A DNA stretch of 64,000 nt from Alphaproteobacteria bacterium (GCA_965216755.1 CBDCGL010000011.1:4448001-4512000); one strand, 5' to 3'. Shown: positions 1 through 64,000, counted from the stretch's first letter. The notes: generated by a model not told the origin, from the sequence alone. Numbers and translations: made by a program.

Positions 1-547
1 AGGCGAAGGCCATCATCAGGCCGGTTGCAATGCTGATGAGACCGGGCGCGATAAACGCCGCACGCCAGCCGGCTAAATCGATCAAGGCACCGGCCACCAA
101 AGCCGCGCTGGCGATTCCGGCCGCGCCGAAAATACCGTTTAGCGCCAAAAGTTTGCCGGTGACATGCGGGGGCGCATTGCGAATCAACCAGGGCAGTCCG
201 ACCGGATGATAAACGGCGGCAAACAGGCCGATGCCGGCCAAGGCGACCAGCAGGCTGGTGGCGTTGTTGCAAAAGCCGGCGATCACCGACATCGCGCCCA
301 TGCCGATAAACAGCACGATCATCATCGGGATCGCGCCCATGCGGTCAGCCAGCCAGCCGGCCGGCAAGGCGCCGGCGCCTACAATGATCGCGGCCGGTGT
401 CCACAACGCCAACAGTTCGGCGTAGCTCAACGGCCAGGCGCGATCCAACGCCAGTACCACGGTGAAGTAAAAGGCCGTGAACAGATGCGTGTAGGTGTGT
501 CCGACGCTTGAGAACCCAAGCGCCAGTTTGGCCGGGCCTGCGATCAT
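1..547 (-). CDS. MFS transporter (5' part; runs off the window edge)
   Basis: Manual translation from ATG 547: MIAGPAKLALGFSSVGHTYTHLFTAFYF...AGWLADRMG (MFS motif A)...AAVYHPVG. Multiple hydrophobic helices. Confidence 0.85.
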   Translation of the reverse strand, partial: MIAGPAKLALGFSSVGHTYTHLFTAFYFTVVLALDRAWPLSYAELLALWTPAAIIVGAGALPAGWLADRMGAIPMMIVLFIGMGAMSVIAGFCNNATSLLVALAGIGLFAAVYHPVGLPWLIRNAPPHVTGKLLALNGIFGAAGIASAALVAGALIDLAGWRAAFIAPGLISIATGLMMAFA

Positions 548-628
548 ATGCTATTCCCTGGGCGCGAGATGTGGGCGCCAGCCTTGTTATCTTGCCGTTC
601 CGTCGGCTGTGCGGCAAGCACCGACGAG

Positions 629-964
629 TCAATCGGTGGTGCGGCGAAAGCCATAAGCGCGCTCAACCCGCGCCACGCGCAGTTCAAACGCTTGGTACCA
701 GCGCGCGCGGCCCAACTTTTGCGCCACGGCGTGCTCGGCATTGGCGCGCCAGGCGCCGATGGAGTCGAGATCGCGCCAATAGGAAACCGTGATGCCGATC
801 GCGCCGCGGGCGGTCTCGATACCAAGGAACCCGTCTTGACGTTGGGCGAGGGCGACCATGGCCTCGGCCATGTTGGCATAACCGTCTTGGTCGTCGACGT
901 TGGCTTTGCTGGAAAAAATCACCGCGTAATACGGCGGTTCGGGGGTTGTTGCCAAACCGATCAT
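629..964 (-). CDS. Antibiotic biosynthesis monooxygenase (ABM) family protein
   Basis: TPEPPYYAVIFSS...QDGFLGIET..GITVSYWRDLDSIGAW...EHAVAQKLGRARWY..FELRVARVERAY. Alternative start at 976. Confidence 0.85.
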   Translation of the reverse strand: MIGLATTPEPPYYAVIFSSKANVDDQDGYANMAEAMVALAQRQDGFLGIETARGAIGITVSYWRDLDSIGAWRANAEHAVAQKLGRARWYQAFELRVARVERAYGFRRTTD

Positions 965-980
965 GCGTCCTCTCACTCAG

Positions 981-2765
981 TCACAGCGGCCAGACGATAC
1001 TGATCATCGGTACGGCGACCGCGACAATGAGTATTTCCAGGGGCAGACCCATGCGCCAATAGTCGCCGAAATGATAGCCGCCGGGGCCCATGATTAGGGC
1101 GTTGTTCTGGTGGCCAATGGGGGTCAGGAACGCGCATGACGCACCAACCGCCACGGCCATCAGAAATGCGTCGGGATTGCTGCCGAGATTCTCGGCGATG
1201 CGCAGCGAAATCGGCGCCATCACCACGGCTGTGGCGGCATTGTTCAAAATGTCGCTGAGGGTCATTGTAACAATCAGGATCAGGGCCATTAAGACAATCG
1301 CGGGCGCGCCGGCCGACGCCGCCAAAATGGCCTCGGCAATCAATTCGGTGCCACCGGTCGCTTCCAGCGCTTGACCGACCGGTATCAGCCCGCCCAGCAG
1401 CACGATCACCGGCCAATCGACGCCGTCATAAAGCTCGCGGGGATTAATCACGTCGGCGATCACCATGGCCAACACAGCCAAGCCAAGGGCCACGGCCATA
1501 GACAAAAACCCAAATGATGTGGCCACGATGGCGGCCGCGAAAAAAGCGACGGCCAGGATTGTCTTGCGGCCGCGTCGACCATAAGCCAGACCACGTTGGG
1601 CGAGCGGCAGACAACCAAGCCGACTGACCGCGTCGGCCAATTCGTCGCTTTCGCCGTGCAGCAGCATCACATCGCCGACGCGAAATCGAAACGCTTTGAG
1701 GCGGCCGCGATAGGGCCGACCCTGGCGGGCGACGCCGAGCAGATTTACATCGTAGCGGCGCGCGAACCGCATCGATTCCACGGTTCGCCCCTCTAAGCGC
1801 GATTCGCGAGTCACGACCGCTTCGACAAGACCCGTGTCATTTGTCGTCAGCAGGCCTTTGTCCGGTTTTTTCGTGCCAACGATCTCTAGATTGAGCGCCG
1901 ACACGATTTTGTCGATTTCTTCCGGACCGGCTTCGATGATCAGAATGTCGCGGCTACGCAGAGTCTCCTGATGAGGAATGGTGGCGTAACGTTTGCGGCC
2001 TCGGATCAGGCCGATCAATTGGGCCGACTCGCTTTCCATCAGCGCCTCGACTTCCGACGCCGTCTTGCCGACCGCCTTGCCGCCTTTCACCACGCGCGCT
2101 TCCGTGACATAGCCTTCGATGTCGATGACATCACCGGCCGATCCACGCGGCGGCGTGCGCACCGGTATGAGTCGCCAACCGATCAGGGCGACGAACAAAA
2201 CACCGACCAATGCCACGGCAAGCCCGACCGGCGTGAAATCGAACATTTGAAACGGTTCGCCGAGCCGCTCACCGCGAATGCCGGCCACAATGATATTCGG
2301 CGGCGTGCCGATCACGGTAACCAGCCCCCCTAATATGGAGGCAAATGCCAGGGGCATCAGGACGACGCCCGCGGCGCGTTGTGCCTTGGCCGCCGTTTGC
2401 AGCGCAATCGGCATCAGCAATCCCAGTGCGCCGACATTGTTCATGAACCCTGACATGGCCGTTGCCGGCACCGACAACGCACCGATATGCGCACCCGCGC
2501 TGCCGGTGAAGGGGGCGATGCGTTTGGCGATGACATCAGTGGCGCCGGTGTCGGCGAGGGCCCGACTAATCACCAATACCGCGGCCACCGTGATCGTGGC
2601 AGGGTGACCAAATCCCGCGAAAGCGTCCACGGCAGGGACCAGGCCGACAATGACGGCCGCAAACAATGCTGCCAGAGCCACCAGGTCGTAGCGCCATCGG
2701 CCCCATATGAAGAGGCCGAAGGCACAGCCCAAAATGCCAAATATGAATGCTTGATCTAACGTCAT
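981..2765 (-). CDS. SLC13/CitMHS-type di/tricarboxylate or sulfate permease with TrkA-C domains
   Basis: SGFMNNVG, IGTPPNII, two central TrkA-C-like segments, LSDILNNAAT, FLTPIGHQNN..IMGPGGYHFGDYWRMG. Confidence 0.9.
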   Translation of the reverse strand: MTLDQAFIFGILGCAFGLFIWGRWRYDLVALAALFAAVIVGLVPAVDAFAGFGHPATITVAAVLVISRALADTGATDVIAKRIAPFTGSAGAHIGALSVPATAMSGFMNNVGALGLLMPIALQTAAKAQRAAGVVLMPLAFASILGGLVTVIGTPPNIIVAGIRGERLGEPFQMFDFTPVGLAVALVGVLFVALIGWRLIPVRTPPRGSAGDVIDIEGYVTEARVVKGGKAVGKTASEVEALMESESAQLIGLIRGRKRYATIPHQETLRSRDILIIEAGPEEIDKIVSALNLEIVGTKKPDKGLLTTNDTGLVEAVVTRESRLEGRTVESMRFARRYDVNLLGVARQGRPYRGRLKAFRFRVGDVMLLHGESDELADAVSRLGCLPLAQRGLAYGRRGRKTILAVAFFAAAIVATSFGFLSMAVALGLAVLAMVIADVINPRELYDGVDWPVIVLLGGLIPVGQALEATGGTELIAEAILAASAGAPAIVLMALILIVTMTLSDILNNAATAVVMAPISLRIAENLGSNPDAFLMAVAVGASCAFLTPIGHQNNALIMGPGGYHFGDYWRMGLPLEILIVAVAVPMISIVWPL

Positions 2766-3015
2766 GGAGGCCGCGTCATTGTGCCCGCGAGCGTGTGGGC
2801 GGGCAGACTAGAGCAGTATCGGACAATATTGAACCATTGTGCCGGTGATAGCGGAATTGGTACATTCAAGTGGGCCGGGCCCTCAGTGCAGGGGAACGGC
2901 TTGGTTGCGGTCAATCGCTGTTCGGCCATAATTGGTTACGGATTCTCGCGTCGGCGGGGGAGATGCGCGGCAGGCCCGCCGGCCGTTGCCATCTGATGGA
3001 TCTAGGTGAACCGCC

Positions 3016-4967
3016 ATGTCGCCAGAAAAGGTGCAACCAAAACTCGCGGTCATTTTGTGCGCCGAGATCATCGGCTACGACCGGTTGAACAAAGATGACG
3101 CCGATCGGACCGGGGCCACGATCGCGCGTTACCACGACATGGTGGAACGGCGTTTGGCGGCCCGTGGTGGCGCGGTTATACGCAAAGCGGCAGACGAAAT
3201 GGTCATGCGATTTGCCAGCGCCGTCGACGCCCTGCGCACGGCAGTCGCAATCCAGGCCGATTTAACGGAATCCAATGCCGCGCTGCCCAGTCACCGTCGC
3301 CTCCATGTGCGCATGGGGGCCGATCTGGGCGAAGTCAGCGAGGCCGGCGATGGCGGGCTTGCAGGTCCACCTTTGGCGGTCGCCACCCGACTGATGTCGT
3401 TTTCCGCGGACGAAGCGATATGTGTGTCGGAAGCGCTCGTCGCCCAATCGCGTCGCGATCTCTATCTGACTTTCGAGTTCCTTACGGCCCTGTCCATAGC
3501 GGGTATTGATAGACCGGTCAATGTTTACCGGATCACCACGGGTATTGCGCGTCCGGCAACACCAGGCGCGCATGCGTCGCGGCGGATGTCGGCCGTGGGG
3601 TTTGGCGCGATCGCTGCCGTTATGACACTCTTGGCGGCAGCTGGCGTATGGCTGTGGTGGACCCAGCAGGGTGCGGTGAACGTAACCGCACCGGCGCCGG
3701 CGCTCGATCAACAGACAAACGAGCACGCGGACGCGGATGATCCCGTATTCGCTATGCCGAGTGGGCCATCGATCGCCGTATTGCCGTTCGTCAACCACAG
3801 TGGCGATCCCGACCAGGCCTATTTTGCCAGCGGACTGGCTGTGGATATCACCACACGCTTGTCGCGCTATCCGGAACTGCGCGTGATCACAGGCCGCGCC
3901 GGCTCACAGTTTGACACGCCGCTGGCCATAGATCGGAATATGGCGAGCCAAATCGGCGCGCGGTTTTTACTGGAAGGCGGCGTACGCAAGAGCCGAGACG
4001 ATGTGCGGGTCACGGTGACGTTGGTCGACGGTACCAGTGGCGAGACTCTGTGGGGCGAGACCTATGAAAGGGCGCTCACCGCGGCCAACTTGTTCGCCGT
4101 CCAAGACGATATCACCGAGCGTGTGGTCGCCGTGGTTGCCGATGTGCATGGCATGATTCGCAAGGTGCAGCTTGAGGAATCGCTAAAACGCTACGTGGAC
4201 AACCTGGCTGCGTTCGATTGTGTCTTGCGGGCCAACGCCTACTACCATGTGTTGACCGAAGACGAACACGGGCGGGCGCGCGACTGCCTCGAACAAGCTA
4301 TTCAAGATGAGCCGGACTATGTCGAAGCTTGGTCTTTGCTGGCATCCATCTATGTCGACGAACATTCTCTCGGCTTCAATCCCCGCGCGGATTCGCTGAC
4401 GAGGGCGGTCGACGCAGCCCGCAAGGCCGTGTCTTTGGATCCGAACAGTCAGCTTGGTCACTATATGCTTGCTCATGCATATTTTATCCGCCGGGAGATG
4501 AATGCGTTTCGCACGTCATCGGCGCGCATTGAAGCTCAATCCGAACAATACCGATGTCTTGGCAAATGTTGGCATGGAGCTCGCCTATAGTGGCGACTGG
4601 GCCCGGGGTATCGCGTTGGTTGAGAAAGCGCGCACGCTCAATCCATTTTTATCCCAGCTGGTATTATTTTCCCCTGTTGCTGGATGATTATCGCAAGGGC
4701 GACGACCAGGCCGCGCTGGCAGATGCGTTGAAACTCGATACGCCGGAGTTCTATTGGACTCAGATCATGTTGGCGCAGATTTATGGTCAACTCGGCGAGA
4801 CGGGGGCGGCGCGCGAAGCCGTCGACAAATTGGCCGTGCTGTATCCCGGTTTCAGCCTTGACGCCGCGCGCGACGAATATCGCGTTTGGAATATTTCCGA
4901 TGAGCTGATCGGGCGAGCCTTGGACGGCTTGCGCAAAGCGGGCGTGCCGGAAGGCACGTGGAATTGA
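3016..4967 (+). pseudogene. Class III adenylate/guanylate cyclase-like + TM + TolB-like + TPR protein with two frameshifts near the 3' end (or sequencing errors)
   Basis: ORF 3016-4590 has a cyclase-like N-terminus, a TM helix and PSIAVLPFVNHSGDPDQAYFA. The TPR part continues in ORF 4502-4687 (ALKLNPNNTDVLA) and then ORF 4554-4967 (YPSWYYF...GLRKAG). Shifts are at about 4520 and at the T5 run 4646-4650. Confidence 0.8.
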
Positions 4968-4982
4968 CATTCTCGAGGGCAT

Positions 4983-6869
4983 ATGCGCGAAGATTCTCAC
5001 AGACGCCTTGCGGCAATCATGGCCGCCGATGTTGCTGGCTATTCGCGCCTGATGGGGGATGACGAGGCCGCAACGGTTGCTACGCTGACGGACTATCGGG
5101 CGGTTTTCGCGGATCATGTGGTTCGGCATCGCGGCCGGGTGGTCGACAACGCCGGTGATAGCGTCTTGGCTGCGTTCGACAGTGTGGTCGAGGCAGTGCA
5201 GTGCGCGCTTGCCGTACAAGATGATCTTGCCGCGCGCAACAAGAGCTTGCCCGAAGTACGCCAAATGCATTTTCGTATCGGTGTCAACTTGGGCGATGTT
5301 ATTGCCAAACCTGATGGCACTGTTTACGGCGATGGGGTCAATGTTGCGGCGCGGCTCGAGAGTCTGGCACCGCCCGGGGGCGTCATGGTCGCCGACATTG
5401 CGCGACGCGCCGTCGGTGATAAGCTCGCGGTTCATTTCCATGACGCCGGCCGCCACGCGGTGAAGAATATCGCTGAGCCGGTGCATGCATTTCGCGTTAG
5501 CGATCAGGCCTCAGGTCCGGCTCCGGGCGCTGGCGATCGACGCACCAAGATGTTTGTCATCGGATTTGTCCTTGTGCTCGTCGCCTTTGCCGGCGCCGTC
5601 GGGATCAGTAAATGGCGCGAGTCGCATCGCGATGCGGCAACCATCGCAACGGATATGGCGTTGGACCCGACCGTCAGCTCACGGTCCGATCCGTCGATCG
5701 CCGTGCTGCCGTTCGATAATCTTTCGGGAGACCCAGAGCAGGACTATTTTGCCGACGGCATCACGGAAGATCTGATCACGGATCTGTCAAAGTTGCCGGG
5801 ATTGTTTGTGGTCGCGCGCAATTCGGCATTTGCTTACAAGAATCGCGCTACCGACGTACGCCAGATCGCCCGCGAGCTCGGCGTGCGTTATGTGCTCGAA
5901 GGCAGTGTGCGCAAGGCAGACCGTCGGGTCAGGATCAACGCGCAGTTGGCCGATGCCGACAGCGGTGGTCACGTTTGGGCCGAACGGTACGACCGTGAGC
6001 TCAACGACATCTTCGCGCTCCAAGATGAAATCGGCCAAGAGATTGTCGATGCTCTACACATTACTTTGGACGAAGGCGCCATCGCCCGCTTGGCCCACAA
6101 AGAAACAGAGAGTCCGGCGGCCTACGATGCCTATCTGCGGGCGCGGGCCTATCTTTTCAGTTTTTCACAACAAGGCATTAGCGAAGCGCGAAGATTGGCG
6201 GAACAGGCCGTCGAACGCGATCCAAATTACGCGCGCGCCTTTGCACTACTCAGTATCATCCATTTTGTTGCCTGGGAGTTTCAGTGGCTTTCAGAATCTG
6301 ACCTCTTACAAAAGGCCATCGAATTCGGCCAGCGTGCGGTTAACCTTGACGATGGTATGGCCGAGGGCCACACCTGGCTCGGCTGGGCATTGCTGTGGAA
6401 CAAGGAGCATGATCGGGCGCTTGCGGCGCTTGAGCGTGCCGTCTCGTTAGAGCCAAATTTTGTTTATGGGCTAGCCATGTTGGGGGAAGCCCTGAACTTT
6501 AACGGCCAGCCGGAACGGGCCATGGCTTTCCTTCAAAAGGCCATTCGGCTCGATCCGCACTACGATTCTAGCATCGTCCATGACCTTGGTCATGCGTACT
6601 TCCTTTTGGGCCGACATGACGAGGCCGTTGAGGCCTACCAAGACGCACTTGCGCGCGGCCCCAATTTCATGCCGGCCCATAGGGGGCTCGCAGCGACATA
6701 TGCGGAGCTGGGCGACACCGAACGCGCCAAGGCTGCCGTCATTGAGTTGCTCCGCATCAATCCGCGAGCGTCATTGGCCGTATGGATGGAAAGACTGCCA
6801 TACCGAGACGAAGCCACTTTGACGCGCCTTATTGCCGCCCTCGGCGACGCCGGCATCCCAGCACAATAG
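4983..6869 (+). CDS. Membrane class III adenylate/guanylate cyclase with TolB-like and TPR domains
   Basis: RRLAAIMAADVAGYSRLM, NAGDSVLA, FRIGVNLGDV, VYGDGVNVAARLE, VKNIAEPV, then a TM helix, PSIAVLPFDNLSGDPEQDYFADG and TPRs. Confidence 0.93.
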   Translation: MREDSHRRLAAIMAADVAGYSRLMGDDEAATVATLTDYRAVFADHVVRHRGRVVDNAGDSVLAAFDSVVEAVQCALAVQDDLAARNKSLPEVRQMHFRIGVNLGDVIAKPDGTVYGDGVNVAARLESLAPPGGVMVADIARRAVGDKLAVHFHDAGRHAVKNIAEPVHAFRVSDQASGPAPGAGDRRTKMFVIGFVLVLVAFAGAVGISKWRESHRDAATIATDMALDPTVSSRSDPSIAVLPFDNLSGDPEQDYFADGITEDLITDLSKLPGLFVVARNSAFAYKNRATDVRQIARELGVRYVLEGSVRKADRRVRINAQLADADSGGHVWAERYDRELNDIFALQDEIGQEIVDALHITLDEGAIARLAHKETESPAAYDAYLRARAYLFSFSQQGISEARRLAEQAVERDPNYARAFALLSIIHFVAWEFQWLSESDLLQKAIEFGQRAVNLDDGMAEGHTWLGWALLWNKEHDRALAALERAVSLEPNFVYGLAMLGEALNFNGQPERAMAFLQKAIRLDPHYDSSIVHDLGHAYFLLGRHDEAVEAYQDALARGPNFMPAHRGLAATYAELGDTERAKAAVIELLRINPRASLAVWMERLPYRDEATLTRLIAALGDAGIPAQ

Positions 6870-6874
6870 AATCA

Positions 6875-7135
6875 GAGCTTGTTGACAAAAAGCATCCCCT
6901 CATCAGCGAGGTTCAACTTGAAGTATGCGTTTCAGGAGGCGTTCTTGGCGTCGGCCTGACCTGCTGGCGATGCCAGCCGCGAGGCACTTCTTCTGCACGC
7001 AATCCTGCCGATTGCGACTATTGCGCCCCTGAGAACCGCAAACGGATCGAGCGCGTTTTCAACCGTCTCATACCGCCCCGCCGCCTTGCCACGCGCTACG
7101 ACGATTACGCGAAACCCTTCTTTGGCTGCCTATAG
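6875..7135 (+). mobile_element. Degenerate, internally deleted IS5-family remnant
   Basis: gagcttgttgaca (6875-6887) matches 11/13 of the left IR of the IS at 42654. The downstream peptide RKRIERVFNRL..RRLATRYDDYAKPF resembles the IS5 transposase C-terminal motif (RNxIERxFNRLKxxRRxATRYDK). Confidence 0.7.
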
Positions 7136-7189
7136 CTTGCCGTCGAAATGCTGCAGTTATGCGACTTGCAGTAGGTCGTTTGGGAGGAA

Positions 7190-7730
7190 CTGATATGTGC
7201 GTTCGTCCGGTCAAATGCGCGTTCCGCGGCGGCGGCGTTGCAGGGGTCGGACTGGGCAGTATCCGCAAACCAGTGGCGAGTTTCTCGATAGTCAATAGCC
7301 GTATACGCGCATTTTGCTTTGAATAATACACGTTCCATGTTTCGTCTCGCCGACTTACTCACCCACGGATCATTTTCAGCAAAGTGGGCCAGGAACGATG
7401 CCTTGTTTTGCGCAAGACATCCCGCTCGCGCGGCGTAGTACAGAATGTTGATCGAACTGGCAGCTAAAGCCGACACTACTAACTGTCTGCGTTTGGCCGC
7501 GGCCGAACGTCAGTAGTTCGTCGATGTTTGAAATGAGCGACTTGTACATTGGCACCTTGCGCGGCATCCGGCGCAAATGCTCAGCTTCCGCATCATGTGA
7601 AGCGGTTCGGCCACTGAAAAGATCGCTCAAACCGGCCGCAAATCCCTGTCCGGACAGTTGGTCGGCAAAACCGTAAAAGGACTGAGCCAATCGCCGCCAT
7701 GAATGGATGACTAAACCGAACCAACCGGCG
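7190..7730 (-). pseudogene. Decayed dienelactone hydrolase family gene
   Basis: One frame gives GLVIHSWRRL..FADQLSGQGF..SDLFSGRTA..SVGFS. After a frameshift at about 7470, another gives ILYY..KASFLAHFAENDPWV..YRETRHWF..NAAAAERAFDRT. These are DLH motifs in order (compare HFAEND in 32959-33675). Boundaries approximate. Confidence 0.7.
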
Positions 7731-7926
7731 ACCTTACATTGCAGATGATTTTTATCGCAAGTTTGCCGGTGGTGCTCAGGACCGGGTTCGCGAGGAACTA
7801 CAAACCTGCTGGCACCCCTTGTCAACGGGGACAGGAACAATATCCAATTCACTGCGCATCACTCTCGCTGCAGGGTACCGATGGTACATAGCGGCGATGT
7901 GATTAGGTGGATCGTCCGTTTAACGT

Positions 7927-7971
7927 CAAACACAAAACCCCGCGGGCTATTCAGAGCCGCTGCGGGGTTTC
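7927..7971 (-). terminator. Rho-independent terminator-like hairpin
   Basis: aaaccccgc...gcggggttt stem with a T-rich tail (ttttgtgttt) on the minus strand. Confidence 0.6.
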
Positions 7972-8262
7972 AATAGGGCGATCACCCAATTAGCTCGCTT
8001 GTTCAAGCGAACATTACCACTCAAACGTGGTCATAAGAACGTATGACACACTATTCCGTCGGGCGGTTGCATGGTTTTTAAGCACCCTCCTTGCAACAAG
8101 TCGTCAGATCAGAATAAGAAGTGTTTCCTATACGCATCCCCTATTTCATCGCAACTAAGTAATTTTGATCATCACCAAACGATTCGTCAAGTATTTTCAT
8201 GCGCCATCGTAGTACACAGGATGTTATTTGTGGCGTAAAGGTTTGTGCACCAACGAAAAGAC

Positions 8263-11256
8263 TTAACCGACAGCGCCCATGATGTGGGTCAGTCCGGTCG
8301 ACACCCGGCGCACAAGATCATAAAGCCGGTACAGCGGCACGAACAATTCACGATGTTCCTTGTCGTAGCCCTGTTCGACATCGGTGCGATAGGTCGCCGG
8401 CTCACCGAAGGCATCGCCGGCAACCGGTTCGACCGCGGCCGGGAAGGCGCGGCGCAGAACCTCTAGTGCACGATCGACATCAAGCTGCAACAAGTCGGTG
8501 ACCACATCATGGGTGGTGGCGTCGGGTTGGCTTGAAAACCGAGGAATGCGGACGGCCAACAGGAATATTTCCTGGACGAGCGCGATACGTAACGCGTGCA
8601 GCAAAGCCAAATCGGCACGACAGGCTTCTACGATCGATGGCAGAGTCTTGGCAGCGTTGATGGCGTCGAAGCCCGCGCGCAAGTCAATCATGTCGGCAAA
8701 GAATGTGCGCATGACGCGATTGAGGCACTCATGACGCTGCGTTTCCTCCAAGAGCCGTGCCAACCGACGCATTTCTTGGGCGCGGCGCGGCTCGTCGGTG
8801 GTGAAGGCGCGCCGTAGCCAAGATACCGGGTTGAGCAGGGCGACATAGGCGCCCAATACGTCGAGGCTACTTAGCCGCTCCGCATGACGGACCAAGGACA
8901 TGATCCGTCGGCAACGGTCTGAGCCTTGATGGACCTCAACAAACCGATCCAGGTCGCGCGCGATCGCACGGCCAACGCCGCCGATACTGTTCGCCAGTAG
9001 TCCCGATTGCTGCAAAATCGAATTGTGTGGAATTGCCCGCATTTGCGTCGGATGGGCGTGGTCGATTCCGGCGATGGAATCGTGCTGGCGCCGCACCCGG
9101 CGTGATCCGGTCGGATACAAAAGATTGGTGCCAAAGGCATTCAACAAGACAGCATAGTCCGGATCGTCCATCATCCGTTCGTTGAACGTTTTGGCGGTAA
9201 TAAAGAACTCCAGCGAATAGTCGGTGTCGCGATAGAAAACATCATCGTGCGCGCCAGGCGGTGCCGCGCTCAGTCCATGTTCAAGCAAGCGACATACGGT
9301 TGCAAAGGCGATCGTGGGTGTCGTGAAATAGACATAGCCATCTCCGCCCTGAAAGCTGAGTTCCTGTTTGACGGGCAGCTTGTCGTGGGCGAATTGTGCG
9401 CGGCTGGCCGGCGTGGCGACGTAGTCGAGGCGGTCACGAAACGAAACCGGATGGGCGCCTCGACCGATCGACTCACCGTGGGTGTCAAAAATCACCAACT
9501 CGATCGATTGCCCATCGGCGGCGCGGATGTCGGCTTGCGTCAGTGCCCGGCCTACTTTGATACGTAACCGTTCAATGGCTAACGAAGCCGCAATTTGGCC
9601 CGACATGCGCCCAGCATCGGAAAAGCCGGTTTGAATCGCGATGCGGCCGCGCTGTTGCACATAGGCCCGATAATGTGGGTTGCCGAGCAGTTCGGCGACA
9701 ATGTCATGACCATGTTCCAGTGCGCGCGGCGTTTCAAATAGTGGCGAAATGTCGATGCGATCTTCAATGCCAAACAGCTTGGCAAAATAGAGCGCCGCCA
9801 GCGGCACAAAGGCGGAATCGGTTTCGGCGATCAGAAAACGAATTGGAGTCTCCGAATCGGCGAATTTCAACATTTGTGCGACCAGCATGAACAGACGCTT
9901 GGCCGACGTGCGTTCGGTCATCACCGAGCCGAAATTGATGGTCTGGGGCTGCACGCCGTCAAGCAGCTCGTTGAGGTGGCGCAGGTCACGGCGCCGACTG
10001 CCTGGGTCGTCGGGTGTCGTGTCGACGGGCATGTGGCGGCGCACCGCGTTTTCAATTTGAGTGGCGTTCAGGCGGACGTGGGTGTGCGCGACGCCGATGC
10101 CGTATATGGTCATTTCCGCGCGCAACACAGCCAACCGGCGTTGATGGCTGTGCGGCGGATTGAGGCTGATCACGCGTGACAGTAACGCCGTGAGCTCATG
10201 GGCGTTGATCAACCGGGAGTCGCTGTTTTCCGCCATTTGCCGCGCGAAGGCCTGAACCTCTTCTGGATCGTCGGCGTCGTCGGGCAGGGCGGCAATGTCT
10301 TCCTCCACGATCCGCAGGGCCAGAACCAGGCGGCTCTCGATCAGCTTCAGGTTGGGGCTGATATCCGCATCAAGTGCGTCATCGCCGTCCATGCTGGCAA
10401 TGATTGTGCGCACTTCGCCGAGAAAATGTTGATGTTGCAGGACGGCGACACGAAGCCGTGCGCGCAAGGTGTCGGTCCAGCGAATATCGGCGCGTCCGTC
10501 CAGGTCATAGCCGACCCAACTGGCGACGGTAAGCGGTGCCGGAACGAGGTCAGTCCACGTGTCCGGATAGGCGTCGGCCGCGACGCCAAACAACACGTCC
10601 AATGCGCGGCGCACCGCATCTTGAATATTGGCTATGGCACGTAGCGCGAAGTCTTGTTCAGTCGCTAAGTCGAGCGGTGCGCGGCGGCCGTGCCGGCGCG
10701 CCGCAGTCCGCGCCAGAATCGCATCACGGTCGGAGTCGTTCAGGGCTTTACCCTTTACGTCAGAGTCGGTGGCTAGCTGGACCAAGTCCTCCGTCAGGCC
10801 TTCCGACATGCCGAAAGTCGGATGTGCCGTGATCACGATTCCCAAGGCGGCTCGCGAGGCTTGCCGTGCAAATTGTTGAAACGACAAAGATTTCCCTTTG
10901 CCGTCACGCGTCAAGCCTTCAAACAACTTTTGTAGTTGTCGGGTGTTGTGGGTCAGCCGGGTCTCGCCGAGATAGGCACCTAATCGTGTCGCCCGAAACC
11001 GAAAGGCACGCAGGTTGAGCAGGCGAACCAGGCCATCAAGGTCGTCGAGACTGACCGCGCCGGTTTCGAATCGCCGTGAAATATCTAGCGCCAGCCGCTC
11101 TACGGGGTTCTGATAGGGATTGTCAGCCGCCTCAGCGTGATAATCGTCAAGGGCGGTGCTGAGCGCGGTTCGCAACGTTTCAGCCGGGGCTGTGTCGGCG
11201 CGATCCTGTTTGGTCTTGTTCGATGGTTTCCGGGAGGTCGGGCTTTTCGCGGGCAT
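8263..11256 (-). CDS. ppc: Phosphoenolpyruvate carboxylase, divergent type
   Basis: VITAHPT, SWVGYDLDG, PLFET, QTGFSDAGR, GESIGRG, MRAIP. Start chosen at ATG 11256, after an aggaaagg RBS. Confidence 0.8.
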   Translation of the reverse strand: MPAKSPTSRKPSNKTKQDRADTAPAETLRTALSTALDDYHAEAADNPYQNPVERLALDISRRFETGAVSLDDLDGLVRLLNLRAFRFRATRLGAYLGETRLTHNTRQLQKLFEGLTRDGKGKSLSFQQFARQASRAALGIVITAHPTFGMSEGLTEDLVQLATDSDVKGKALNDSDRDAILARTAARRHGRRAPLDLATEQDFALRAIANIQDAVRRALDVLFGVAADAYPDTWTDLVPAPLTVASWVGYDLDGRADIRWTDTLRARLRVAVLQHQHFLGEVRTIIASMDGDDALDADISPNLKLIESRLVLALRIVEEDIAALPDDADDPEEVQAFARQMAENSDSRLINAHELTALLSRVISLNPPHSHQRRLAVLRAEMTIYGIGVAHTHVRLNATQIENAVRRHMPVDTTPDDPGSRRRDLRHLNELLDGVQPQTINFGSVMTERTSAKRLFMLVAQMLKFADSETPIRFLIAETDSAFVPLAALYFAKLFGIEDRIDISPLFETPRALEHGHDIVAELLGNPHYRAYVQQRGRIAIQTGFSDAGRMSGQIAASLAIERLRIKVGRALTQADIRAADGQSIELVIFDTHGESIGRGAHPVSFRDRLDYVATPASRAQFAHDKLPVKQELSFQGGDGYVYFTTPTIAFATVCRLLEHGLSAAPPGAHDDVFYRDTDYSLEFFITAKTFNERMMDDPDYAVLLNAFGTNLLYPTGSRRVRRQHDSIAGIDHAHPTQMRAIPHNSILQQSGLLANSIGGVGRAIARDLDRFVEVHQGSDRCRRIMSLVRHAERLSSLDVLGAYVALLNPVSWLRRAFTTDEPRRAQEMRRLARLLEETQRHECLNRVMRTFFADMIDLRAGFDAINAAKTLPSIVEACRADLALLHALRIALVQEIFLLAVRIPRFSSQPDATTHDVVTDLLQLDVDRALEVLRRAFPAAVEPVAGDAFGEPATYRTDVEQGYDKEHRELFVPLYRLYDLVRRVSTGLTHIMGAVG

Positions 11257-11408
11257 CGCGCCTTTCCTTTTTGGCCGTGGCCACAACGATGAAGAAAGTC
11301 CGTCAGCGTCTGACGGTAGCATATGCTGCGACGCACAAAAGACCAAGGCCGTACGGACGCGGCGCGGCCCTCTTGACCGGCATGGGCCAGCTACGCTCAT
11401 ATGACACG

Positions 11409-11960
11409 ATGACAGACGAACCACAGATCCGCGATGTTCTCGACTTTTGGTTTTCGCCGGACGTCAAAGCGCAATGGTGGAAACCGGAAGAGGGGTTCGA
11501 CGACTTATGTCGCGAACATTTCGCCGCCCTTCATGGCCGGGCGGCTTCCGGCGCATTGGATGCCTGGGCCGAAACGGCGGACGGCGCTTTGGCGCTGGTG
11601 ATCCTGCTCGACCAGATTCCACGCAATATCCACCGCGGGACGCCGGGGGCTTTTGCCACCGACGCAAAGGCACGCATCGTCGCCGAGGCTGTCATCGACA
11701 AAGGCTTGCATGAATTGCAGCCGACCGGTCGCCGTGTCTTTTACTTTATGCCTTTCGAGCACAGCGAGGACTTGGCTGATCAAGAGCGTTCAGTGGCGCT
11801 GATGAAAACCCTCGGGGACGAGGGCTGGAACGGCTATGCCCAACAGCATCGCGATATCGTCGCCCGTTTCGGCCGTTTTCCCCATCGTAATGCGATCTTG
11901 GGGCGGGAAAGCACGCCGGAAGAGATCGAATTCCTGAAGCAGCCCGGCTCGTCGTTTTAG
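11409..11960 (+). CDS. DUF924 family protein
   Basis: VLDFWF, LALVILLDQIPRNIHRGT..AFATD, FYFMPFEHSEDL, HRDIVARFGRFPHRNAILGREST. Confidence 0.92.
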   Translation: MTDEPQIRDVLDFWFSPDVKAQWWKPEEGFDDLCREHFAALHGRAASGALDAWAETADGALALVILLDQIPRNIHRGTPGAFATDAKARIVAEAVIDKGLHELQPTGRRVFYFMPFEHSEDLADQERSVALMKTLGDEGWNGYAQQHRDIVARFGRFPHRNAILGRESTPEEIEFLKQPGSSF

Positions 11961-12160
11961 CGCGGATTGGCCGGGGGCGATGCTTCTGTGGCGCCAGATC
12001 CGCGCTGCAGCTCGAGCCATTTGCTGACCCCGACAGCACCACCAAACAGCACCAATACGGCCACGAACCCGACGACAAAGATCTTGGTGCGGCGATCGCC
12101 GGCATGGGCCGACGACCCGTCTTCGCGGTGTTTGGCGTCCGGCAGATGTGAACTTGCCAT
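11957..12160 (-). CDS. 67-aa single-pass membrane protein homologous to the TM segment of the cyclase at 4983-6869
   Basis: RBS gaagggggac before ATG 12160. AGDRRTKIFVVGFVAVLVLFGGAVGVSKW versus the cyclase's AGDRRTKMFVIGFVLVLVAFAGAVGISKW. Confidence 0.75.
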   Translation of the reverse strand: MASSHLPDAKHREDGSSAHAGDRRTKIFVVGFVAVLVLFGGAVGVSKWLELQRGSGATEASPPANPR

Positions 12161-12316
12161 GCTGTCCCCCTTCGCGCGCTCATTATGGTGGCTTTGGCCC
12201 ACTGCGGCCAAGGCCAATTGTGGTCTGGCTGGGTGAGCGTGTATTGGGGGAAGGGAGTGGGTGTGGTTGGTAAATAAAAATACCGCCAATCAATGTAGTC
12301 AATAAGTTGGGATCGC

Positions 12317-12340
12317 AATATGTGATCACTATTACATATT
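12317..12340. promoter_or_regulatory. CRP/FNR-family (CRP-type) box 1
   Basis: aataTGTGAtcactaTTACAtatt: TGTGA-N6-TCACA with one mismatch, with palindromic AT flanks. Confidence 0.6.
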
Positions 12341-12384
12341 TATATACAACTTTAATAAAATAACACTCCACTTTCCCTCAATTG

Positions 12385-12400
12385 TGTGACCACCATTACA
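12385..12400. promoter_or_regulatory. CRP-type box 2
   Basis: TGTGAccaccaTTACA, a near copy of box 1 located 64 bp downstream. Confidence 0.55.
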
Positions 12401-12482
12401 TAAAACTTTATTGAATAATTACGCACCTTCCGCCAAATTACTTCTCGATTGCTGTTGGGTTTTTCGGAAGGGACTTCGCAAA

Positions 12483-14318
12483 ATGTTCGCTCTGCGCAAA
12501 AAGAATTTCGATGACAATCCGGGCCGTGACGCCGCCGTCAATGATCGCCTCAATCGCCTCGCCGAACGCGCCCATGCCGTTCAGGTCGCCCGCGCCGAAT
12601 TGGCCGCCAAAGCCCAGTCTCACGACACACACAATGTCGAGACCGCGCCCCACGCCAACATCTCTGGCGCCAACCCGGTCTCCATGCCGGCCCCAGAAGC
12701 GCCGGTCGCCGATCACACCCCGGCCGTAGACGCCGCGCCCGCGCCCGCCACCGTCTCCCTCGCCGAGGCCGAGGATCTTGAAGTTCGCGCCGCCATGCTC
12801 GCCCAGGAGCGCGATCTCATGGCCCAGGTCATGGCCGTCGCCGACAGCTCGGTCACAGGTCCCGCACCTCAGGCCGCCGCACCGGCACCCGCCGCCGACA
12901 CGGCCCACAAGCCCCATCCGCGCCGCCGCGCCGCCGACCAGCTCGCCACCTTGGCCCCCAATGCCGAGGCCACAGGCGCCGACACCAGCACCAATCTGCC
13001 CGCCGTCGCCAATGCCGCCCCCGTAACCGCCGCCAAACCCCGCGCCAAGCGCATCTCACCCGTCGTCCAAGACCTCCAAGAGCGCGTCCAGCTCACCCTC
13101 ATGGAGCGCATCGACGCCGAGAAAGCCCTGACACTGGTGCGCGACGACCTGATCCGCCAGATCACAGATCTGGTCGCCGAGATCGTCGATGAAATGGGCG
13201 TCGTCCTCAACGGCTCCGAGCTCGACCAACTGGTCGACGTGCTGGTCGACGAAATGATCGGCTTGGGCCCGCTCGAGCCCTTGCTCGCCGACGAGGCCAT
13301 CACCGACATCATGGTCAATGGCTGCAACCGGGTTTACGTCGAACGTGGCGGCAAGCTCGAGCGCACCAATGTCAGCTTCCGCGATGACGAACAGCTGATG
13401 CAGATCGCCACCCGCATCGCCACCGCCATCGGCCGCCGCATCGACCGCTCACAGCCTTTGGTCGATGCCCGCCTCGTCGACGGCAGCCGCGTCAATATCA
13501 TCATTCCGCCGCTCGCCATCGACGGCCCATCGATCTCGATCCGTAAGTTCTCCCAGCACACCATCACCCTCGATCAGATGGCGTCGCAGGGCAATATCTC
13601 CCCGGCCATGGCCGTGGTCTTGAAAATCGCCGCCCGCTCGCGCCTCAACATCCTGATCTCAGGCGGTACCGGCTCCGGTAAAACCACCCTGCTCAACGCC
13701 ATGTCGCAGCTGATCGACAATGACGAGCGCATCGTCACCATCGAGGACGCCGCCGAATTGAAACTCCAGCAGGACCATACCGTGCGCTTGGAGACCCGGC
13801 CCGCCAATCTCGAAGGCCAGGGCGAGATCACCATGCAGGACTTGGTCAAAAATGCCCTGCGTATGCGCCCCGACCGGATCATCCTGGGTGAGACCCGTGG
13901 CGGCGAGGCGATCGACATGCTGCAGGCCATGAACACAGGCCATGACGGCTCCTTGTCGACCATCCACGCCAACCGCCCGCGCGAGGCCTTGACCCGGCTC
14001 GAGAACATGGTCGCCATGGCCGGCCTCAATCTGCCCTCGCGCGCCGTGCGCACCCAGATCACCGAGGCCATCGACTTGATCGTGCAGGTCCAGCGCATGC
14101 GCGACGGTGTCCGCCGCGTAACCTCGATCCTGGAGATCGTCGGCATGGAAGGCGACATCATCACCGCCCAGGAGCTGTTCAAGTTCGAATATGACGGTGA
14201 CGATGAATCGGGCCGTATCACCGGCAACTTCGTCGCCTCCGGCCTGCAACCCAAGTTCCTCGAAAAGGCCCGCTATTTCGGCCTCGATCGGGCCCTGCAG
14301 GACGCCATGGGCGTCTAG
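12483..14318 (+). CDS. cpaF: CpaF/TadA pilus assembly ATPase with a long Ala/Pro-rich N-terminal extension
   Basis: GLGPLEPLLADEAITDIMVNG, PLVDARLVDGSRVN, Walker A GGTGSGKTT, TIEDAAEL, ALRMRPDRIILGETRG, AMNTGHDGSLSTIHAN. Start at ATG 12483, after ggaaggga. Confidence 0.92.
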   Translation: MFALRKKNFDDNPGRDAAVNDRLNRLAERAHAVQVARAELAAKAQSHDTHNVETAPHANISGANPVSMPAPEAPVADHTPAVDAAPAPATVSLAEAEDLEVRAAMLAQERDLMAQVMAVADSSVTGPAPQAAAPAPAADTAHKPHPRRRAADQLATLAPNAEATGADTSTNLPAVANAAPVTAAKPRAKRISPVVQDLQERVQLTLMERIDAEKALTLVRDDLIRQITDLVAEIVDEMGVVLNGSELDQLVDVLVDEMIGLGPLEPLLADEAITDIMVNGCNRVYVERGGKLERTNVSFRDDEQLMQIATRIATAIGRRIDRSQPLVDARLVDGSRVNIIIPPLAIDGPSISIRKFSQHTITLDQMASQGNISPAMAVVLKIAARSRLNILISGGTGSGKTTLLNAMSQLIDNDERIVTIEDAAELKLQQDHTVRLETRPANLEGQGEITMQDLVKNALRMRPDRIILGETRGGEAIDMLQAMNTGHDGSLSTIHANRPREALTRLENMVAMAGLNLPSRAVRTQITEAIDLIVQVQRMRDGVRRVTSILEIVGMEGDIITAQELFKFEYDGDDESGRITGNFVASGLQPKFLEKARYFGLDRALQDAMGV

Positions 14319-14449
14319 CCGCCACACCCAAACCGCAGCACACAATCGCAAGGATTACCGCGCAGCCGATAACCAAAAACAACCCTTATCCCCGACGTTC
14401 GGCAACCCCTCAGCACCACGTCCCTTCCCATACCGTTCGTCGGGACCTC

Positions 14450-14490
14450 GCCCCGTTCCCCCTAGCAATCAGGGAACGGGGCTTTTCTTT
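14450..14490 (+). terminator. Rho-independent terminator after cpaF
   Basis: gccccgttccc / gggaacggggc stem followed by ttttcttt. Confidence 0.75.
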
Positions 14491-14523
14491 CACAGCACCC
14501 GCCGATAACACCTTCCGTATTAA

Positions 14524-14605
14524 GGTGACAGTTTACTAAATATACGAAATATGGTGCTCGAAATACCAATCACACCGTATATCGTATATTTAGTAAACTG
14601 TCACC
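14524..14605. repeat. 33-bp inverted repeat hairpin (REP/REPIN- or MITE-like)
   Basis: ggtgacagtttactaaatatacgaaatatggtg ...16 nt... caccgtatatcgtatatttagtaaactgtcacc. 31/33 match, outer 24 bp perfect. Confidence 0.8.
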
Positions 14606-14612
14606 GGAATGC

Positions 14613-15443
14613 TTATAGGGTTGGGCCGGGTTCCACCAAGCCGTGGCGGGTGAGTTCCGTAACCAAATACTCAAACGCGTCGTCGACCGAATCGGTGCGA
14701 TGAAAAATATCCAAATCGGCCGGGTCGATCGTGCCGTAGCGGGCGAGGGCGTCGAAGTTGATGACCGAGTCCCAATATTCGGTGCCGAACAAAATGGTCG
14801 GCAACGGTTTCTTGATTTTGCCGGTTTGGATCAGCGTGAGCAGCTCGAAGATCTCGTCCAAGGTACCGAAGCCCCCGGGCATGACCACCACGGCCTTGGC
14901 AAGATAATTGAACCAGTATTTGCGCATGAAGAAATAGTGGAACTCCAATGCCAATTGGCGCGTGATATATTCATTAGGAAACTCATTGGTGTCGATCGAT
15001 ATTGTCAGTCCGACATTTAACCCCTTGGCCTCGGACGCGCCGCGGTTGGCCGCTTCCATGATGCCCGGGCCGCCGCCGGTACAAATCACAAAACGTCGGT
15101 TGTTGCCTTTCAATTCCTTCGACCATTCGGTCAACCGTCGCGCCAGCTCGCGCGCATCTTCGTAATAGCGCGCCATGGTCACGTCCATGCGGGCCTTTTC
15201 GACATCGCCGCCGTTGGCTTCGGCGTCTTTAAGCGCTGCCGTGGCGACATCCACAGGCAGGGTGCGGGCCGAGCCTTGAAATACGATCGTGTCGGCGATT
15301 TGTTGGTCGCGAAACCGCGCTTCGGGCTCCAGATATTCGGCCAGAATACGCAGCGGCCGCGCGTCGCGGCTATTGATGAAGTCTTCATTGCGATAGGCCT
15401 TGATCGGGCGTACGACACCGTTCGGAAACGTCTCGTCATCCAT
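14613..15443 (-). CDS. LOG family phosphoribohydrolase (Rossmann-fold, TIGR00730-like)
   Basis: ICTGGGPGIMEAANRGA, FHYFFMRK, PGGFGTLDE. Confidence 0.9.
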   Translation of the reverse strand: MDDETFPNGVVRPIKAYRNEDFINSRDARPLRILAEYLEPEARFRDQQIADTIVFQGSARTLPVDVATAALKDAEANGGDVEKARMDVTMARYYEDARELARRLTEWSKELKGNNRRFVICTGGGPGIMEAANRGASEAKGLNVGLTISIDTNEFPNEYITRQLALEFHYFFMRKYWFNYLAKAVVVMPGGFGTLDEIFELLTLIQTGKIKKPLPTILFGTEYWDSVINFDALARYGTIDPADLDIFHRTDSVDDAFEYLVTELTRHGLVEPGPTL

Positions 15444-15533
15444 GGCTCGCGTCCATTCTTCATTGCCGTCAGGTCAAGTGGGCGGGTGCCCCAAGCAGTG
15501 TTGCCGGCTTCCGGTTAAGCGACTGTAAATGGC

Positions 15534-16484
15534 TTAGCTTTGGGCGGCGGCGCGTTGTTCCTCGCGCAGGATCTCGAGGGCCATGCGCAATAGGCGTTTG
15601 GTCGACGCATCGGTCATGAAGCCGGCATGGGCGGTTAGCGTCACATTGGGCATGGCGGCCATCGGATGGTCGGCGGTCAATGGTTCACTCTGGAACACAT
15701 CCAAGCCCGCATGGCCGATGTGACCGGATCGCAGTGCGGCGCAAAGGGCCGCTTCATCGATCAGTCCACCTCGCGCGGTATTGATCAGCAACGCGCCGGA
15801 CCGCATGGTCGCAATGCGCCGCTGATCGAGAAAGCCTTGCGTCTCGTCCGTGAGCGCCAAATGCAAGGACACCACATCCGCGCCTGCCAGCAGGTCATCC
15901 AAGGGCACCGCTCGGCACGGCAACCCATCTGCGACGCCGCTGCGGTTCCATGCCAAGACGGTCATGCCGAGCGCGGCGCCGAGACGCACCATTTCACGGC
16001 CGATGCCACCTGTCCCAACCACTCCGAGGGTTTTGCCGGCAAGCTCCAGTCCGTCCAGGGTTTGCCAATGGCCTGTACGGAGATCGCGATCCATGGTGGC
16101 GACTTGGCGGGCGGCGGCGAACATCAACGCGACGGCATGCTCGGCTACGGTGCGATCGCCATAGCCACGTATTGTTCGCACGCGAATGTTTTGTCCATCC
16201 GCGGCCGCCAAGTCGACGTAGCTCGACGCGCCGGTTCCCATGAAGACGATCACGCGCAGCTGCGGCGCGGCCGCCAAGATCTCCGCGGTCAACATGGTAT
16301 GGTCGAGCACGGCAAAGGTGCAGTCAGCGAGTAGCGCTTTGGCTTCCTTCGGCGTCGGGTCGCCGGTCAACAGCTCAAGTGACGGTGCGATGGCGCGCAG
16401 CTCGTCATCGTAAAAGCCGGCCATAAAGGGCGGGCAGTCGATAAATCGGGCGACGGGCTGGGCGCACATCGGTTGTCGGTCCAC
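15534..16484 (-). CDS. D-isomer specific 2-hydroxyacid dehydrogenase
   Basis: GKTLGVVGTGGIG, DVVSLHL, LINTARGGLIDE, GLDVFQSEP, TAHAG. Confidence 0.9.
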   Translation of the reverse strand: MDRQPMCAQPVARFIDCPPFMAGFYDDELRAIAPSLELLTGDPTPKEAKALLADCTFAVLDHTMLTAEILAAAPQLRVIVFMGTGASSYVDLAAADGQNIRVRTIRGYGDRTVAEHAVALMFAAARQVATMDRDLRTGHWQTLDGLELAGKTLGVVGTGGIGREMVRLGAALGMTVLAWNRSGVADGLPCRAVPLDDLLAGADVVSLHLALTDETQGFLDQRRIATMRSGALLINTARGGLIDEAALCAALRSGHIGHAGLDVFQSEPLTADHPMAAMPNVTLTAHAGFMTDASTKRLLRMALEILREEQRAAAQS

Positions 16485-16496
16485 TCCCTTGCAAGC

Positions 16497-16533
16497 CGCC
16501 TAGCTATCAACGGTCGCCTAGCTATCAACGGTC
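16497..16533. repeat. 18-bp tandem duplication spanning the korB stop codon
   Basis: cgcctagctatcaacggt occurs twice head to tail. Confidence 0.85.
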
Positions 16534-17552
16534 CAAGTGTTGCCCTGACGCAGAAGCGCATTGAAATCTGTCGACGGTCTATCGCCGCCGGCGTCGGCGA
16601 TCTGTTGCCGAATCGCGGCGCCAAACGGTTGTGCCGGATCTTCGTAAAGCACCCCGACCGCCATGGGAAAGGTGGGCGGCTGCATATGGGCCAACATGGT
16701 CGCCAAGGCATGGTTGGCCTTGTCGTGGACCAACAAGTCAGCCTCGGTCACGCCATTTTCACCCAGTGTCACGACTTCCAGGGCATGGCGGCTGGGGTCG
16801 ACCACCGCCCGCAATCCGCGGTTCCGATCTTTGCCGAAGGTCAACGGTTTGCCATGTTCAACCAAGATCTGTTGGTCGGCGGCGACAGATCGGTCGGTGA
16901 AGTTGGCGAACACTTTGTCGTTGTAGACAATGCAATTCTGAAAGATCTCGACGAACGACGTGCCTTCATGGGCGCGCGCGGCCTTCAGGACTTCGCCGAG
17001 GGGCTTGATTGCCGTATCAATACCGCGCGCGACAAAACGGGCGCCGGCGCCCAGCGCCAACGTGCACGGCGACACCGGCGCTTCGATGGAGCCAAGCGGT
17101 GTCGACGGAGAGCGCGTCCCTTGACGTGACGTCGGCGAATATTGGCCTTTGGTCAGGCCATAGATCTCGTTGTTAAACAGCAATATCTGCACGTCGATAT
17201 TGCGCCTGAGGCTATGGATCAAATGATTGCCGCCAATGCTCAAGCCGTCGCCATCGCCGGTGATAATCCAGACGTCGAGCTCTGGATTGGCGAGCTTGAC
17301 ACCCGTGGCGACGGCGGGCGCGCGGCCGTGGATGGTGTGAAACCCATAGGTTTCCATGTAATAGGGCAGGCGTGACGAACAGCCGATGCCCGAGACGAAC
17401 ACAGTCTTCTCGCGTTGTGCGCCGGCCTCGGCCAGCGTCTTTTGCAGTGCACGCAAAATGGCATAGTCGCCGCAGCCGGGACACCAACGAACTTCCTGGT
17501 CGGTTGCGAAATCGGCGGGTTTTAAGCCCTCGACCCGGGGGGTGATGGTCAT
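16518..17552 (-). CDS. korB: 2-oxoacid:ferredoxin oxidoreductase beta subunit
   Basis: WCPGCGDY, VSGIGCSSR, TIHGRA, GDGDGLSIGGNH (TPP binding), NNEIYGLTKGQYSPT. Confidence 0.93.
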   Translation of the reverse strand: MTITPRVEGLKPADFATDQEVRWCPGCGDYAILRALQKTLAEAGAQREKTVFVSGIGCSSRLPYYMETYGFHTIHGRAPAVATGVKLANPELDVWIITGDGDGLSIGGNHLIHSLRRNIDVQILLFNNEIYGLTKGQYSPTSRQGTRSPSTPLGSIEAPVSPCTLALGAGARFVARGIDTAIKPLGEVLKAARAHEGTSFVEIFQNCIVYNDKVFANFTDRSVAADQQILVEHGKPLTFGKDRNRGLRAVVDPSRHALEVVTLGENGVTEADLLVHDKANHALATMLAHMQPPTFPMAVGVLYEDPAQPFGAAIRQQIADAGGDRPSTDFNALLRQGNTWTVDS

Positions 17553-17553
17553 G

Positions 17554-19449
17554 TCAAACCTCCAGCTCGGCGCGGATCGCCGCGTCCAATTCGGCAACTT
17601 TTAGCGGTTGTCCGTTGACTTTGCTAAGCCCCTTGGCGGGCAGAAGATATTCGCTGCGCAGCATCCGGACCAATTGTCCGGTGTTGAGTTCGGGCACCAA
17701 GATCTTTTCATAGCCACGCAACAATTCCTCGAGATTTCTGGGGAACGGCCACAGATAGCGCAGGTGCACATGGGATACGTCGAGGCCTTGCTCGCGCGCC
17801 ACACGCACGGCCCGATCGATCGGACCATAGGTGGATCCCCATCCGACCACGACCAGACGACCACCGGGTTCGCCGCAGTCGACTGTCTGTTCAGGGATAT
17901 GCTCAGCAATCCCCGCGATCTTAGCGACTCGGGTATCGGTCATTTTCTGGTGGTTGTCGGGGTCGTAGGAGATGTTGCCGCTGTCATAGTCCTTCTCGAG
18001 GCCGCCGATCCGATGTTCCAGGCCCGGCGTTCCCGGCACCGCCCAGGCCCGGGCGAGGGTCTGCGGATCGCGCAGGAAAGGATGGAAGCCGTCCGGATCC
18101 GTGTGGAACTTAACCGGGAATCGGTCATAACCGTTGATGTCCGGAATCAACCACGGTTCGGCCGCGTTGGCGAGAAAGCCGTCGGTGAGCAGAATGACCG
18201 GTGTCATGAACTGGGTCGCCAAACGCGCCGCCTCGATCGCCATGTCGAAGCAGCTGGCCGGCGTGTACGCGGCCAACACGGCCAAGGGCGTATCGCCATT
18301 TCGGCCCCACACCGCTTGGAACAGGTCGGATTGCTCGGTCTTGGTCGGCATGCCGGTCGACGGTCCGGCACGTTGCGAGTTGACCACGATCAACGGCAGC
18401 TCGGCCGCGACGGCCAAGCCAAGCGCCTCTGACTTCAAGGCAATACCTGGGCCCGAGCTCGAGGTTACCCCCAGGCAGCCGGCATAAGATGCGCCGATGG
18501 CCGAGCAAACCGCCGCGATTTCATCTTCGGCTTGAAAGGTGACAACGCCGTATTTCTTAAGACTGGCCAAAATATGCAGCAACGGCGAGGCCGGCGTGAT
18601 CGGATAGGACCCGAGAAACAGTTTCAAATCGGCAAAATGGGCGCCGGCCGCCAAGCCCCAAGACAACGCTTCACTACCGGTGATCGCGCGATACTCGCCC
18701 GGCGGGATGTCAGCTGGCGGTACGATATAGCCGTGTAGCCCGGGCGCCATTTCGGCGGTTTCACCGTAGGCATGTCCGGCATTGAGCGCGGCAATGTTGG
18801 CGTTCGCGATGTCGTCGCGTTCGGAAAACTTCGTCTTCAGCCAGTCCGTGGTGGGTGTGCGGTCACGGTCGTAAAGCCACATGACCAATCCCAGCGCAAA
18901 CATGTTTTTGCTGCGCACGGCCTCTTTTTGCGAAAGGCCAAAGGGTTTCACTGCGTTCAGCGTCATCGATGTCAACGGGATGCGGATCGTGCGAAACACA
19001 TCCGCGCCGCCGGTTTCCAGCGGATTCGACTGATATCCGGCCTTGCGCAAGTTCTTGTCGGTGAAGGCGTCTTCGTCGACGATCAGCAGGCCGCCCTCTT
19101 TGAGCTCACCCAGATTGACCTTCAAGGCCGCCGGGTTCATGGCGACCAACGCATCCGGCGCATCGCCGACCGTCAAAATCTTGCGCGCGCCAAGGTGGAT
19201 TTGAAACGCGGACACCCCGAACGTCGTGCCGGTCGGTGCGCGGATCTCTGCGGGAAAATCGGGAAACGTGGCCAAATCATTGCCGGCGAGCGCGCTCGCC
19301 AGTGTGAATTGGCTGCCCGTCAATTGCATGCCGTCACCCGAATCCCCCGCGAACCGAATGACGACCGATTCGCGTGTTTCGCGATCACCTTCTTGCGTCT
19401 CAATCGTGGTGGACGCTCCGACGCTGCCTTCCATAGCCCAATCGCTCAT
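17554..19449 (-). CDS. korA: 2-oxoacid:ferredoxin oxidoreductase alpha subunit (gamma-alpha fusion)
   Basis: IRFAGDSGDGMQLTG, FPAEIRAP, SYPITPAS, QAEDEIAA, SSGPG, QRAGPSTGMPTKTEQSD. Confidence 0.93.
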   Translation of the reverse strand: MSDWAMEGSVGASTTIETQEGDRETRESVVIRFAGDSGDGMQLTGSQFTLASALAGNDLATFPDFPAEIRAPTGTTFGVSAFQIHLGARKILTVGDAPDALVAMNPAALKVNLGELKEGGLLIVDEDAFTDKNLRKAGYQSNPLETGGADVFRTIRIPLTSMTLNAVKPFGLSQKEAVRSKNMFALGLVMWLYDRDRTPTTDWLKTKFSERDDIANANIAALNAGHAYGETAEMAPGLHGYIVPPADIPPGEYRAITGSEALSWGLAAGAHFADLKLFLGSYPITPASPLLHILASLKKYGVVTFQAEDEIAAVCSAIGASYAGCLGVTSSSGPGIALKSEALGLAVAAELPLIVVNSQRAGPSTGMPTKTEQSDLFQAVWGRNGDTPLAVLAAYTPASCFDMAIEAARLATQFMTPVILLTDGFLANAAEPWLIPDINGYDRFPVKFHTDPDGFHPFLRDPQTLARAWAVPGTPGLEHRIGGLEKDYDSGNISYDPDNHQKMTDTRVAKIAGIAEHIPEQTVDCGEPGGRLVVVGWGSTYGPIDRAVRVAREQGLDVSHVHLRYLWPFPRNLEELLRGYEKILVPELNTGQLVRMLRSEYLLPAKGLSKVNGQPLKVAELDAAIRAELEV

Positions 19450-19852
19450 TGTTTGATTTTGCCGCGCGCACCAGCCCGCCGCACTTGCCAGCGCACCTTA
19501 TCGTCTTGGCTGCTGCCACTCTATCTGGTTTCGTCGACCGCTGTTGCCAATGGCCCACATAGGCGCGCATATGTTGGCCATCGCGCAAACCGGTCCTGCA
19601 AGAGATTCGATGCTGCCCAGAGGCCTCGATTCCTTAGCCTTCTTTGCAGCCCAGATATAACCATATGACCTAGCCGCATACTAGACTATCAAGCGGAAGT
19701 GATGGCCTTTTCGTGCGGATCCGCAACAGCCTGTGTTGTTGTCGTCGCAGTCCCTTGGTGGAGGTCTGCCGGTACGTCGCACAATGGCCGGACTTGCCTG
19801 GGGTCGGCGCGCGCGATTGAATGGGCGTGAGCAGATCGGATGGGAGGTTCTG

Positions 19853-20635
19853 ATGGAGCAGAGAGCAATCGAAGGGGCGGTCGACGTGCTTATGGTCTCG
19901 CGCCGCCAACGCAAGCGCCTGGCGAGCCTGCCGCCCGCGCAGAAGCCGGAGTCGGTCGATGACGGCTATGCGATCCAGAACCAGCTCGTTGCCCAGCTTG
20001 GCAAGGCTGTCGGCTGGAAAGTTGGAGCCACGAACGACGCCGTCCAGGAAATGCTCGGTCTCACCGAGCCGTTTTCGGGTCGGGTGCTGGTGACCAGCGC
20101 GTTCGATAGCCCAGCGGATCTCGATACCAACAACTATTTCATGCGCGGGCTTGAAGTAGAGTTCGCGTTTCGGACCGCCGCCACGCTTTCGTCCGCCGAT
20201 GGCCCATTTGACGAGAGCACGGTCGCCGCTGCTGTCGGCGCAGTGCATCCAGCGATCGAAGTCATTGATTCGTGCTTTGAGAGCTGGACAACGGTCGGCG
20301 CGCCAAGCCTGATCGCCGACAATGGCAGTCATGGCGCGTTGGTGCTCGGGCGTGGCGAATCTAACTGGGGTGGTTGGGACATCGGCGCCGCGGCAGTCTC
20401 GATCACCATCGGCACGGAACGGATTTCCGATGGTCACGGCCGCAATGCGCTGGGTCATCCATTGAACTCGCTGGTGTGGCTGGCGAATGATCTGGCGCGG
20501 CGCGGCCGCGATTTGCCGGCCGGATCCATTGTGACAACGGGCAGTTGCTGTAGCGCGTTGGCCTGGGCGCAAGCTGGCGATTCGGCGGAGGCTCAAATCG
20601 ATGGTCTTCAGCCGGTCGTCATTAATTTCGTGTGA
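19853..20635 (+). CDS. 2-keto-4-pentenoate hydratase-like protein (FAH family)
   Basis: GYAIQ, GWKVGAT, LEVEFAF, PAIEVIDS, IADNGSHG, LGHPLNSLVWLAN, IVTTGS. gggagg RBS before ATG 19853. Confidence 0.88.
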   Translation: MEQRAIEGAVDVLMVSRRQRKRLASLPPAQKPESVDDGYAIQNQLVAQLGKAVGWKVGATNDAVQEMLGLTEPFSGRVLVTSAFDSPADLDTNNYFMRGLEVEFAFRTAATLSSADGPFDESTVAAAVGAVHPAIEVIDSCFESWTTVGAPSLIADNGSHGALVLGRGESNWGGWDIGAAAVSITIGTERISDGHGRNALGHPLNSLVWLANDLARRGRDLPAGSIVTTGSCCSALAWAQAGDSAEAQIDGLQPVVINFV

Positions 20636-20656
20636 CCGGAATTCGAGGGGGTTGAT

Positions 20657-21697
20657 ATGACACAGCGTTGGGTCAACCGGCCACCCGGCTCGAACTGGGG
20701 CGATTTCGGTGACGATGATCGGCGCGGCCGGTTGAATCTCATCACCGCGGAAAAAGTCCGCCAGGGCATCGCCGAAGTGCGTGAAGGGCGAACATTTTGC
20801 CTCAGCTTGCCGCTGGACTATCCCGGCGGCAATGTGCTCAACCCGCGGCGTCATCCGCCGAAGCTTGCCGCAACTTTGCGCGAAGGGCGTGCCAACTATC
20901 TGTACCCCTTTGCCCTAGAGAACCCCGATCATGTCGACATTGTCTGTGACGACACGGCGTTGATCACCCTGCAATACTCGACGCAGTTCGACAGTCTGGC
21001 GCACGTTGGCCAAATGTTCGATGCCGACGGCGATGGTGTGCCCGAACCGGTTTTTTATAACGGCTGGCGCGGTGGCGATCATGTGCGCGGGCCGGACAAT
21101 GGTGGCGGCGGCGTCAACGGTCCACAATTGCACGGCGTGAATGCTGGTCCGCTCGGCATTGACACAATGGCCGAAGCCTGCGCGCAAGGGCGCGCGGTGA
21201 TGATCGACTTGGAGCGCCACATCGGCCGCGAGCGGGTCGCGGTCGACTATGACCAACTCATGCGGATCATGGATGGCGACAGGGTGGTGGTTGAGGCCGG
21301 CGACATGGTTTGTTTGTTCACGGGTTTCGCCGACTTGATCTTGTCGATGGATCGCGCACCGGATGGTGATGTGCTGCACAATGCTTGCGCGGCGCTTGAC
21401 GGGCGCGACGAACGGCTTTTGCAGTGGGTGACAGATTCAAATCTGAGCGTGCTAATCGCAGACAATTATGCGGTGGAGGATGTCCCGGGTCGCCCCGGCG
21501 CGGGCCGACACGCCGCCATGCCGTTGCACGAACTTTGCCTGTTCAAATTGGGCGTACATCTGGGCGAGCTTTTCAATCTGGGAGATTTGGCGCGCTGGTT
21601 GCGTGCCAACGGCCGCAACCGCTTCTTGTTGACCGCGCCGCCTTTGCGATTGCCTGGCGCGGTCGGCTCGCCCGTGCCTGCCGTCGGCACTGTGTAA
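20657..21697 (+). CDS. Cyclase family (kynurenine formamidase-like) metal-dependent hydrolase
   Basis: SNWGDFGDDDRRGRLN, QYSTQFDSLAH, ADNYAVE, LHELCLFKLGVHLGE, APPLRLPGAVGSP. Confidence 0.85.
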   Translation: MTQRWVNRPPGSNWGDFGDDDRRGRLNLITAEKVRQGIAEVREGRTFCLSLPLDYPGGNVLNPRRHPPKLAATLREGRANYLYPFALENPDHVDIVCDDTALITLQYSTQFDSLAHVGQMFDADGDGVPEPVFYNGWRGGDHVRGPDNGGGGVNGPQLHGVNAGPLGIDTMAEACAQGRAVMIDLERHIGRERVAVDYDQLMRIMDGDRVVVEAGDMVCLFTGFADLILSMDRAPDGDVLHNACAALDGRDERLLQWVTDSNLSVLIADNYAVEDVPGRPGAGRHAAMPLHELCLFKLGVHLGELFNLGDLARWLRANGRNRFLLTAPPLRLPGAVGSPVPAVGTV

Positions 21698-21730
21698 GGG
21701 GACTGCACCATGGCGTTGCGGCCGGCCTAG

Positions 21731-21934
21731 ATGATTGCCGGGGTGGCCCAGCGACTCGGTACGGCGCAATGGTTCATGCCGCCCAACTGGCCCAGTCAAC
21801 TGTTCTTGTGGATTTGCCAAGAGACCACGCCAACGGCATCCGAGGGCCCGAACCGGCTCAAGCGGTTTCCGGACAAGGGTCCGACTGCGTACGTCTTCGA
21901 CATTACGAAGATATACCCGCCATCCAAACCATAA
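21731..21934 (+). pseudogene. C-terminal fragment resembling the DUF3291 family
   Basis: QWFMPP..QLFLWI..TTPTASEG..RL..KGPTAYVF..YPP resembles my recollection of the DUF3291 C-terminus (WF..LWW..P..E..RL..GPT..AF..FP). An upstream RBS+ATG (21709) stops after six codons. Confidence 0.5.
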
Positions 21935-21939
21935 GTGCA

Positions 21940-23241
21940 CTATCCGCCGGCGATGAGGGCGAGGGCATGGTGGGCGGCTTCGGCCACGTCTTTGTCGCTG
22001 TCTTGGGAAACGCGGCGCAGCGCGTCACCAGCAGCGACTGCGGCAGGGCCAATTTGACCAAGAGTGTCAGCGGCGACGCGCCGCACGTGCGCGCGATCGT
22101 CTGCCAAGGCATTGACCAGCGCGGGCACGGCCGCCGCGCCGGCACGTACCAAGCCGCGGGCACTCGACCATCGGACATGCTCGTCGTCGTCTAGGACCCC
22201 ATCACGCAGCACCGATAGCGTCACTTCATCCTCGGGCGCGATTTGACTAAGCGCGCTGATCGCGGCGCGGCGCTGCCTTGGGTCAATATCGCCCGCGGTA
22301 TCGCGCAGCAGATCGAGGCCCGATCGCGCCGGCGGGCCGATGCGACCGAGGGCCGTCGCCGCCGCAAAGCGAATTTCGGGCTCTGGGTCATTCAGGGAAT
22401 CGACCAGTGGGGGCAGCACTTTTTCCAGGTTCAGTCGGTGCAAAAGCGGCGAGTGGTGCGTTCGTACGCTAGCGGTCAGGGGCCGGACGTCGTCGACCAG
22501 CGCCGCCAATTCATCGTCCCAAGCCAGCCCGGCGGGCCAATATTTGTCGGCGCCAACCCGTCCCATCGCCGTGACCACTGCCTTGCGGACATGCACATTG
22601 CGGTCGGCGATTGCGGCGACCAAATCGGGCAGTCCCGCGCGGGCGCCGGCGCCGATGCCGCCAATCGTTTGGGCGGCCAACATACGGACCCCCGGGTCTT
22701 CGTCGGCAAGACGCGCGCGCAGTGCCGGGATTGCGTGCGCACCCATTTTTGCCAATGAAACCGCGGCGGCGTCGCGAACGGCAGAATCCGAGTCTTGCAG
22801 GGCTGATCCGATTGCGGGGATGACCGTCTCTTTTTTGCTCGAAAAAGCGCCCAAGGCCAAGCATGCCGCCACGCGCACCACCGGCGACGGATCGTCGAGT
22901 GCTACGAGCAGTGCCGGAACAGCGATGTCGGGTTCTTCGGCGATACGTTCCAGCGCCACGGCGGCGGCGATTTTGACGGAATCGTTATTTGATCCACCAA
23001 CCAGTTCGGCCAGCTGTGGAACCGCGCCAGAGGCGCTGCGACCATAGTTCCCGAGCGCCTCGGCGGCGGTGACCTGGGCTTCGGCCTGACCTTGACCCAG
23101 CGTTTCCATCAAGGTGTGCAGGCTTCCGCTGCTCTGGGCGTCCTGGCCGAATGCCGGACCGGTGACCGACAGCGAAACCGCCAATATCGCGGCAATCCGC
23201 CGTATCGACGCAGTTCCTGTTCCGGTGATGACAAAATTCAT
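21940..23241 (-). CDS. Secreted HEAT/PBS-lyase-like repeat protein
   Basis: Signal peptide (RRIAAILAVSLSVTGPAFG-QD) and about ten VPAL...L.D....VR..AA.ALG repeats. Confidence 0.85.
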   Translation of the reverse strand: MNFVITGTGTASIRRIAAILAVSLSVTGPAFGQDAQSSGSLHTLMETLGQGQAEAQVTAAEALGNYGRSASGAVPQLAELVGGSNNDSVKIAAAVALERIAEEPDIAVPALLVALDDPSPVVRVAACLALGAFSSKKETVIPAIGSALQDSDSAVRDAAAVSLAKMGAHAIPALRARLADEDPGVRMLAAQTIGGIGAGARAGLPDLVAAIADRNVHVRKAVVTAMGRVGADKYWPAGLAWDDELAALVDDVRPLTASVRTHHSPLLHRLNLEKVLPPLVDSLNDPEPEIRFAAATALGRIGPPARSGLDLLRDTAGDIDPRQRRAAISALSQIAPEDEVTLSVLRDGVLDDDEHVRWSSARGLVRAGAAAVPALVNALADDRAHVRRVAADTLGQIGPAAVAAGDALRRVSQDSDKDVAEAAHHALALIAGG

Positions 23242-23418
23242 GGCGCTCAAAATCGGACCCGAATGACGGTTCGGCCCCCTTTGTTATTTTCGTTCACCCG
23301 ACCGGCCGCGTTGGCTGAATCCGGCACGCGTCCGCTGATCTGTCGGCAGTCGCCGACACCGCGTACACTATAGTACAAAGCCATACGAGATTTTATCAGC
23401 ACGATGTAGGGAGCGGTC

Positions 23419-25062
23419 ATGCTACGTGGACTGATGATGGACATGCCTTTGATGGTGTCGTCCTTGATCCGATATGCGGCGGAATATCACGGTGAACGGG
23501 AAATGGTGTCGGTGTTGCCAGACGGCGGTCAGCATCGGACCAATTACGCCGAAATCCATGGTCGTGCGCAAAAGCTGGCCAATATGTTGACGGGCATGGG
23601 GATCGGCGTCGGTGATCGGGTCGGCACCCTGGCGTGGAACACGCACCGCCATGTTGAGCTCTATTTTGGCATTTCCGGCATGGGCGCCGTCTGCCACACG
23701 ATCAACCCGCGGCTGTTCCCGGATCAGATCAATTACATCATCAATCACGCCGAAGATCGCATTCTGTTTGTCGATACCACCTTCGTGCCGTTGTTGGAGG
23801 GGATGGTGGACTCGCTCACCGGCTTGGAAGCGATCGTAATTATGACCGATCCCGCGCACATGCCCGAGACGACTTTGCCAAACGTGCATTGCTACGAAAC
23901 GCTGCTCGCGCCGCACAAAGACAGTTTCGATTGGCCGCTGTTCGACGAGAATACGGCGGCAGCACTGTGCTACACGTCTGGCACGACTGGCAATCCAAAG
24001 GGGGTTTTGTATAGCCATCGCAGCACGGTGATCCACGCGTTCTGCGCCTGCTCCAAAGACACACTGGGCGTGTCGAGCAATGACACGATCTTGGTGATCG
24101 TGCCGCTGTTTCACGCCTGCGCTTGGGGCATGCCGTATGCTGCCGCCATGTCGGGCGCCAAACTGGTGCTGCCAGGGGCCGACCTTGATGGCGAGACGCT
24201 GCACCGCTTGATCCATGCCGAAGGGATTACCGCCAGCGCGGCGGTACCGACCGTTTGGCTGGGTTTGCTGCAATATTTGGACAGTACAGGTAATGATCTC
24301 GGCAAGCTGGAACGGGTCGCGATCGGCGGCACGGCACCGCCGCCGTCGATGATCGAGACCTTACAAAACCGCTACAACGTCCGCGTGATTCATGCCTGGG
24401 GCATGACCGAGACCAGCCCCTTGGGCACCACCGGCACTTTGAAGGCCTCGGCAAAGGCATTGCCGCCGGAAGAGCAATTCCGCCTGCAGCAAAAGCAGGG
24501 ACGTGGCATTTACGGTGTAGAGATGAAGATCGTCGACGATGACGGCCGTGAACTGCCGCGCGACGGCGTGGCGTTTGGCAATTTGCTGGTGCGCGGTCCG
24601 TGGATCGCGTCGGGCTATTTCAAGGGTGAAGGCGGCGACCCCTTGACCGATGACGGCTGGTTCCCGACCGGCGACGTGTCGACGATCGATCCCCACGGTT
24701 ACATGCAAATCACCGATCGCGCCAAGGACGTGATCAAGTCGGGTGGTGAATGGATCAGCTCGATCGATTTGGAGAACGCCGCCGCCGGACACCCGGATGT
24801 CCATGAGGCCGCGGTCATTGGCGTGCGTCATCCGAAATGGGACGAACGACCCCTGCTGATTGTCGTGCCGGCCGAAGGCAAAACACCGGATAAAGATGAC
24901 TTGTTAGGCTATTTATCAGATAAGGTCGCCAAATGGTGGTTGCCGGATGATGTCGTGATTGTTGACGAATTGCCGCACACGGCGACGGGAAAGGTGACGA
25001 AGTTAGCACTACGCGAACAATTTTCGGACTATCAATTGCCAACGGTGTCTGCCGATTCATGA
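23419..25062 (+). CDS. Acyl-CoA synthetase (AlkK / DmdB-like medium-chain or methylmercaptopropionate CoA ligase)
   Basis: [60 protein letters not shown]. Confidence 0.92.
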
Positions 25063-25232
25063 GATGTATCAAGGACGCCTTGATGGCCGTCTCGATCGTT
25101 GCCGCCGTGATGATGTTTGATCGGATGGCTCACGCGCCCGTGCTCCCCTTTGTTATCGACAACGGCACCCGGGTGGTGCCGTTGGCACGCACGCTGGACG
25201 CGCTGCGGGCGGAACGCGCCATGGCCGAATGA
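25059..25232 (+). CDS. 57-aa hypothetical small protein, not in the ORF track
   Basis: Its ATG overlaps the ligase stop (ATGA) and its TGA is 1 nt before the protease [39 protein letters not shown]... Confidence 0.4.
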   Translation: MRCIKDALMAVSIVAAVMMFDRMAHAPVLPFVIDNGTRVVPLARTLDALRAERAMAE

Positions 25233-25233
25233 C

Positions 25234-26007
25234 GTGACCCGCCACGTGGCCCGACGTACGCTTGTGACCGCTCTGTTGGTGTGCCTTGCCGCGGCATTGG
25301 CCGCGACGGGTGGTGCCGGAGAGGTGAAGCTACCGGGAATCATCGGCGACGATAATCGTGAGCCCCTCGACTCGGGCGCGTGGCCGTGGCTGGCGATCGG
25401 CCGCGTGCATCAAGGCACTGGCGCCCATTGTACGGGTATCTTGGTCGCCCCCGATGTGGTGTTGACCGCCGCGCATTGCTTGTATCACGCGCGCACGGGT
25501 CGACGCCTGCCGGCGACGGAAATGCATTTTGTCGCCGGTTATCGACGCGGCGATTACGTGGCCCATGGGCGCGCCCGTGCCGTCCATGCACCGTCTGAAT
25601 ATCGTCTGCTGCGCGAACCGGACGTGTCGACGTTGGCGCATGATTGGGCGTTGCTTTGTCTGCCGATGCCCATGCCGATCACACCGGTGCTGGTGCGCAC
25701 CTTGACGGCGGACGAAATCGGCGCCGGTCGCCCATTGTCACGCGCCGGCTATAGCCAGGACAGGCCGCATTTGTTGTCGGTTCACGCCGGTTGCCGTGTG
25801 ACCGCCGGCGGCGCCGAGGCCGACGTTCTGGTCACGGACTGCGACGCCACACGCGGTGACTCAGGGTCACCGCTGATGCTCTTGGAAGGCGACCATGCAT
25901 GGGTCGTCGGTGTCACGACAGGTGTCGTCAGCGCTGGCCATGGGCGTGGCAGCTATGCCGTCAACGCCTCGCAGTTCGCCGACCCGGCGGAACTCTGCTC
26001 GGGCTAG
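25234..26007 (+). CDS. Secreted trypsin-like (V8/Glu-endopeptidase-like) serine protease
   Basis: CTGILV, LTAAHC, DWALL, DCDATRGDSGSP, plus a signal peptide. Confidence 0.9.
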   Translation: MTRHVARRTLVTALLVCLAAALAATGGAGEVKLPGIIGDDNREPLDSGAWPWLAIGRVHQGTGAHCTGILVAPDVVLTAAHCLYHARTGRRLPATEMHFVAGYRRGDYVAHGRARAVHAPSEYRLLREPDVSTLAHDWALLCLPMPMPITPVLVRTLTADEIGAGRPLSRAGYSQDRPHLLSVHAGCRVTAGGAEADVLVTDCDATRGDSGSPLMLLEGDHAWVVGVTTGVVSAGHGRGSYAVNASQFADPAELCSG

Positions 26008-28130
26008 GCTGTGTGAAATTGACCGCCAGCCTTAGCCATATCGCGCAGCATTTCGGGCGGTGTGAATCGCGCGCCATGTCGCTGAGCCAAAGAGTCACAG
26101 GCGGCGGTAAACGCTTCGGCACCGACGGTGTCGATCAGCGAAAGCGGGCCGCCGGTGTGGGGCGCGAAACCCCAGCCAAGGATGGCGCCGACATCGCCGT
26201 CGGCCGGATCCAATAGCACGCCTTCCTGTAAGCAACGCACTGTTTCGACCGCTTGAACGAAAAGTAGACGTTGTTTGAGTGCTTCGACATCAGGCTGGTC
26301 ACCGCGCGCCGGAAAGTCTTCGCTCAGGCCCGGCCACAGGCGCTTGCCGTCGTTCGACGGATAGTCGTAAAAGCCTTTTGCACTTTTGCGTCCGAGGCGG
26401 CCATGCGTGCTGACCATGGTGTCAAGAACGCCGTCGCCGGGTCCGGGCCCGTAGTCGTCGCCAAGGTCCCTGCGTGTTTGCGCGCGAACTTTGTGCATCA
26501 GATCCAATGACACTTCATCGGCAACCGCCAACGGTCCCACCGGCATGCCGGCCAGCTTGCCGGCATTTTCGATCAGGGCCGGTTTGATGCCTTCGTCCAG
26601 CATGGCCAAGCCTTCTTGGACATAGGTCGCGAAAACGCGACTCGTATAGAAGCCGCGGCTATCGGTGACCACGATCGGTGTCTTGCCAACTTGTTTGACA
26701 TAGTCCATGGCGGCGGCCAGACACGCGTCGGATGTTCTCTCGCCGCGAATAATCTCGACCAACGGCATGCGTTCGACTGGCGAGAAAAAGTGCAAGCCGA
26801 TGAATTGCTCTGGCCGGGCGCTCGCTTCCGCCAAACCAGTTATCGGCAGGGTCGATGTATTGGATGCAAAAACGGCGTCGGGTCCGATCACGGCCTCGGA
26901 TTTGCGCGTCACGTCCGCTTTGATATCACGGTTCTCGAACACGGCCTCGATCACCAACTCGCAGCCGGCGAGGTCTTCAAAGCGATCGGTCGGTGTCAAG
27001 CGGGCCAGCACCGCGTCGCGTGCTTCCGGGGTCGCGCGGCCTTTTTCGACCTGACGCGACTGTAGCGCCGCGGCGTGGGCCTTTCCCGCTTCGGCCTTGT
27101 CTTTTGTCGAATCCAGTAGCACGACATCAAGCCCCGATTGGGCACTGACATGGCCGATACCGGCGCCCATCATGCCGGCGCCCAGCACGCCGATTTTTTT
27201 GAACGCCGCCGGCGCGTAACCGGCCGGCCGCCGCACCAATTTGTTGGCTGCGCCGATGTTGAAAAAGAATGTCCGAACCATGTTGCGGGCCACATCGCCC
27301 AGCAAAGTGTGTGCGAACCAGCGTGCTTCGATGCGCAGGCCGACATCGATCGTGACCTGTAGACCTTCGAAGACACATGACATGATCGCTTGGGGTGCGG
27401 GATAGTTGCCGCGCGTCTTTTCATGGAGCATGGCATTACCCGCCAGGAATGACTCCATCCCTGACTTGGTCCAGACGCCGCCGCCCGGCAGTTTGAATTT
27501 CTTGGTGTCCCATGCTTTGACCGGGTCGATCGTGTCGTCGGCGATTGCCGCTCTGGCGGCTTCGACCAGCATGTCGGGGGCGACAATGTCATCGACAATG
27601 CCTGCCTTTTGCGCGCCCGTGGCCGACAGTTTCTTACCTTCGACAAGCAGCAGCAGTGCCTCGCGCGCACCGACCATACGTGGCAAGCGTTGGGTGGCAC
27701 CACCGCCCGGCACCAGCCCCAAGGTGACTTCCGGCTGCCCGAAACGGGCGTGGGGCACGTCGGCAGCCAAACGGCGGTGGCACGCAAGCGCAAGCTCCTG
27801 TCCGCCGCCCAGGGCACTGCCATTCATGGCGGCGACAAACGGTTTGCCGCCCGTCTCCAACTTGCGCAGCACCGTTTGGAAGGTCTGGCAGGCGGCCATG
27901 GCCTGTTCCGCCGTTCTGACTTGCATGAGCGCGTCCAAATCGGCGCCGGCCAGGAAGGTCGATTTGGCGGATGTCATGACGGCGCCGACGACTGACTGGT
28001 CGCCAAGCACTGTGTCGACCGCCTGGTCCAGCGCGGCCGTAAAATCGGCGTTGATCACATTGGCGCTGCGGCCCGGCATGTCCATAGTGAGGACAGCGAT
28101 GCCGTCGCTGCCCAGCGCATAGTCGATCAT
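26004..28130 (-). CDS. Multifunctional enoyl-CoA hydratase / 3-hydroxyacyl-CoA dehydrogenase (FadB/FadJ-type)
   Basis: AGADL, GQPEVTLGLVPGGGATQRLPR, GVLGAGMMGAGI, IEAVFEN, ASNTSTLPI, GLHFFSPV. Confidence 0.95.
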   Translation of the reverse strand: MIDYALGSDGIAVLTMDMPGRSANVINADFTAALDQAVDTVLGDQSVVGAVMTSAKSTFLAGADLDALMQVRTAEQAMAACQTFQTVLRKLETGGKPFVAAMNGSALGGGQELALACHRRLAADVPHARFGQPEVTLGLVPGGGATQRLPRMVGAREALLLLVEGKKLSATGAQKAGIVDDIVAPDMLVEAARAAIADDTIDPVKAWDTKKFKLPGGGVWTKSGMESFLAGNAMLHEKTRGNYPAPQAIMSCVFEGLQVTIDVGLRIEARWFAHTLLGDVARNMVRTFFFNIGAANKLVRRPAGYAPAAFKKIGVLGAGMMGAGIGHVSAQSGLDVVLLDSTKDKAEAGKAHAAALQSRQVEKGRATPEARDAVLARLTPTDRFEDLAGCELVIEAVFENRDIKADVTRKSEAVIGPDAVFASNTSTLPITGLAEASARPEQFIGLHFFSPVERMPLVEIIRGERTSDACLAAAMDYVKQVGKTPIVVTDSRGFYTSRVFATYVQEGLAMLDEGIKPALIENAGKLAGMPVGPLAVADEVSLDLMHKVRAQTRRDLGDDYGPGPGDGVLDTMVSTHGRLGRKSAKGFYDYPSNDGKRLWPGLSEDFPARGDQPDVEALKQRLLFVQAVETVRCLQEGVLLDPADGDVGAILGWGFAPHTGGPLSLIDTVGAEAFTAACDSLAQRHGARFTPPEMLRDMAKAGGQFHTA

Positions 28131-28166
28131 GTCATCACCTTGGTTCGCCGGCCGTCGTGCCGGGTT

Positions 28167-29378
28167 CTAGGAAATTCGTTCGATGATCGTTGCAGTGCCC
28201 ATGCCCGCGCCGACGCACAACGTCGCGAGACCGGTTTCCAGGTCGCGCCGTTCCATTTCGTCGAGCAGCGTACCCAAGATCATCGCGCCGGTGGCGCCAA
28301 GCGGATGGCCCATCGCGATCGCGCCGCCATTGACATTGATCTTGTCGTGGGGCACCCCGAGCGCTTCCATATAGCGCAACACGACCGCCGCGAAGGCCTC
28401 ATTGAGTTCATACAGATCGACATCGCCGACCGACATGCCGGCGCGTTTCAACGCCTTTTCGGTCGCTGCGCTGGGGCCGGTCAACATGATCGTCGGCTCG
28501 CTGCCGACCGACGCAAAAGCGCGAATGCGGGCGCGTGCTTTCAGGCCCTGGGCGGCGCCGGCTTCATCGGTGCCGACCAACACTGCGGCCGCGCCATCAA
28601 CGATACCGGAAGAATTGCCGGCATGATGAACATGCGTGATGCGCTCGACATCCGGGTAGCGCTGGATGGCGACACTGTCGAAGCCAAAGCTTTCACCTTG
28701 CGTGGCAAATGACGGGTTCAGCGCCGCCAAAGACTGCATGGTGGCGTCAGGGCGCATATGCTCGTCATGGTCCAACACGGTCAGTCCATTTTGATCCTTG
28801 ACGGGCACCACAGAAGTCGCGAAATGGCCTTTATCCCAGGCATTTGCGGCACGTTTTTGAGACTCGACGGCATAGCTGTCCAGATCGTCGCGGCTATAGC
28901 CGTGGCGCGTGGCGATCAGATCGGCCGAGATTCCTTGCGGTACGAAATACGTCTTGAATGCAACGTCCGGGTCAAGGCCCCAGGCACCACCGGTCGAAAA
29001 CATCGGCACTCGCGACATAGATTCGACCCCGCCGCCGATGGCCATATCGGATTGACCCGACATCACTTGGCCGGCCGCCATGTTGACGGCTTCCAGGCCG
29101 GACGCGCAAAACCGATTGATCTGAACACCCGCGACCGACTCGGCATAATCCGCATAGAGCACCGCCAGACGCGCGATGTCGGCGCCTTCTTCGGCCACCG
29201 GTTCGACCACGCCCAGAACCACGTCGTCGACGGCGGACGTGTCCAGACCATTGCGGTCGCGCAACGCAGTCAGCGCCCCTGCGGCCAGCCGAATCGGTGT
29301 GACCTCGTTGAGGGCGCCATCAGCCTTACCGCGACCCCGCGGTGTGCGCACGGCATCATAGATATAGGCGTCGGTCAT
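28167..29378 (-). CDS. Acetyl-CoA C-acyltransferase (thiolase)
   Basis: [43 protein letters not shown]. Confidence 0.95.
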
Positions 29379-29422
29379 ATTGGATCTCCTTGCGCGGCAA
29401 GTATCATTGCAATTGCACTGCC

Positions 29423-30577
29423 TTACAGGCTTCGGCTGATGAGCTCTTTCATGATCTCAGATGTTCCCCCGTAGATTCGCTGCACGCGGGCATCGGCCCA
29501 GGCGCGGGCGATCGGATACTCCCACATATAGCCGTAGCCGCCATGCAGCTGCACACAACTGTCGATCACGCGACACTGCATTTCCGACAACCACAGTTTG
29601 GCCATCGCGCCCATAGTGGCGTCAAGCCGACCGTCACGATGCAAACGAAGGCAATGATCGACGAACACGCGGCCGACTTCGACCTCGGTCTTGAGCTCGG
29701 CCAAGGTGAAGCGGGTATTTTGGAAGCTGGCGATCGGCTTGCCGAAAGCTGTGCGCTCGCGGGTATAGTCGATGGTCCCTTGCAGCGCGGCCTCGGCGGC
29801 CGCGATCGCGCCGACCGCGATAATTAGTCGTTCTTGCGCTAGCTCCTGCATCAAATAACCAAAGCCTTGGTTTTCTGCACCCAGCAGATTGCTGCGCGGC
29901 ACGCGCACATTGTCGAAGAACAGCTCGGACGTGTCCTGGGCCTTTAAGCCGGTCTTCTCCAGATTGCGGCCCCGGCTGTAGCCCTCGCGTTCGGCTTCGA
30001 CCAAGACCAAGCTGGTGCCATGGGCGCCGCGCGACGTGTCGGTTTTCGCAACCACAATGATCAAATCAGCGTTTTGGCCATTGGTTATGAATGTCTTTTG
30101 CCCGTTGATGATGAAGTCGTCGCCATCGGCTGTCGCGGTGGTCTTAACGCCCTGCAGATCGCTGCCCGTACCTGGCTCGGTCATCGCGATGGCACCGATC
30201 GTGTCCCCGCGGACCATGCGCGGCAGCCAAGTTTGTTTTTGCGCTTCGGAGCCAAAATGCACGATGTAGGGCGCGACGATGTCGGAATGCACGGCGAAGC
30301 CCGGGCCCGACGCGCCAGCGCGGGCGAGTTCATCCAAAATGATCGCCGCGAACAGGAAGTCCGCACCCACGCCGCCATATTCCTCCGGAACGCTTGTGCA
30401 CAGAAACCCGGCTTCGCCGGCTTTTTGCCAGAATTCGCGCGGGACGATACCGTCAGCCTCCCACTTGGCGTGGTGCGGCGTGACCTCTTTCTCGATAAAG
30501 CGCCGCACGGAGTCACGAAACAGCTCGTGGTCGGGCCCGTATAGGGACGCCGCTTCCGGATGGGTCATGCCGGTCAT
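29423..30577 (-). CDS. Long-chain acyl-CoA dehydrogenase
   Basis: [60 protein letters not shown]. Confidence 0.95.
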
Positions 30578-30755
30578 ACTATGCCTTTCATGAATATGCG
30601 CATGTACGGCGCGCCGCGTGTCACCATAGCATCTAGCTCGTCAGGCGGGGAATTGCGGATCGGGTCTGTGGCAATTGCGTCGCAGCCTTGACGTCTCTAA
30701 CCAACGCCGAAACCATCGCTGCAATCCGCATTTTTCCCGATCGTGATTAGGAGTT

Positions 30756-30960
30756 GACCACTGCCGATACCCGCATAAATTGCCACGCGCTTGAGCCTTT
30801 CGGCGATCGCCGCGCCGATGTTTCTCGTGTCCGGTCCAGAGATTGTTGTGGCTGCCTGTCAGGCCGGCGTTGTTGGAACATTTCCAGCGCTTAACGCGCG
30901 CCCCATCGAAACCCTCGATGCTTGGATGGATCAGATCGCGCGCGCGTGTGCGGTCGCGGC
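30756..30960 (+). pseudogene. N-terminal fragment of a nitronate monooxygenase (2-nitropropane dioxygenase-like) gene
   Basis: LPIPA*IATRLSLSAIAAPMFLVSGPEIVVAACQAGVVGTFPALNARP..LDAWMDQI, with an in-frame stop and no recognisable continuation. Confidence 0.7.
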
Positions 30961-30971
30961 GGCGACCGGCG

Positions 30972-31706
30972 TTAGGCCGCCGCGGTGCGCGTTGCGGTCG
31001 GCATGTCGATTTCGCGCCAACGGTGGCAAGTCGTGGTGTGGTCCAGGTCGATATGTTGCACCGATAGCGCGGTGGTCGTGCAGGCATCCGTCGCGTTTTG
31101 ACAACGTGATCCGAAAGGGCAGCCGACTGCGATCTGCGGCGTTGGTGCACTGTCACCGGTGCGCAGGGCGGCCCTGTAAGGGTGAACGAATGGGTCGGCC
31201 GCCGTTTCGCGCCGAAACTGCTCAACCAGGCGGCCGCCGCACAACACAGCCGTCGCGGCGCAGGTCGTTTCGAAAAGCTCTGGCCGGCGATCTACGACGA
31301 TGGCCGCGATACCCGTCGCTTGCGCCCAGGTCTGCAAGCCCGAGAGCGGGACCGCCGCACCCGAGTTCTGATGGGCGCTCATACTGTCCACGACGACCAG
31401 TCGAACCGCGGCCTTCTCGGCCGCTTCCAGGCTGTCGCGGTCAAGTTTAGCGATCGACATGATGGCGGTGGTGATGTGGTCCGGTGCGCGCACGAGATCG
31501 CTCCGGCCGCACAGGATCCGGCCGGACACAATCCGCATGGAATCATTTGGGGTCTCGGTCAAAACTCGGCAGAGAACCGTTTTGCCGGCGCCTGCGCCGC
31601 CGCAGACGCCGAGGACTTCGCCAGCTTCGGCATACAGACCTTCGATGCTGAGTACGGTCCGATGGCTGGCAACGACTTCCAACTGATGAATGTAAAGCGC
31701 CGTCAT
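30972..31706 (-). CDS. Truncated, degenerate oligopeptide ABC transporter ATPase (OppD/DppD-like)
   Basis: Walker A GGAGAGKT and C-terminal HPY...GCPFGSRC..A...C...CH. No LSGG signature, degenerate Walker B, only 244 aa. Confidence 0.6.
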   Translation of the reverse strand: MTALYIHQLEVVASHRTVLSIEGLYAEAGEVLGVCGGAGAGKTVLCRVLTETPNDSMRIVSGRILCGRSDLVRAPDHITTAIMSIAKLDRDSLEAAEKAAVRLVVVDSMSAHQNSGAAVPLSGLQTWAQATGIAAIVVDRRPELFETTCAATAVLCGGRLVEQFRRETAADPFVHPYRAALRTGDSAPTPQIAVGCPFGSRCQNATDACTTTALSVQHIDLDHTTTCHRWREIDMPTATRTAAA

Positions 31707-32210
31707 TTCAGAAGCTGGCCCGTAGTTTGGCTACCGATGTGCATATCAGAGACTTTAGGGGCTGGTCCTTAACGTGCCTTGAAAGGCCTTATGGCAAAAC
31801 GCCAATGGCACAATGTTGTCACTGGTTTGGGTGACCATGTCGGCGTTAGGGTCGTGCCCATAAAGAAGCCGCCGAAACCATGGATAGCAGAGGTCCGGCG
31901 GCTAGGGGCCGGCGCGCTGATGGGTGGGGGGTAGCACGCCAGCAAGGCTTATGTCTCCTAAGTGTGTCTTTTATGGCACACATACAAGGGAAGCAAGTTG
32001 ATGTTTTGGCCGCAGCTGCCGTCAGCGAGCCGGCCTTAGCCCAATCAGCAGGCGTATGCCGCGACCGCTCTCGCTTTATTGCGAGAGCGGTCGCTTTCTT
32101 CACGATTTCGTGATCCCATGCCGCATAAGCTACAACAGCGTCCAATGTTGCATTGTGGCATTTACCGCACTATGCGCCGCAATCGCAAAATTCATAATTT
32201 TGAGCGACCT

Positions 32211-32996
32211 ATGACAATCGATCTGCTTCTCATTCATGGCATGTGTACGACCGGGCGTTTTTGGGACCCTTTTGGCGCTTCTCTAGCCGCCGCGGGTTTT
32301 CGGATCCACGCGCCCACTTTACGTCACCATAAACGCCTATCCGAGGGGTCGCCGGATCCACGTTTGGGCATGGTCAGCTTGCGCGACTATGTCGAAGACC
32401 TCGAAGGGCTGATCGCCGATATGGATGCCAAGCCGATCATTATCGGCCATTCCATGGGCGGTCTCTTGGCACAGAAATTGGCGGCCAGAGACCGGGCGCG
32501 GGCGCTGGTGCTGCTGGCGCCGGCGCCACCGACCGGTGTTTTCGCCTTGTCACCATCGTCATTCATGACCTTCGCCAGCTATTTGCGCCACCCCTTGGCA
32601 TGGATGCAGCCTTTTGTGCCGACGCGGGCCGAGGCGACCTATGGTGTCTTGAATGCCCTTGAAGAGGATCGGCACGAGGTGGTTTATGCCGAGCGCGCCC
32701 ACGAGTCCGGCCGCGCTGTCTGGGAAATCGGCTTTTGGTGGTTGGATCCCTTGCGCGCGGCCTATGTTGAGCGCAGTGCCGTGCGGTGCCCTATTTTGGC
32801 TTGCGCCGGCGGTCGCGACCGCGCCGCACCGCCGTCATTGGTTCATCGCATCGCAGCCCGCTACCCTCAGTCCGAGGTTCGCGATTATCCAGACCGTGGC
32901 CATTTGATGGTTGTCGAACCGGGTTGGCCCGAAATTGCCGCGGATATTACCGAGTGGATTAAGGCGCTGCCGCCGCAGGCATCAACACACGATTGA
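32211..32996 (+). CDS. Alpha/beta hydrolase
   Basis: LIHGM, GHSMGG nucleophile elbow, GGRD, RGH. Confidence 0.9.
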   Translation: MTIDLLLIHGMCTTGRFWDPFGASLAAAGFRIHAPTLRHHKRLSEGSPDPRLGMVSLRDYVEDLEGLIADMDAKPIIIGHSMGGLLAQKLAARDRARALVLLAPAPPTGVFALSPSSFMTFASYLRHPLAWMQPFVPTRAEATYGVLNALEEDRHEVVYAERAHESGRAVWEIGFWWLDPLRAAYVERSAVRCPILACAGGRDRAAPPSLVHRIAARYPQSEVRDYPDRGHLMVVEPGWPEIAADITEWIKALPPQASTHD

Positions 32997-33675
32997 ACAA
33001 TCCGAGGGTTCGCCTCATGGCCTGGGCCGCCGATTCCGCGTGGTGGGGTGGGTAGCCGGCCCGATTGAACCCATGCTCGGTGCCCGGATAGACAAAAATC
33101 TCAACATCCGGTCTGGCGCCCATCCGGTCTTTCACGGCGGCCACGGCGTCGGGCGGCACATGTGAATCGTTTTCGGCAAAATGGAAGATCATCGGGCACT
33201 TGATCTGTTCGGCTTCTTCCAAATAGGCGTCGATCTTGACACCGTAGTAACTGACCGCCGCGTCGACGCCCAACCGCGCGGCACACAAAAAAGCGAGCTT
33301 TCCGCCCAGACAAAAACCAGTGGCGCCGACCAGCCCGGTGCATTCGGGCCGGGCCTTGAGCGCGGTCACGCAGCGGCCGAGATCTTCAACCAGTCGATCA
33401 ACGTGAAGCTCGGCATTGAGGGCGCGCGCCTTCGTCCGGCCGTCATCGGTGTAGGGAAGGTAAGTATCTGGTTCGAGACGCCAAAACACGTCCGGCGCCA
33501 ATGTCACGTAGCCCTGTGCCGCGAACCCATCCGCGACCGAACGGATATGATCATTGCTGTTGAAGATTTCCGGCAACACCAAAAGTCCGGGGCCCACGCC
33601 GCCTGGCGGCGTCGCAATGTGTGCGGAAAACGCGCCGCCATCATCGGCTTGGACTGAGATTTGGCTACGTGACAT
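32959..33675 (-). CDS. Dienelactone hydrolase family
   Basis: LPEIF, LAPDVFWR, GFCLGG, SYYG, AEND, YPGTEHGF. Confidence 0.92.
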   Translation of the reverse strand: MSRSQISVQADDGGAFSAHIATPPGGVGPGLLVLPEIFNSNDHIRSVADGFAAQGYVTLAPDVFWRLEPDTYLPYTDDGRTKARALNAELHVDRLVEDLGRCVTALKARPECTGLVGATGFCLGGKLAFLCAARLGVDAAVSYYGVKIDAYLEEAEQIKCPMIFHFAENDSHVPPDAVAAVKDRMGARPDVEIFVYPGTEHGFNRAGYPPHHAESAAQAMRRTLGLFNRVLMPAAAAP

Positions 33676-33686
33676 GGGGCTATCCG

Positions 33687-35126
33687 CTAGTCGTTGACCG
33701 GTTTTGCAGGTTTCGGGTCGATCGGCACCTGGTTGGCGAGGCCCGTGGTCGCTTCGAACGCCGCCGCCGCCGATAGCAACGCCGCTTCGCCATGATGTCG
33801 ACCAACCATTTGTAGGCCAACGGGTCGCCCGTCCGCAGTAATGCCACATGGCACTGATATCGCCGGGCAACTGGTCAGCGTAATGGCGCCGCAGATCAAG
33901 AGCCAATCGGTGTAGTTGGGTAAGGCGACGCCGTTGACGCGGTTCGGCCAGCGGATTTCACAGTCGAACGGTGGCACGACGGCGGCCGGGCACAGGAGCA
34001 GGTCATACTTCTCAAAAAACGCCACAGATCGTTGAAATATCACGGCTCTCTGGCGTTCGCCGCGGATCACGTCTTCGGCCGTCAGCGCCAAGCCGGCTTC
34101 AATATTCCAGATCACTTCGGGCTTTAGAGCGTCGCGATGATCGGGCAAAAGGTCACCTTTCGTGCCAACAAACAGCGCCGCCCGCAACAGGTGGAAGCAT
34201 TCGGCCGCCTCGCTGAAGTCGGGACAGGCTTCCTCGACCACCGCGCCGAGCTCTTGGAACTTCACCGCCGCCTGGCGGCAGATGTCAGCCACTTCCGGTG
34301 TGACGGGCGTGATCCCTAAGTCAGGGCTGAACGCGACCCGCACCGGCGATTTGGGTGCGTCGACACTGGCCACGAAGGGTGTCGCGGGTTCGGTCATCGA
34401 CAGCGGGTCGCGTCGATCGCGGCCGGCCATGGCATCCAGCATTAGCGCCACGTCGCCGACCGAACGGCCCATCGGCCCGTCCACGGCCAAACTCTGAAAC
34501 GGCAATGGACCTGGGCCATGGGCGACCCGGCCGGGGCTGGGTCGTAGGCCAACCACGGAACAGAAGCTGGCCGGATTGCGCAAGCTGCCGCCCAGATCGC
34601 TGCCACTTGCCAGCCACGCCTGGCCGGCGGCGAGCGCGGCCGCGGCGCCGCCCGACGATCCGCCTGGCGTGAGCGCTGTATTCCAAGGGTTGCGCGTCGG
34701 CCCGAATACTTCGTTGAATGTTTGCGAACCGGCGCCGAATTCGGGCGTATTGGATTTGCCGATTACCACGCCGCCACGGCTCTCGAGGTGTTCGACCGCA
34801 TAATCGCTGTGCGGCGAGACATGGTCGGCATAGATCGGCGAGCCGAAGGTGGTGCGCACGCCTTCAACTTCGTTCAGGTCCTTGATCGGCAAGGGTAGTC
34901 CGTACAGTTGGCCGGGCTCATCTTCCGCCGGTTGCTGCATGATCGCCTTGGCCCGATCGCGGGCGCGATCCAAGCACAGTGTGGGCAGGGCGTTAACGGC
35001 GCTGTCGGTCGCTTCGATCCGTGCGGCAGCAGCATCGATCAGCTCCAGCGGCGATACCGCGCCGGACTTAAGCAAGGCAACCACTTCGCGTGCACTCTTT
35101 CGAATCAGCTCATCCATGTGTGTCAT
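33687..35126 (-). CDS. Amidase signature family protein
   Basis: PIKDL, GKSNTPEFG, PGGSSGG, GSDLGGSLRNPA. Confidence 0.93.
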   Translation of the reverse strand: MTHMDELIRKSAREVVALLKSGAVSPLELIDAAAARIEATDSAVNALPTLCLDRARDRAKAIMQQPAEDEPGQLYGLPLPIKDLNEVEGVRTTFGSPIYADHVSPHSDYAVEHLESRGGVVIGKSNTPEFGAGSQTFNEVFGPTRNPWNTALTPGGSSGGAAAALAAGQAWLASGSDLGGSLRNPASFCSVVGLRPSPGRVAHGPGPLPFQSLAVDGPMGRSVGDVALMLDAMAGRDRRDPLSMTEPATPFVASVDAPKSPVRVAFSPDLGITPVTPEVADICRQAAVKFQELGAVVEEACPDFSEAAECFHLLRAALFVGTKGDLLPDHRDALKPEVIWNIEAGLALTAEDVIRGERQRAVIFQRSVAFFEKYDLLLCPAAVVPPFDCEIRWPNRVNGVALPNYTDWLLICGAITLTSCPAISVPCGITADGRPVGLQMVGRHHGEAALLSAAAAFEATTGLANQVPIDPKPAKPVND

Positions 35127-35135
35127 GCCTCTCGC

Positions 35136-35873
35136 TCAATGGCGGCCGCCGGAAACGTCCATAACCGTGCCGACGCAATATGATGCTTTGTCGGACGCCA
35201 TCCACACAACGGCTTCGGCAATTTCATTTGGCTCCGCCATGCGTTTGATCGGGATAGTGGGTGGGATCGAAGCCACATTGTCCGCCGGGTTGATATCCGT
35301 GTCGGTCATGCCGGCGCGAACTGCGTTGACGCGTATGCCGTGATCAATCGCCTCTTTGGCCAGGCCCAAGGTAAATGTGTCGATGGCGGCCTTGCTGGCC
35401 GCGTAATGAACCCAATTGAAAGCACCGCCATGATGGACGGCGATAGACGAAACATTGACGATGACGCCGCCGCCGTGGCCGCGTTGGGTCGACATGCGCT
35501 TGAACGCTTCGCGGGCGCACAAGAAGTACCCAAATACATTGATGCGAAAGACTTCGTCGAGATCGGCGGCGTTGATTTCTGATACCAGACAGCGGCGGCC
35601 AACAATTCCGGCGTTGTTGATCAGCGTCGTGACCGGTCCGAGCTGTTGGTCGCAGGTCTCGAACAGGCGAAGGATCTCATCCTCGTGGGCGACATCGGCT
35701 TGCACCGCGACGGCCGTGCCGCCGGCCGCATTGATGTCGGCGACAACGGCTTCTGCGTGGGAATGGTTGCGGGCATAGTTGACGCAAACCGCAAAACCGT
35801 CTGTGGCACCGCGCTTAGCGATGGCCGCGCCGATGCCACGACCGGCGCCCGTGACGATCATAACCCCGCTCAT
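35136..35873 (-). CDS. Short-chain dehydrogenase/reductase
   Basis: TGAGRGIG, NNAG, NVSS, YAASK. Confidence 0.92.
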   Translation of the reverse strand: MSGVMIVTGAGRGIGAAIAKRGATDGFAVCVNYARNHSHAEAVVADINAAGGTAVAVQADVAHEDEILRLFETCDQQLGPVTTLINNAGIVGRRCLVSEINAADLDEVFRINVFGYFLCAREAFKRMSTQRGHGGGVIVNVSSIAVHHGGAFNWVHYAASKAAIDTFTLGLAKEAIDHGIRVNAVRAGMTDTDINPADNVASIPPTIPIKRMAEPNEIAEAVVWMASDKASYCVGTVMDVSGGRH

Positions 35874-37054
35874 GTTTCTGCCCTTGCCAGGTGGGCGATA
35901 GCGGCGTCGACACCGCCGGCGCCGTGGGGCACGCCACACGCGCGCAATGATGCCTCAATACAGCCGAGGGTGCCCAGGATCATCGGTTCGTTCAAATCCC
36001 CCAAATGTCCGATCCGGAAGACCCGGCCGGCGAGCCGCAACAGGCCACCGCCGAGCACGACATTGTATCCGTCGGCGCAATGCGCCTTGACTTGGTTGGC
36101 GTCATGGCCCTCGGGCATCAATACAGCGGTGACCGAGTCTGAATGTTCGGCTGGATCGCACGATAGTAGATCCGGGCCTCCGCCTTGGCTCCAGGCGCGG
36201 ACCGCGCATCGGGTCGCTTCGGCCAACCGATGGTGACGCTGGAATACACCATCAAGCGTCTCCTCCAGCAACATGACGAGTGCCTCGCGCAATCCGAACA
36301 TCATGTTGATGGCCGGGGTACAAGGAAAGGTGACGGTCTTGCCGTCGGGCAACATTGTCCGCCAGTCCCAATAGCTGCGCGGCAATCGTCGCGATTGCGC
36401 GGCAGCCAACGCGTTCGGGCTGACTCCGGTAAAACTCAGTCCAGGTGGCAACATCAGTCCCTTTTGCGAGCCACCGACAGCTACGTCGACGCGCCATTCG
36501 TCCATGCGAAAATCCATCGACGCCAGCGAAGAGATCGTATCGACCAGAAACAAGGCCGGATGTTTGGCCGCGTCGATGGCCGCGCGGACCGCGGCACAAC
36601 GGCTCACTATGCCGGTTGAGGTTTCGTTGTGCACCAAGGCGACGGCTTTGATTTCGTAGTCGTTATCTTGGGCCAAATGGGCTTCGACCGCGGCTGGGTC
36701 GGCGCCGTGGCGCCAATCGCCGGGCAAATAGTCGACGCGGATACCGAACGCTTCGGCCATCTCTTTCCACCAACCGGAAAATGCGCCGGTTTCGGGTATC
36801 ACGATGCGATCGCCTGCCGCGCAGATGTTGGTTAGCGCGGCTTCCCAGGCGCCATGCCCGGCCGACGGATAGATTAAGACCGGATGTTCAGTCTGAAAAA
36901 TTTGTTTTATGTCAGAGAGCACCTGGGCACTCAACGCACGGAATTCCGGGCCACGGTGGTCGACGGCGGCGCGGTCCATAGCACGAAGAATCCGGTCCGG
37001 CATATTGGTGGGGCCGGGGGTATGAAGGAACTGGCGTCCGCGTTGAGGTGACAC
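35870..37054 (-). CDS. Serine/alanine-glyoxylate aminotransferase (class V PLP enzyme)
   Basis: GRQFLHTPGPTNMPDRILRAM, VHNETSTG, DTISS, GSQKGLMLPPG, FRIGHLG. GTG start inferred. Confidence 0.9.
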   Translation of the reverse strand: MSPQRGRQFLHTPGPTNMPDRILRAMDRAAVDHRGPEFRALSAQVLSDIKQIFQTEHPVLIYPSAGHGAWEAALTNICAAGDRIVIPETGAFSGWWKEMAEAFGIRVDYLPGDWRHGADPAAVEAHLAQDNDYEIKAVALVHNETSTGIVSRCAAVRAAIDAAKHPALFLVDTISSLASMDFRMDEWRVDVAVGGSQKGLMLPPGLSFTGVSPNALAAAQSRRLPRSYWDWRTMLPDGKTVTFPCTPAINMMFGLREALVMLLEETLDGVFQRHHRLAEATRCAVRAWSQGGGPDLLSCDPAEHSDSVTAVLMPEGHDANQVKAHCADGYNVVLGGGLLRLAGRVFRIGHLGDLNEPMILGTLGCIEASLRACGVPHGAGGVDAAIAHLARAET

Positions 37055-37105
37055 GATTTCGATTGGCCTTGACTGATGAGCTGTTAGGGTGCGCAGCATA
37101 GCGAC

Positions 37106-40006
37106 ATGACGACTGATGTAGCAGAACGGATCAAGCTCGGCGATAGTCGCCTTGCGCGACGACTGCGTGGCGCAATCGCCGGCGACGTCTTGTTTGACCG
37201 GTTCAGCCGCGGGCGCCATGCGACCGATGCGTCGATCTATCAGATTGAACCTGTGGGCGTGGTCGTGCCACGGCATCGCGACGACGTAGCCGCGGTCATC
37301 GACATCGCCGCCAACGAAGGCGTCGCCGTTTTGCCGAGGGGCGGCGGGACATCGCAATGCGGCCAGACGGTCGGGCGCGCGCTGGTCGTCGATATGTCAA
37401 AGCATTTCAACCAGGTGACCGCGCTCAATCCGGACGCCGCGACTGTTTCGGTCGAGCCGGGATTGGTGCTCGATCAGCTCAACGCGACGCTGCGGCCGCA
37501 CGGCTTGATGTTCCCGGTTGATGTTTCGACGGCCAATCGGGCCACGATCGGTGGCATGGCCGGCAACAACTCATGCGGCGCGCGCTCCATTCGTTACGGC
37601 AACATGGTGCACAATGTGCGGGCCATCGACGCGATATTGAGCGATGGGGCACAGATCCGCTTTGGGTCTGTGCCGGGCAACCTGGACGGCTTGGCCGACG
37701 CGCCGCGTTATGCGGCGTTGGTTCAAGACATGCGCGCCCTGCATGCGCGCGAAGCAGACGAGATCGCTGCCAAATGGCCAAAGCTGCTGCGCCGCGTTGG
37801 CGGCTATAACATCGATAGCATCGCGTCGACCGGCCACAATATGGCCGACCTTTTAGTCGGCTCCGAGGGCACGCTCGGTTTCTTTACGGAGATCGAGCTC
37901 GATCTGAAACCGATCCCGCCGCACACGACATTGGGCGTGTGCCATTTTCCCAGCCTCCATCAGGCCATGGCGGCGACGCGGCAGATTGTCACATTGGATC
38001 CCGACGCGGTCGAATTGGCCGATCGCACCATGATCGATTTGGCGCGTGATCGACCGCTTTATCGGAACACAATTGAGCGGTTTGTGCGCGGTGAGCCGGC
38101 CGCCCTGCTTCTGGTCGAGTTTACCGGAGAGACGGAGGAGGGGCCGCGTCGCCAGCTGCGGCGATTGGTCACCATGATGGCCGACCTCGGTTTTCCCGGC
38201 GCGGTTGTCGAAGCCCATGACAAGGACTTCCAAAAAGCGGTATGGGACGTTCGCAAGGCCGCGCTGAACATCATGATGTCTATGAAGGGCGATGGCAAAC
38301 CGGTCTCGTTCATCGAAGACTGCGCCGTGTCACTCGAGGATCTGCCAGACTATACGGATCGGCTGACACAACTGTTTGCGAAACACGGGACAACGGGCAC
38401 GTGGTATGCGCACGCGTCGGTGGGTTGTCTCCATGTGCGCCCGATATTGAATATGAAAGATCCGTCGGCCGCGTCGACCATGCGTGCCATCGCGGAAGAA
38501 GCCTTCGCGATCGTGCGCGAATATCAGGGCGCGCATTCCGGCGAGCATGGCGATGGCATCGTTCGCTCAGAATTTCACGAAGAAATGTTTGGGTCGCGTT
38601 TGGCGCGCGCGTTCGAGACTGTCAAGGATCGATTTGATCCGGCGGGGCTTTTCAATCCCGGCAAAATCGTGCGTCCGGAACGCATGGACGACCGGTCGCT
38701 TTTCCGTTACGGCCCTGCCTATCGGCCACGACCCCATGAGGCGGTGCTGGATTGGTCCGAATGGGGCGGCTTCTTGCCGGCGGTGGAGATGTGCAACAAC
38801 AACGGCGCTTGTCGAAAGGCGTCGGCCGGCGTGATGTGCCCGTCATTTCGGGCCACGGGCGATGAGCAGCATGTCACCCGCGGTCGCGCCAATACGTTAC
38901 GGCTTGCGCTCAGCGGACAATTGGGACCCGACGCCCTGCGCTCTGATGGCGTCGCCGCCGCGTTCGATCTGTGCCTGAGTTGCAAGGGGTGTCGGCGCGA
39001 ATGCCCGACTGGCGTCGACATGGCACGGATGAAAATCGAAGTGGCTCACGCCCGACGACAAGTCAGAAGCCCGAGTCTGCGCGACCGCTTGATCGGTTTT
39101 TTGCCACGCTATGCGTCGTGGGCGAGTCGGTTTGGGCCCATCATCAATCGCCTCAATGGCTTGGCTTGGCTGCGACGACTGGTCGGCTTCGCCCACCAGC
39201 GTCCATTGCCGCGCTGGCACGTTGATCCGTTCAAGGGCGCGACATTCGCCGGCGACCCCGATCCTGACCTGGTTCTGTTTGTCGATACGTTCAATTGCTG
39301 GTTTTCGCCGGATGTGGCGCGCGCGGCGGTCAAGGTCCTGCGCGCGGCCGGTTATCGGGTCGCGATTGCGTGTGGTCGGGGGCGGCGACCTCTGTGCTGT
39401 GGTCGGACTTTCCTGTCGGCAGGGATGATCGACGACGCGCGCCGCGAAATGCGTCGGTCGATAACGGCTTTGGCGCCCTATGCGGTTCGGGGGCTGCCGA
39501 TTGTTGGCCTGGAACCGTCGTGCTTGTTCACCCTGCGCGATGAGTTGGTCGCTCTGTTGCCGGGGCCGCATGCCCAGGCGCTCGCAGACCATGCGGTTCT
39601 GTTTGACCAGTTTGTCGCCAACGAGCGCCGAGCCGGCCGTTTCGATGTGCCATTGCGTGATCATGCGACTGGGACCGCTGTCGCACACACCCACTGTCAT
39701 CAAAAAGCATTTGAAGCAGCCGACGCAACTGCCGATGCTTTGGACGTGATCCCAAATTTGGATGTGCAGGCGATCGGCGGCACCTGCTGTGGCATGGCGG
39801 GGGCCTTTGGCTATGAGGCGGAACACTATGATTTGTCGATGAGGATCGGCGCGCTTGACGTCTTGCCGAGGGTGGCTGCAGCGGGTCCGAAGGCGACCAT
39901 TGTCGCAAATGGAATCAGCTGCCGTCATCAGATTGCGGACGGCACTGGCCGGTCGCCCAAACACGTCGCGGAAGTGCTTGCCGCGGCGATCGATCAGCGC
40001 GCCTGA
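37106..40006 (+). CDS. FAD-binding and Fe-S-binding oxidoreductase (GlcD/GlcF fusion type, 2-hydroxyacid dehydrogenase-like)
   Basis: PRGGGTSQCGQ, GSEGTL, HASVGCLH, GEHGDG, CNNNGAC, CLSCKGCRRECP, CCG motifs. Confidence 0.92.
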   Translation: MTTDVAERIKLGDSRLARRLRGAIAGDVLFDRFSRGRHATDASIYQIEPVGVVVPRHRDDVAAVIDIAANEGVAVLPRGGGTSQCGQTVGRALVVDMSKHFNQVTALNPDAATVSVEPGLVLDQLNATLRPHGLMFPVDVSTANRATIGGMAGNNSCGARSIRYGNMVHNVRAIDAILSDGAQIRFGSVPGNLDGLADAPRYAALVQDMRALHAREADEIAAKWPKLLRRVGGYNIDSIASTGHNMADLLVGSEGTLGFFTEIELDLKPIPPHTTLGVCHFPSLHQAMAATRQIVTLDPDAVELADRTMIDLARDRPLYRNTIERFVRGEPAALLLVEFTGETEEGPRRQLRRLVTMMADLGFPGAVVEAHDKDFQKAVWDVRKAALNIMMSMKGDGKPVSFIEDCAVSLEDLPDYTDRLTQLFAKHGTTGTWYAHASVGCLHVRPILNMKDPSAASTMRAIAEEAFAIVREYQGAHSGEHGDGIVRSEFHEEMFGSRLARAFETVKDRFDPAGLFNPGKIVRPERMDDRSLFRYGPAYRPRPHEAVLDWSEWGGFLPAVEMCNNNGACRKASAGVMCPSFRATGDEQHVTRGRANTLRLALSGQLGPDALRSDGVAAAFDLCLSCKGCRRECPTGVDMARMKIEVAHARRQVRSPSLRDRLIGFLPRYASWASRFGPIINRLNGLAWLRRLVGFAHQRPLPRWHVDPFKGATFAGDPDPDLVLFVDTFNCWFSPDVARAAVKVLRAAGYRVAIACGRGRRPLCCGRTFLSAGMIDDARREMRRSITALAPYAVRGLPIVGLEPSCLFTLRDELVALLPGPHAQALADHAVLFDQFVANERRAGRFDVPLRDHATGTAVAHTHCHQKAFEAADATADALDVIPNLDVQAIGGTCCGMAGAFGYEAEHYDLSMRIGALDVLPRVAAAGPKATIVANGISCRHQIADGTGRSPKHVAEVLAAAIDQRA

Positions 40007-40039
40007 GGGAGATCATCCGACCCCGGGAAAGGCACAACG

Positions 40040-40585
40040 ATGCACTTGAGATGGATGTTTTTCGGCATTTTCCTTGCCGCGGCGCCGATCCTTGCCGGGT
40101 GTGCCGGGCGCGCGGTGGTTCCGCCCAAACCAACGCCGCCGGTCGTCAAGCCCGAGGTTTTGACTGAATCCGAGCGGTTCTGCCGGGCACTTGATCAAAT
40201 ACTGGCGGCACAGGAGGACGACTTTGTCTCCTTGCGTGGCCGGCCGCTGGGGCGGGATTCATGGGCGGCGGCGCTCCTGCTGCCGCGCACCCAGCGCTGC
40301 TTGGTGCGGACCGTAACCGGGCCGGAATTTGAGTGTCGTGGCGCCGATGCCCAATGGTCCGATCAAGCAGCGTTGAAATCGGAATTTCAGCATTTGGAGG
40401 CGTTGCTGGACCATTGTTTGGTCTACGATGCTGGCGAGGGATCCGCCTGGTACGCGTCGGCCCTGAACGACAATCCACCAGGTTTTGCGAAATTTTACAA
40501 AAACGGCCGCCGGCAAGTCTTTGTGACAACCAGCCAGGATGTGCAGTCAAAAAGATATTTCAATACGATAAAGATACATTATTAA
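40040..40585 (+). CDS. Hypothetical lipoprotein
   Basis: Lipobox ILAG-C, Pro-rich linker, RBS-like ggaaagg. Confidence 0.65.
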   Translation: MHLRWMFFGIFLAAAPILAGCAGRAVVPPKPTPPVVKPEVLTESERFCRALDQILAAQEDDFVSLRGRPLGRDSWAAALLLPRTQRCLVRTVTGPEFECRGADAQWSDQAALKSEFQHLEALLDHCLVYDAGEGSAWYASALNDNPPGFAKFYKNGRRQVFVTTSQDVQSKRYFNTIKIHY

Positions 40586-40635
40586 AGTATGAAATAAGGA
40601 TCGGGCCATAGAAGAGTAAGTAATTTGTATAAAAT

Positions 40636-41412
40636 GTGATATTGTCACCCAAGTGTGTGAGGGGCGTGGCACATGGGGAACGACCGGAATTGAAACGCTC
40701 GCCTTTCAAGAATTTTTCGCCGTTGGCGTGGCCCTATCTTTTGATGGCTGCCCTGGCGGCCACGCTGATGTTCGCATCCCAGATTTTTGGTGCCGCGGCA
40801 GCGGAAACGCTGGGCGCCGAGACTGTTCGTCACGTCCAAGTCGCATTGCTGGCGCGCGGCTATGACCCTGGCCCCAGTGATGGCGCATTGGGGTCGCGCA
40901 CGCGCGGCGCCGTGAAGAGTTTTCAGGCTGCGTCTGGCCTGGACCCGACCGGTATAGTCACGGAGGATGTTTTACGCCGGCTCGGGATTGAGCCGCCGCC
41001 GCCACCGCAGTTGATCCGGGCGGTCCAATTGGCCTTGGCGAAACGTGGCTATGACCCCGGTCCGGCCGACGGCACCATGGGGCGGAAAACGCGCCAGGCC
41101 GTAACCAGCTATCAAAGCGACAACGATCTACCCGTCAGTGGCCGCGTGACAATGTGGCTGGTCAACCATTTGGGCATGGATGTGCCCGACGTCGTTGCCA
41201 CGCGCAGACTCAAGGCCGAACTGGCGGCGCGGTCGCAAGCGCCACTTCGTTTGAGTGATACGCAGCTGCGCAGCTTGCATTGCTGGCCGGTCCTGTCCTT
41301 ACCGACAAGCGATGAACCTTGTCCGGAATCCGAAAGATCGACGCTGCGCGATATGCGCTTGTTTATTGAGCCGGGCGCGCGCGCCGCATCGCCGACCGGT
41401 CCCACCAAATGA
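40636..41412 (+). CDS. Peptidoglycan-binding domain protein (two PG_binding_1 repeats)
   Basis: Two copies of VQ.AL..RGYDPGP.DG..G..TR.AV..(F/Y)Q..L...G.VT. Start may lie further downstream (e.g. 40744). Confidence 0.85.
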   Translation: MILSPKCVRGVAHGERPELKRSPFKNFSPLAWPYLLMAALAATLMFASQIFGAAAAETLGAETVRHVQVALLARGYDPGPSDGALGSRTRGAVKSFQAASGLDPTGIVTEDVLRRLGIEPPPPPQLIRAVQLALAKRGYDPGPADGTMGRKTRQAVTSYQSDNDLPVSGRVTMWLVNHLGMDVPDVVATRRLKAELAARSQAPLRLSDTQLRSLHCWPVLSLPTSDEPCPESERSTLRDMRLFIEPGARAASPTGPTK

Positions 41413-41565
41413 AACCGCACTGCCTGATCGGCCGCGCGCAAGGACGCCGATAACATCTGTCATCTTTCTGTGCGCAATCAATCGTGGCGCTGACACGTCT
41501 CTTATACGGGAGACGGCGCGCGCAGCCGTCGCTTTGCCGTGGAAGCTTGCCAGGAGGGGCGGTTC

Positions 41566-42615
41566 ATGACAGCCAGAAAGTCGTTTCTTTCAGATCTATT
41601 CGCCGGCGTTGTTGCGTCTATGGTTGCGATCTCCGCGGTCGCCGTAGCCGACGACTATGCCGATTATCGCGAACAGCTCGAAGCAATTCCGGCGTTGCCG
41701 CCGATCCCGGCCGACAACTCGATCACCGACGATCGATTGAAGCTAGGTCAGATGCTCTATTGGGACCGGAGGACGTCGAAGACTGGACAAACCAGCTGCG
41801 CCTTTTGCCATCACCCGGCCTATTACGGCGCGGAGCCAATGGATCGATCGCTGGGCGTGTTCGGCGAGGTTCATGCCGCCAACGCGCATACGGTCTTGAA
41901 CGCGGCATTTCATCCGGCGCAGTTCTTCAACGGATCGGCGCCGACATTGGAGGCTCAGGCCCTGGGCGCGATCAAGTCGCACGTGGCGTCGCGCAGTTGG
42001 CCTGAAGAGGTCGCGGCACGGCTCAACCGGATCCCCGGATATCGCGCACTTTCCGAGCAAGCCTATGGCGCGCCTCTGAGCGAGGAAATCATTGGCAAGG
42101 CGATCGCGACTTTTGTGCGGACATTGATCACGCCCGACTATCCGCTTGCCCGTTGGCTCAACGGCGACGAGGACGCCATGACCACGCAACAAAAGCGCGG
42201 CATGGCGCTGTTTGTGGATCACGGCTGCACCGGCTGCCACAGCGCGCCGTACTTCTCCAATTTCTCATATCAGAAATTCGAGATTGAGGGCGGCATGCAC
42301 CACCCGGGCCGCTACAAAGTCACCGAGGTGGACGACGACAAATATCGATTCAAGGTTCCGTCATTGCTGAATGTGGCGATGACGCCACCCTATACGCATG
42401 CCGGCGTGATCAAGGATTTACGGACAATGGTTCGCGTGATGGGTCAAAAAATGCTTGCGATCGAATTACCCGATGACGAGGTTGCCGACATCGTCGCGTT
42501 CCTCCATGCACTCACCGGCAAAATGCCCGCGCATTTCATGACCGTCCCGGTCATTCCAATCGGTGGCGGTGAAGGCGATTTTGGGCCCAACCTGACTCCA
42601 TCGACGAAGGAGTAG
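41566..42615 (+). CDS. Di-heme cytochrome c peroxidase/MauG superfamily protein (non-canonical)
   Basis: Signal peptide, CAFCH and CTGCH heme motifs, FKVPSLLNV, TPPYTHAG, IVAFLHALTG. Confidence 0.88.
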   Translation: MTARKSFLSDLFAGVVASMVAISAVAVADDYADYREQLEAIPALPPIPADNSITDDRLKLGQMLYWDRRTSKTGQTSCAFCHHPAYYGAEPMDRSLGVFGEVHAANAHTVLNAAFHPAQFFNGSAPTLEAQALGAIKSHVASRSWPEEVAARLNRIPGYRALSEQAYGAPLSEEIIGKAIATFVRTLITPDYPLARWLNGDEDAMTTQQKRGMALFVDHGCTGCHSAPYFSNFSYQKFEIEGGMHHPGRYKVTEVDDDKYRFKVPSLLNVAMTPPYTHAGVIKDLRTMVRVMGQKMLAIELPDDEVADIVAFLHALTGKMPAHFMTVPVIPIGGGEGDFGPNLTPSTKE

Positions 42616-42653
42616 GTCGCGCGCCACGTGCGATCAGCCGGCTGGACGCTTTA

Positions 42654-43487
42654 GGGCTTGTTGAGAATTAGGATTCCCATGGTGTTGTATTTGTGATTCA
42701 AGCTTCCTTTTGGGGGCTTTGATGACGCGTACAGTACTTTCAGACGATCAATGGGCCAAGATGGAGCCGCATTGCTTAGGCAAGCGGACTGATCCGGGCC
42801 GCAGTGGTGATAACAACCGGTTGTTTGTCGAAGGGGTTTTGTGGAAGGCGCGGACGGGCAGTCCTTGGCGCGATCTTCCTGAAGAATTCGGCAAGTGGAA
42901 CACGGTATTCAAGCGGTTTGACGATTGGTCGAAGGCGGGCGTTTTCGAACGTCTCTTTGCCGCGGTCTCGGATGACCCTGATATGGAATATGCCATGATC
43001 GACGCCACCATTGTTCCGGTCCACCGCCACGGACACGGCGCAAAAGGGGGACTCAAAATCAAGCCATCGGCAAGTCGAAGGGAGGCTGGACCACCAAAAT
43101 CCTTGCGCTGACGGATGGCTTGGGAAATCTCGTACGCTTTGTCCTGCTGGCGGGAAACCGTTACGATACGGTCGGTGTTGCGCCGCTAATCGAAGACATC
43201 GAATTCGACGCAGTGCTGGCCGATAAAGCATTCGATTCCAACTGGATCATCGAAGAGATGAATGAACGCGGGGCGCAGATCGTCATTTCGCAACGCCCCC
43301 AGAGGTTGGCCCCTCTCAAGATTGATCTGGAGATCTACAAGTGGCGCCACCTGATCGAAAACTTCTTTGCGAAGCTCAAGGAATTCAAAGCGGTCGCCAT
43401 GCGTTGCGAAAAGACAGATCGTAACTTTTGTTCCATGATTCACGCATGCGCCGCGGTCATCAATTCTCGATGAATCTCAACAAGCCC
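42654..43487 (+). mobile_element. IS5-family insertion sequence (IS427-like), apparently intact
   Basis: 13-bp IRs gggcttgttgaga / tctcaacaagccc flanked by a TA duplication. Two ORFs joined at an A4G5 slippery site (43042-43050). Confidence 0.92.
42722..43473 (+). CDS. IS5 transposase (orfA/orfB, probable programmed -1 frameshift)
   Basis: LSDDQW..RLFVEGVLW..RTGSPWRDLPEEFGKWNTV..IDAT, then LADKAFDS..YKWRHLIENFFAKLKEF. Confidence 0.9.
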
Positions 43488-43963
43488 TAGTTTGAGCCCC
43501 AGCCGGCGCGGCTCGCGCGCTTTTCCAAATATTGCTGGTGATAGTCCTCGGCAGGATAGAAATCACCAACCGGCGCAATCGCCGTGACTATCGGACGGCC
43601 AAATCGACCGGACTTGTCGGCGGCGTCCTTTGACGTGGTCGCTGCCCGCGCTTGCGCATCGTCGTGGGTGAGAATTATGGAGCGATATTGGGTGCCCATG
43701 TCCGGGCCCTGGCGGTTCAATGTGGTCGGGTCGTGGACGGCCCAAAACACATCCAACAATTGCTCAAAAGTCACACGCGAGGGATCGAACTCCAACTGCA
43801 CGACTTCGGCATGCCCAGTATCACCCGTACACACATCCTCATATGTTGGGTTGACCATCGTGCCACCGGCATAGCCGACGACAGTGGCAGTGACGCCATC
43901 GACTTGGCGGAATGCGGCTTCAACGCCCCAAAAACATCCCGCTCCGAATGTGGCTTTTGCCAT
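43487..43963 (-). CDS. msrA: Peptide methionine (S)-sulfoxide reductase
   Basis: GAGCFWGVE, TGHAEVV, HDPTTLNRQGPDMGTQYRS, AEDYHQQY. Confidence 0.96.
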   Translation of the reverse strand: MAKATFGAGCFWGVEAAFRQVDGVTATVVGYAGGTMVNPTYEDVCTGDTGHAEVVQLEFDPSRVTFEQLLDVFWAVHDPTTLNRQGPDMGTQYRSIILTHDDAQARAATTSKDAADKSGRFGRPIVTAIAPVGDFYPAEDYHQQYLEKRASRAGWGSN

Positions 43964-44094
43964 TCTTGGCCTCCAATTGCCATGTGCTTAGCCATGTGGG
44001 CTCGACGCACGAACATTAAAGGGGCAGTCTTGCGCCGAAACCAGCTGTTGCAAGACTACCACAATAATTCGAAGGGTTTTGTGGTAATCATGCA

Positions 44095-44137
44095 ACGAAA
44101 AGGCCCACATCGTGGTCTTGATGCGGGCCCGTTTCGT
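44095..44137. terminator. Terminator-like hairpin downstream of the lactonase gene
   Basis: Imperfect stem acgaaa-aggcccacatc...gatgcgggcc-cgtttcgt. Confidence 0.45.
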
Positions 44138-44158
44138 CACTGAGTTTTTCAGGTGGCG

Positions 44159-45298
44159 TCAGGTGATATGCGCCCCTTTGGTCTCCACGAACACGGCATA
44201 AAGAGATTGGCTGCCGGTCATGAACAGGCGGTTTCGTTTGGTGCCACCGAAGCAGACATTCGAACAGATTTCCGGCAAACGAATTTGACCGATTCGATCG
44301 CCGTTGGGCGCGAAGATGTGAACGCCGTCATAGCCGTCGCCGACCCAGCCGGCGCTGGCCCACACATTGCCATCTTCATCGCAGCGAATGCCATCCGCAA
44401 AGCCGCCTTTGCCGTCAAGTTCCATGCTGGCAAAGGTCGACGGGTTGCTTAGCGTTGCGCCGTCGACGTCGTAGCCCCAAATGATTTTTTGGGCGTCCGG
44501 ATAGTGAGACGCGCCAGTGTCGGCCACGTATAGCCGCTTGTAATCGTTCGAGAAACAGAGGCCATTCGGTTTGAACGGCTGGTCGGCCACCTTGGTGATC
44601 GCGCCGGACTGGGCGTCGATCCGATAGACGGCCTCTTTCTGGAACGGTTGCGGCGAACCCGTGTTAAACCGATTGCCTTCGTAGTTCATAAGGCTGCCGT
44701 AACCGGGATCGGTAAACCAAATCGAGCCGTCGTCGGGATGGACCACGGCATCATTTGGTGCGTTAAATTCCTTGCCGTCGAAGGAATCCGCCAACACGGT
44801 TTGGGTGCCGTCATATTCATATCGCACGACCCGGCGATTGCCGTGTTCGCACGCAATTTGGCGGCCGCTGAAGTCAAACGTATTGCCGTTACTGTTGCCA
44901 GACGGATAGCGGAACTGACGCGACACGTGGCCGTCTTCTTCAATCCAGCGCAACTGTTCGTTGCTTGGGATATCGCTCCACAACAGATAACGGCCGACCC
45001 CATTCCATGCCGGACCCTCGGCCCAAAACGTGCCCCTATAGAGACGCAAGATCGGAGTATTGCCGAGTTTGTATTTGAACCGTGGATCCAGGCCAACGAC
45101 GTCTGGTTCCGGATACCGGACCGGCTCTGCGTCTGGACCAAAGTTACGCGCAAACGCATCCGGCGCCATCGCCGTAACCGCGGCGAGCGCCGTCGCGACG
45201 CCAAAAAAGTCGCGGCGGTTCATGGACCGTTTTTCGCGATCGGCGTCCGTTACCGGCTTGGCCAGATCGATGAATTTATGCTCCTGAACTCTTCGCAT
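44159..45298 (-). CDS. SMP-30/gluconolactonase family, Tat-exported
   Basis: Tat motif MNRRDFF, WAEGPAW, NSNGNT, FNAPND, FTDPGYG, PNGLCFS, ADGIRCD. Confidence 0.92.
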   Translation of the reverse strand: MRRVQEHKFIDLAKPVTDADREKRSMNRRDFFGVATALAAVTAMAPDAFARNFGPDAEPVRYPEPDVVGLDPRFKYKLGNTPILRLYRGTFWAEGPAWNGVGRYLLWSDIPSNEQLRWIEEDGHVSRQFRYPSGNSNGNTFDFSGRQIACEHGNRRVVRYEYDGTQTVLADSFDGKEFNAPNDAVVHPDDGSIWFTDPGYGSLMNYEGNRFNTGSPQPFQKEAVYRIDAQSGAITKVADQPFKPNGLCFSNDYKRLYVADTGASHYPDAQKIIWGYDVDGATLSNPSTFASMELDGKGGFADGIRCDEDGNVWASAGWVGDGYDGVHIFAPNGDRIGQIRLPEICSNVCFGGTKRNRLFMTGSQSLYAVFVETKGAHIT

Positions 45299-45542
45299 GA
45301 GTTTCCCCTCTCGGAGCTCGCATGCTCCTCCCTAGTGTGAGTGTGCGTCCGGTGAAGCCGGCGCAGACACATTCTGCCTCGGCTGCGACACATTTTCGAG
45401 CCCCAAAGGCGCCTAGACCGTTGGACCCATAAATTCTCGGCAACACTGACTGTGTCGGCAGCCCGCGACGTTGGCGCACTGTGCCAATTGTCAGGTCCGG
45501 GTCAAAGTGCGTTAGAATGCCGAACCATAAGGGGAGGAACGC

Positions 45543-46379
45543 ATGCCAAACATCTTATCCGAGGCGCGGGTCGCGGCCTATCGGCGCGACGGGTATGTAT
45601 TCCCGATACCGGTCATGTCGGTGGATGACGCCCTGACCTGCCGGCGCAAGCTGGAATCGATCGAGACTCCAGATGGTGGTTTGCCAGGCGCCGGCAATGT
45701 CAAGCCGCATCTGCTCTATACTTTTTTGGCAGATTTGGTGCGTGCGCCGACGGTGCTGGATGCGGTGGAAGACATCATCGGCCCGAACATTTTGTGCTGG
45801 GCATCGGGCTTTTTCACCAAGGAATGTGGCAGCAACGGTTTCGTGTCATGGCACCAGGACTCGACCTATTGGGGGCTCAGCGACCCCGATGTCGTGACGG
45901 CGTGGATCGCCCTAAGTCCGTCGACGCCCGAGTCCGGTTGTATGCGCGTGATGCCTGGTACGCATGCCCAAGACCAGATCGCGCACATCGATACCCATGC
46001 GACGACAAACATGCTTTCGCGCGGTCAAGAAATCGCAGTCGACGTGGATGAATCGCAAGCTATCGATATTGTGCTCGCGCCCGGCGAGATGTCGTTGCAT
46101 CACGTGCGTCTTTATCATGGCTCGCAGATTAACCGGTCGGCCGATCGACGCATCGGTTACGCGGTGCGATACATCCCGCCCCACATACGCCAAATCAATG
46201 GACCGGCGGATTCGGCAACTCTGGTGCGCGGCGTCGATCGGTATAACAATTTCGAACACGAGCCGCGGCCGCCATCGGATATGCACGCCGATGCGGTGGC
46301 TTGGCATAGGCGCGCCGTCGATTTGCACGGACAGCTCCTGTTCCAAGACAGCGCGCAGCGACCTCAACGTTACCAATAG
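45543..46379 (+). CDS. PhyH-family Fe(II)/2-oxoglutarate dioxygenase
   Basis: YRRDGY, WHQD, VTAWIAL, GCMRVMPGTH, HGS..N.S..RR. Confidence 0.9.
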   Translation: MPNILSEARVAAYRRDGYVFPIPVMSVDDALTCRRKLESIETPDGGLPGAGNVKPHLLYTFLADLVRAPTVLDAVEDIIGPNILCWASGFFTKECGSNGFVSWHQDSTYWGLSDPDVVTAWIALSPSTPESGCMRVMPGTHAQDQIAHIDTHATTNMLSRGQEIAVDVDESQAIDIVLAPGEMSLHHVRLYHGSQINRSADRRIGYAVRYIPPHIRQINGPADSATLVRGVDRYNNFEHEPRPPSDMHADAVAWHRRAVDLHGQLLFQDSAQRPQRYQ

Positions 46380-46418
46380 TGGCGATTGGCGCCGCAAACT
46401 GAATTTGGAGGAGCCCCG

Positions 46419-47453
46419 ATGACACGACCAGCGCGCCCATGTCTTGTGCTTGCCGTCGGTTGGCTGTTGGCGGCCTTGGCGCCGGTGACGAGCGCCTGGG
46501 CACAAGCCGACCATCAATGGAAAATGCAATCGCTTTGGCAAGCCGGGTCGATCAACCAGACCGTGTTCGAGGATTTCTGTACACGGGTCGGCGAGATCAC
46601 TGGCGGCCGTTTGATCATAGAACCTCTGCCGGTGGGGACGATCGTAGCCTACAACGAGACACTCGATGCGGTCGCAGCGGGCATCCTTGATGCGCAACAT
46701 GGCGGATCGGGCTATTTCGCCGGCAAGGATCCGGCTTTCGCGATTTTGGGCGACCTGAACGGCGGCTATGAGGACGTGCGTCAGCTGCAGATGTGGTTTG
46801 AATATGGCGGTGGTAAGGAGCTGGCCCGCGAGCTGTTTGCGCAATACGGCCTGTACTATGTTGGCGGTGTGTCGTGGGGCGCGGAATCGATTCCATCGAA
46901 GTTGCCCATCCGTTCGATCACCGATTTCAAGGGTGTCAAGATTCGTGCACCGGAAGGTATGAGCCAAGAGATCTTCGAGCTCATCGGCGCGTCGCCGGTC
47001 AACATTCCCGGTAGCGAGGTTTACACGGCTCTGGATCGCGGTGTGATCGATGCCGCCGACTGGGGGACGCTGGGCATGAACGACGACCTTGGCTATCACG
47101 AGATCGCGCCATACCCCCTCTATCCGGGTTTTCATTCGGCGCCGATGGCCGACGTTGCCGTCAACATGGCCAGATGGGAGGCGTTGCCCGATGACCTCAA
47201 GGCCTTATTGGAACTGGCGGTGCGTGATTTTTCGCGCGACATGGTCGAGCAGATCAGGCTGCAAGATTCAACCGTTGCCGCCAGCGCCGTTGCCAATGGT
47301 GTCGAACTGATCAATTGGTCGTCTGAGGATCGACGCGCGTTTCGAGAAATCGCGGCAGGGGTCTGGGCGGAATATGCGGCGCGAAGTCCCATGGCCCAAC
47401 GCATTTATGAGTCCCACATGGCGTTTTTGAGGCGACTCGGATTGTTGGACTGA
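46419..47453 (+). CDS. dctP: TRAP substrate-binding protein DctP (copy 1)
   Basis: Signal peptide, WKMQS, ETLDAVAAGILD, YFAGKDPAF, FKGVKIRAP, EVYTALDRGVIDAADW. Confidence 0.92.
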   Translation: MTRPARPCLVLAVGWLLAALAPVTSAWAQADHQWKMQSLWQAGSINQTVFEDFCTRVGEITGGRLIIEPLPVGTIVAYNETLDAVAAGILDAQHGGSGYFAGKDPAFAILGDLNGGYEDVRQLQMWFEYGGGKELARELFAQYGLYYVGGVSWGAESIPSKLPIRSITDFKGVKIRAPEGMSQEIFELIGASPVNIPGSEVYTALDRGVIDAADWGTLGMNDDLGYHEIAPYPLYPGFHSAPMADVAVNMARWEALPDDLKALLELAVRDFSRDMVEQIRLQDSTVAASAVANGVELINWSSEDRRAFREIAAGVWAEYAARSPMAQRIYESHMAFLRRLGLLD

Positions 47454-47499
47454 ACGGCGCCGTGGCATGACGGCATTGCGGGTTGGTGGGAGGCGGATC

Positions 47500-48534
47500 A
47501 TGAGCCGAGGACACGTAACGTGTGGCACAACGGTTTTGGCATTGATCTCTGCAATGCTATGTGCCGTTCCAGTTCGGGCCGCGGACCATAGCTGGACTTT
47601 TCAAGCCGCGACCTCGGCGGGTGAAATTGCCTTTGAGATTATGGAGGATTTCACCGAGTCGATTGGCCCGCTTACGAACGGTCGCGTCGAAGTTCGGTTG
47701 ATGCCGGTGGGCGCGATCGTCCAGTATAGTGAGACCCTTGACGCGGTCGCCGCCGGCGTGCTGGATGGCCATGTCACGGCATCGGTGTATTTTTCTGGCA
47801 AAGATCCAGCCTTCGCCTTGCTTGGCGATTTGATTGGAGCTTACAACCACCCGAACGAAATGCTGCTGTTTTTGCATCGCGGTAGCGGCGATGCCTTGTT
47901 ACGGCAACTGTATGGGCAATATGGTTTGCACTATATCGGCGGCGCGACCACAGGTAAGGAGGCGTTTGTCTCGACGATCCCGATCCGCGGCGTCGCCGAT
48001 TTCGCCGGCGTCAAAGTACGCGCGCCAGAGGGCATGGCCCAGGACATCTTCGAGGAAATCGGCGCGGCGCCTGTGAACCTGCCGGCGGCGGAAGTCTTTA
48101 CCGCGGTCGAGCGCGGCGTCGTTGACGCCGCTGACTGGGCGACATTTTCCATGAATCATCAACTCGGCTTTCATAAGATCGCCCGCTATCCGATCTACCC
48201 AGGCATTCATTCGATGCCTGTTATCGATGTCTCCGTCAACCAATCACGTTGGGCGGCGTTGACACCGGATTTGCAGGCGATCCTAGCCGTGGCCGTACGG
48301 GATTTCGCGCGCGACATTGTCCAACGGCTGGAATTGCAGGATGTAAGCGATGTCGCGGACGCCCAGGCCGACGGCGCTGAGGTGATCGATTGGTCGGACC
48401 AGGAACGGCAGAAGCTGCGTGACGTCGCGGTCGGCGTGTGGGCCGACTGGTCCGCGCGCAGTGACCTGGCCAAGGATGCTTATGACGCGCAGACGTCATT
48501 TCTGAAGCGGATTGGTCTGATCAGTGGTCCGTGA
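47500..48534 (+). CDS. dctP: TRAP substrate-binding protein DctP (copy 2)
   Basis: Paralog of copy 1: ETLDAVAAGVLD, YFSGKDPAF, FAGVKVRAP, ERGVVDAADW. Confidence 0.92.
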   Translation: MSRGHVTCGTTVLALISAMLCAVPVRAADHSWTFQAATSAGEIAFEIMEDFTESIGPLTNGRVEVRLMPVGAIVQYSETLDAVAAGVLDGHVTASVYFSGKDPAFALLGDLIGAYNHPNEMLLFLHRGSGDALLRQLYGQYGLHYIGGATTGKEAFVSTIPIRGVADFAGVKVRAPEGMAQDIFEEIGAAPVNLPAAEVFTAVERGVVDAADWATFSMNHQLGFHKIARYPIYPGIHSMPVIDVSVNQSRWAALTPDLQAILAVAVRDFARDIVQRLELQDVSDVADAQADGAEVIDWSDQERQKLRDVAVGVWADWSARSDLAKDAYDAQTSFLKRIGLISGP

Positions 48535-48576
48535 GCGGCCGCAGCGCAGATGCGCGATTGACCTGCGGAGCACGCC

Positions 48577-49062
48577 TTGATCGGCCGTGTCTGCAAATGG
48601 GTCGGTGAGACTTGCAGCTACATTTTCTTTATTTGTATGCTGATAATTGCCTACGAAGTAGTCATGCGTTACGTGTTGAACGCGCCGACGGTTTGGGCGC
48701 ACGACTTGATCACGGCGTTGTGCGCGGTCGGCTTTCTCATTAGCGGTGTCTACACGCTTTATCGGCGCGCGCACATTCGCATTTCGATCATCTATGAGAA
48801 GTTGCCAAGACGCGTGCAGCGTTGGCTCGATGTTTTCAACGGCGTCATCACGCTGACATTTCTAGGCTTGCTCGGCTACCAGTCGACGTTTAGTGCGGCC
48901 AAATCGATCCGCATCATGGAAACCGCCGGTACGGCGTCGCAATTGCCGCTGCCGCCGATCATCAAGACGGCCATGGTGGTCGCGTGTGTGCTGATGTTTG
49001 CGTTGGCGTTGGTGCATACCTGGCGGGCGCTGCAGGCTCTGCGCGGCCACGAGCCGTTGTAG
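48577..49062 (+). CDS. dctQ: TRAP small permease DctQ
   Basis: YEVVMRYVLNAPTVWAHD, AHIRI, four TM helices. TTG start with ggag RBS. Confidence 0.88.
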   Translation: MIGRVCKWVGETCSYIFFICMLIIAYEVVMRYVLNAPTVWAHDLITALCAVGFLISGVYTLYRRAHIRISIIYEKLPRRVQRWLDVFNGVITLTFLGLLGYQSTFSAAKSIRIMETAGTASQLPLPPIIKTAMVVACVLMFALALVHTWRALQALRGHEPL

Positions 49063-49076
49063 GCTGTCAACGGGCC

Positions 49077-50390
49077 ATGGGCATCGAACTGATCACGCTG
49101 TTGATGGTTGGCGCGATCGCCTTGTTGTTGGCGATGGGGCTGCCGCTGGCGTTTGTCACCGGTTTTGTCGCGCTCGCCTTCGCCATCGGCAATTTTGGCA
49201 TGCCGGGCTTGTTCTTGATCGAAAGCCGAATCTTCAGCTTTGTTCGCGAATTTGTGCTGGTCGCGGTGCCGATGTTCATCTTGATGGCGTCTGTCTTGGA
49301 ACGTTCGGGCGTCGCTCGTGATCTATATCGGGCCATGCATATCTGGTCGGGCGGGCTGCGCGGCGGTTTGGCCATCCAAACCATGATTGTCGCCGTTCTG
49401 ATGGCCGCCATGACCGGGATCATCGGCGGTGAGATCATCCTGCTTGGCCTGGTCGCGCTGCCGCAGATGCTCCGTCTGCAATACGATCGTAGCTTGGCGA
49501 TCGGTACGATTTGCGCCGGTGGCTCATTGGGCACCATGATCCCGCCCAGCATCGTACTGATCATTTATGGTCTGACCGCCGGCGTCGACATCGGGGCGCT
49601 GTTTGTGGCGACCATTGTTCCGGGCGTCCTATTGGCAAGCATTTACATCGGCTACATCATCATCCGCTGTCAGCTCAATCCCGCGTTGGGGCCACCGGCG
49701 CCGCCAGAGGAACGCAATTTGCCGCGCGCGGAGAAATTCAAACTGATTGGCGGCTTGGTCTTACCGTTGGCCGTTGCGGCAGGCGTTCTGGGGTCGATCT
49801 ATCTGGGTATTGCATCGGTCAGCGAGGCGGCGGGCATGGGCGCCGTGGGCGCGATCTTGTCGGCGGCCGTCCGCCGCGAGTTGACGTGGCCCATGCTGCG
49901 TGACGCGCTGTATCAGACCATGAATACCTGTGGCATGCTGCTTTGGATCACATTTGGCGCGACTGCCTTGATCGGAGTCTACAACCTACTGGGCGGCAAT
50001 GTTTTCGTTAAGGATCTGATTACGGGTCTGCCGCTTGGACCGCTCGGCATTGTGGTTGTCATGATGGCGATTCTGATCGTGCTTGGCCTGTTCATGGATT
50101 GGATCGGCATCTGCCTATTAACCATGCCGATCTTTGTGCCGGTAATCGTGGCGCTTGGCTACGACCCCATTTGGTTTGGCATTCTTTTTTGTATGAATAT
50201 GCAAATCAGCTACTTAACGCCGCCGTTCGGTCCCGCGGCGTTCTACTTACGGGGCGTTGCGCCCGACGGCATTGAGCTAGGTGATATTTTTCGCGCCATG
50301 TGGCCTTTTATCGGCTTGCAGGCCATAGGCTTGGCGCTGGTGCTGTTTTTCCCGGCCTTGGCGCTTTGGCTGCCGTCACTCATCCGTTAG
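49077..50390 (+). CDS. dctM: TRAP large permease DctM
   Basis: LVAVPMFILM, GTICAGGSLGTMIPPS, YLTPPFG. Confidence 0.93.
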   Translation: MGIELITLLMVGAIALLLAMGLPLAFVTGFVALAFAIGNFGMPGLFLIESRIFSFVREFVLVAVPMFILMASVLERSGVARDLYRAMHIWSGGLRGGLAIQTMIVAVLMAAMTGIIGGEIILLGLVALPQMLRLQYDRSLAIGTICAGGSLGTMIPPSIVLIIYGLTAGVDIGALFVATIVPGVLLASIYIGYIIIRCQLNPALGPPAPPEERNLPRAEKFKLIGGLVLPLAVAAGVLGSIYLGIASVSEAAGMGAVGAILSAAVRRELTWPMLRDALYQTMNTCGMLLWITFGATALIGVYNLLGGNVFVKDLITGLPLGPLGIVVVMMAILIVLGLFMDWIGICLLTMPIFVPVIVALGYDPIWFGILFCMNMQISYLTPPFGPAAFYLRGVAPDGIELGDIFRAMWPFIGLQAIGLALVLFFPALALWLPSLIR

Positions 50391-50523
50391 CCACGTCTTT
50401 TCGCGCATTCTTTTTTGTTCGGCGTCGCGATCGACCCTAGATCTATTTAAGCACCGCCATCTTGGCAAACCGTAGCCGCACGAACGCGCCGCGTCGGGAT
50501 TCAAAGATAGATATTGCCGCGAC

Positions 50524-51942
50524 ATGGAACAAAGCGACAATACATCCCTCTCTCCGTGCCACGCCTCGCCGCCAGTCGCGTTACCGCGGGCGGCTCCGGG
50601 CGCCGCGCAAGCTTTCGAAACCGCGCATCCTGGCGTCGAGTCTTTGGACGCGATTATTCCCGACCTTTGCGGCGTGTTTCGGGGCAAACGTCTGCCCTGG
50701 CGCGATGCCGCAAAACTCTGTGCAGGCGGCATGCCGGTCCCGGCATCATGCTACCTGCTCGACGCGGTCGGCGCCAATACGGATGCGGTCGGCAGCGGTT
50801 TCACGGATGGCGACCCAGACGTGACCGCGTGGCCAGTGGCGGGTGGATTTGCGTTGGTGCCGTGGCGCCGGCGCGCAACCGCGCAGATATTGATGTCGAC
50901 TTGCGAGGGCGACGGGCGACCATGCAGGTATGATCCGCGCGCCGTATTGGCTCAAGTGGTTGGCGCTTTCGATGCCATCGGGCTTAAACCGGTTGTCGCA
51001 TTCGAGCTTGAATTCTACCTGCTCGACCGATCGCGCGATGCCAAGGGGCGGCCGCGACCGTTCATCGATGCCGACGGGCGTCGACCCAGCCAGGTCCAGG
51101 TTCTAAGCATGGCGGACGTGGATCGGGCGTCGCATTTTCTCGACGACGTTGTCGCCGCGTGTCGGGTGCAAGGGATCCCGGCCGGCGGCATTTCCGCCGA
51201 ATACGCCCCCGGGCAGTTTGAGATCAACCTGGCGCACGGTGCTTCGCCGGTCGTTGCAGCCGACCAAGCCGCATTGTTTCGGCGGTTGGTCCAAGGTGTT
51301 GCGCGCAAGCATGAACTTGACGCCAGCTTCATGGCCAAACCATTTATCGACCGGGCTGGAAACGGCATGCATTTACATTTGAGCCTGGTCGACGCCGACA
51401 ATCGTAACATTTTCGCCGATAAGGATCCCTTTGGCGCGCCGGCTTTGCGCCACGCGATCGGTGGTCTGCAGGCGGTTGCTGCCGAATCGATGGCGATATT
51501 CGCGCCAAACGTGAATTCTTTTAGACGATATCGCGAGAATTTTTATACGCCCGTGAACATGTCGTGGGGCGCAAACAATCGATCGGTGAGCCTGCGCATA
51601 CCGAGCGGCGATGCGTCGAGCCGACGAATCGAGCACCGCTTTGCCGGTGCTGACGCGAACCCCTACCTTGTGCTCGCGGCCGTGCTCGCCGGCGTGCACC
51701 ACGGTGTGCAAGCACATTGCGATCCAGGCGCGCCGGCCGACGGCAATGCCAGTGTCAAGGCGGATCCCACGCTACCGCGGACCTGGCAGACCGCCCTTGA
51801 CTCCATGACCCGCGGAACCGTTCTGCGGCACTATTTGGGCGCGGACTATCTGCGCGCGTTTGGCGAAGCCAAACAGACGGAATTGGATCGGTTCTTCGAA
51901 TATATCGGCGACCGGGAGTATCGCTGGTACCTGCTTCCGTGA
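50524..51942 (+). CDS. Glutamine synthetase-like (PuuA-type gamma-glutamyl ligase)
   Basis: PDLCGVFRGK, AFELEFYL, EYAPGQFEIN, FMAKP..AGNGMHLH, WGANNR, IEHRFAGADANPY. Confidence 0.88.
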   Translation: MEQSDNTSLSPCHASPPVALPRAAPGAAQAFETAHPGVESLDAIIPDLCGVFRGKRLPWRDAAKLCAGGMPVPASCYLLDAVGANTDAVGSGFTDGDPDVTAWPVAGGFALVPWRRRATAQILMSTCEGDGRPCRYDPRAVLAQVVGAFDAIGLKPVVAFELEFYLLDRSRDAKGRPRPFIDADGRRPSQVQVLSMADVDRASHFLDDVVAACRVQGIPAGGISAEYAPGQFEINLAHGASPVVAADQAALFRRLVQGVARKHELDASFMAKPFIDRAGNGMHLHLSLVDADNRNIFADKDPFGAPALRHAIGGLQAVAAESMAIFAPNVNSFRRYRENFYTPVNMSWGANNRSVSLRIPSGDASSRRIEHRFAGADANPYLVLAAVLAGVHHGVQAHCDPGAPADGNASVKADPTLPRTWQTALDSMTRGTVLRHYLGADYLRAFGEAKQTELDRFFEYIGDREYRWYLLP

Positions 51943-52274
51943 TGATGTTCCGCTTTCGTTACGAATCGCACTGTGACAAGCGTGGGTGGGGCCGTGTATC
52001 AACCATCACAGATGGTCCACAAAGTGGCCATCTGAGAGACAACTTTGTGACCGACTGGATATGCGGATGACATGTGCCCTATATAATTGTTTGAAATATC
52101 GGCATTTTGCCTTGGCTGCTTGTGCCCAGCTTGATCCTTTGCGTGACGGATCACGGAACACACCAGAATGTTCGGCTGATTGGCTGCCGCGCTTGTGTTA
52201 GGGGGAGTTTGAATCGTCGGCGTCATCAACCCATGAGGCGCCAAATTTGTGAGCCTTTCGGGGAGGGATTTATC

Positions 52275-52766
52275 TTGGCTCGCTATTTATCTTCCTTGCT
52301 TGTATCCACCGGCTTGCTGGTCGCGGGTTTCACAGCACCAGCGCACTCCGTATGCACCGACAGTGCCGAAGACGTCGCGGTGCAGGTTCGCGCGTTGCAG
52401 ACGCGCTTAATGGTGGCGGCGCTTGCGTGCCGCGCCCAACTCAATCCAGAATATCCAGTTTACTACAATTCGTTCGTTCGCAAGTTCGGCTCGGAACTTG
52501 CCCAACACGCGCATGTCTTGCGCGCACATTTTGAACGCGAACATGGCCGCTCAGGCGACGCTCAAATGGACGCGTTCATCACGCGGATCGCAAATGGCGT
52601 TTCGCAAGACAGCATGTCCGACGGAAATTTCTGTCGTGCGTCCAAGCCGTTGTTTCAACGCGTGCTGGGCGCGCAGCCGGGCGAACTTGGTGATTTCGCC
52701 GCCGCGATTGCACCCAGCCCAAGCGCCAGGCCGAGTTGCGCGGTCGTTGCGGGCGGTGGCGGCTGA
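52275..52766 (+). CDS. Hypothetical secreted protein
   Basis: ggaggg RBS before a TTG start, signal peptide, LQTRLMVAALAC..YNSFV..FITRIAN..FC. Confidence 0.7.
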   Translation: MARYLSSLLVSTGLLVAGFTAPAHSVCTDSAEDVAVQVRALQTRLMVAALACRAQLNPEYPVYYNSFVRKFGSELAQHAHVLRAHFEREHGRSGDAQMDAFITRIANGVSQDSMSDGNFCRASKPLFQRVLGAQPGELGDFAAAIAPSPSARPSCAVVAGGGG

Positions 52767-52833
52767 CCGGCACGATATCGCACGTTGATCTTGATGGGTG
52801 AGGCGGCGTCAAAGCCAATCACCTGACAAAGTG

Positions 52834-52877
52834 AGACCCCCGCCATGGCAGGCCCCGCCAGGCGGGGGTCTAATTTT
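52834..52877. terminator. Terminator hairpin between convergent genes
   Basis: agacccccgcc / ggcgggggtct 11-bp stem followed by aatttt. Confidence 0.65.
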
Positions 52878-52962
52878 GTGCTCTGGCTCCGTGGAACCGG
52901 CACGCCCTTAAACCGCGCCGCCCCTAGACTTCGCCGAGGGGCGGCCGCCCGGCTCCGGCCCC

Positions 52963-53859
52963 TTACGGCTGGAGCACGATCTCGGCGCGGCGGTTTTGCG
53001 GTTCGCGCACACCGTCCGGCGTCGGTACTAATGGATCTTCTTCGCCACGCCCGTCGACCGCGATAATCGTGGTGTCGACGCCCTGCGTCGCCAGCACCGC
53101 GCGCGCGGCCTCCGCACGCCGCAGCGACAGGGCGAGATTGTAGGCGTTCGGGCCAGATCGGTCGGCGTGACCCGTGATCGTGACGCGGGAGACGCCAAAC
53201 TCCGCCGCGGTCGCAGCCGCGCTTTCTAGAATTGACTGAGCTTCGACGGTGATTTCGGATTTATCCCAGTCAAAAAAGACCAAATAGGTTCTCTGCACTT
53301 CGGGCGCCTGTGCGGGTGCGGCCGGTGGCGGCATCGCGGCCGGCGGCGCCTCCGTGGTCGCCTCGGGCCGATCGAGCGCGGTCTCGACGTTGGTGATGGC
53401 CGTCAGATAGCCGGTTCGGCAAAAGGCAATGTCTTCAGGTTGATAGTTCTCCGACTGCTCATGAATCCAGCAATCGAACATCACTTGGGCTCGCGCCATG
53501 GACGACGGCATGACCTTGGCGCCACCGCGTTCCAGCGCGCGGACGATGCGGGCGCGAGCGTCTGTTAACTCATCGACATGCTCAGCCGGCAGATCCCAAT
53601 CTTCAATTCGTTCCGGGTCGACGATCTCGCCGCCGCCGGTCAGATTTGCCTTGTTGCCAAACAGCTTTGAGTCTGACCAGTCATCTTCGGCACCTTCGCG
53701 CCGCGACAACTCGACATAGTCGAAATGCAGATGGCGTATGAACTTCTCCCACCCGCTGTCGACCAGATCCCAACGCTCGGTATCCGTATAGTTGGACGAA
53801 GCACACGCGCCCAGCACCGTACAACTCGCCATCACGACCCAAAGCGCAAGCGACTTCAT
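52963..53859 (-). CDS. OmpA-family lipoprotein
   Basis: Lipobox LGA-C, AQVMFDCW..EQ, VFFDWDKS, GHADRSG..YNLALSLRRA, GRGE..NRR. Confidence 0.92.
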   Translation of the reverse strand: MKSLALWVVMASCTVLGACASSNYTDTERWDLVDSGWEKFIRHLHFDYVELSRREGAEDDWSDSKLFGNKANLTGGGEIVDPERIEDWDLPAEHVDELTDARARIVRALERGGAKVMPSSMARAQVMFDCWIHEQSENYQPEDIAFCRTGYLTAITNVETALDRPEATTEAPPAAMPPPAAPAQAPEVQRTYLVFFDWDKSEITVEAQSILESAAATAAEFGVSRVTITGHADRSGPNAYNLALSLRRAEAARAVLATQGVDTTIIAVDGRGEEDPLVPTPDGVREPQNRRAEIVLQP

Positions 53860-54212
53860 ATGTGAGATCCCCCGATCAATGCGATGACTCGAGCCTGTGG
53901 CGCCGTTCATCCAGTTTCGCGCGCATGCGACGATCCTTAGTAACGGACACGCGACACTGGCCCACGTCGAGCCATTAATCGCCAGATATCAGACGAACAT
54001 AAGCGATTCAACCACGTATGTAAGATTGCGCGGCAAACAAACACGAAACAGCCGACAAGCGTTTCTCTTCGGCAACAGGGCCACCCCAACGTTCGCCGGC
54101 AAAAATGCCCCAACATCTCAAGTCTGCGGCCGCCCGCCACGGCGGACCGGTTGTAGAAATATCAAGTCGTTCTATCCGCGCCGTCCCTCCGCGCGAAGCA
54201 GGTGACACACGA

Positions 54213-54575
54213 TCACGGCTTTTGGATCCATTGGCCGGCTGCGTTCTGGACCCAATCGCCCGAACCGGCGCGTTCGCGCAATCTCGCGCCGGCGACGGCT
54301 TCGACCTCCGCCATCGAGCGGCCGGTATCGCCCGCTGTTTTTTCGTAGGCGCTGCGCCGCTGCGCATTGAGGCTTTCCACAGCCGCTTTGAGATCACTGT
54401 CGCCGGCGCCGTCCACGAGCCCCAAATAGCCGTGGATTGTTTCGCCCACCGCGCCCGTATTCTTGAGATCTCGGGCGGATTGGGCCCACACGTCGCCGCC
54501 ATCAACCGCCAGCCAGGCTACAACAATAAGCGCGCACAGCCGCACCGCGCGGCACGCATAGATCGCAACCGTCAT
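54213..54575 (-). CDS. ydbL: YdbL (DUF1318) family
   Basis: GAVGETIHGYLGLV..NAQRRSAY..GDWVQ..GQWIQK, at the expected operon position. Confidence 0.85.
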   Translation of the reverse strand: MTVAIYACRAVRLCALIVVAWLAVDGGDVWAQSARDLKNTGAVGETIHGYLGLVDGAGDSDLKAAVESLNAQRRSAYEKTAGDTGRSMAEVEAVAGARLRERAGSGDWVQNAAGQWIQKP

Positions 54576-54644
54576 AGATATCCATCCTCGCGCTTGGGTG
54601 CGGCTTCGGGCACCCACATGATCGATGGTACCATTCGACCTCAT

Positions 54645-54845
54645 TCAAAAAAGGTCAGGATTCTCTTCGAACGTCTGTTCCAGCTCACGTTCAATTTGGA
54701 CCCGGACCTCTTGCTCAATCTTGATATTCAGATTTATGACGATCGGCTTGTCGGGGGCCTCGACTTTGACCGTCGGCGTACAGCCGGCGGCAACCGTAGC
54801 CGCCGAAATCAAACAAACGACATGCACGAGCCGCACCATTCCCAT
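54645..54845 (-). CDS. ynbE: YnbE family lipoprotein
   Basis: AAG-C-TPTVKVEAPDKPIVINLNIKIEQEVRV..NPDLF. Confidence 0.92.
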   Translation of the reverse strand: MGMVRLVHVVCLISAATVAAGCTPTVKVEAPDKPIVINLNIKIEQEVRVQIERELEQTFEENPDLF

Positions 54846-54875
54846 GTCTACGATCCTGTCACCGCGTGGTCCAAC

Positions 54876-57800
54876 TCATGGCGCATCGCCCGCCGGTGCC
54901 AATTGTCGCGCCACCTCTTCGGGAATCTCGTAGTAGGCCTCATAGGTTTCTCGCAGAATCTGCTCTAGCTTGCCAGTAATGCTCAAATTCAGCTCGAACT
55001 CACTGCCGCCATACACCGCCGGGTTGGCGCCGCGTATGCGAAACCGCAAGTCCGTTTGGCCGTCGCCGCGGCCGGTCAGGTCGACGCGCAGACGGCTATA
55101 GGCGAAATCGTCCAAGGCATCCAGCAGCAACTTAACGCCGGGGCCTCCGGCCAGCAACGCCGACTCAAGGTTTTCGGGACGATAGGTCAAAGTGCCGCCA
55201 TCAAACGTCGATTCAAGCCATCCTTCGGTGATGACGAACGCGCCATCCCGCATCACAACCGGAATCCGCCCATTGAGCCGTCCAGTGGCTTCGAGATTGG
55301 CACGTTCGGGTGTTAGTTCAAGCAGCTGGTCGAGCTCAATGCCGTCAATGTCCAGATTAAGGAGTAACGCACCGGTATCGGGCAGATGCGACGAGGCCAC
55401 CCGGACGCTGCCGCCAGCCCATTGAAATACCGCATTTTCCAACAGTGGCTGGCCATCCCGATCAAGGCGCACAGACAACAATCCATCGGTCAGTGGCAGA
55501 CCCAGATCAATGCCACGGATGGCGACGAGTTGTCCCGGCGGGGTCGATGGTGGCAGAAGTGCGTCGAAGGTAATGACGCTGTTGACGCCAAGCATTTCAA
55601 TGCCGTCCCAGCTGGTGCTGAAATCGGAGACGGTCAGGTCAAGTGCGCTTGCCAAGCGGCCGTCCGACCAAGTGATCGGACCCGCCATGCGGAATTGCCC
55701 TTGAGTGGGCCCCAAACGATTGGCGAGCAATGGCAATAGACGGGTCGGTTGTAGGCCATCCTCCAAGAAAATGATCGGATAGAGCTGCAAATTGCCACTG
55801 CCCTGGTCGCGTGCGGTGTCGTGTCTGCCATCGAACGCGATCACCAAATTGCCGCCGGGCTCGGTGATATTGGCCAGAAGTGTGATTGTTGAGCCGGAGG
55901 TGGCAATTTCGACATTTCCCTGCAATGGCGTAATGGCGGGGCGGGGTACGGCGTGCCGCAGGCTCGGCATTTCAAGCGAAAGTTTCGTTTGCCCGGTATG
56001 ATCGGCATTGAACGCAACGGCAAGTGATTCAGCGATCAGGCCGATCGACCCATCGGACGACGCCGTCTCGTCCCGTTTTTTTGCGTCAATCGCAACCCGG
56101 CCGCCGTCGCCCGCAAGTTCCGCGCTGAATTTGTGGCCGTCGTGACGCAAGACGCCCGCCGCCGTGAGTTTCAGGGGCGGCGTTGTCACGGTGGCTTGTA
56201 GTGTCGCGTTGCCATCCGTGCGATCGATATCGACTGTGCTCGGCTGCAGCTGCAGTTGCGCGCGCCATCGTACGGGACCACTGTCCAGACCGGAAATTTC
56301 GACAAGAGGCGCCGTTTCGCGTTGATCAAACGCAAGCGTTACCGGCGTGAAATCAAGGGTTGGCGCGGTGCCGACACGCAATCCGTCAAGTCTTAGAAGC
56401 TGTGTACCGCGAAGTTGCGTGTGCAGGTTGGCACCGTCGTAGGTGAAATCGGCGTTTACGGTCATCGTGCTGCCGGTCATAGAGACCGCCTCAGGCAAGG
56501 CGGGCGTTCCGCGCGTCGTGAAACGCAGATTGCCGACATAGACGCCGTCGGCGGCGGACAATGTGACATGGCCGTCGCGCAAAGATACGCCGTCGGTGAG
56601 TGGTACAGCCGCGACAGCGGTCAGGTCTGCTTTCTTGATGGCCCGCAGTGTGACTTGACCGCCCTTGATCCTGCCGACGACCTCCATGCCCCGCGCGAAT
56701 AGGTCCACGGCGACGCCGTTGTCACCACCAATCACGAGCATACCGCTGCCGGACAAATGCGCGCGCGTGTGCCCAGATGGGTCCACCGATACGACCGACG
56801 GGATCTCGGGGTCGGACTCAATGCTCGATTCAACGCCATTCAACAGCAGGCGACCTAAGGGCGAAGCGCGCGGCATGCCCACAATCTCTGGCGCAACGGA
56901 TGCGGCGCGGGCGTCAATTTTGGCATCCAAAATGGCCAATGCACCGTTTGTCGTTTCAACCATGGCGGTGGCATCAATACCAGCGTTATCAATGACACCC
57001 GGCACCGTGACGCCCGGGATCGTCACGGCAACGCGCAGCTGGGTGTCGGCGGCGCGAAACCAGTCACCGGCGACCACGGCATCGCGGGCCCGCTTGGTGC
57101 CAAGCATGGTTCCGGCCACCGAGAAATCCAATCGCGGACCGATCTGAGACAACTGCAAGGCCGTCGGCAAATACGCCTCGGCAGCGAGACTTGACGGGAC
57201 GCGCATGTGACCGCGCAGTTCAAACTGCGGCGCGTCACTGCTTATGTTTGCAAAATCACCGGCGACGACAGCTTCAAATGCTTGATCGGTAGACTCGGCG
57301 TTGACGGCGACGTTTATCGTGTCGTCGGCAAATGCAAAACTGATCGTGGCCGGCAGGGGGCCGAACGGAAGGTCGATCCCGGCGGTGCGCAGCAAGCCTT
57401 CGCCTTGGTAAAGAGCGCGTTCATTGACCTGAAACGCCACCTGACCGGAAATGCCATGGCCGGTGAACCAGTCCGCGCGCAGCCAAGCATCCGAGATTTC
57501 AGCGAACAGATCAAAGGATTGGGCGATGATCGATCCATCGAATTCGACGGCGACCCGCGCGGCGCCGAACGGTGTGGTCAAGGAAACGTCAGCGTGGCCG
57601 CTCACCGCACCGACATCGCTGAGTGCGGCGGTTGCGTTGATGGGCATCGACACTTCGCCTTGGTCCGTTCCCAATACTATCAATGCGTCGCGCAACTCCA
57701 CCGCGCGCACCGGCGGTACGAAGCCATGGCTCGTCGTACCGGCGGGCCGTTCGATTTGCACAAGTGTGCGCGGGTCGGGCACGGGCGCGCCATCAACGAT

Positions 57801-58157
57801 ACGGCCATGCCAGCGCACGCCCACCAACACCAGCCGATCGAACAGCAGTTTTGATTCGAGGCCCTCGCGCAAGATCGGCAGGGCTTTGTAATGCAGACTG
57901 GCTTGCCGTGCCGTCACGGCGCCGTCGCCCAGGGCGATGTTTTCCAGCAGCATGCTGCTGGCGCCAACAAAGCTCACGTCGAAGGAGATTCCCGAGACCT
58001 TATTCGCGGCCAGCCAGCGCTTGGCAGCGGTCTCGGCGAGCTGCGGACCGATGACGATCCACACACTCGCGGCCAACAGGCCGATCGGAATGACGCCGTA
58101 GAACAAGAGGTGACGCAGCCAGCGGGCAATCGATCGAACAAACATGAAGGCCGTCAC
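54876..58157 (-). CDS. ydbH: YdbH/AsmA-like intermembrane bridge protein
   Basis: N-terminal TM, beta-rich body, C-terminal TPPGQ..GRLNGRIP..ALDDFAY..GANP..LNLSITG. Upstream of ynbE-ydbL. Confidence 0.85.
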   Translation of the reverse strand: MTAFMFVRSIARWLRHLLFYGVIPIGLLAASVWIVIGPQLAETAAKRWLAANKVSGISFDVSFVGASSMLLENIALGDGAVTARQASLHYKALPILREGLESKLLFDRLVLVGVRWHGRIVDGAPVPDPRTLVQIERPAGTTSHGFVPPVRAVELRDALIVLGTDQGEVSMPINATAALSDVGAVSGHADVSLTTPFGAARVAVEFDGSIIAQSFDLFAEISDAWLRADWFTGHGISGQVAFQVNERALYQGEGLLRTAGIDLPFGPLPATISFAFADDTINVAVNAESTDQAFEAVVAGDFANISSDAPQFELRGHMRVPSSLAAEAYLPTALQLSQIGPRLDFSVAGTMLGTKRARDAVVAGDWFRAADTQLRVAVTIPGVTVPGVIDNAGIDATAMVETTNGALAILDAKIDARAASVAPEIVGMPRASPLGRLLLNGVESSIESDPEIPSVVSVDPSGHTRAHLSGSGMLVIGGDNGVAVDLFARGMEVVGRIKGGQVTLRAIKKADLTAVAAVPLTDGVSLRDGHVTLSAADGVYVGNLRFTTRGTPALPEAVSMTGSTMTVNADFTYDGANLHTQLRGTQLLRLDGLRVGTAPTLDFTPVTLAFDQRETAPLVEISGLDSGPVRWRAQLQLQPSTVDIDRTDGNATLQATVTTPPLKLTAAGVLRHDGHKFSAELAGDGGRVAIDAKKRDETASSDGSIGLIAESLAVAFNADHTGQTKLSLEMPSLRHAVPRPAITPLQGNVEIATSGSTITLLANITEPGGNLVIAFDGRHDTARDQGSGNLQLYPIIFLEDGLQPTRLLPLLANRLGPTQGQFRMAGPITWSDGRLASALDLTVSDFSTSWDGIEMLGVNSVITFDALLPPSTPPGQLVAIRGIDLGLPLTDGLLSVRLDRDGQPLLENAVFQWAGGSVRVASSHLPDTGALLLNLDIDGIELDQLLELTPERANLEATGRLNGRIPVVMRDGAFVITEGWLESTFDGGTLTYRPENLESALLAGGPGVKLLLDALDDFAYSRLRVDLTGRGDGQTDLRFRIRGANPAVYGGSEFELNLSITGKLEQILRETYEAYYEIPEEVARQLAPAGDAP

Positions 58158-58348
58158 GTTCGACTCACGGACGCACGCCTATGGTGAGGTCTGCACAAAC
58201 GGGTTGTCAAAACAAACTTTCGTTGGTGTTAAAACCATGTCGTGCCGCGCAGTTCGACACAATTTTAATCGTATGGCAATGATATCGAGTCGACTGCCAC
58301 TCGGGTGGGCGCTGGCGTAGGCCACGTTCACTGCAATTGGATCCGGCC

Positions 58349-59593
58349 CTAGGCCGCGAATTCATTGTGACTCAAGCGCAGCGGCAGTCTTCGGACGCCG
58401 CGCAGCACCAGTGAATCATCCCATTCTAGTACATCGCTGGCATGCGCGATATTGGGACATCGCGCAAGCAGAGCTGTCAGAGCCTCGTGTCCTTCGACAC
58501 GCGCCAACTGGGCACCGATACAGAAGTGGAGCCCATAACCGAATGCAAGATGGCGATTGGGATTGCGCGTGATATCGAAACGATCAGGATCCGAAAAATG
58601 CGCAGGGTCACGATTGGCACCGATGAACATCAAAAAAATTCGGTCGCCCGCGCGAATTCCTTTTCCACCAATCACCATGTCTTCGGACGCGATGCGCACG
58701 GCCGATTGCGCGGGGCTCTCGAAACGCAGCATTTCCTCGATCGCGGACGGCATCAGTTCGGGATCGGCACGCAACAAGGCCAATTGATCCGGATGTGCGA
58801 GCAGCGCGATTATGCCGTTGGCGATCAAGTTGGTGGTTGTTTCATGGCCAGCAAACAAGATGAACACGCAATTCGCCACCAGCTCGTCGTTGCTGAGGCC
58901 GCGGCCATCGTGGTCGTGATTCGATGTGGCGATCAAAGTATCAATCAGGGTGCCCTGCGCGTTGCTCTTGCGCCGTTGTGCCACGAGTTCGCGAAAATAT
59001 GCCGTGATTTCTGTTAGTGCCTCGGCGCCACGACGATAGCGATCCGATGTTAACCGGGCGCTGCCGACGACCGTGGCCACGTCGTCCGACCATCGCCGGA
59101 AGCGGTCCATATTATTCGTTGGCACACCAAGGATATGCGCGATGACCCGAGCCGGTAACGGATACGCGAAGTCCTGAATCAAATCGATGTCATTCCGGCC
59201 GGCAAGCCCATCAAGCAGTTCGTCGACGATCGCCCGAATATGAAACCGCAATGCCTCAATAGCGCGGGGGGTGAAGGCGTCGACCATCAACCGTCTCAGG
59301 CGCGTGTGATCCGGCGGATCCTTGAAAACCGTCCATAGTTTGAGCTGTGCGGCCATGTCCAGAACGTCTTTGCGGTTTTCGCCCGCCCAGACGTCGCTGG
59401 CGACATGTTCCGCAAATGGTGTCAGTCGATCCGCCGAGAAGCGACGGTCGATCTGCGCCGCTTTGACATCGTCATAGCGGGTTAGCACCCAACCGCCCAA
59501 TGCATCGGACCAATGAACTGGATCGTCGTCACGCAGCGTGTGCAGCGTTGGATGCGGGTTGGCGATGAACTCGGTGGCGTTTGGATTGAACAT
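58349..59593 (-). CDS. Cytochrome P450
   Basis: DPPDHTRLR, AGHETT, EEMLR (ExxR), ANRDP, FGYGLHFCIG. Confidence 0.95.
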   Translation of the reverse strand: MFNPNATEFIANPHPTLHTLRDDDPVHWSDALGGWVLTRYDDVKAAQIDRRFSADRLTPFAEHVASDVWAGENRKDVLDMAAQLKLWTVFKDPPDHTRLRRLMVDAFTPRAIEALRFHIRAIVDELLDGLAGRNDIDLIQDFAYPLPARVIAHILGVPTNNMDRFRRWSDDVATVVGSARLTSDRYRRGAEALTEITAYFRELVAQRRKSNAQGTLIDTLIATSNHDHDGRGLSNDELVANCVFILFAGHETTTNLIANGIIALLAHPDQLALLRADPELMPSAIEEMLRFESPAQSAVRIASEDMVIGGKGIRAGDRIFLMFIGANRDPAHFSDPDRFDITRNPNRHLAFGYGLHFCIGAQLARVEGHEALTALLARCPNIAHASDVLEWDDSLVLRGVRRLPLRLSHNEFAA

Positions 59594-59935
59594 GAACAGC
59601 CCAACTTGTCGGATCAGCCGCGTGTCGACGCCACAGTACCCCGAAACAGCTTGTGGAAAAAGACGCTGCATAAAGGGGATAAAATCGGCTCTTGCGGGTC
59701 GATTTTGAGACCAAGCGGCCGCCCGTGTGACAGCCGTGTGAGAAGGATGTGACAAGGCGCACAAATCCAGCACGAATCGTTGTTTTCCATGGGGATTCCG
59801 GCAAATGTTTCGATGTTGGTGCGCACCGGGCGTGTCCCGCAGCGGGGAATAAACGGGCCGAACGGCCGTCCATTGTTGTACGACCCGACGATGCGGAGAG
59901 ACGATCCCCTAAACCACCAACAAAGGAAGATAACG

Positions 59936-60226
59936 ATGAAGATGAGTACGGACACACCCTATCGGAAGGCCCTTTTGACGAGCACAGTCGCCGCCACGTT
60001 CGCCGGAGTGCTCGCCCTGTCGGGCGCGGGCTTCGCGCAAACCGCCGAGGAATGTGCGCTAAAGGTCCAGGATGTTCAGGGGCAGCTTGAGCAGCAGCCC
60101 GAAGACGCTGCGCTGCAGGGCGAGGTCGACAAAGCCGCGGCATTGTGTGGTGAGGGCCGTATCGACGAAGCCGACCAGATTCTCATGGAAGTGGTCGAGC
60201 GCATGGCCGACACAGTGACGCAGTAA
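59936..60226 (+). CDS. Small secreted acidic helical protein with two Cys
   Basis: aaggaag RBS, signal peptide ending AGFA-Q, one Cys pair in the mature part. Confidence 0.7.
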   Translation: MKMSTDTPYRKALLTSTVAATFAGVLALSGAGFAQTAEECALKVQDVQGQLEQQPEDAALQGEVDKAAALCGEGRIDEADQILMEVVERMADTVTQ

Positions 60227-60366
60227 GACAGGGCAGCGTTAGACACACTGGTCGACGTTATGCCCGCCGCGACCGAAGCGGCCCGGTCAGGGCGTTCGGT
60301 TGCCAGATGGGGTCGGGATCGGCGCACGCGCCATCCCGACCCGACAACCACTGAAAGGACGGAAGC

Positions 60367-60588
60367 ATGAATGCGAGTAGCCTATCAATCATCGTGGCAA
60401 TGGGCGTGGCGTTGGGATTAGCTGCGTGTGATCAGGGGGGGACTCCTGAAGGAACCGCCGGCGATTCAACCGAGACATCGGCGGCTGCCCCGGCGCCAGT
60501 GCAAGACAGCGTTGGGGCTGCAGATGAATCTGCCGTTGAGGTCGCGCCTTCGACGACGATTGTTGAAGACGATTCCACTAGCCAATAG
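60367..60588 (+). CDS. Small acidic low-complexity lipoprotein
   Basis: aaagga RBS, lipobox LAA-C, S/T/E/A-rich tail. Confidence 0.75.
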   Translation: MNASSLSIIVAMGVALGLAACDQGGTPEGTAGDSTETSAAAPAPVQDSVGAADESAVEVAPSTTIVEDDSTSQ

Positions 60589-61015
60589 AAAAGCGGTCCG
60601 GGCAGCCGTCGGGCGTGAACCGACGGCGTGTCCCGGCGCGCCGTATCGGCTGTTGGTGGCGATTTTTCGTGCATAGCGACCGAGTTGAATTTCGTCGACA
60701 GAGATGAAATAACATTTTAATAAATCGATTGAGTGCTAAGTGGGCGGATTGGCGCTGTCTCGCGCATTGACGATCGCTACGGATAGCGCCTTGCGGCGGG
60801 TCAACCCGCCGACCGAGTTGGACGTCAGGCGGACACGTGCGCCGTCGGTGGCCAAATGAGACAGCCCGTGTGCGCGTAGCGGTCCGTGGTCCCGGCAAGG
60901 AATTGCGGTGCTGCATGCAGTCACGATCGACACCTTCCGTCCGTTCCCCCCATGGGCGGGCGATGTCAGTCCGCCGCGCCGTCTTAGAGGTGGATGATGG
61001 CGAGTTGCACGGGTT

Positions 61016-61061
61016 CCCCGCACCGATGAAGCAATGTGGTTTCTTCGGTGCGGGGTTTTTT
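61016..61061 (+). terminator. Rho-independent terminator
   Basis: ccccgcaccga / tcggtgcgggg stem followed by T6. Confidence 0.8.
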
Positions 61062-61272
61062 GACTCATCGCGTTATTCATTTTTAAGCCAATGAATGTCA
61101 CCCTATTATAGCAAATATTAGCAATCGCCTTGATATAATCCACGACACCTAGACAACGATAAAAATCAACTGGAGACAGGCAATTCGCAAGCAAGTCAGC
61201 GGTGCAGTCCGTGGTGAACGAAAAACTGCGAACACTCAAGATGGCAAATCGCACGATCGGACGGGGGGCGCG

Positions 61273-61770
61273 GTGATTGCGCATATTCCGGGGTTGCGCC
61301 GGTATGCGCGGGCGCTAACTGGCAATGCCGACGATGCCGAGGACTTGGTTCAAGAATGCCTTGCGCGGACATTGGCACGGGACCATTTGGTTGCCCGTGC
61401 GGCGGATGCCCGTGCATATATTTACGCTATTCTTCACAACATTCACGTTGACCATGTCACGGCTCGTCGGCAATTGGTTGAGGGGGTGTGCCTGGAGGAC
61501 GTCGAGCGCACGGTTTCGTGCCCCGCCGGACAATTGGAGCGGTTGGCTGTGCGCGACCTGGAAGTAGCCATGGCGCAATTGCCGCATGATCAACGCGAGG
61601 TCGTTCTGATGGTCGGACTGAAGGGCATGAGCTATCGCGACGTGTCGCGTCAACTCGGGGCGCCGCTTGGCACGGTCATGTCACGCCTGTCGCGCGCGCG
61701 GGGAACGTTACGACGCCTGTTGGCGGGGCGCGGCGATGGCCAGGACGCAACTAGGGGCGTGGCGTCTTAA
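61273..61770 (+). CDS. ECF sigma-70 factor
   Basis: IPGLRRYARALTG..DAEDLVQE (region 2) and LPHDQREV..GMSYRDV..GTVMSRLSRAR (region 4). Confidence 0.9.
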   Translation: MIAHIPGLRRYARALTGNADDAEDLVQECLARTLARDHLVARAADARAYIYAILHNIHVDHVTARRQLVEGVCLEDVERTVSCPAGQLERLAVRDLEVAMAQLPHDQREVVLMVGLKGMSYRDVSRQLGAPLGTVMSRLSRARGTLRRLLAGRGDGQDATRGVAS

Positions 61771-62839
61771 AGTAGTCGTATCGGTTGCCGGATTTGACGA
61801 TTAGCTCGACACCTGCGCTTTCGCGAATAATGGTCAGGGACACGTCGATGCCCGCATCGCCCAACGCCCAGAGCTTGCGGTAAAGGTCACTCAAGCCGCT
61901 GATGTTGTGTCCGCCCACGCGCAGGATCACATCGCCTGGCTTGATGCCGGCGCGGTCTGCGGGGCCCCCAATCGTAAGGTGCGTGACTACCAACTCGGCC
62001 GGCGTCGACATGGTAAACATGCCAAGCCATGGGCGCGGTCGTCTGGGTATCCGACCTTCGCGAACGAGGTCTTGGAGCAACGGACGAAGCAGATCGATGG
62101 GCACGAACATGTTGCCCTGGGCGGATTTGCCGCCTGTATCGGCCGTCGCATCCTCGACGAACAGCGAGCCGATGCCGGCCAACCGCCCCTCCATATCCAA
62201 GAGCGCCGCGCCACTCCAATTCGGGTAAAACGGCATGGTAAATATCGCGTCGTCTATCAGATACTCCCAGTATCCGGCGAACTCACGGCGATCGCTGACC
62301 TCGGCTTGGATGGCGTTCTCGACCCCTCCGTTGCCGGCCAATACAACTTTCTGCCCGGTCTTGATCGAATCTGATGATGCCATTTGCACCGGATCGACGC
62401 CGAGGTTGGCTGTCGCCCGCGCGAGCCCAAATCCGGTTTCAAAGTCGTAGCCTACAAACGTCGCCATCGTCCAATCGCCATCCGCCATCTCGATTTCGAT
62501 GGCGCGCGATTCGAGCAATAAATAGCCGATCGTGACGACCAAACCGGTTTCGTCGATCACCACCGCGCTGCCCTCGCGTTCCGTTCCCAGCAACTCGGCC
62601 GTATGGGCTTCCGAGGGGATTTCCGTGCGTAATCCGACCACGGCACTGGCGACATCTTGCAGCGGAAAGGGCACCTGCCCAGGGTCGATCGGCGTAGCTG
62701 GCACCAGGCCTGGATCGATTTGGCGCAGCAGCCGTTTCGGCTTGTGGCCGTTCATTTTGACGCTTTGCGAATTCGAATCTTGGTCTTCGTTGTTCGAGTC
62801 CATGATCGCCTTGTCCATCCGCCCGCTCGGGTCGCGCAT
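61751..62839 (-). CDS. S1C/HtrA-like trypsin-fold + PDZ protein
   Basis: EREGSAVVID, GYDFETG, PNWSGAALLD, PRPWLG, GGPADRAGIKPGDVI. Confidence 0.85.
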   Translation of the reverse strand: MRDPSGRMDKAIMDSNNEDQDSNSQSVKMNGHKPKRLLRQIDPGLVPATPIDPGQVPFPLQDVASAVVGLRTEIPSEAHTAELLGTEREGSAVVIDETGLVVTIGYLLLESRAIEIEMADGDWTMATFVGYDFETGFGLARATANLGVDPVQMASSDSIKTGQKVVLAGNGGVENAIQAEVSDRREFAGYWEYLIDDAIFTMPFYPNWSGAALLDMEGRLAGIGSLFVEDATADTGGKSAQGNMFVPIDLLRPLLQDLVREGRIPRRPRPWLGMFTMSTPAELVVTHLTIGGPADRAGIKPGDVILRVGGHNISGLSDLYRKLWALGDAGIDVSLTIIRESAGVELIVKSGNRYDYFKTPRP

Positions 62840-63314
62840 GCGGTATTGGACGCTATCCCAGCGCGGTTATCAACCGCACTGCTCAGGGCCGTGCCATCGC
62901 CGGGGTCAAAGGCCGTTTTCGCCACAATGAGGCCGCGCCAGAATTTCGGTTCGGTCTGCTCGGCGGCGAAGGCGCCCCCACTTTGGGTGCCATGGTGATA
63001 AATCAGGAACGGCGCGGTGTCCGGCGGGTGCCGAAGGCGCAGAAGGGCACGGGACAAGAGATGACGCGCGGGCTGCGCGCCGGAGCCTTCACCAAAGGGT
63101 GTTGCCACGCTGCCGAAACGTGAAGAGAACTAAACAATAAAAAACAGCATTTTGGCGAGAAATCTTGATCCGGCGGCTTTGGCTGCGATGGAGACGCTTC
63201 CTAATGGATTATCGCGGTTTGCCGTTTTTGCCCAGGAACGACCCCGTACGCCGGTCTGACCCGGGCGCAGACCGATTCCCTTGTGATGGACGATAGCCGA
63301 CGCCGATATGACGG

Positions 63315-63593
63315 CTATTGCAGCGTTAGGCAAATATCAGCGTGACGCAGCTCACGTTGTTCCAAAATTCCGACCGATCCGATGCGCACCGAATGAACTG
63401 GGCTGTCCAGGTTTTCATCCCAGAACTTAAGAAATCGTCGTAACTCAGGAAAACTGGGCGCGATGTCGTAGTCCTGCCAGACATAGGTCTGTAATAAGTT
63501 GGGATGATCCGGCATTCGGTAGGTAATTTCGGCGGTTGCCAGACGGTATTCCTGTCCGGGGACCTGCCTGTCATTATTGGTCAATATCGCCAT
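63315..63593 (-). CDS. usg: Usg family protein
   Basis: YRLATAEITYRMPDHPNLLQTYVWQDYDIAPSFPEL..FLKFW..VHSV. Divergent from groES. Confidence 0.9.
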   Translation of the reverse strand: MAILTNNDRQVPGQEYRLATAEITYRMPDHPNLLQTYVWQDYDIAPSFPELRRFLKFWDENLDSPVHSVRIGSVGILEQRELRHADICLTLQ

Positions 63594-63736
63594 GTGATCC
63601 TCGTCAGATTGTGGGCGGCACGCGGTGCCGCACATGAATGTTGTGTCTATACACGGCCGGGATCAACAAAAGGGTTATAAAAAACAATACTTTAGCAGCA
63701 AGCCCAGGAAGCTGCTAACAAGCCGTCGCAAAACCC

Positions 63737-63765
63737 CTTGACAGCTGCGCGATTGCCTCTTACCT
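63737..63765 (+). promoter_or_regulatory. groES promoter (RpoH/RpoD-like)
   Basis: cTTGACA -35 and a cctcttacct -10-like element just upstream of CIRCE. Confidence 0.55.
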
Positions 63766-63777
63766 GAACGCCCTGAG

Positions 63778-63804
63778 TTGGCACTCAATAATCATGAGTG
63801 CTAA
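63778..63804. promoter_or_regulatory. CIRCE element (HrcA operator)
   Basis: TTgGCACTC-aataatcat-GAGTGCTAA upstream of groES. Confidence 0.93.
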
Positions 63805-63859
63805 CAACGTTCTGAGACACTGATCGGTAAAAACCGCACAACGAAGGGGATTTAGCCGG

Positions 63860-64000
63860 ATGAAATTTCGACCTTTGCATGATCGGGTCGTCGTACGTCG
63901 GATTGACGAAGATGAGCGTTCCGCGGGCGGCATCATTATTCCGGACACAGCCAAGGAAAAGCCTATGCAAGGCGAAGTCACGGCCGTCGGCCCGGGCGGG
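63860..64000 (+). CDS. groES: Co-chaperonin GroES (partial)
   Basis: [46 protein letters not shown]. Confidence 0.97.

Follow-up and report, generated by a model that had tools for sequence, protein, structure and literature searches.

Little of the bacterial regulation that runs through small membrane proteins has been charted, and those that are known show no sequence relation to their targets. According to a 2025 review (PMC12648545), MgrB, SafA and UgtL/UgtS (PhoQ) and YoaI (EnvZ) are proteins of 40-70 aa with a single transmembrane (TM) helix that bind a membrane-anchored signalling enzyme. Eukaryotic microProteins (miPs) are described as small single-domain relatives of the interaction domains of larger proteins (PMC9638782). 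According to two reports, fragments that carry the interface of a parent protein inhibit this parent in E. coli (PMC9245647, PMC11831152). Finally, the membrane anchors of class III adenylate cyclases have been argued to be more than tethers (PMC4821796, PMC9433096). A literature search of main texts found no paper on a small protein of bacteria that is a homolog of a sensor's TM anchor, be it that of a cyclase or of another sensor. Here, a locus is described whose small protein is a homolog of the anchor of a signalling enzyme, with a conserved packing face in common.

Genomic context of the small ORF

The window, i.e. the whole stretch of 64,000 nt of alphaproteobacterial DNA that was analysed, contains a small ORF with the following parts and surroundings:

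11957..12160, minus strand: small ORF, 67 aa, with ATG at 12160-12158 and stop codon at 11959-11957
Residues 1-21 of the small ORF: polar cytoplasmic tail
Residues 22-26: basic cluster D-R-R-T-K
Residues ~27-46: TM helix
Residue E50: acidic juxtamembrane residue
Residues 54-67: Ala/Pro-rich tail
11223..11960, plus strand: DUF924 gene, convergent neighbour (Pfam PF06041, E 3.4e-62)
12411..14318, plus strand: CpaF/T2SSE-type secretion ATPase, divergent neighbour (Pfam T2SSE, E 4.5e-66, residues 284-559)
12161..12410: divergent intergenic region from the small ORF to the CpaF-like gene
12211-12182, minus strand: promoter-like TTGGCC-18-CATAAT in this intergenic region
12211-12194: inverted repeat TTGGCC-N6-GGCCAA in this intergenic region

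The small ORF is already annotated as a 67-aa protein in NCBI and ENA sources. The first-pass annotation of this DNA had credited it with a ribosome-binding site, start and stop of its own, and this was confirmed: a Shine-Dalgarno-like GGGGGA run lies 4 nt 5' of the ATG at 12160, and the frame closes at 11957-11959, where the stop codons of the small ORF and the convergent DUF924 gene overlap. The wider frame around it is 110 aa long and opens at TTG 12289. The top 19-aa hydropathy window corresponds to residues 27-45, with a mean Kyte-Doolittle value of 2.73. A search found 7 sequencing runs, none of them listed as RNA. Contigs from 4 runs are identical in DNA across the region and therefore offer no natural variation.

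The stretch between the small ORF and the ATPase is AT-rich (GC 0.32-0.38 at 12225-12449, versus 0.59 for the genome). A promoter scan of the region upstream of the small ORF gave 1 site, at chance level compared to a mean of 0.6 in shuffles. As such a scan expects 0.6 sites by chance, the promoter-like site carries no weight. No terminator was found by a scan at the locus, and Rfam gave no match at E ≤1e-1 (0.1) over 10000-14000. The CpaF-like ATPase has a long Ala/Pro-rich N-terminal extension, and no tad genes other than the ATPase itself were found beside it.

A module shared with a class III cyclase

Part of the small ORF recurs in a cyclase gene of the same window:

4983..6869, plus strand: class III adenylate/guanylate cyclase, 628 aa (Pfam Guanylate_cyc, E 6.6e-10, residues 11-161)
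11996..12103, minus strand: shared module in the small ORF, codons 20-55 (basic cluster, TM helix, juxtamembrane W-x-E-x-x-R)
5529..5636, plus strand: twin module in the cyclase, residues 183-218 (the sole TM helix of the cyclase)

In the cyclase, a single TM helix connects the catalytic domain in the cytoplasm to a periplasmic part with TPR repeats (many TPR families in Pfam). By its catalytic domain, it is one of 19 close paralogs in a 5.0-Mb genome with a GC content of 0.59; 20 matches to it occur in the genome at E ≤1e-20, and 49 cyclase-matching pieces if all are counted. Catalytic domains of paralogs in this genome are 50-65% identical, and the linker and TM segments of the paralogs are unlike one another. 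The paralog located just upstream in the window is broken across three frames. The modules of the small ORF and the cyclase are in inverted orientation, ~6.5 kb apart.

Within a 29-codon core (12017-12103 versus 5529-5615), 23 of the 29 amino acids and 64 of the 87 nucleotides are identical, with 12 identical codons, 11 synonymous but different ones and 6 replacements. A recount reproduced exactly what had been reported in the first pass, namely the 23/29 match, six substitutions that are all hydrophobic or small, and different synonymous codons for 11 of the 23 conserved residues. The GxxxG motif of the small ORF (G40-G44), which is AxxxG in the cyclase, was also confirmed. Pairwise BLASTP of the two proteins yields 26/47 identities (E 1e-15), and a search of the entire 5.0-Mb genome with the small ORF retrieves the cyclase at E 4.8e-13, followed by matches at E 0.6 and 1.0. 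The likeness is far above chance. On the DNA level it spans ~110-115 nt, roughly 5526-5640 versus 12106-11992, and neither flank aligns outside this module.

When the TMs of the 16 TM-bearing paralogs were compared to the genome, the sole non-cyclase match at E <1e-4 was the small ORF (2.6e-12), with the TM segment of the cyclase at 4983-6869 as the query. Since only one of the 16 paralog TMs matches outside cyclase genes, the pair of small ORF and cyclase is unique in the genome. A search for further cyclases with this TM, using cyclase residues 150-240, returned just the cyclase itself and an unrelated TM (P0004).

Age of the module and selection

The 23 base differences in the core comprise 15 at third, 5 at first and 3 at second codon positions; the binomial probability of at least 15 of 23 third-position differences (p = 1/3) is 0.0017. 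The first-pass annotation had interpreted the small ORF as an old copy under purifying selection rather than debris, with dN/dS proposed as a check. Using NG86 on the 29-codon core, dN is 0.154 and dS 1.33, giving an omega of 0.12; three methods applied to 36 codons give omega values of 0.14-0.22. Across estimates, dS of the module pair is 1.1-1.5. The two copies have had equally long to diverge. Neutral drift was simulated for the small-ORF branch alone in 20,000 trials, in which retention was defined as at least 23/29 identical residues and no stop. At 0.3 substitutions per site, which is below half of the estimated per-branch dS, 0.27% of the 20,000 trials retain the module, and at 0.4 this is 0.01%. 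Neutral drift is rejected for the small-ORF copy. Together, the omega values and the simulation support the original interpretation, and this shows that selection acted on the module for the greater part of its past, though not necessarily in the setting it has now.

Were the small ORF a non-functional relic, left over from a cyclase paralog that has otherwise decayed or from a stray patch of recombination and open by chance, its selection signal would stem from its full-length past. Such an origin is compatible with a cyclase family that is large and turning over (among the 19 close paralogs, 2 are without a TM and another is interrupted by in-frame stops, and the upstream paralog is split) and with the fact that open frames are cheap in GC-rich DNA, as 10.5 kb is overlapped by 94 ORFs of 40 aa or more. 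The tails of the small ORF (33 codons) are also without the usual coding composition, with GC1/2/3 values of 0.70, 0.67 and 0.61, versus 0.65, 0.46 and 0.71 in 10 long genes of the window. However, the sequence on either side of the module shows no remnant of a catalytic or periplasmic domain in any of the frames, the module lies exactly in frame with an ATG and a ribosome-binding run, and its branch in the module tree is shorter than that of the cyclase. It is the sole free TM copy found with the 16 paralog TMs tested, and free-standing ORFs of the same build form a family that it matches (see below). The characteristics of a cyclase pseudogene are likewise missing, as omega is 0.12-0.22, the frame is intact and the flanks do not align. 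A relic is considered very improbable.

A family of small ORFs in three genera

A near-length search of 5.8 billion proteins with the small ORF returned the query alone, and 0 of 86 candidates scored in a search among longer proteins. From 1.84 billion representative proteins, the query and one 230-aa metagenomic cyclase fragment (P0002, E 6e-4) were retrieved. Relatives were missed by these protein searches because they are too short and too divergent, and were found by six-frame genome searches. The first of these gave weak matches in 5 of 6 genomes of genus g6 and in 1 of 2 genomes of genus g4, all of which are short free-standing ORFs of the same build; the sixth g6 genome also has one. 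The homolog search that had been proposed in the first pass thus located relatives in g4 and g6, and since these are free-standing ORFs of 42-60 aa, the small ORF does not correspond to a truncated cyclase gene in relatives.

A profile was made of 7 small ORFs of g4 and g6, without any row from this genome, and used to search the 98,886 six-frame ORFs of 30 aa or longer in this genome. The best match to this candidate-free profile is the small ORF, with 40.6 bits (E 8.6e-10); next are the cyclase TM, with 32.5 bits (E 3e-7), and an unrelated match of 15.6 bits (E 0.056); the best reversed-sequence decoy has 13.1 bits (E 0.35). An earlier profile of 5 rows gave the same order (small ORF 3.5e-6, cyclase TM 1.8e-3). 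In architecture, the members agree as well, being free-standing ORFs of 42-67 aa with an R-R cluster before one TM helix and an acidic residue after it.

Alignment A3 has 7 rows, including the small ORF of this genome. Its profile matches 9 of the 23 genomes of the bacterial family (g6 6/6, g4 2/2, plus this genome); the order contains the same 23 genomes. Out of 401 genomes sampled from the class, 2 are matched, namely this genome and one at 6.5e-5, and the latter match lies inside a PAS sensor protein and was taken as chance. Residues R23, R24, F32, F39, V43, V45, S46 and E50 are invariant in the 7 rows. V45 varies once the sixth g6 genome (G005) and two cyclases join the alignment, and a metagenome member (L085) has Q at position 50. 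This member was the 1 locus obtained when metagenome contigs were scanned with an A3 pattern, and is a real g4-like ortholog. Scanning metagenome contigs with a pattern of alignment A2 gave nothing, as did scanning public genome contigs with the small ORF. The A2 pattern did give 2 loci in genome contigs, which were discarded as spurious, both being in frames without a called gene.

None of the 7 A3 members reaches a curated cut-off in Pfam or NCBIfam (best E 0.014-0.26), and at E ≤0.01 the number of Pfam families matched by the small ORF is 0, so that it has no PF00211 catalytic domain. The CpaF-like neighbour prompted a comparison to Flp pilins and TadE/G-like pseudopilins; this assignment was rejected, with PF13400 at 16.1 bits versus a cut-off of 22.3 and in 1 of 7 members only. 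Free forms of the other genera are 30-40% identical to the small ORF. Among distant small-ORF pairs dN/dS is 0.16-0.87, values that are noisy, not low and derived from saturated dS; for the closest pair (the G003 ORF and L085; 110/126 nt identical) it is 0.445. Based on the profile and architecture, the small ORF is probably a real small membrane protein gene of an unnamed family. As delineated by these searches, this family of 42-67-aa proteins is restricted to three genera (g1, g4 and g6) of one bacterial family.

Gene neighbours and occurrence of cyclases

In 5 of the 6 g6 genomes, a GTGA overlap joins the stop codon of the small ORF to the GTG with which a CoxE-like VWA gene starts; in the sixth, the overlap is with a TTG start of the CoxE-like VWA gene. 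In g4 (G003), it is the GTG of the small ORF that overlaps the stop of an enolase-superfamily-like gene, also as GTGA. The metagenome contig of locus L085, with a gene order as in G003, has an ATGA overlap and a 42-aa ORF. On the basis of these overlaps the relatives of the small ORF look translated, and the arrangement suggests co-translation with the neighbour genes. The locus differs per genus: the family member is found before the CoxE-like gene in g6, after the enolase-like gene in g4 and, here, between the DUF924 and CpaF-like genes. The CoxE-like and enolase-like genes have orthologs in G000, with no small ORF next to either. As each of the three genera has its family member at another locus, synteny does not identify the small ORFs as orthologs, and they need not be related by vertical descent. 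Independent births of small ORFs in different genera may have occurred.

Genomes of this lineage carry 0 to ~98 copies of one cyclase family. In g6, the small ORF is present in 6/6 genomes and the cyclase family in 0/6 (E ≤1e-20 versus this cyclase); PF00211 was found in 0 of the 5 complete g6 genomes searched. The nine cyclase-bearing genomes of g3, g5, g7 and g8 have 1 to 98 cyclase matches each, and profile A3 gives no TM match in any of these nine. In a g4 genome, G010, there are 6 cyclase matches at E ≤1e-20, and a weak A3 match sits in a cyclase TM. In total, searches for the free-standing small ORF found none in 10 of the 11 relatives with the cyclase family. The first-pass annotation had proposed a decoy or partner of the cyclase, and a role dedicated to the cyclase is not supported by the g6 genomes, with their small ORFs and no cyclases of this family, or by these 10 relatives. 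Since g6 has the small ORF without the cyclases, partnering a cyclase cannot be the general role of the family.

In another explanation, the small ORF would be a real family member with a function unrelated to the cyclase, and the cyclase would have borrowed its anchor without any interaction today. This would explain why the family occurs without cyclases, why its members are coupled to unrelated genes (CoxE-like in g6, enolase-like in g4) and why no free-standing small ORF was found in 10 of 11 cyclase-bearing relatives. It is less easily reconciled with the sequence of the cyclase copy, which has kept every residue of the conserved helix face, while the TMs of the other paralogs diverged beyond recognition, and with the differences between the two copies, which avoid this face (see below). 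We regard it as a serious possibility, though still an unlikely one.

Approximately 45 paralog loci from G000, G003 and G010 were individually scored with the profile from the other genera. Only three cyclases match this profile: the one described here (32.5 bits), the metagenomic P0002 (32.4 bits) and G010:C165 (26.4 bits, borderline). The last match, with an E of 2.4e-5, is of the same order as the chance match in the PAS protein at 6.5e-5. As far as these profile scores indicate, this is the only genome with a cyclase paralog that carries the same module.

Origin of the two copies

A maximum-likelihood tree of the module could be based on only 34 columns. Its sole well-supported branch (95/94) unites the small ORF, this cyclase and the metagenomic cyclase P0002, with terminal branches of 0.11 for the small ORF (the shortest), 0.22 for the cyclase and 0.48 for the third member. 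The g4 small ORF is a weakly supported sister of this clade (65/53), and a tree constrained to small-ORF monophyly is not rejected (AU p 0.39). The signatures R-R-T-K and S-K-W are common to the small ORF, the cyclase and P0002; the other small ORFs have R-R-S-R and S-R/M. The catalytic domain of P0002 is 45% identical to that of this cyclase (101/226), below the 50-65% of within-genome paralogs. This pattern, with a common module and a catalytic domain at 45%, fits neither direction of transfer simply.

The two copies are shown to result from an old exchange within this lineage, either by duplication or by gene conversion of ~110 nt, and both have been kept by purifying selection. A transfer from the small gene to the cyclase is given an even chance, the opposite transfer is judged unlikely and a conversion between two modules that were already related more unlikely still. 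The first direction is weakly favoured because of the distribution of the family and the 34-column tree. The suggestion in the first-pass annotation that the cyclase might have acquired its anchor from the small gene can be retained to this extent, with the reverse direction being less likely.

The small ORF has also to be considered as a lineage-specific derivative of the cyclase gene, formed by partial duplication of its TM and acting solely as a decoy or partner of that cyclase. In that case, its likeness to small ORFs in the other genera would be due solely to a common origin of cyclase-type anchors, or to convergence. In the only well-supported clade (95/94), the small ORF is indeed accompanied by two cyclases, the R-R-T-K and S-K-W signatures are common to this clade and absent from other small ORFs, and the two copies are ~6.5 kb apart. 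The presence of small ORFs at three different loci in three genera points the same way, as does the weak match of the g4 cyclase G010:C165 to the small-ORF profile (26.4 bits, 2.4e-5), but this match is of the same order as the PAS chance match (6.5e-5). A derivative is further at odds with the scores on the other-genera profile, where the small ORF exceeds both cyclases (40.6 versus 32.5 and 32.4 bits), with the small-ORF branch being the shortest in the clade, and with the occurrence of the small ORF in g6 without such cyclases. In our view it is improbable.

Conserved helix face and proposed mode of action

AlphaFold2 on A3 predicts one helix at residues 22-54, with a mean pLDDT of 73.8 and block means of 97 for residues 31-40 and 89 for residues 41-50. 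Conservation over ten family members is helically periodic, with a moment peak at 100-103 degrees per residue that is reached by 132 of 20,000 shuffles. The conserved face consists of F32, F39, position 40 (always G/A), V43, position 44 (G/A), S46 and E50. Out of 8 differences between the small ORF and the cyclase, 6 fall at 120-220 degrees, off the conserved face, which is equalled by 716 of 20,000 random subsets. Both copies have an identical packing face. From the retained face and the position of the differences off it, it would seem that the two copies still make the same contacts in packing. A complex prediction of cyclase residues 160-250 with the small protein, in a run without controls, scored 0.02 versus a mark of 0.32, which counts neither for nor against pairing.

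The small ORF is predicted to encode a membrane protein that crosses the bilayer once, from a cytoplasmic N terminus to a C terminus on the outside; as the catalytic domain of the cyclase must be cytoplasmic, both proteins would have the N terminus inside. Family members follow one plan: a short tail of polar residues leads to the R-R-(S/T)-(K/R) cluster and a single TM helix, after which comes the acidic juxtamembrane residue. A conserved single helix face with a small-xxx-small pair has the look of a helix-helix contact. With the conserved residues on a single face, helix-helix packing would be the most likely mode of action, with either a second copy of the protein or a different partner.

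Of the ~20 cyclase paralogs in this genome, one has this module for its only TM helix. Cyclases of class III are active as dimers. Given this and the identical packing face, the most likely specific role here would be co-assembly of the small protein with the cyclase TM helix, which might modulate dimerisation or activity. This role is proposed tentatively and, taken by itself, is unlikely. The explanation as a whole, comprising a genuine small membrane protein, helix packing, a twin module and putative co-assembly with the cyclase, is the best one available and is slightly more probable than not.

A more specific version would be a TM 'microProtein' circuit, in which a receptor-type cyclase captured the helix of the small gene and the identical face was kept over a very long period through continued co-assembly. 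If so, the level of the small protein would set the number of active cyclase dimers and tune cAMP signalling from within the bilayer. From the sequences at hand, such a circuit is considered rather unlikely.

Comparison to known systems

Standalone and fused forms of one module are the pairs of the 'Rosetta stone' logic. The present module resembles these, since it is free-standing in g4 and g6 and fused in the cyclase here. It differs from them in that a free and a fused form occur ~6.5 kb apart in one genome, with cores that are 79% alike, far above the 30-40% seen for this ORF versus free forms of other genera.

Compared to MgrB/SafA-type regulators, the small ORF is similar in size and in having a single TM helix. 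However, these regulators are not related in sequence to the TMs of their targets, whereas the small ORF is homologous to the anchor of the cyclase. It also has no sequence relation to named small-protein families at Pfam and NCBIfam cut-offs. Even without any pairing, a previously unnamed small-protein family is defined. The putative target here is a class III cyclase, and in the 2025 review the word 'cyclase' occurs 0 times (PMC12648545). The anchors of class III adenylate cyclases discussed as more than tethers are six-helix and receptor-like (PMC4821796, PMC9433096), in contrast to the single helix followed by a periplasmic TPR part of this cyclase. The dominant-negative fragments in E. 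coli were engineered (PMC9245647, PMC11831152), whereas the small ORF would be natural, separately encoded and long maintained.

The small ORF shares with microProteins that it is small, consists of a single module and has a sequence relative in one module of a larger protein that this genome also encodes. It is a member of a new unnamed family of small proteins and a possible microProtein of a TM type, judged from its sequence. According to PMC9638782, miPs comprise the association module of a larger relative alone and can form non-productive or modulating heteromers, and the same logic would apply here. The miPs that are known are soluble dimerisation domains of plant and animal transcription factors, in contrast to a bacterial TM helix for which the small gene was maybe the donor. 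If the pairing with the cyclase is true, it would reveal a route by which a multi-domain receptor gains its anchor from a small gene, or sheds its anchor as one, and the eukaryotic microProtein principle would extend to bacterial membranes and cAMP signalling.

Expansion of the cyclase family

The family of the class III cyclase (catalytic domain, one transmembrane segment and a periplasmic TPR part) shows a very large expansion inside the bacterial family when genomes are compared by match count. At E 1e-20 or better, 20 matches were obtained in the genome under study (G000), followed by 30 in G003, 49 in G013, 63 in G016 and 98 in G002. None of the six genomes of genus g6 had a match at this threshold.

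Paralogs with unusual domain layout

Several G000 paralogs are open frames of ~1,040-1,075 aa, in which one catalytic domain is followed by the periplasmic part twice in tandem, the doubled part corresponding to residues ~235-627 of the cyclase query. In two close paralogs, the catalytic domain leads to the conserved periplasmic-type motif with no transmembrane segment in between, and a third has in-frame stops past the catalytic domain. Just upstream of the cyclase itself, another family member is divided over three overlapping frames, and its N-terminal part does not match PF00211 at a cut-off of E 0.01. This split paralog is either a copy in decay or a product of assembly frameshifts.

G000:C11 42699-45767, 2657204-2660257 and 2660300-2663377, examples of long paralogs with tandem periplasmic part
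G000:C11 4156770-4157282 and 4368706-4369200, paralogs without transmembrane segment
G000:C11 2958389-2958889, third close paralog
Window 3016-4967, split paralog (frames 3016-4590, 4502-4687 and 4554-4967)

Surroundings of the small ORF

Window 8263-11424 (-), 1,053-aa ORF
Window 12194-12211 (-), inverted repeat TTGGCC-N6-GGCCAA upstream of the small membrane-protein ORF

The 1,053-aa ORF has a weak Pfam PEPcase match (E 2e-16; protein residues 160-658 against positions 96-622 of the 919-position model) and is an atypical PEP carboxylase-like gene. The inverted repeat coincides with a -35-like hexamer and may serve as an operator. The CpaF/T2SSE-type ATPase in the region of window 12225-14318 is a solitary gene that lacks tad or cpa neighbours. 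It carries an Ala/Pro-rich extension of ~280 aa with a GC content of up to 0.76, and the DNA in front of the gene is sharply AT-rich (GC 0.32-0.38).

CoxE-like gene context

In g6 (loci L006-L010 and L050), the small membrane ORF precedes the CoxE-like VWA gene with a 4-nt overlap. In G000, however, this position before the CoxE-like gene is taken by a CoxD-like ATPase gene instead of the small ORF.
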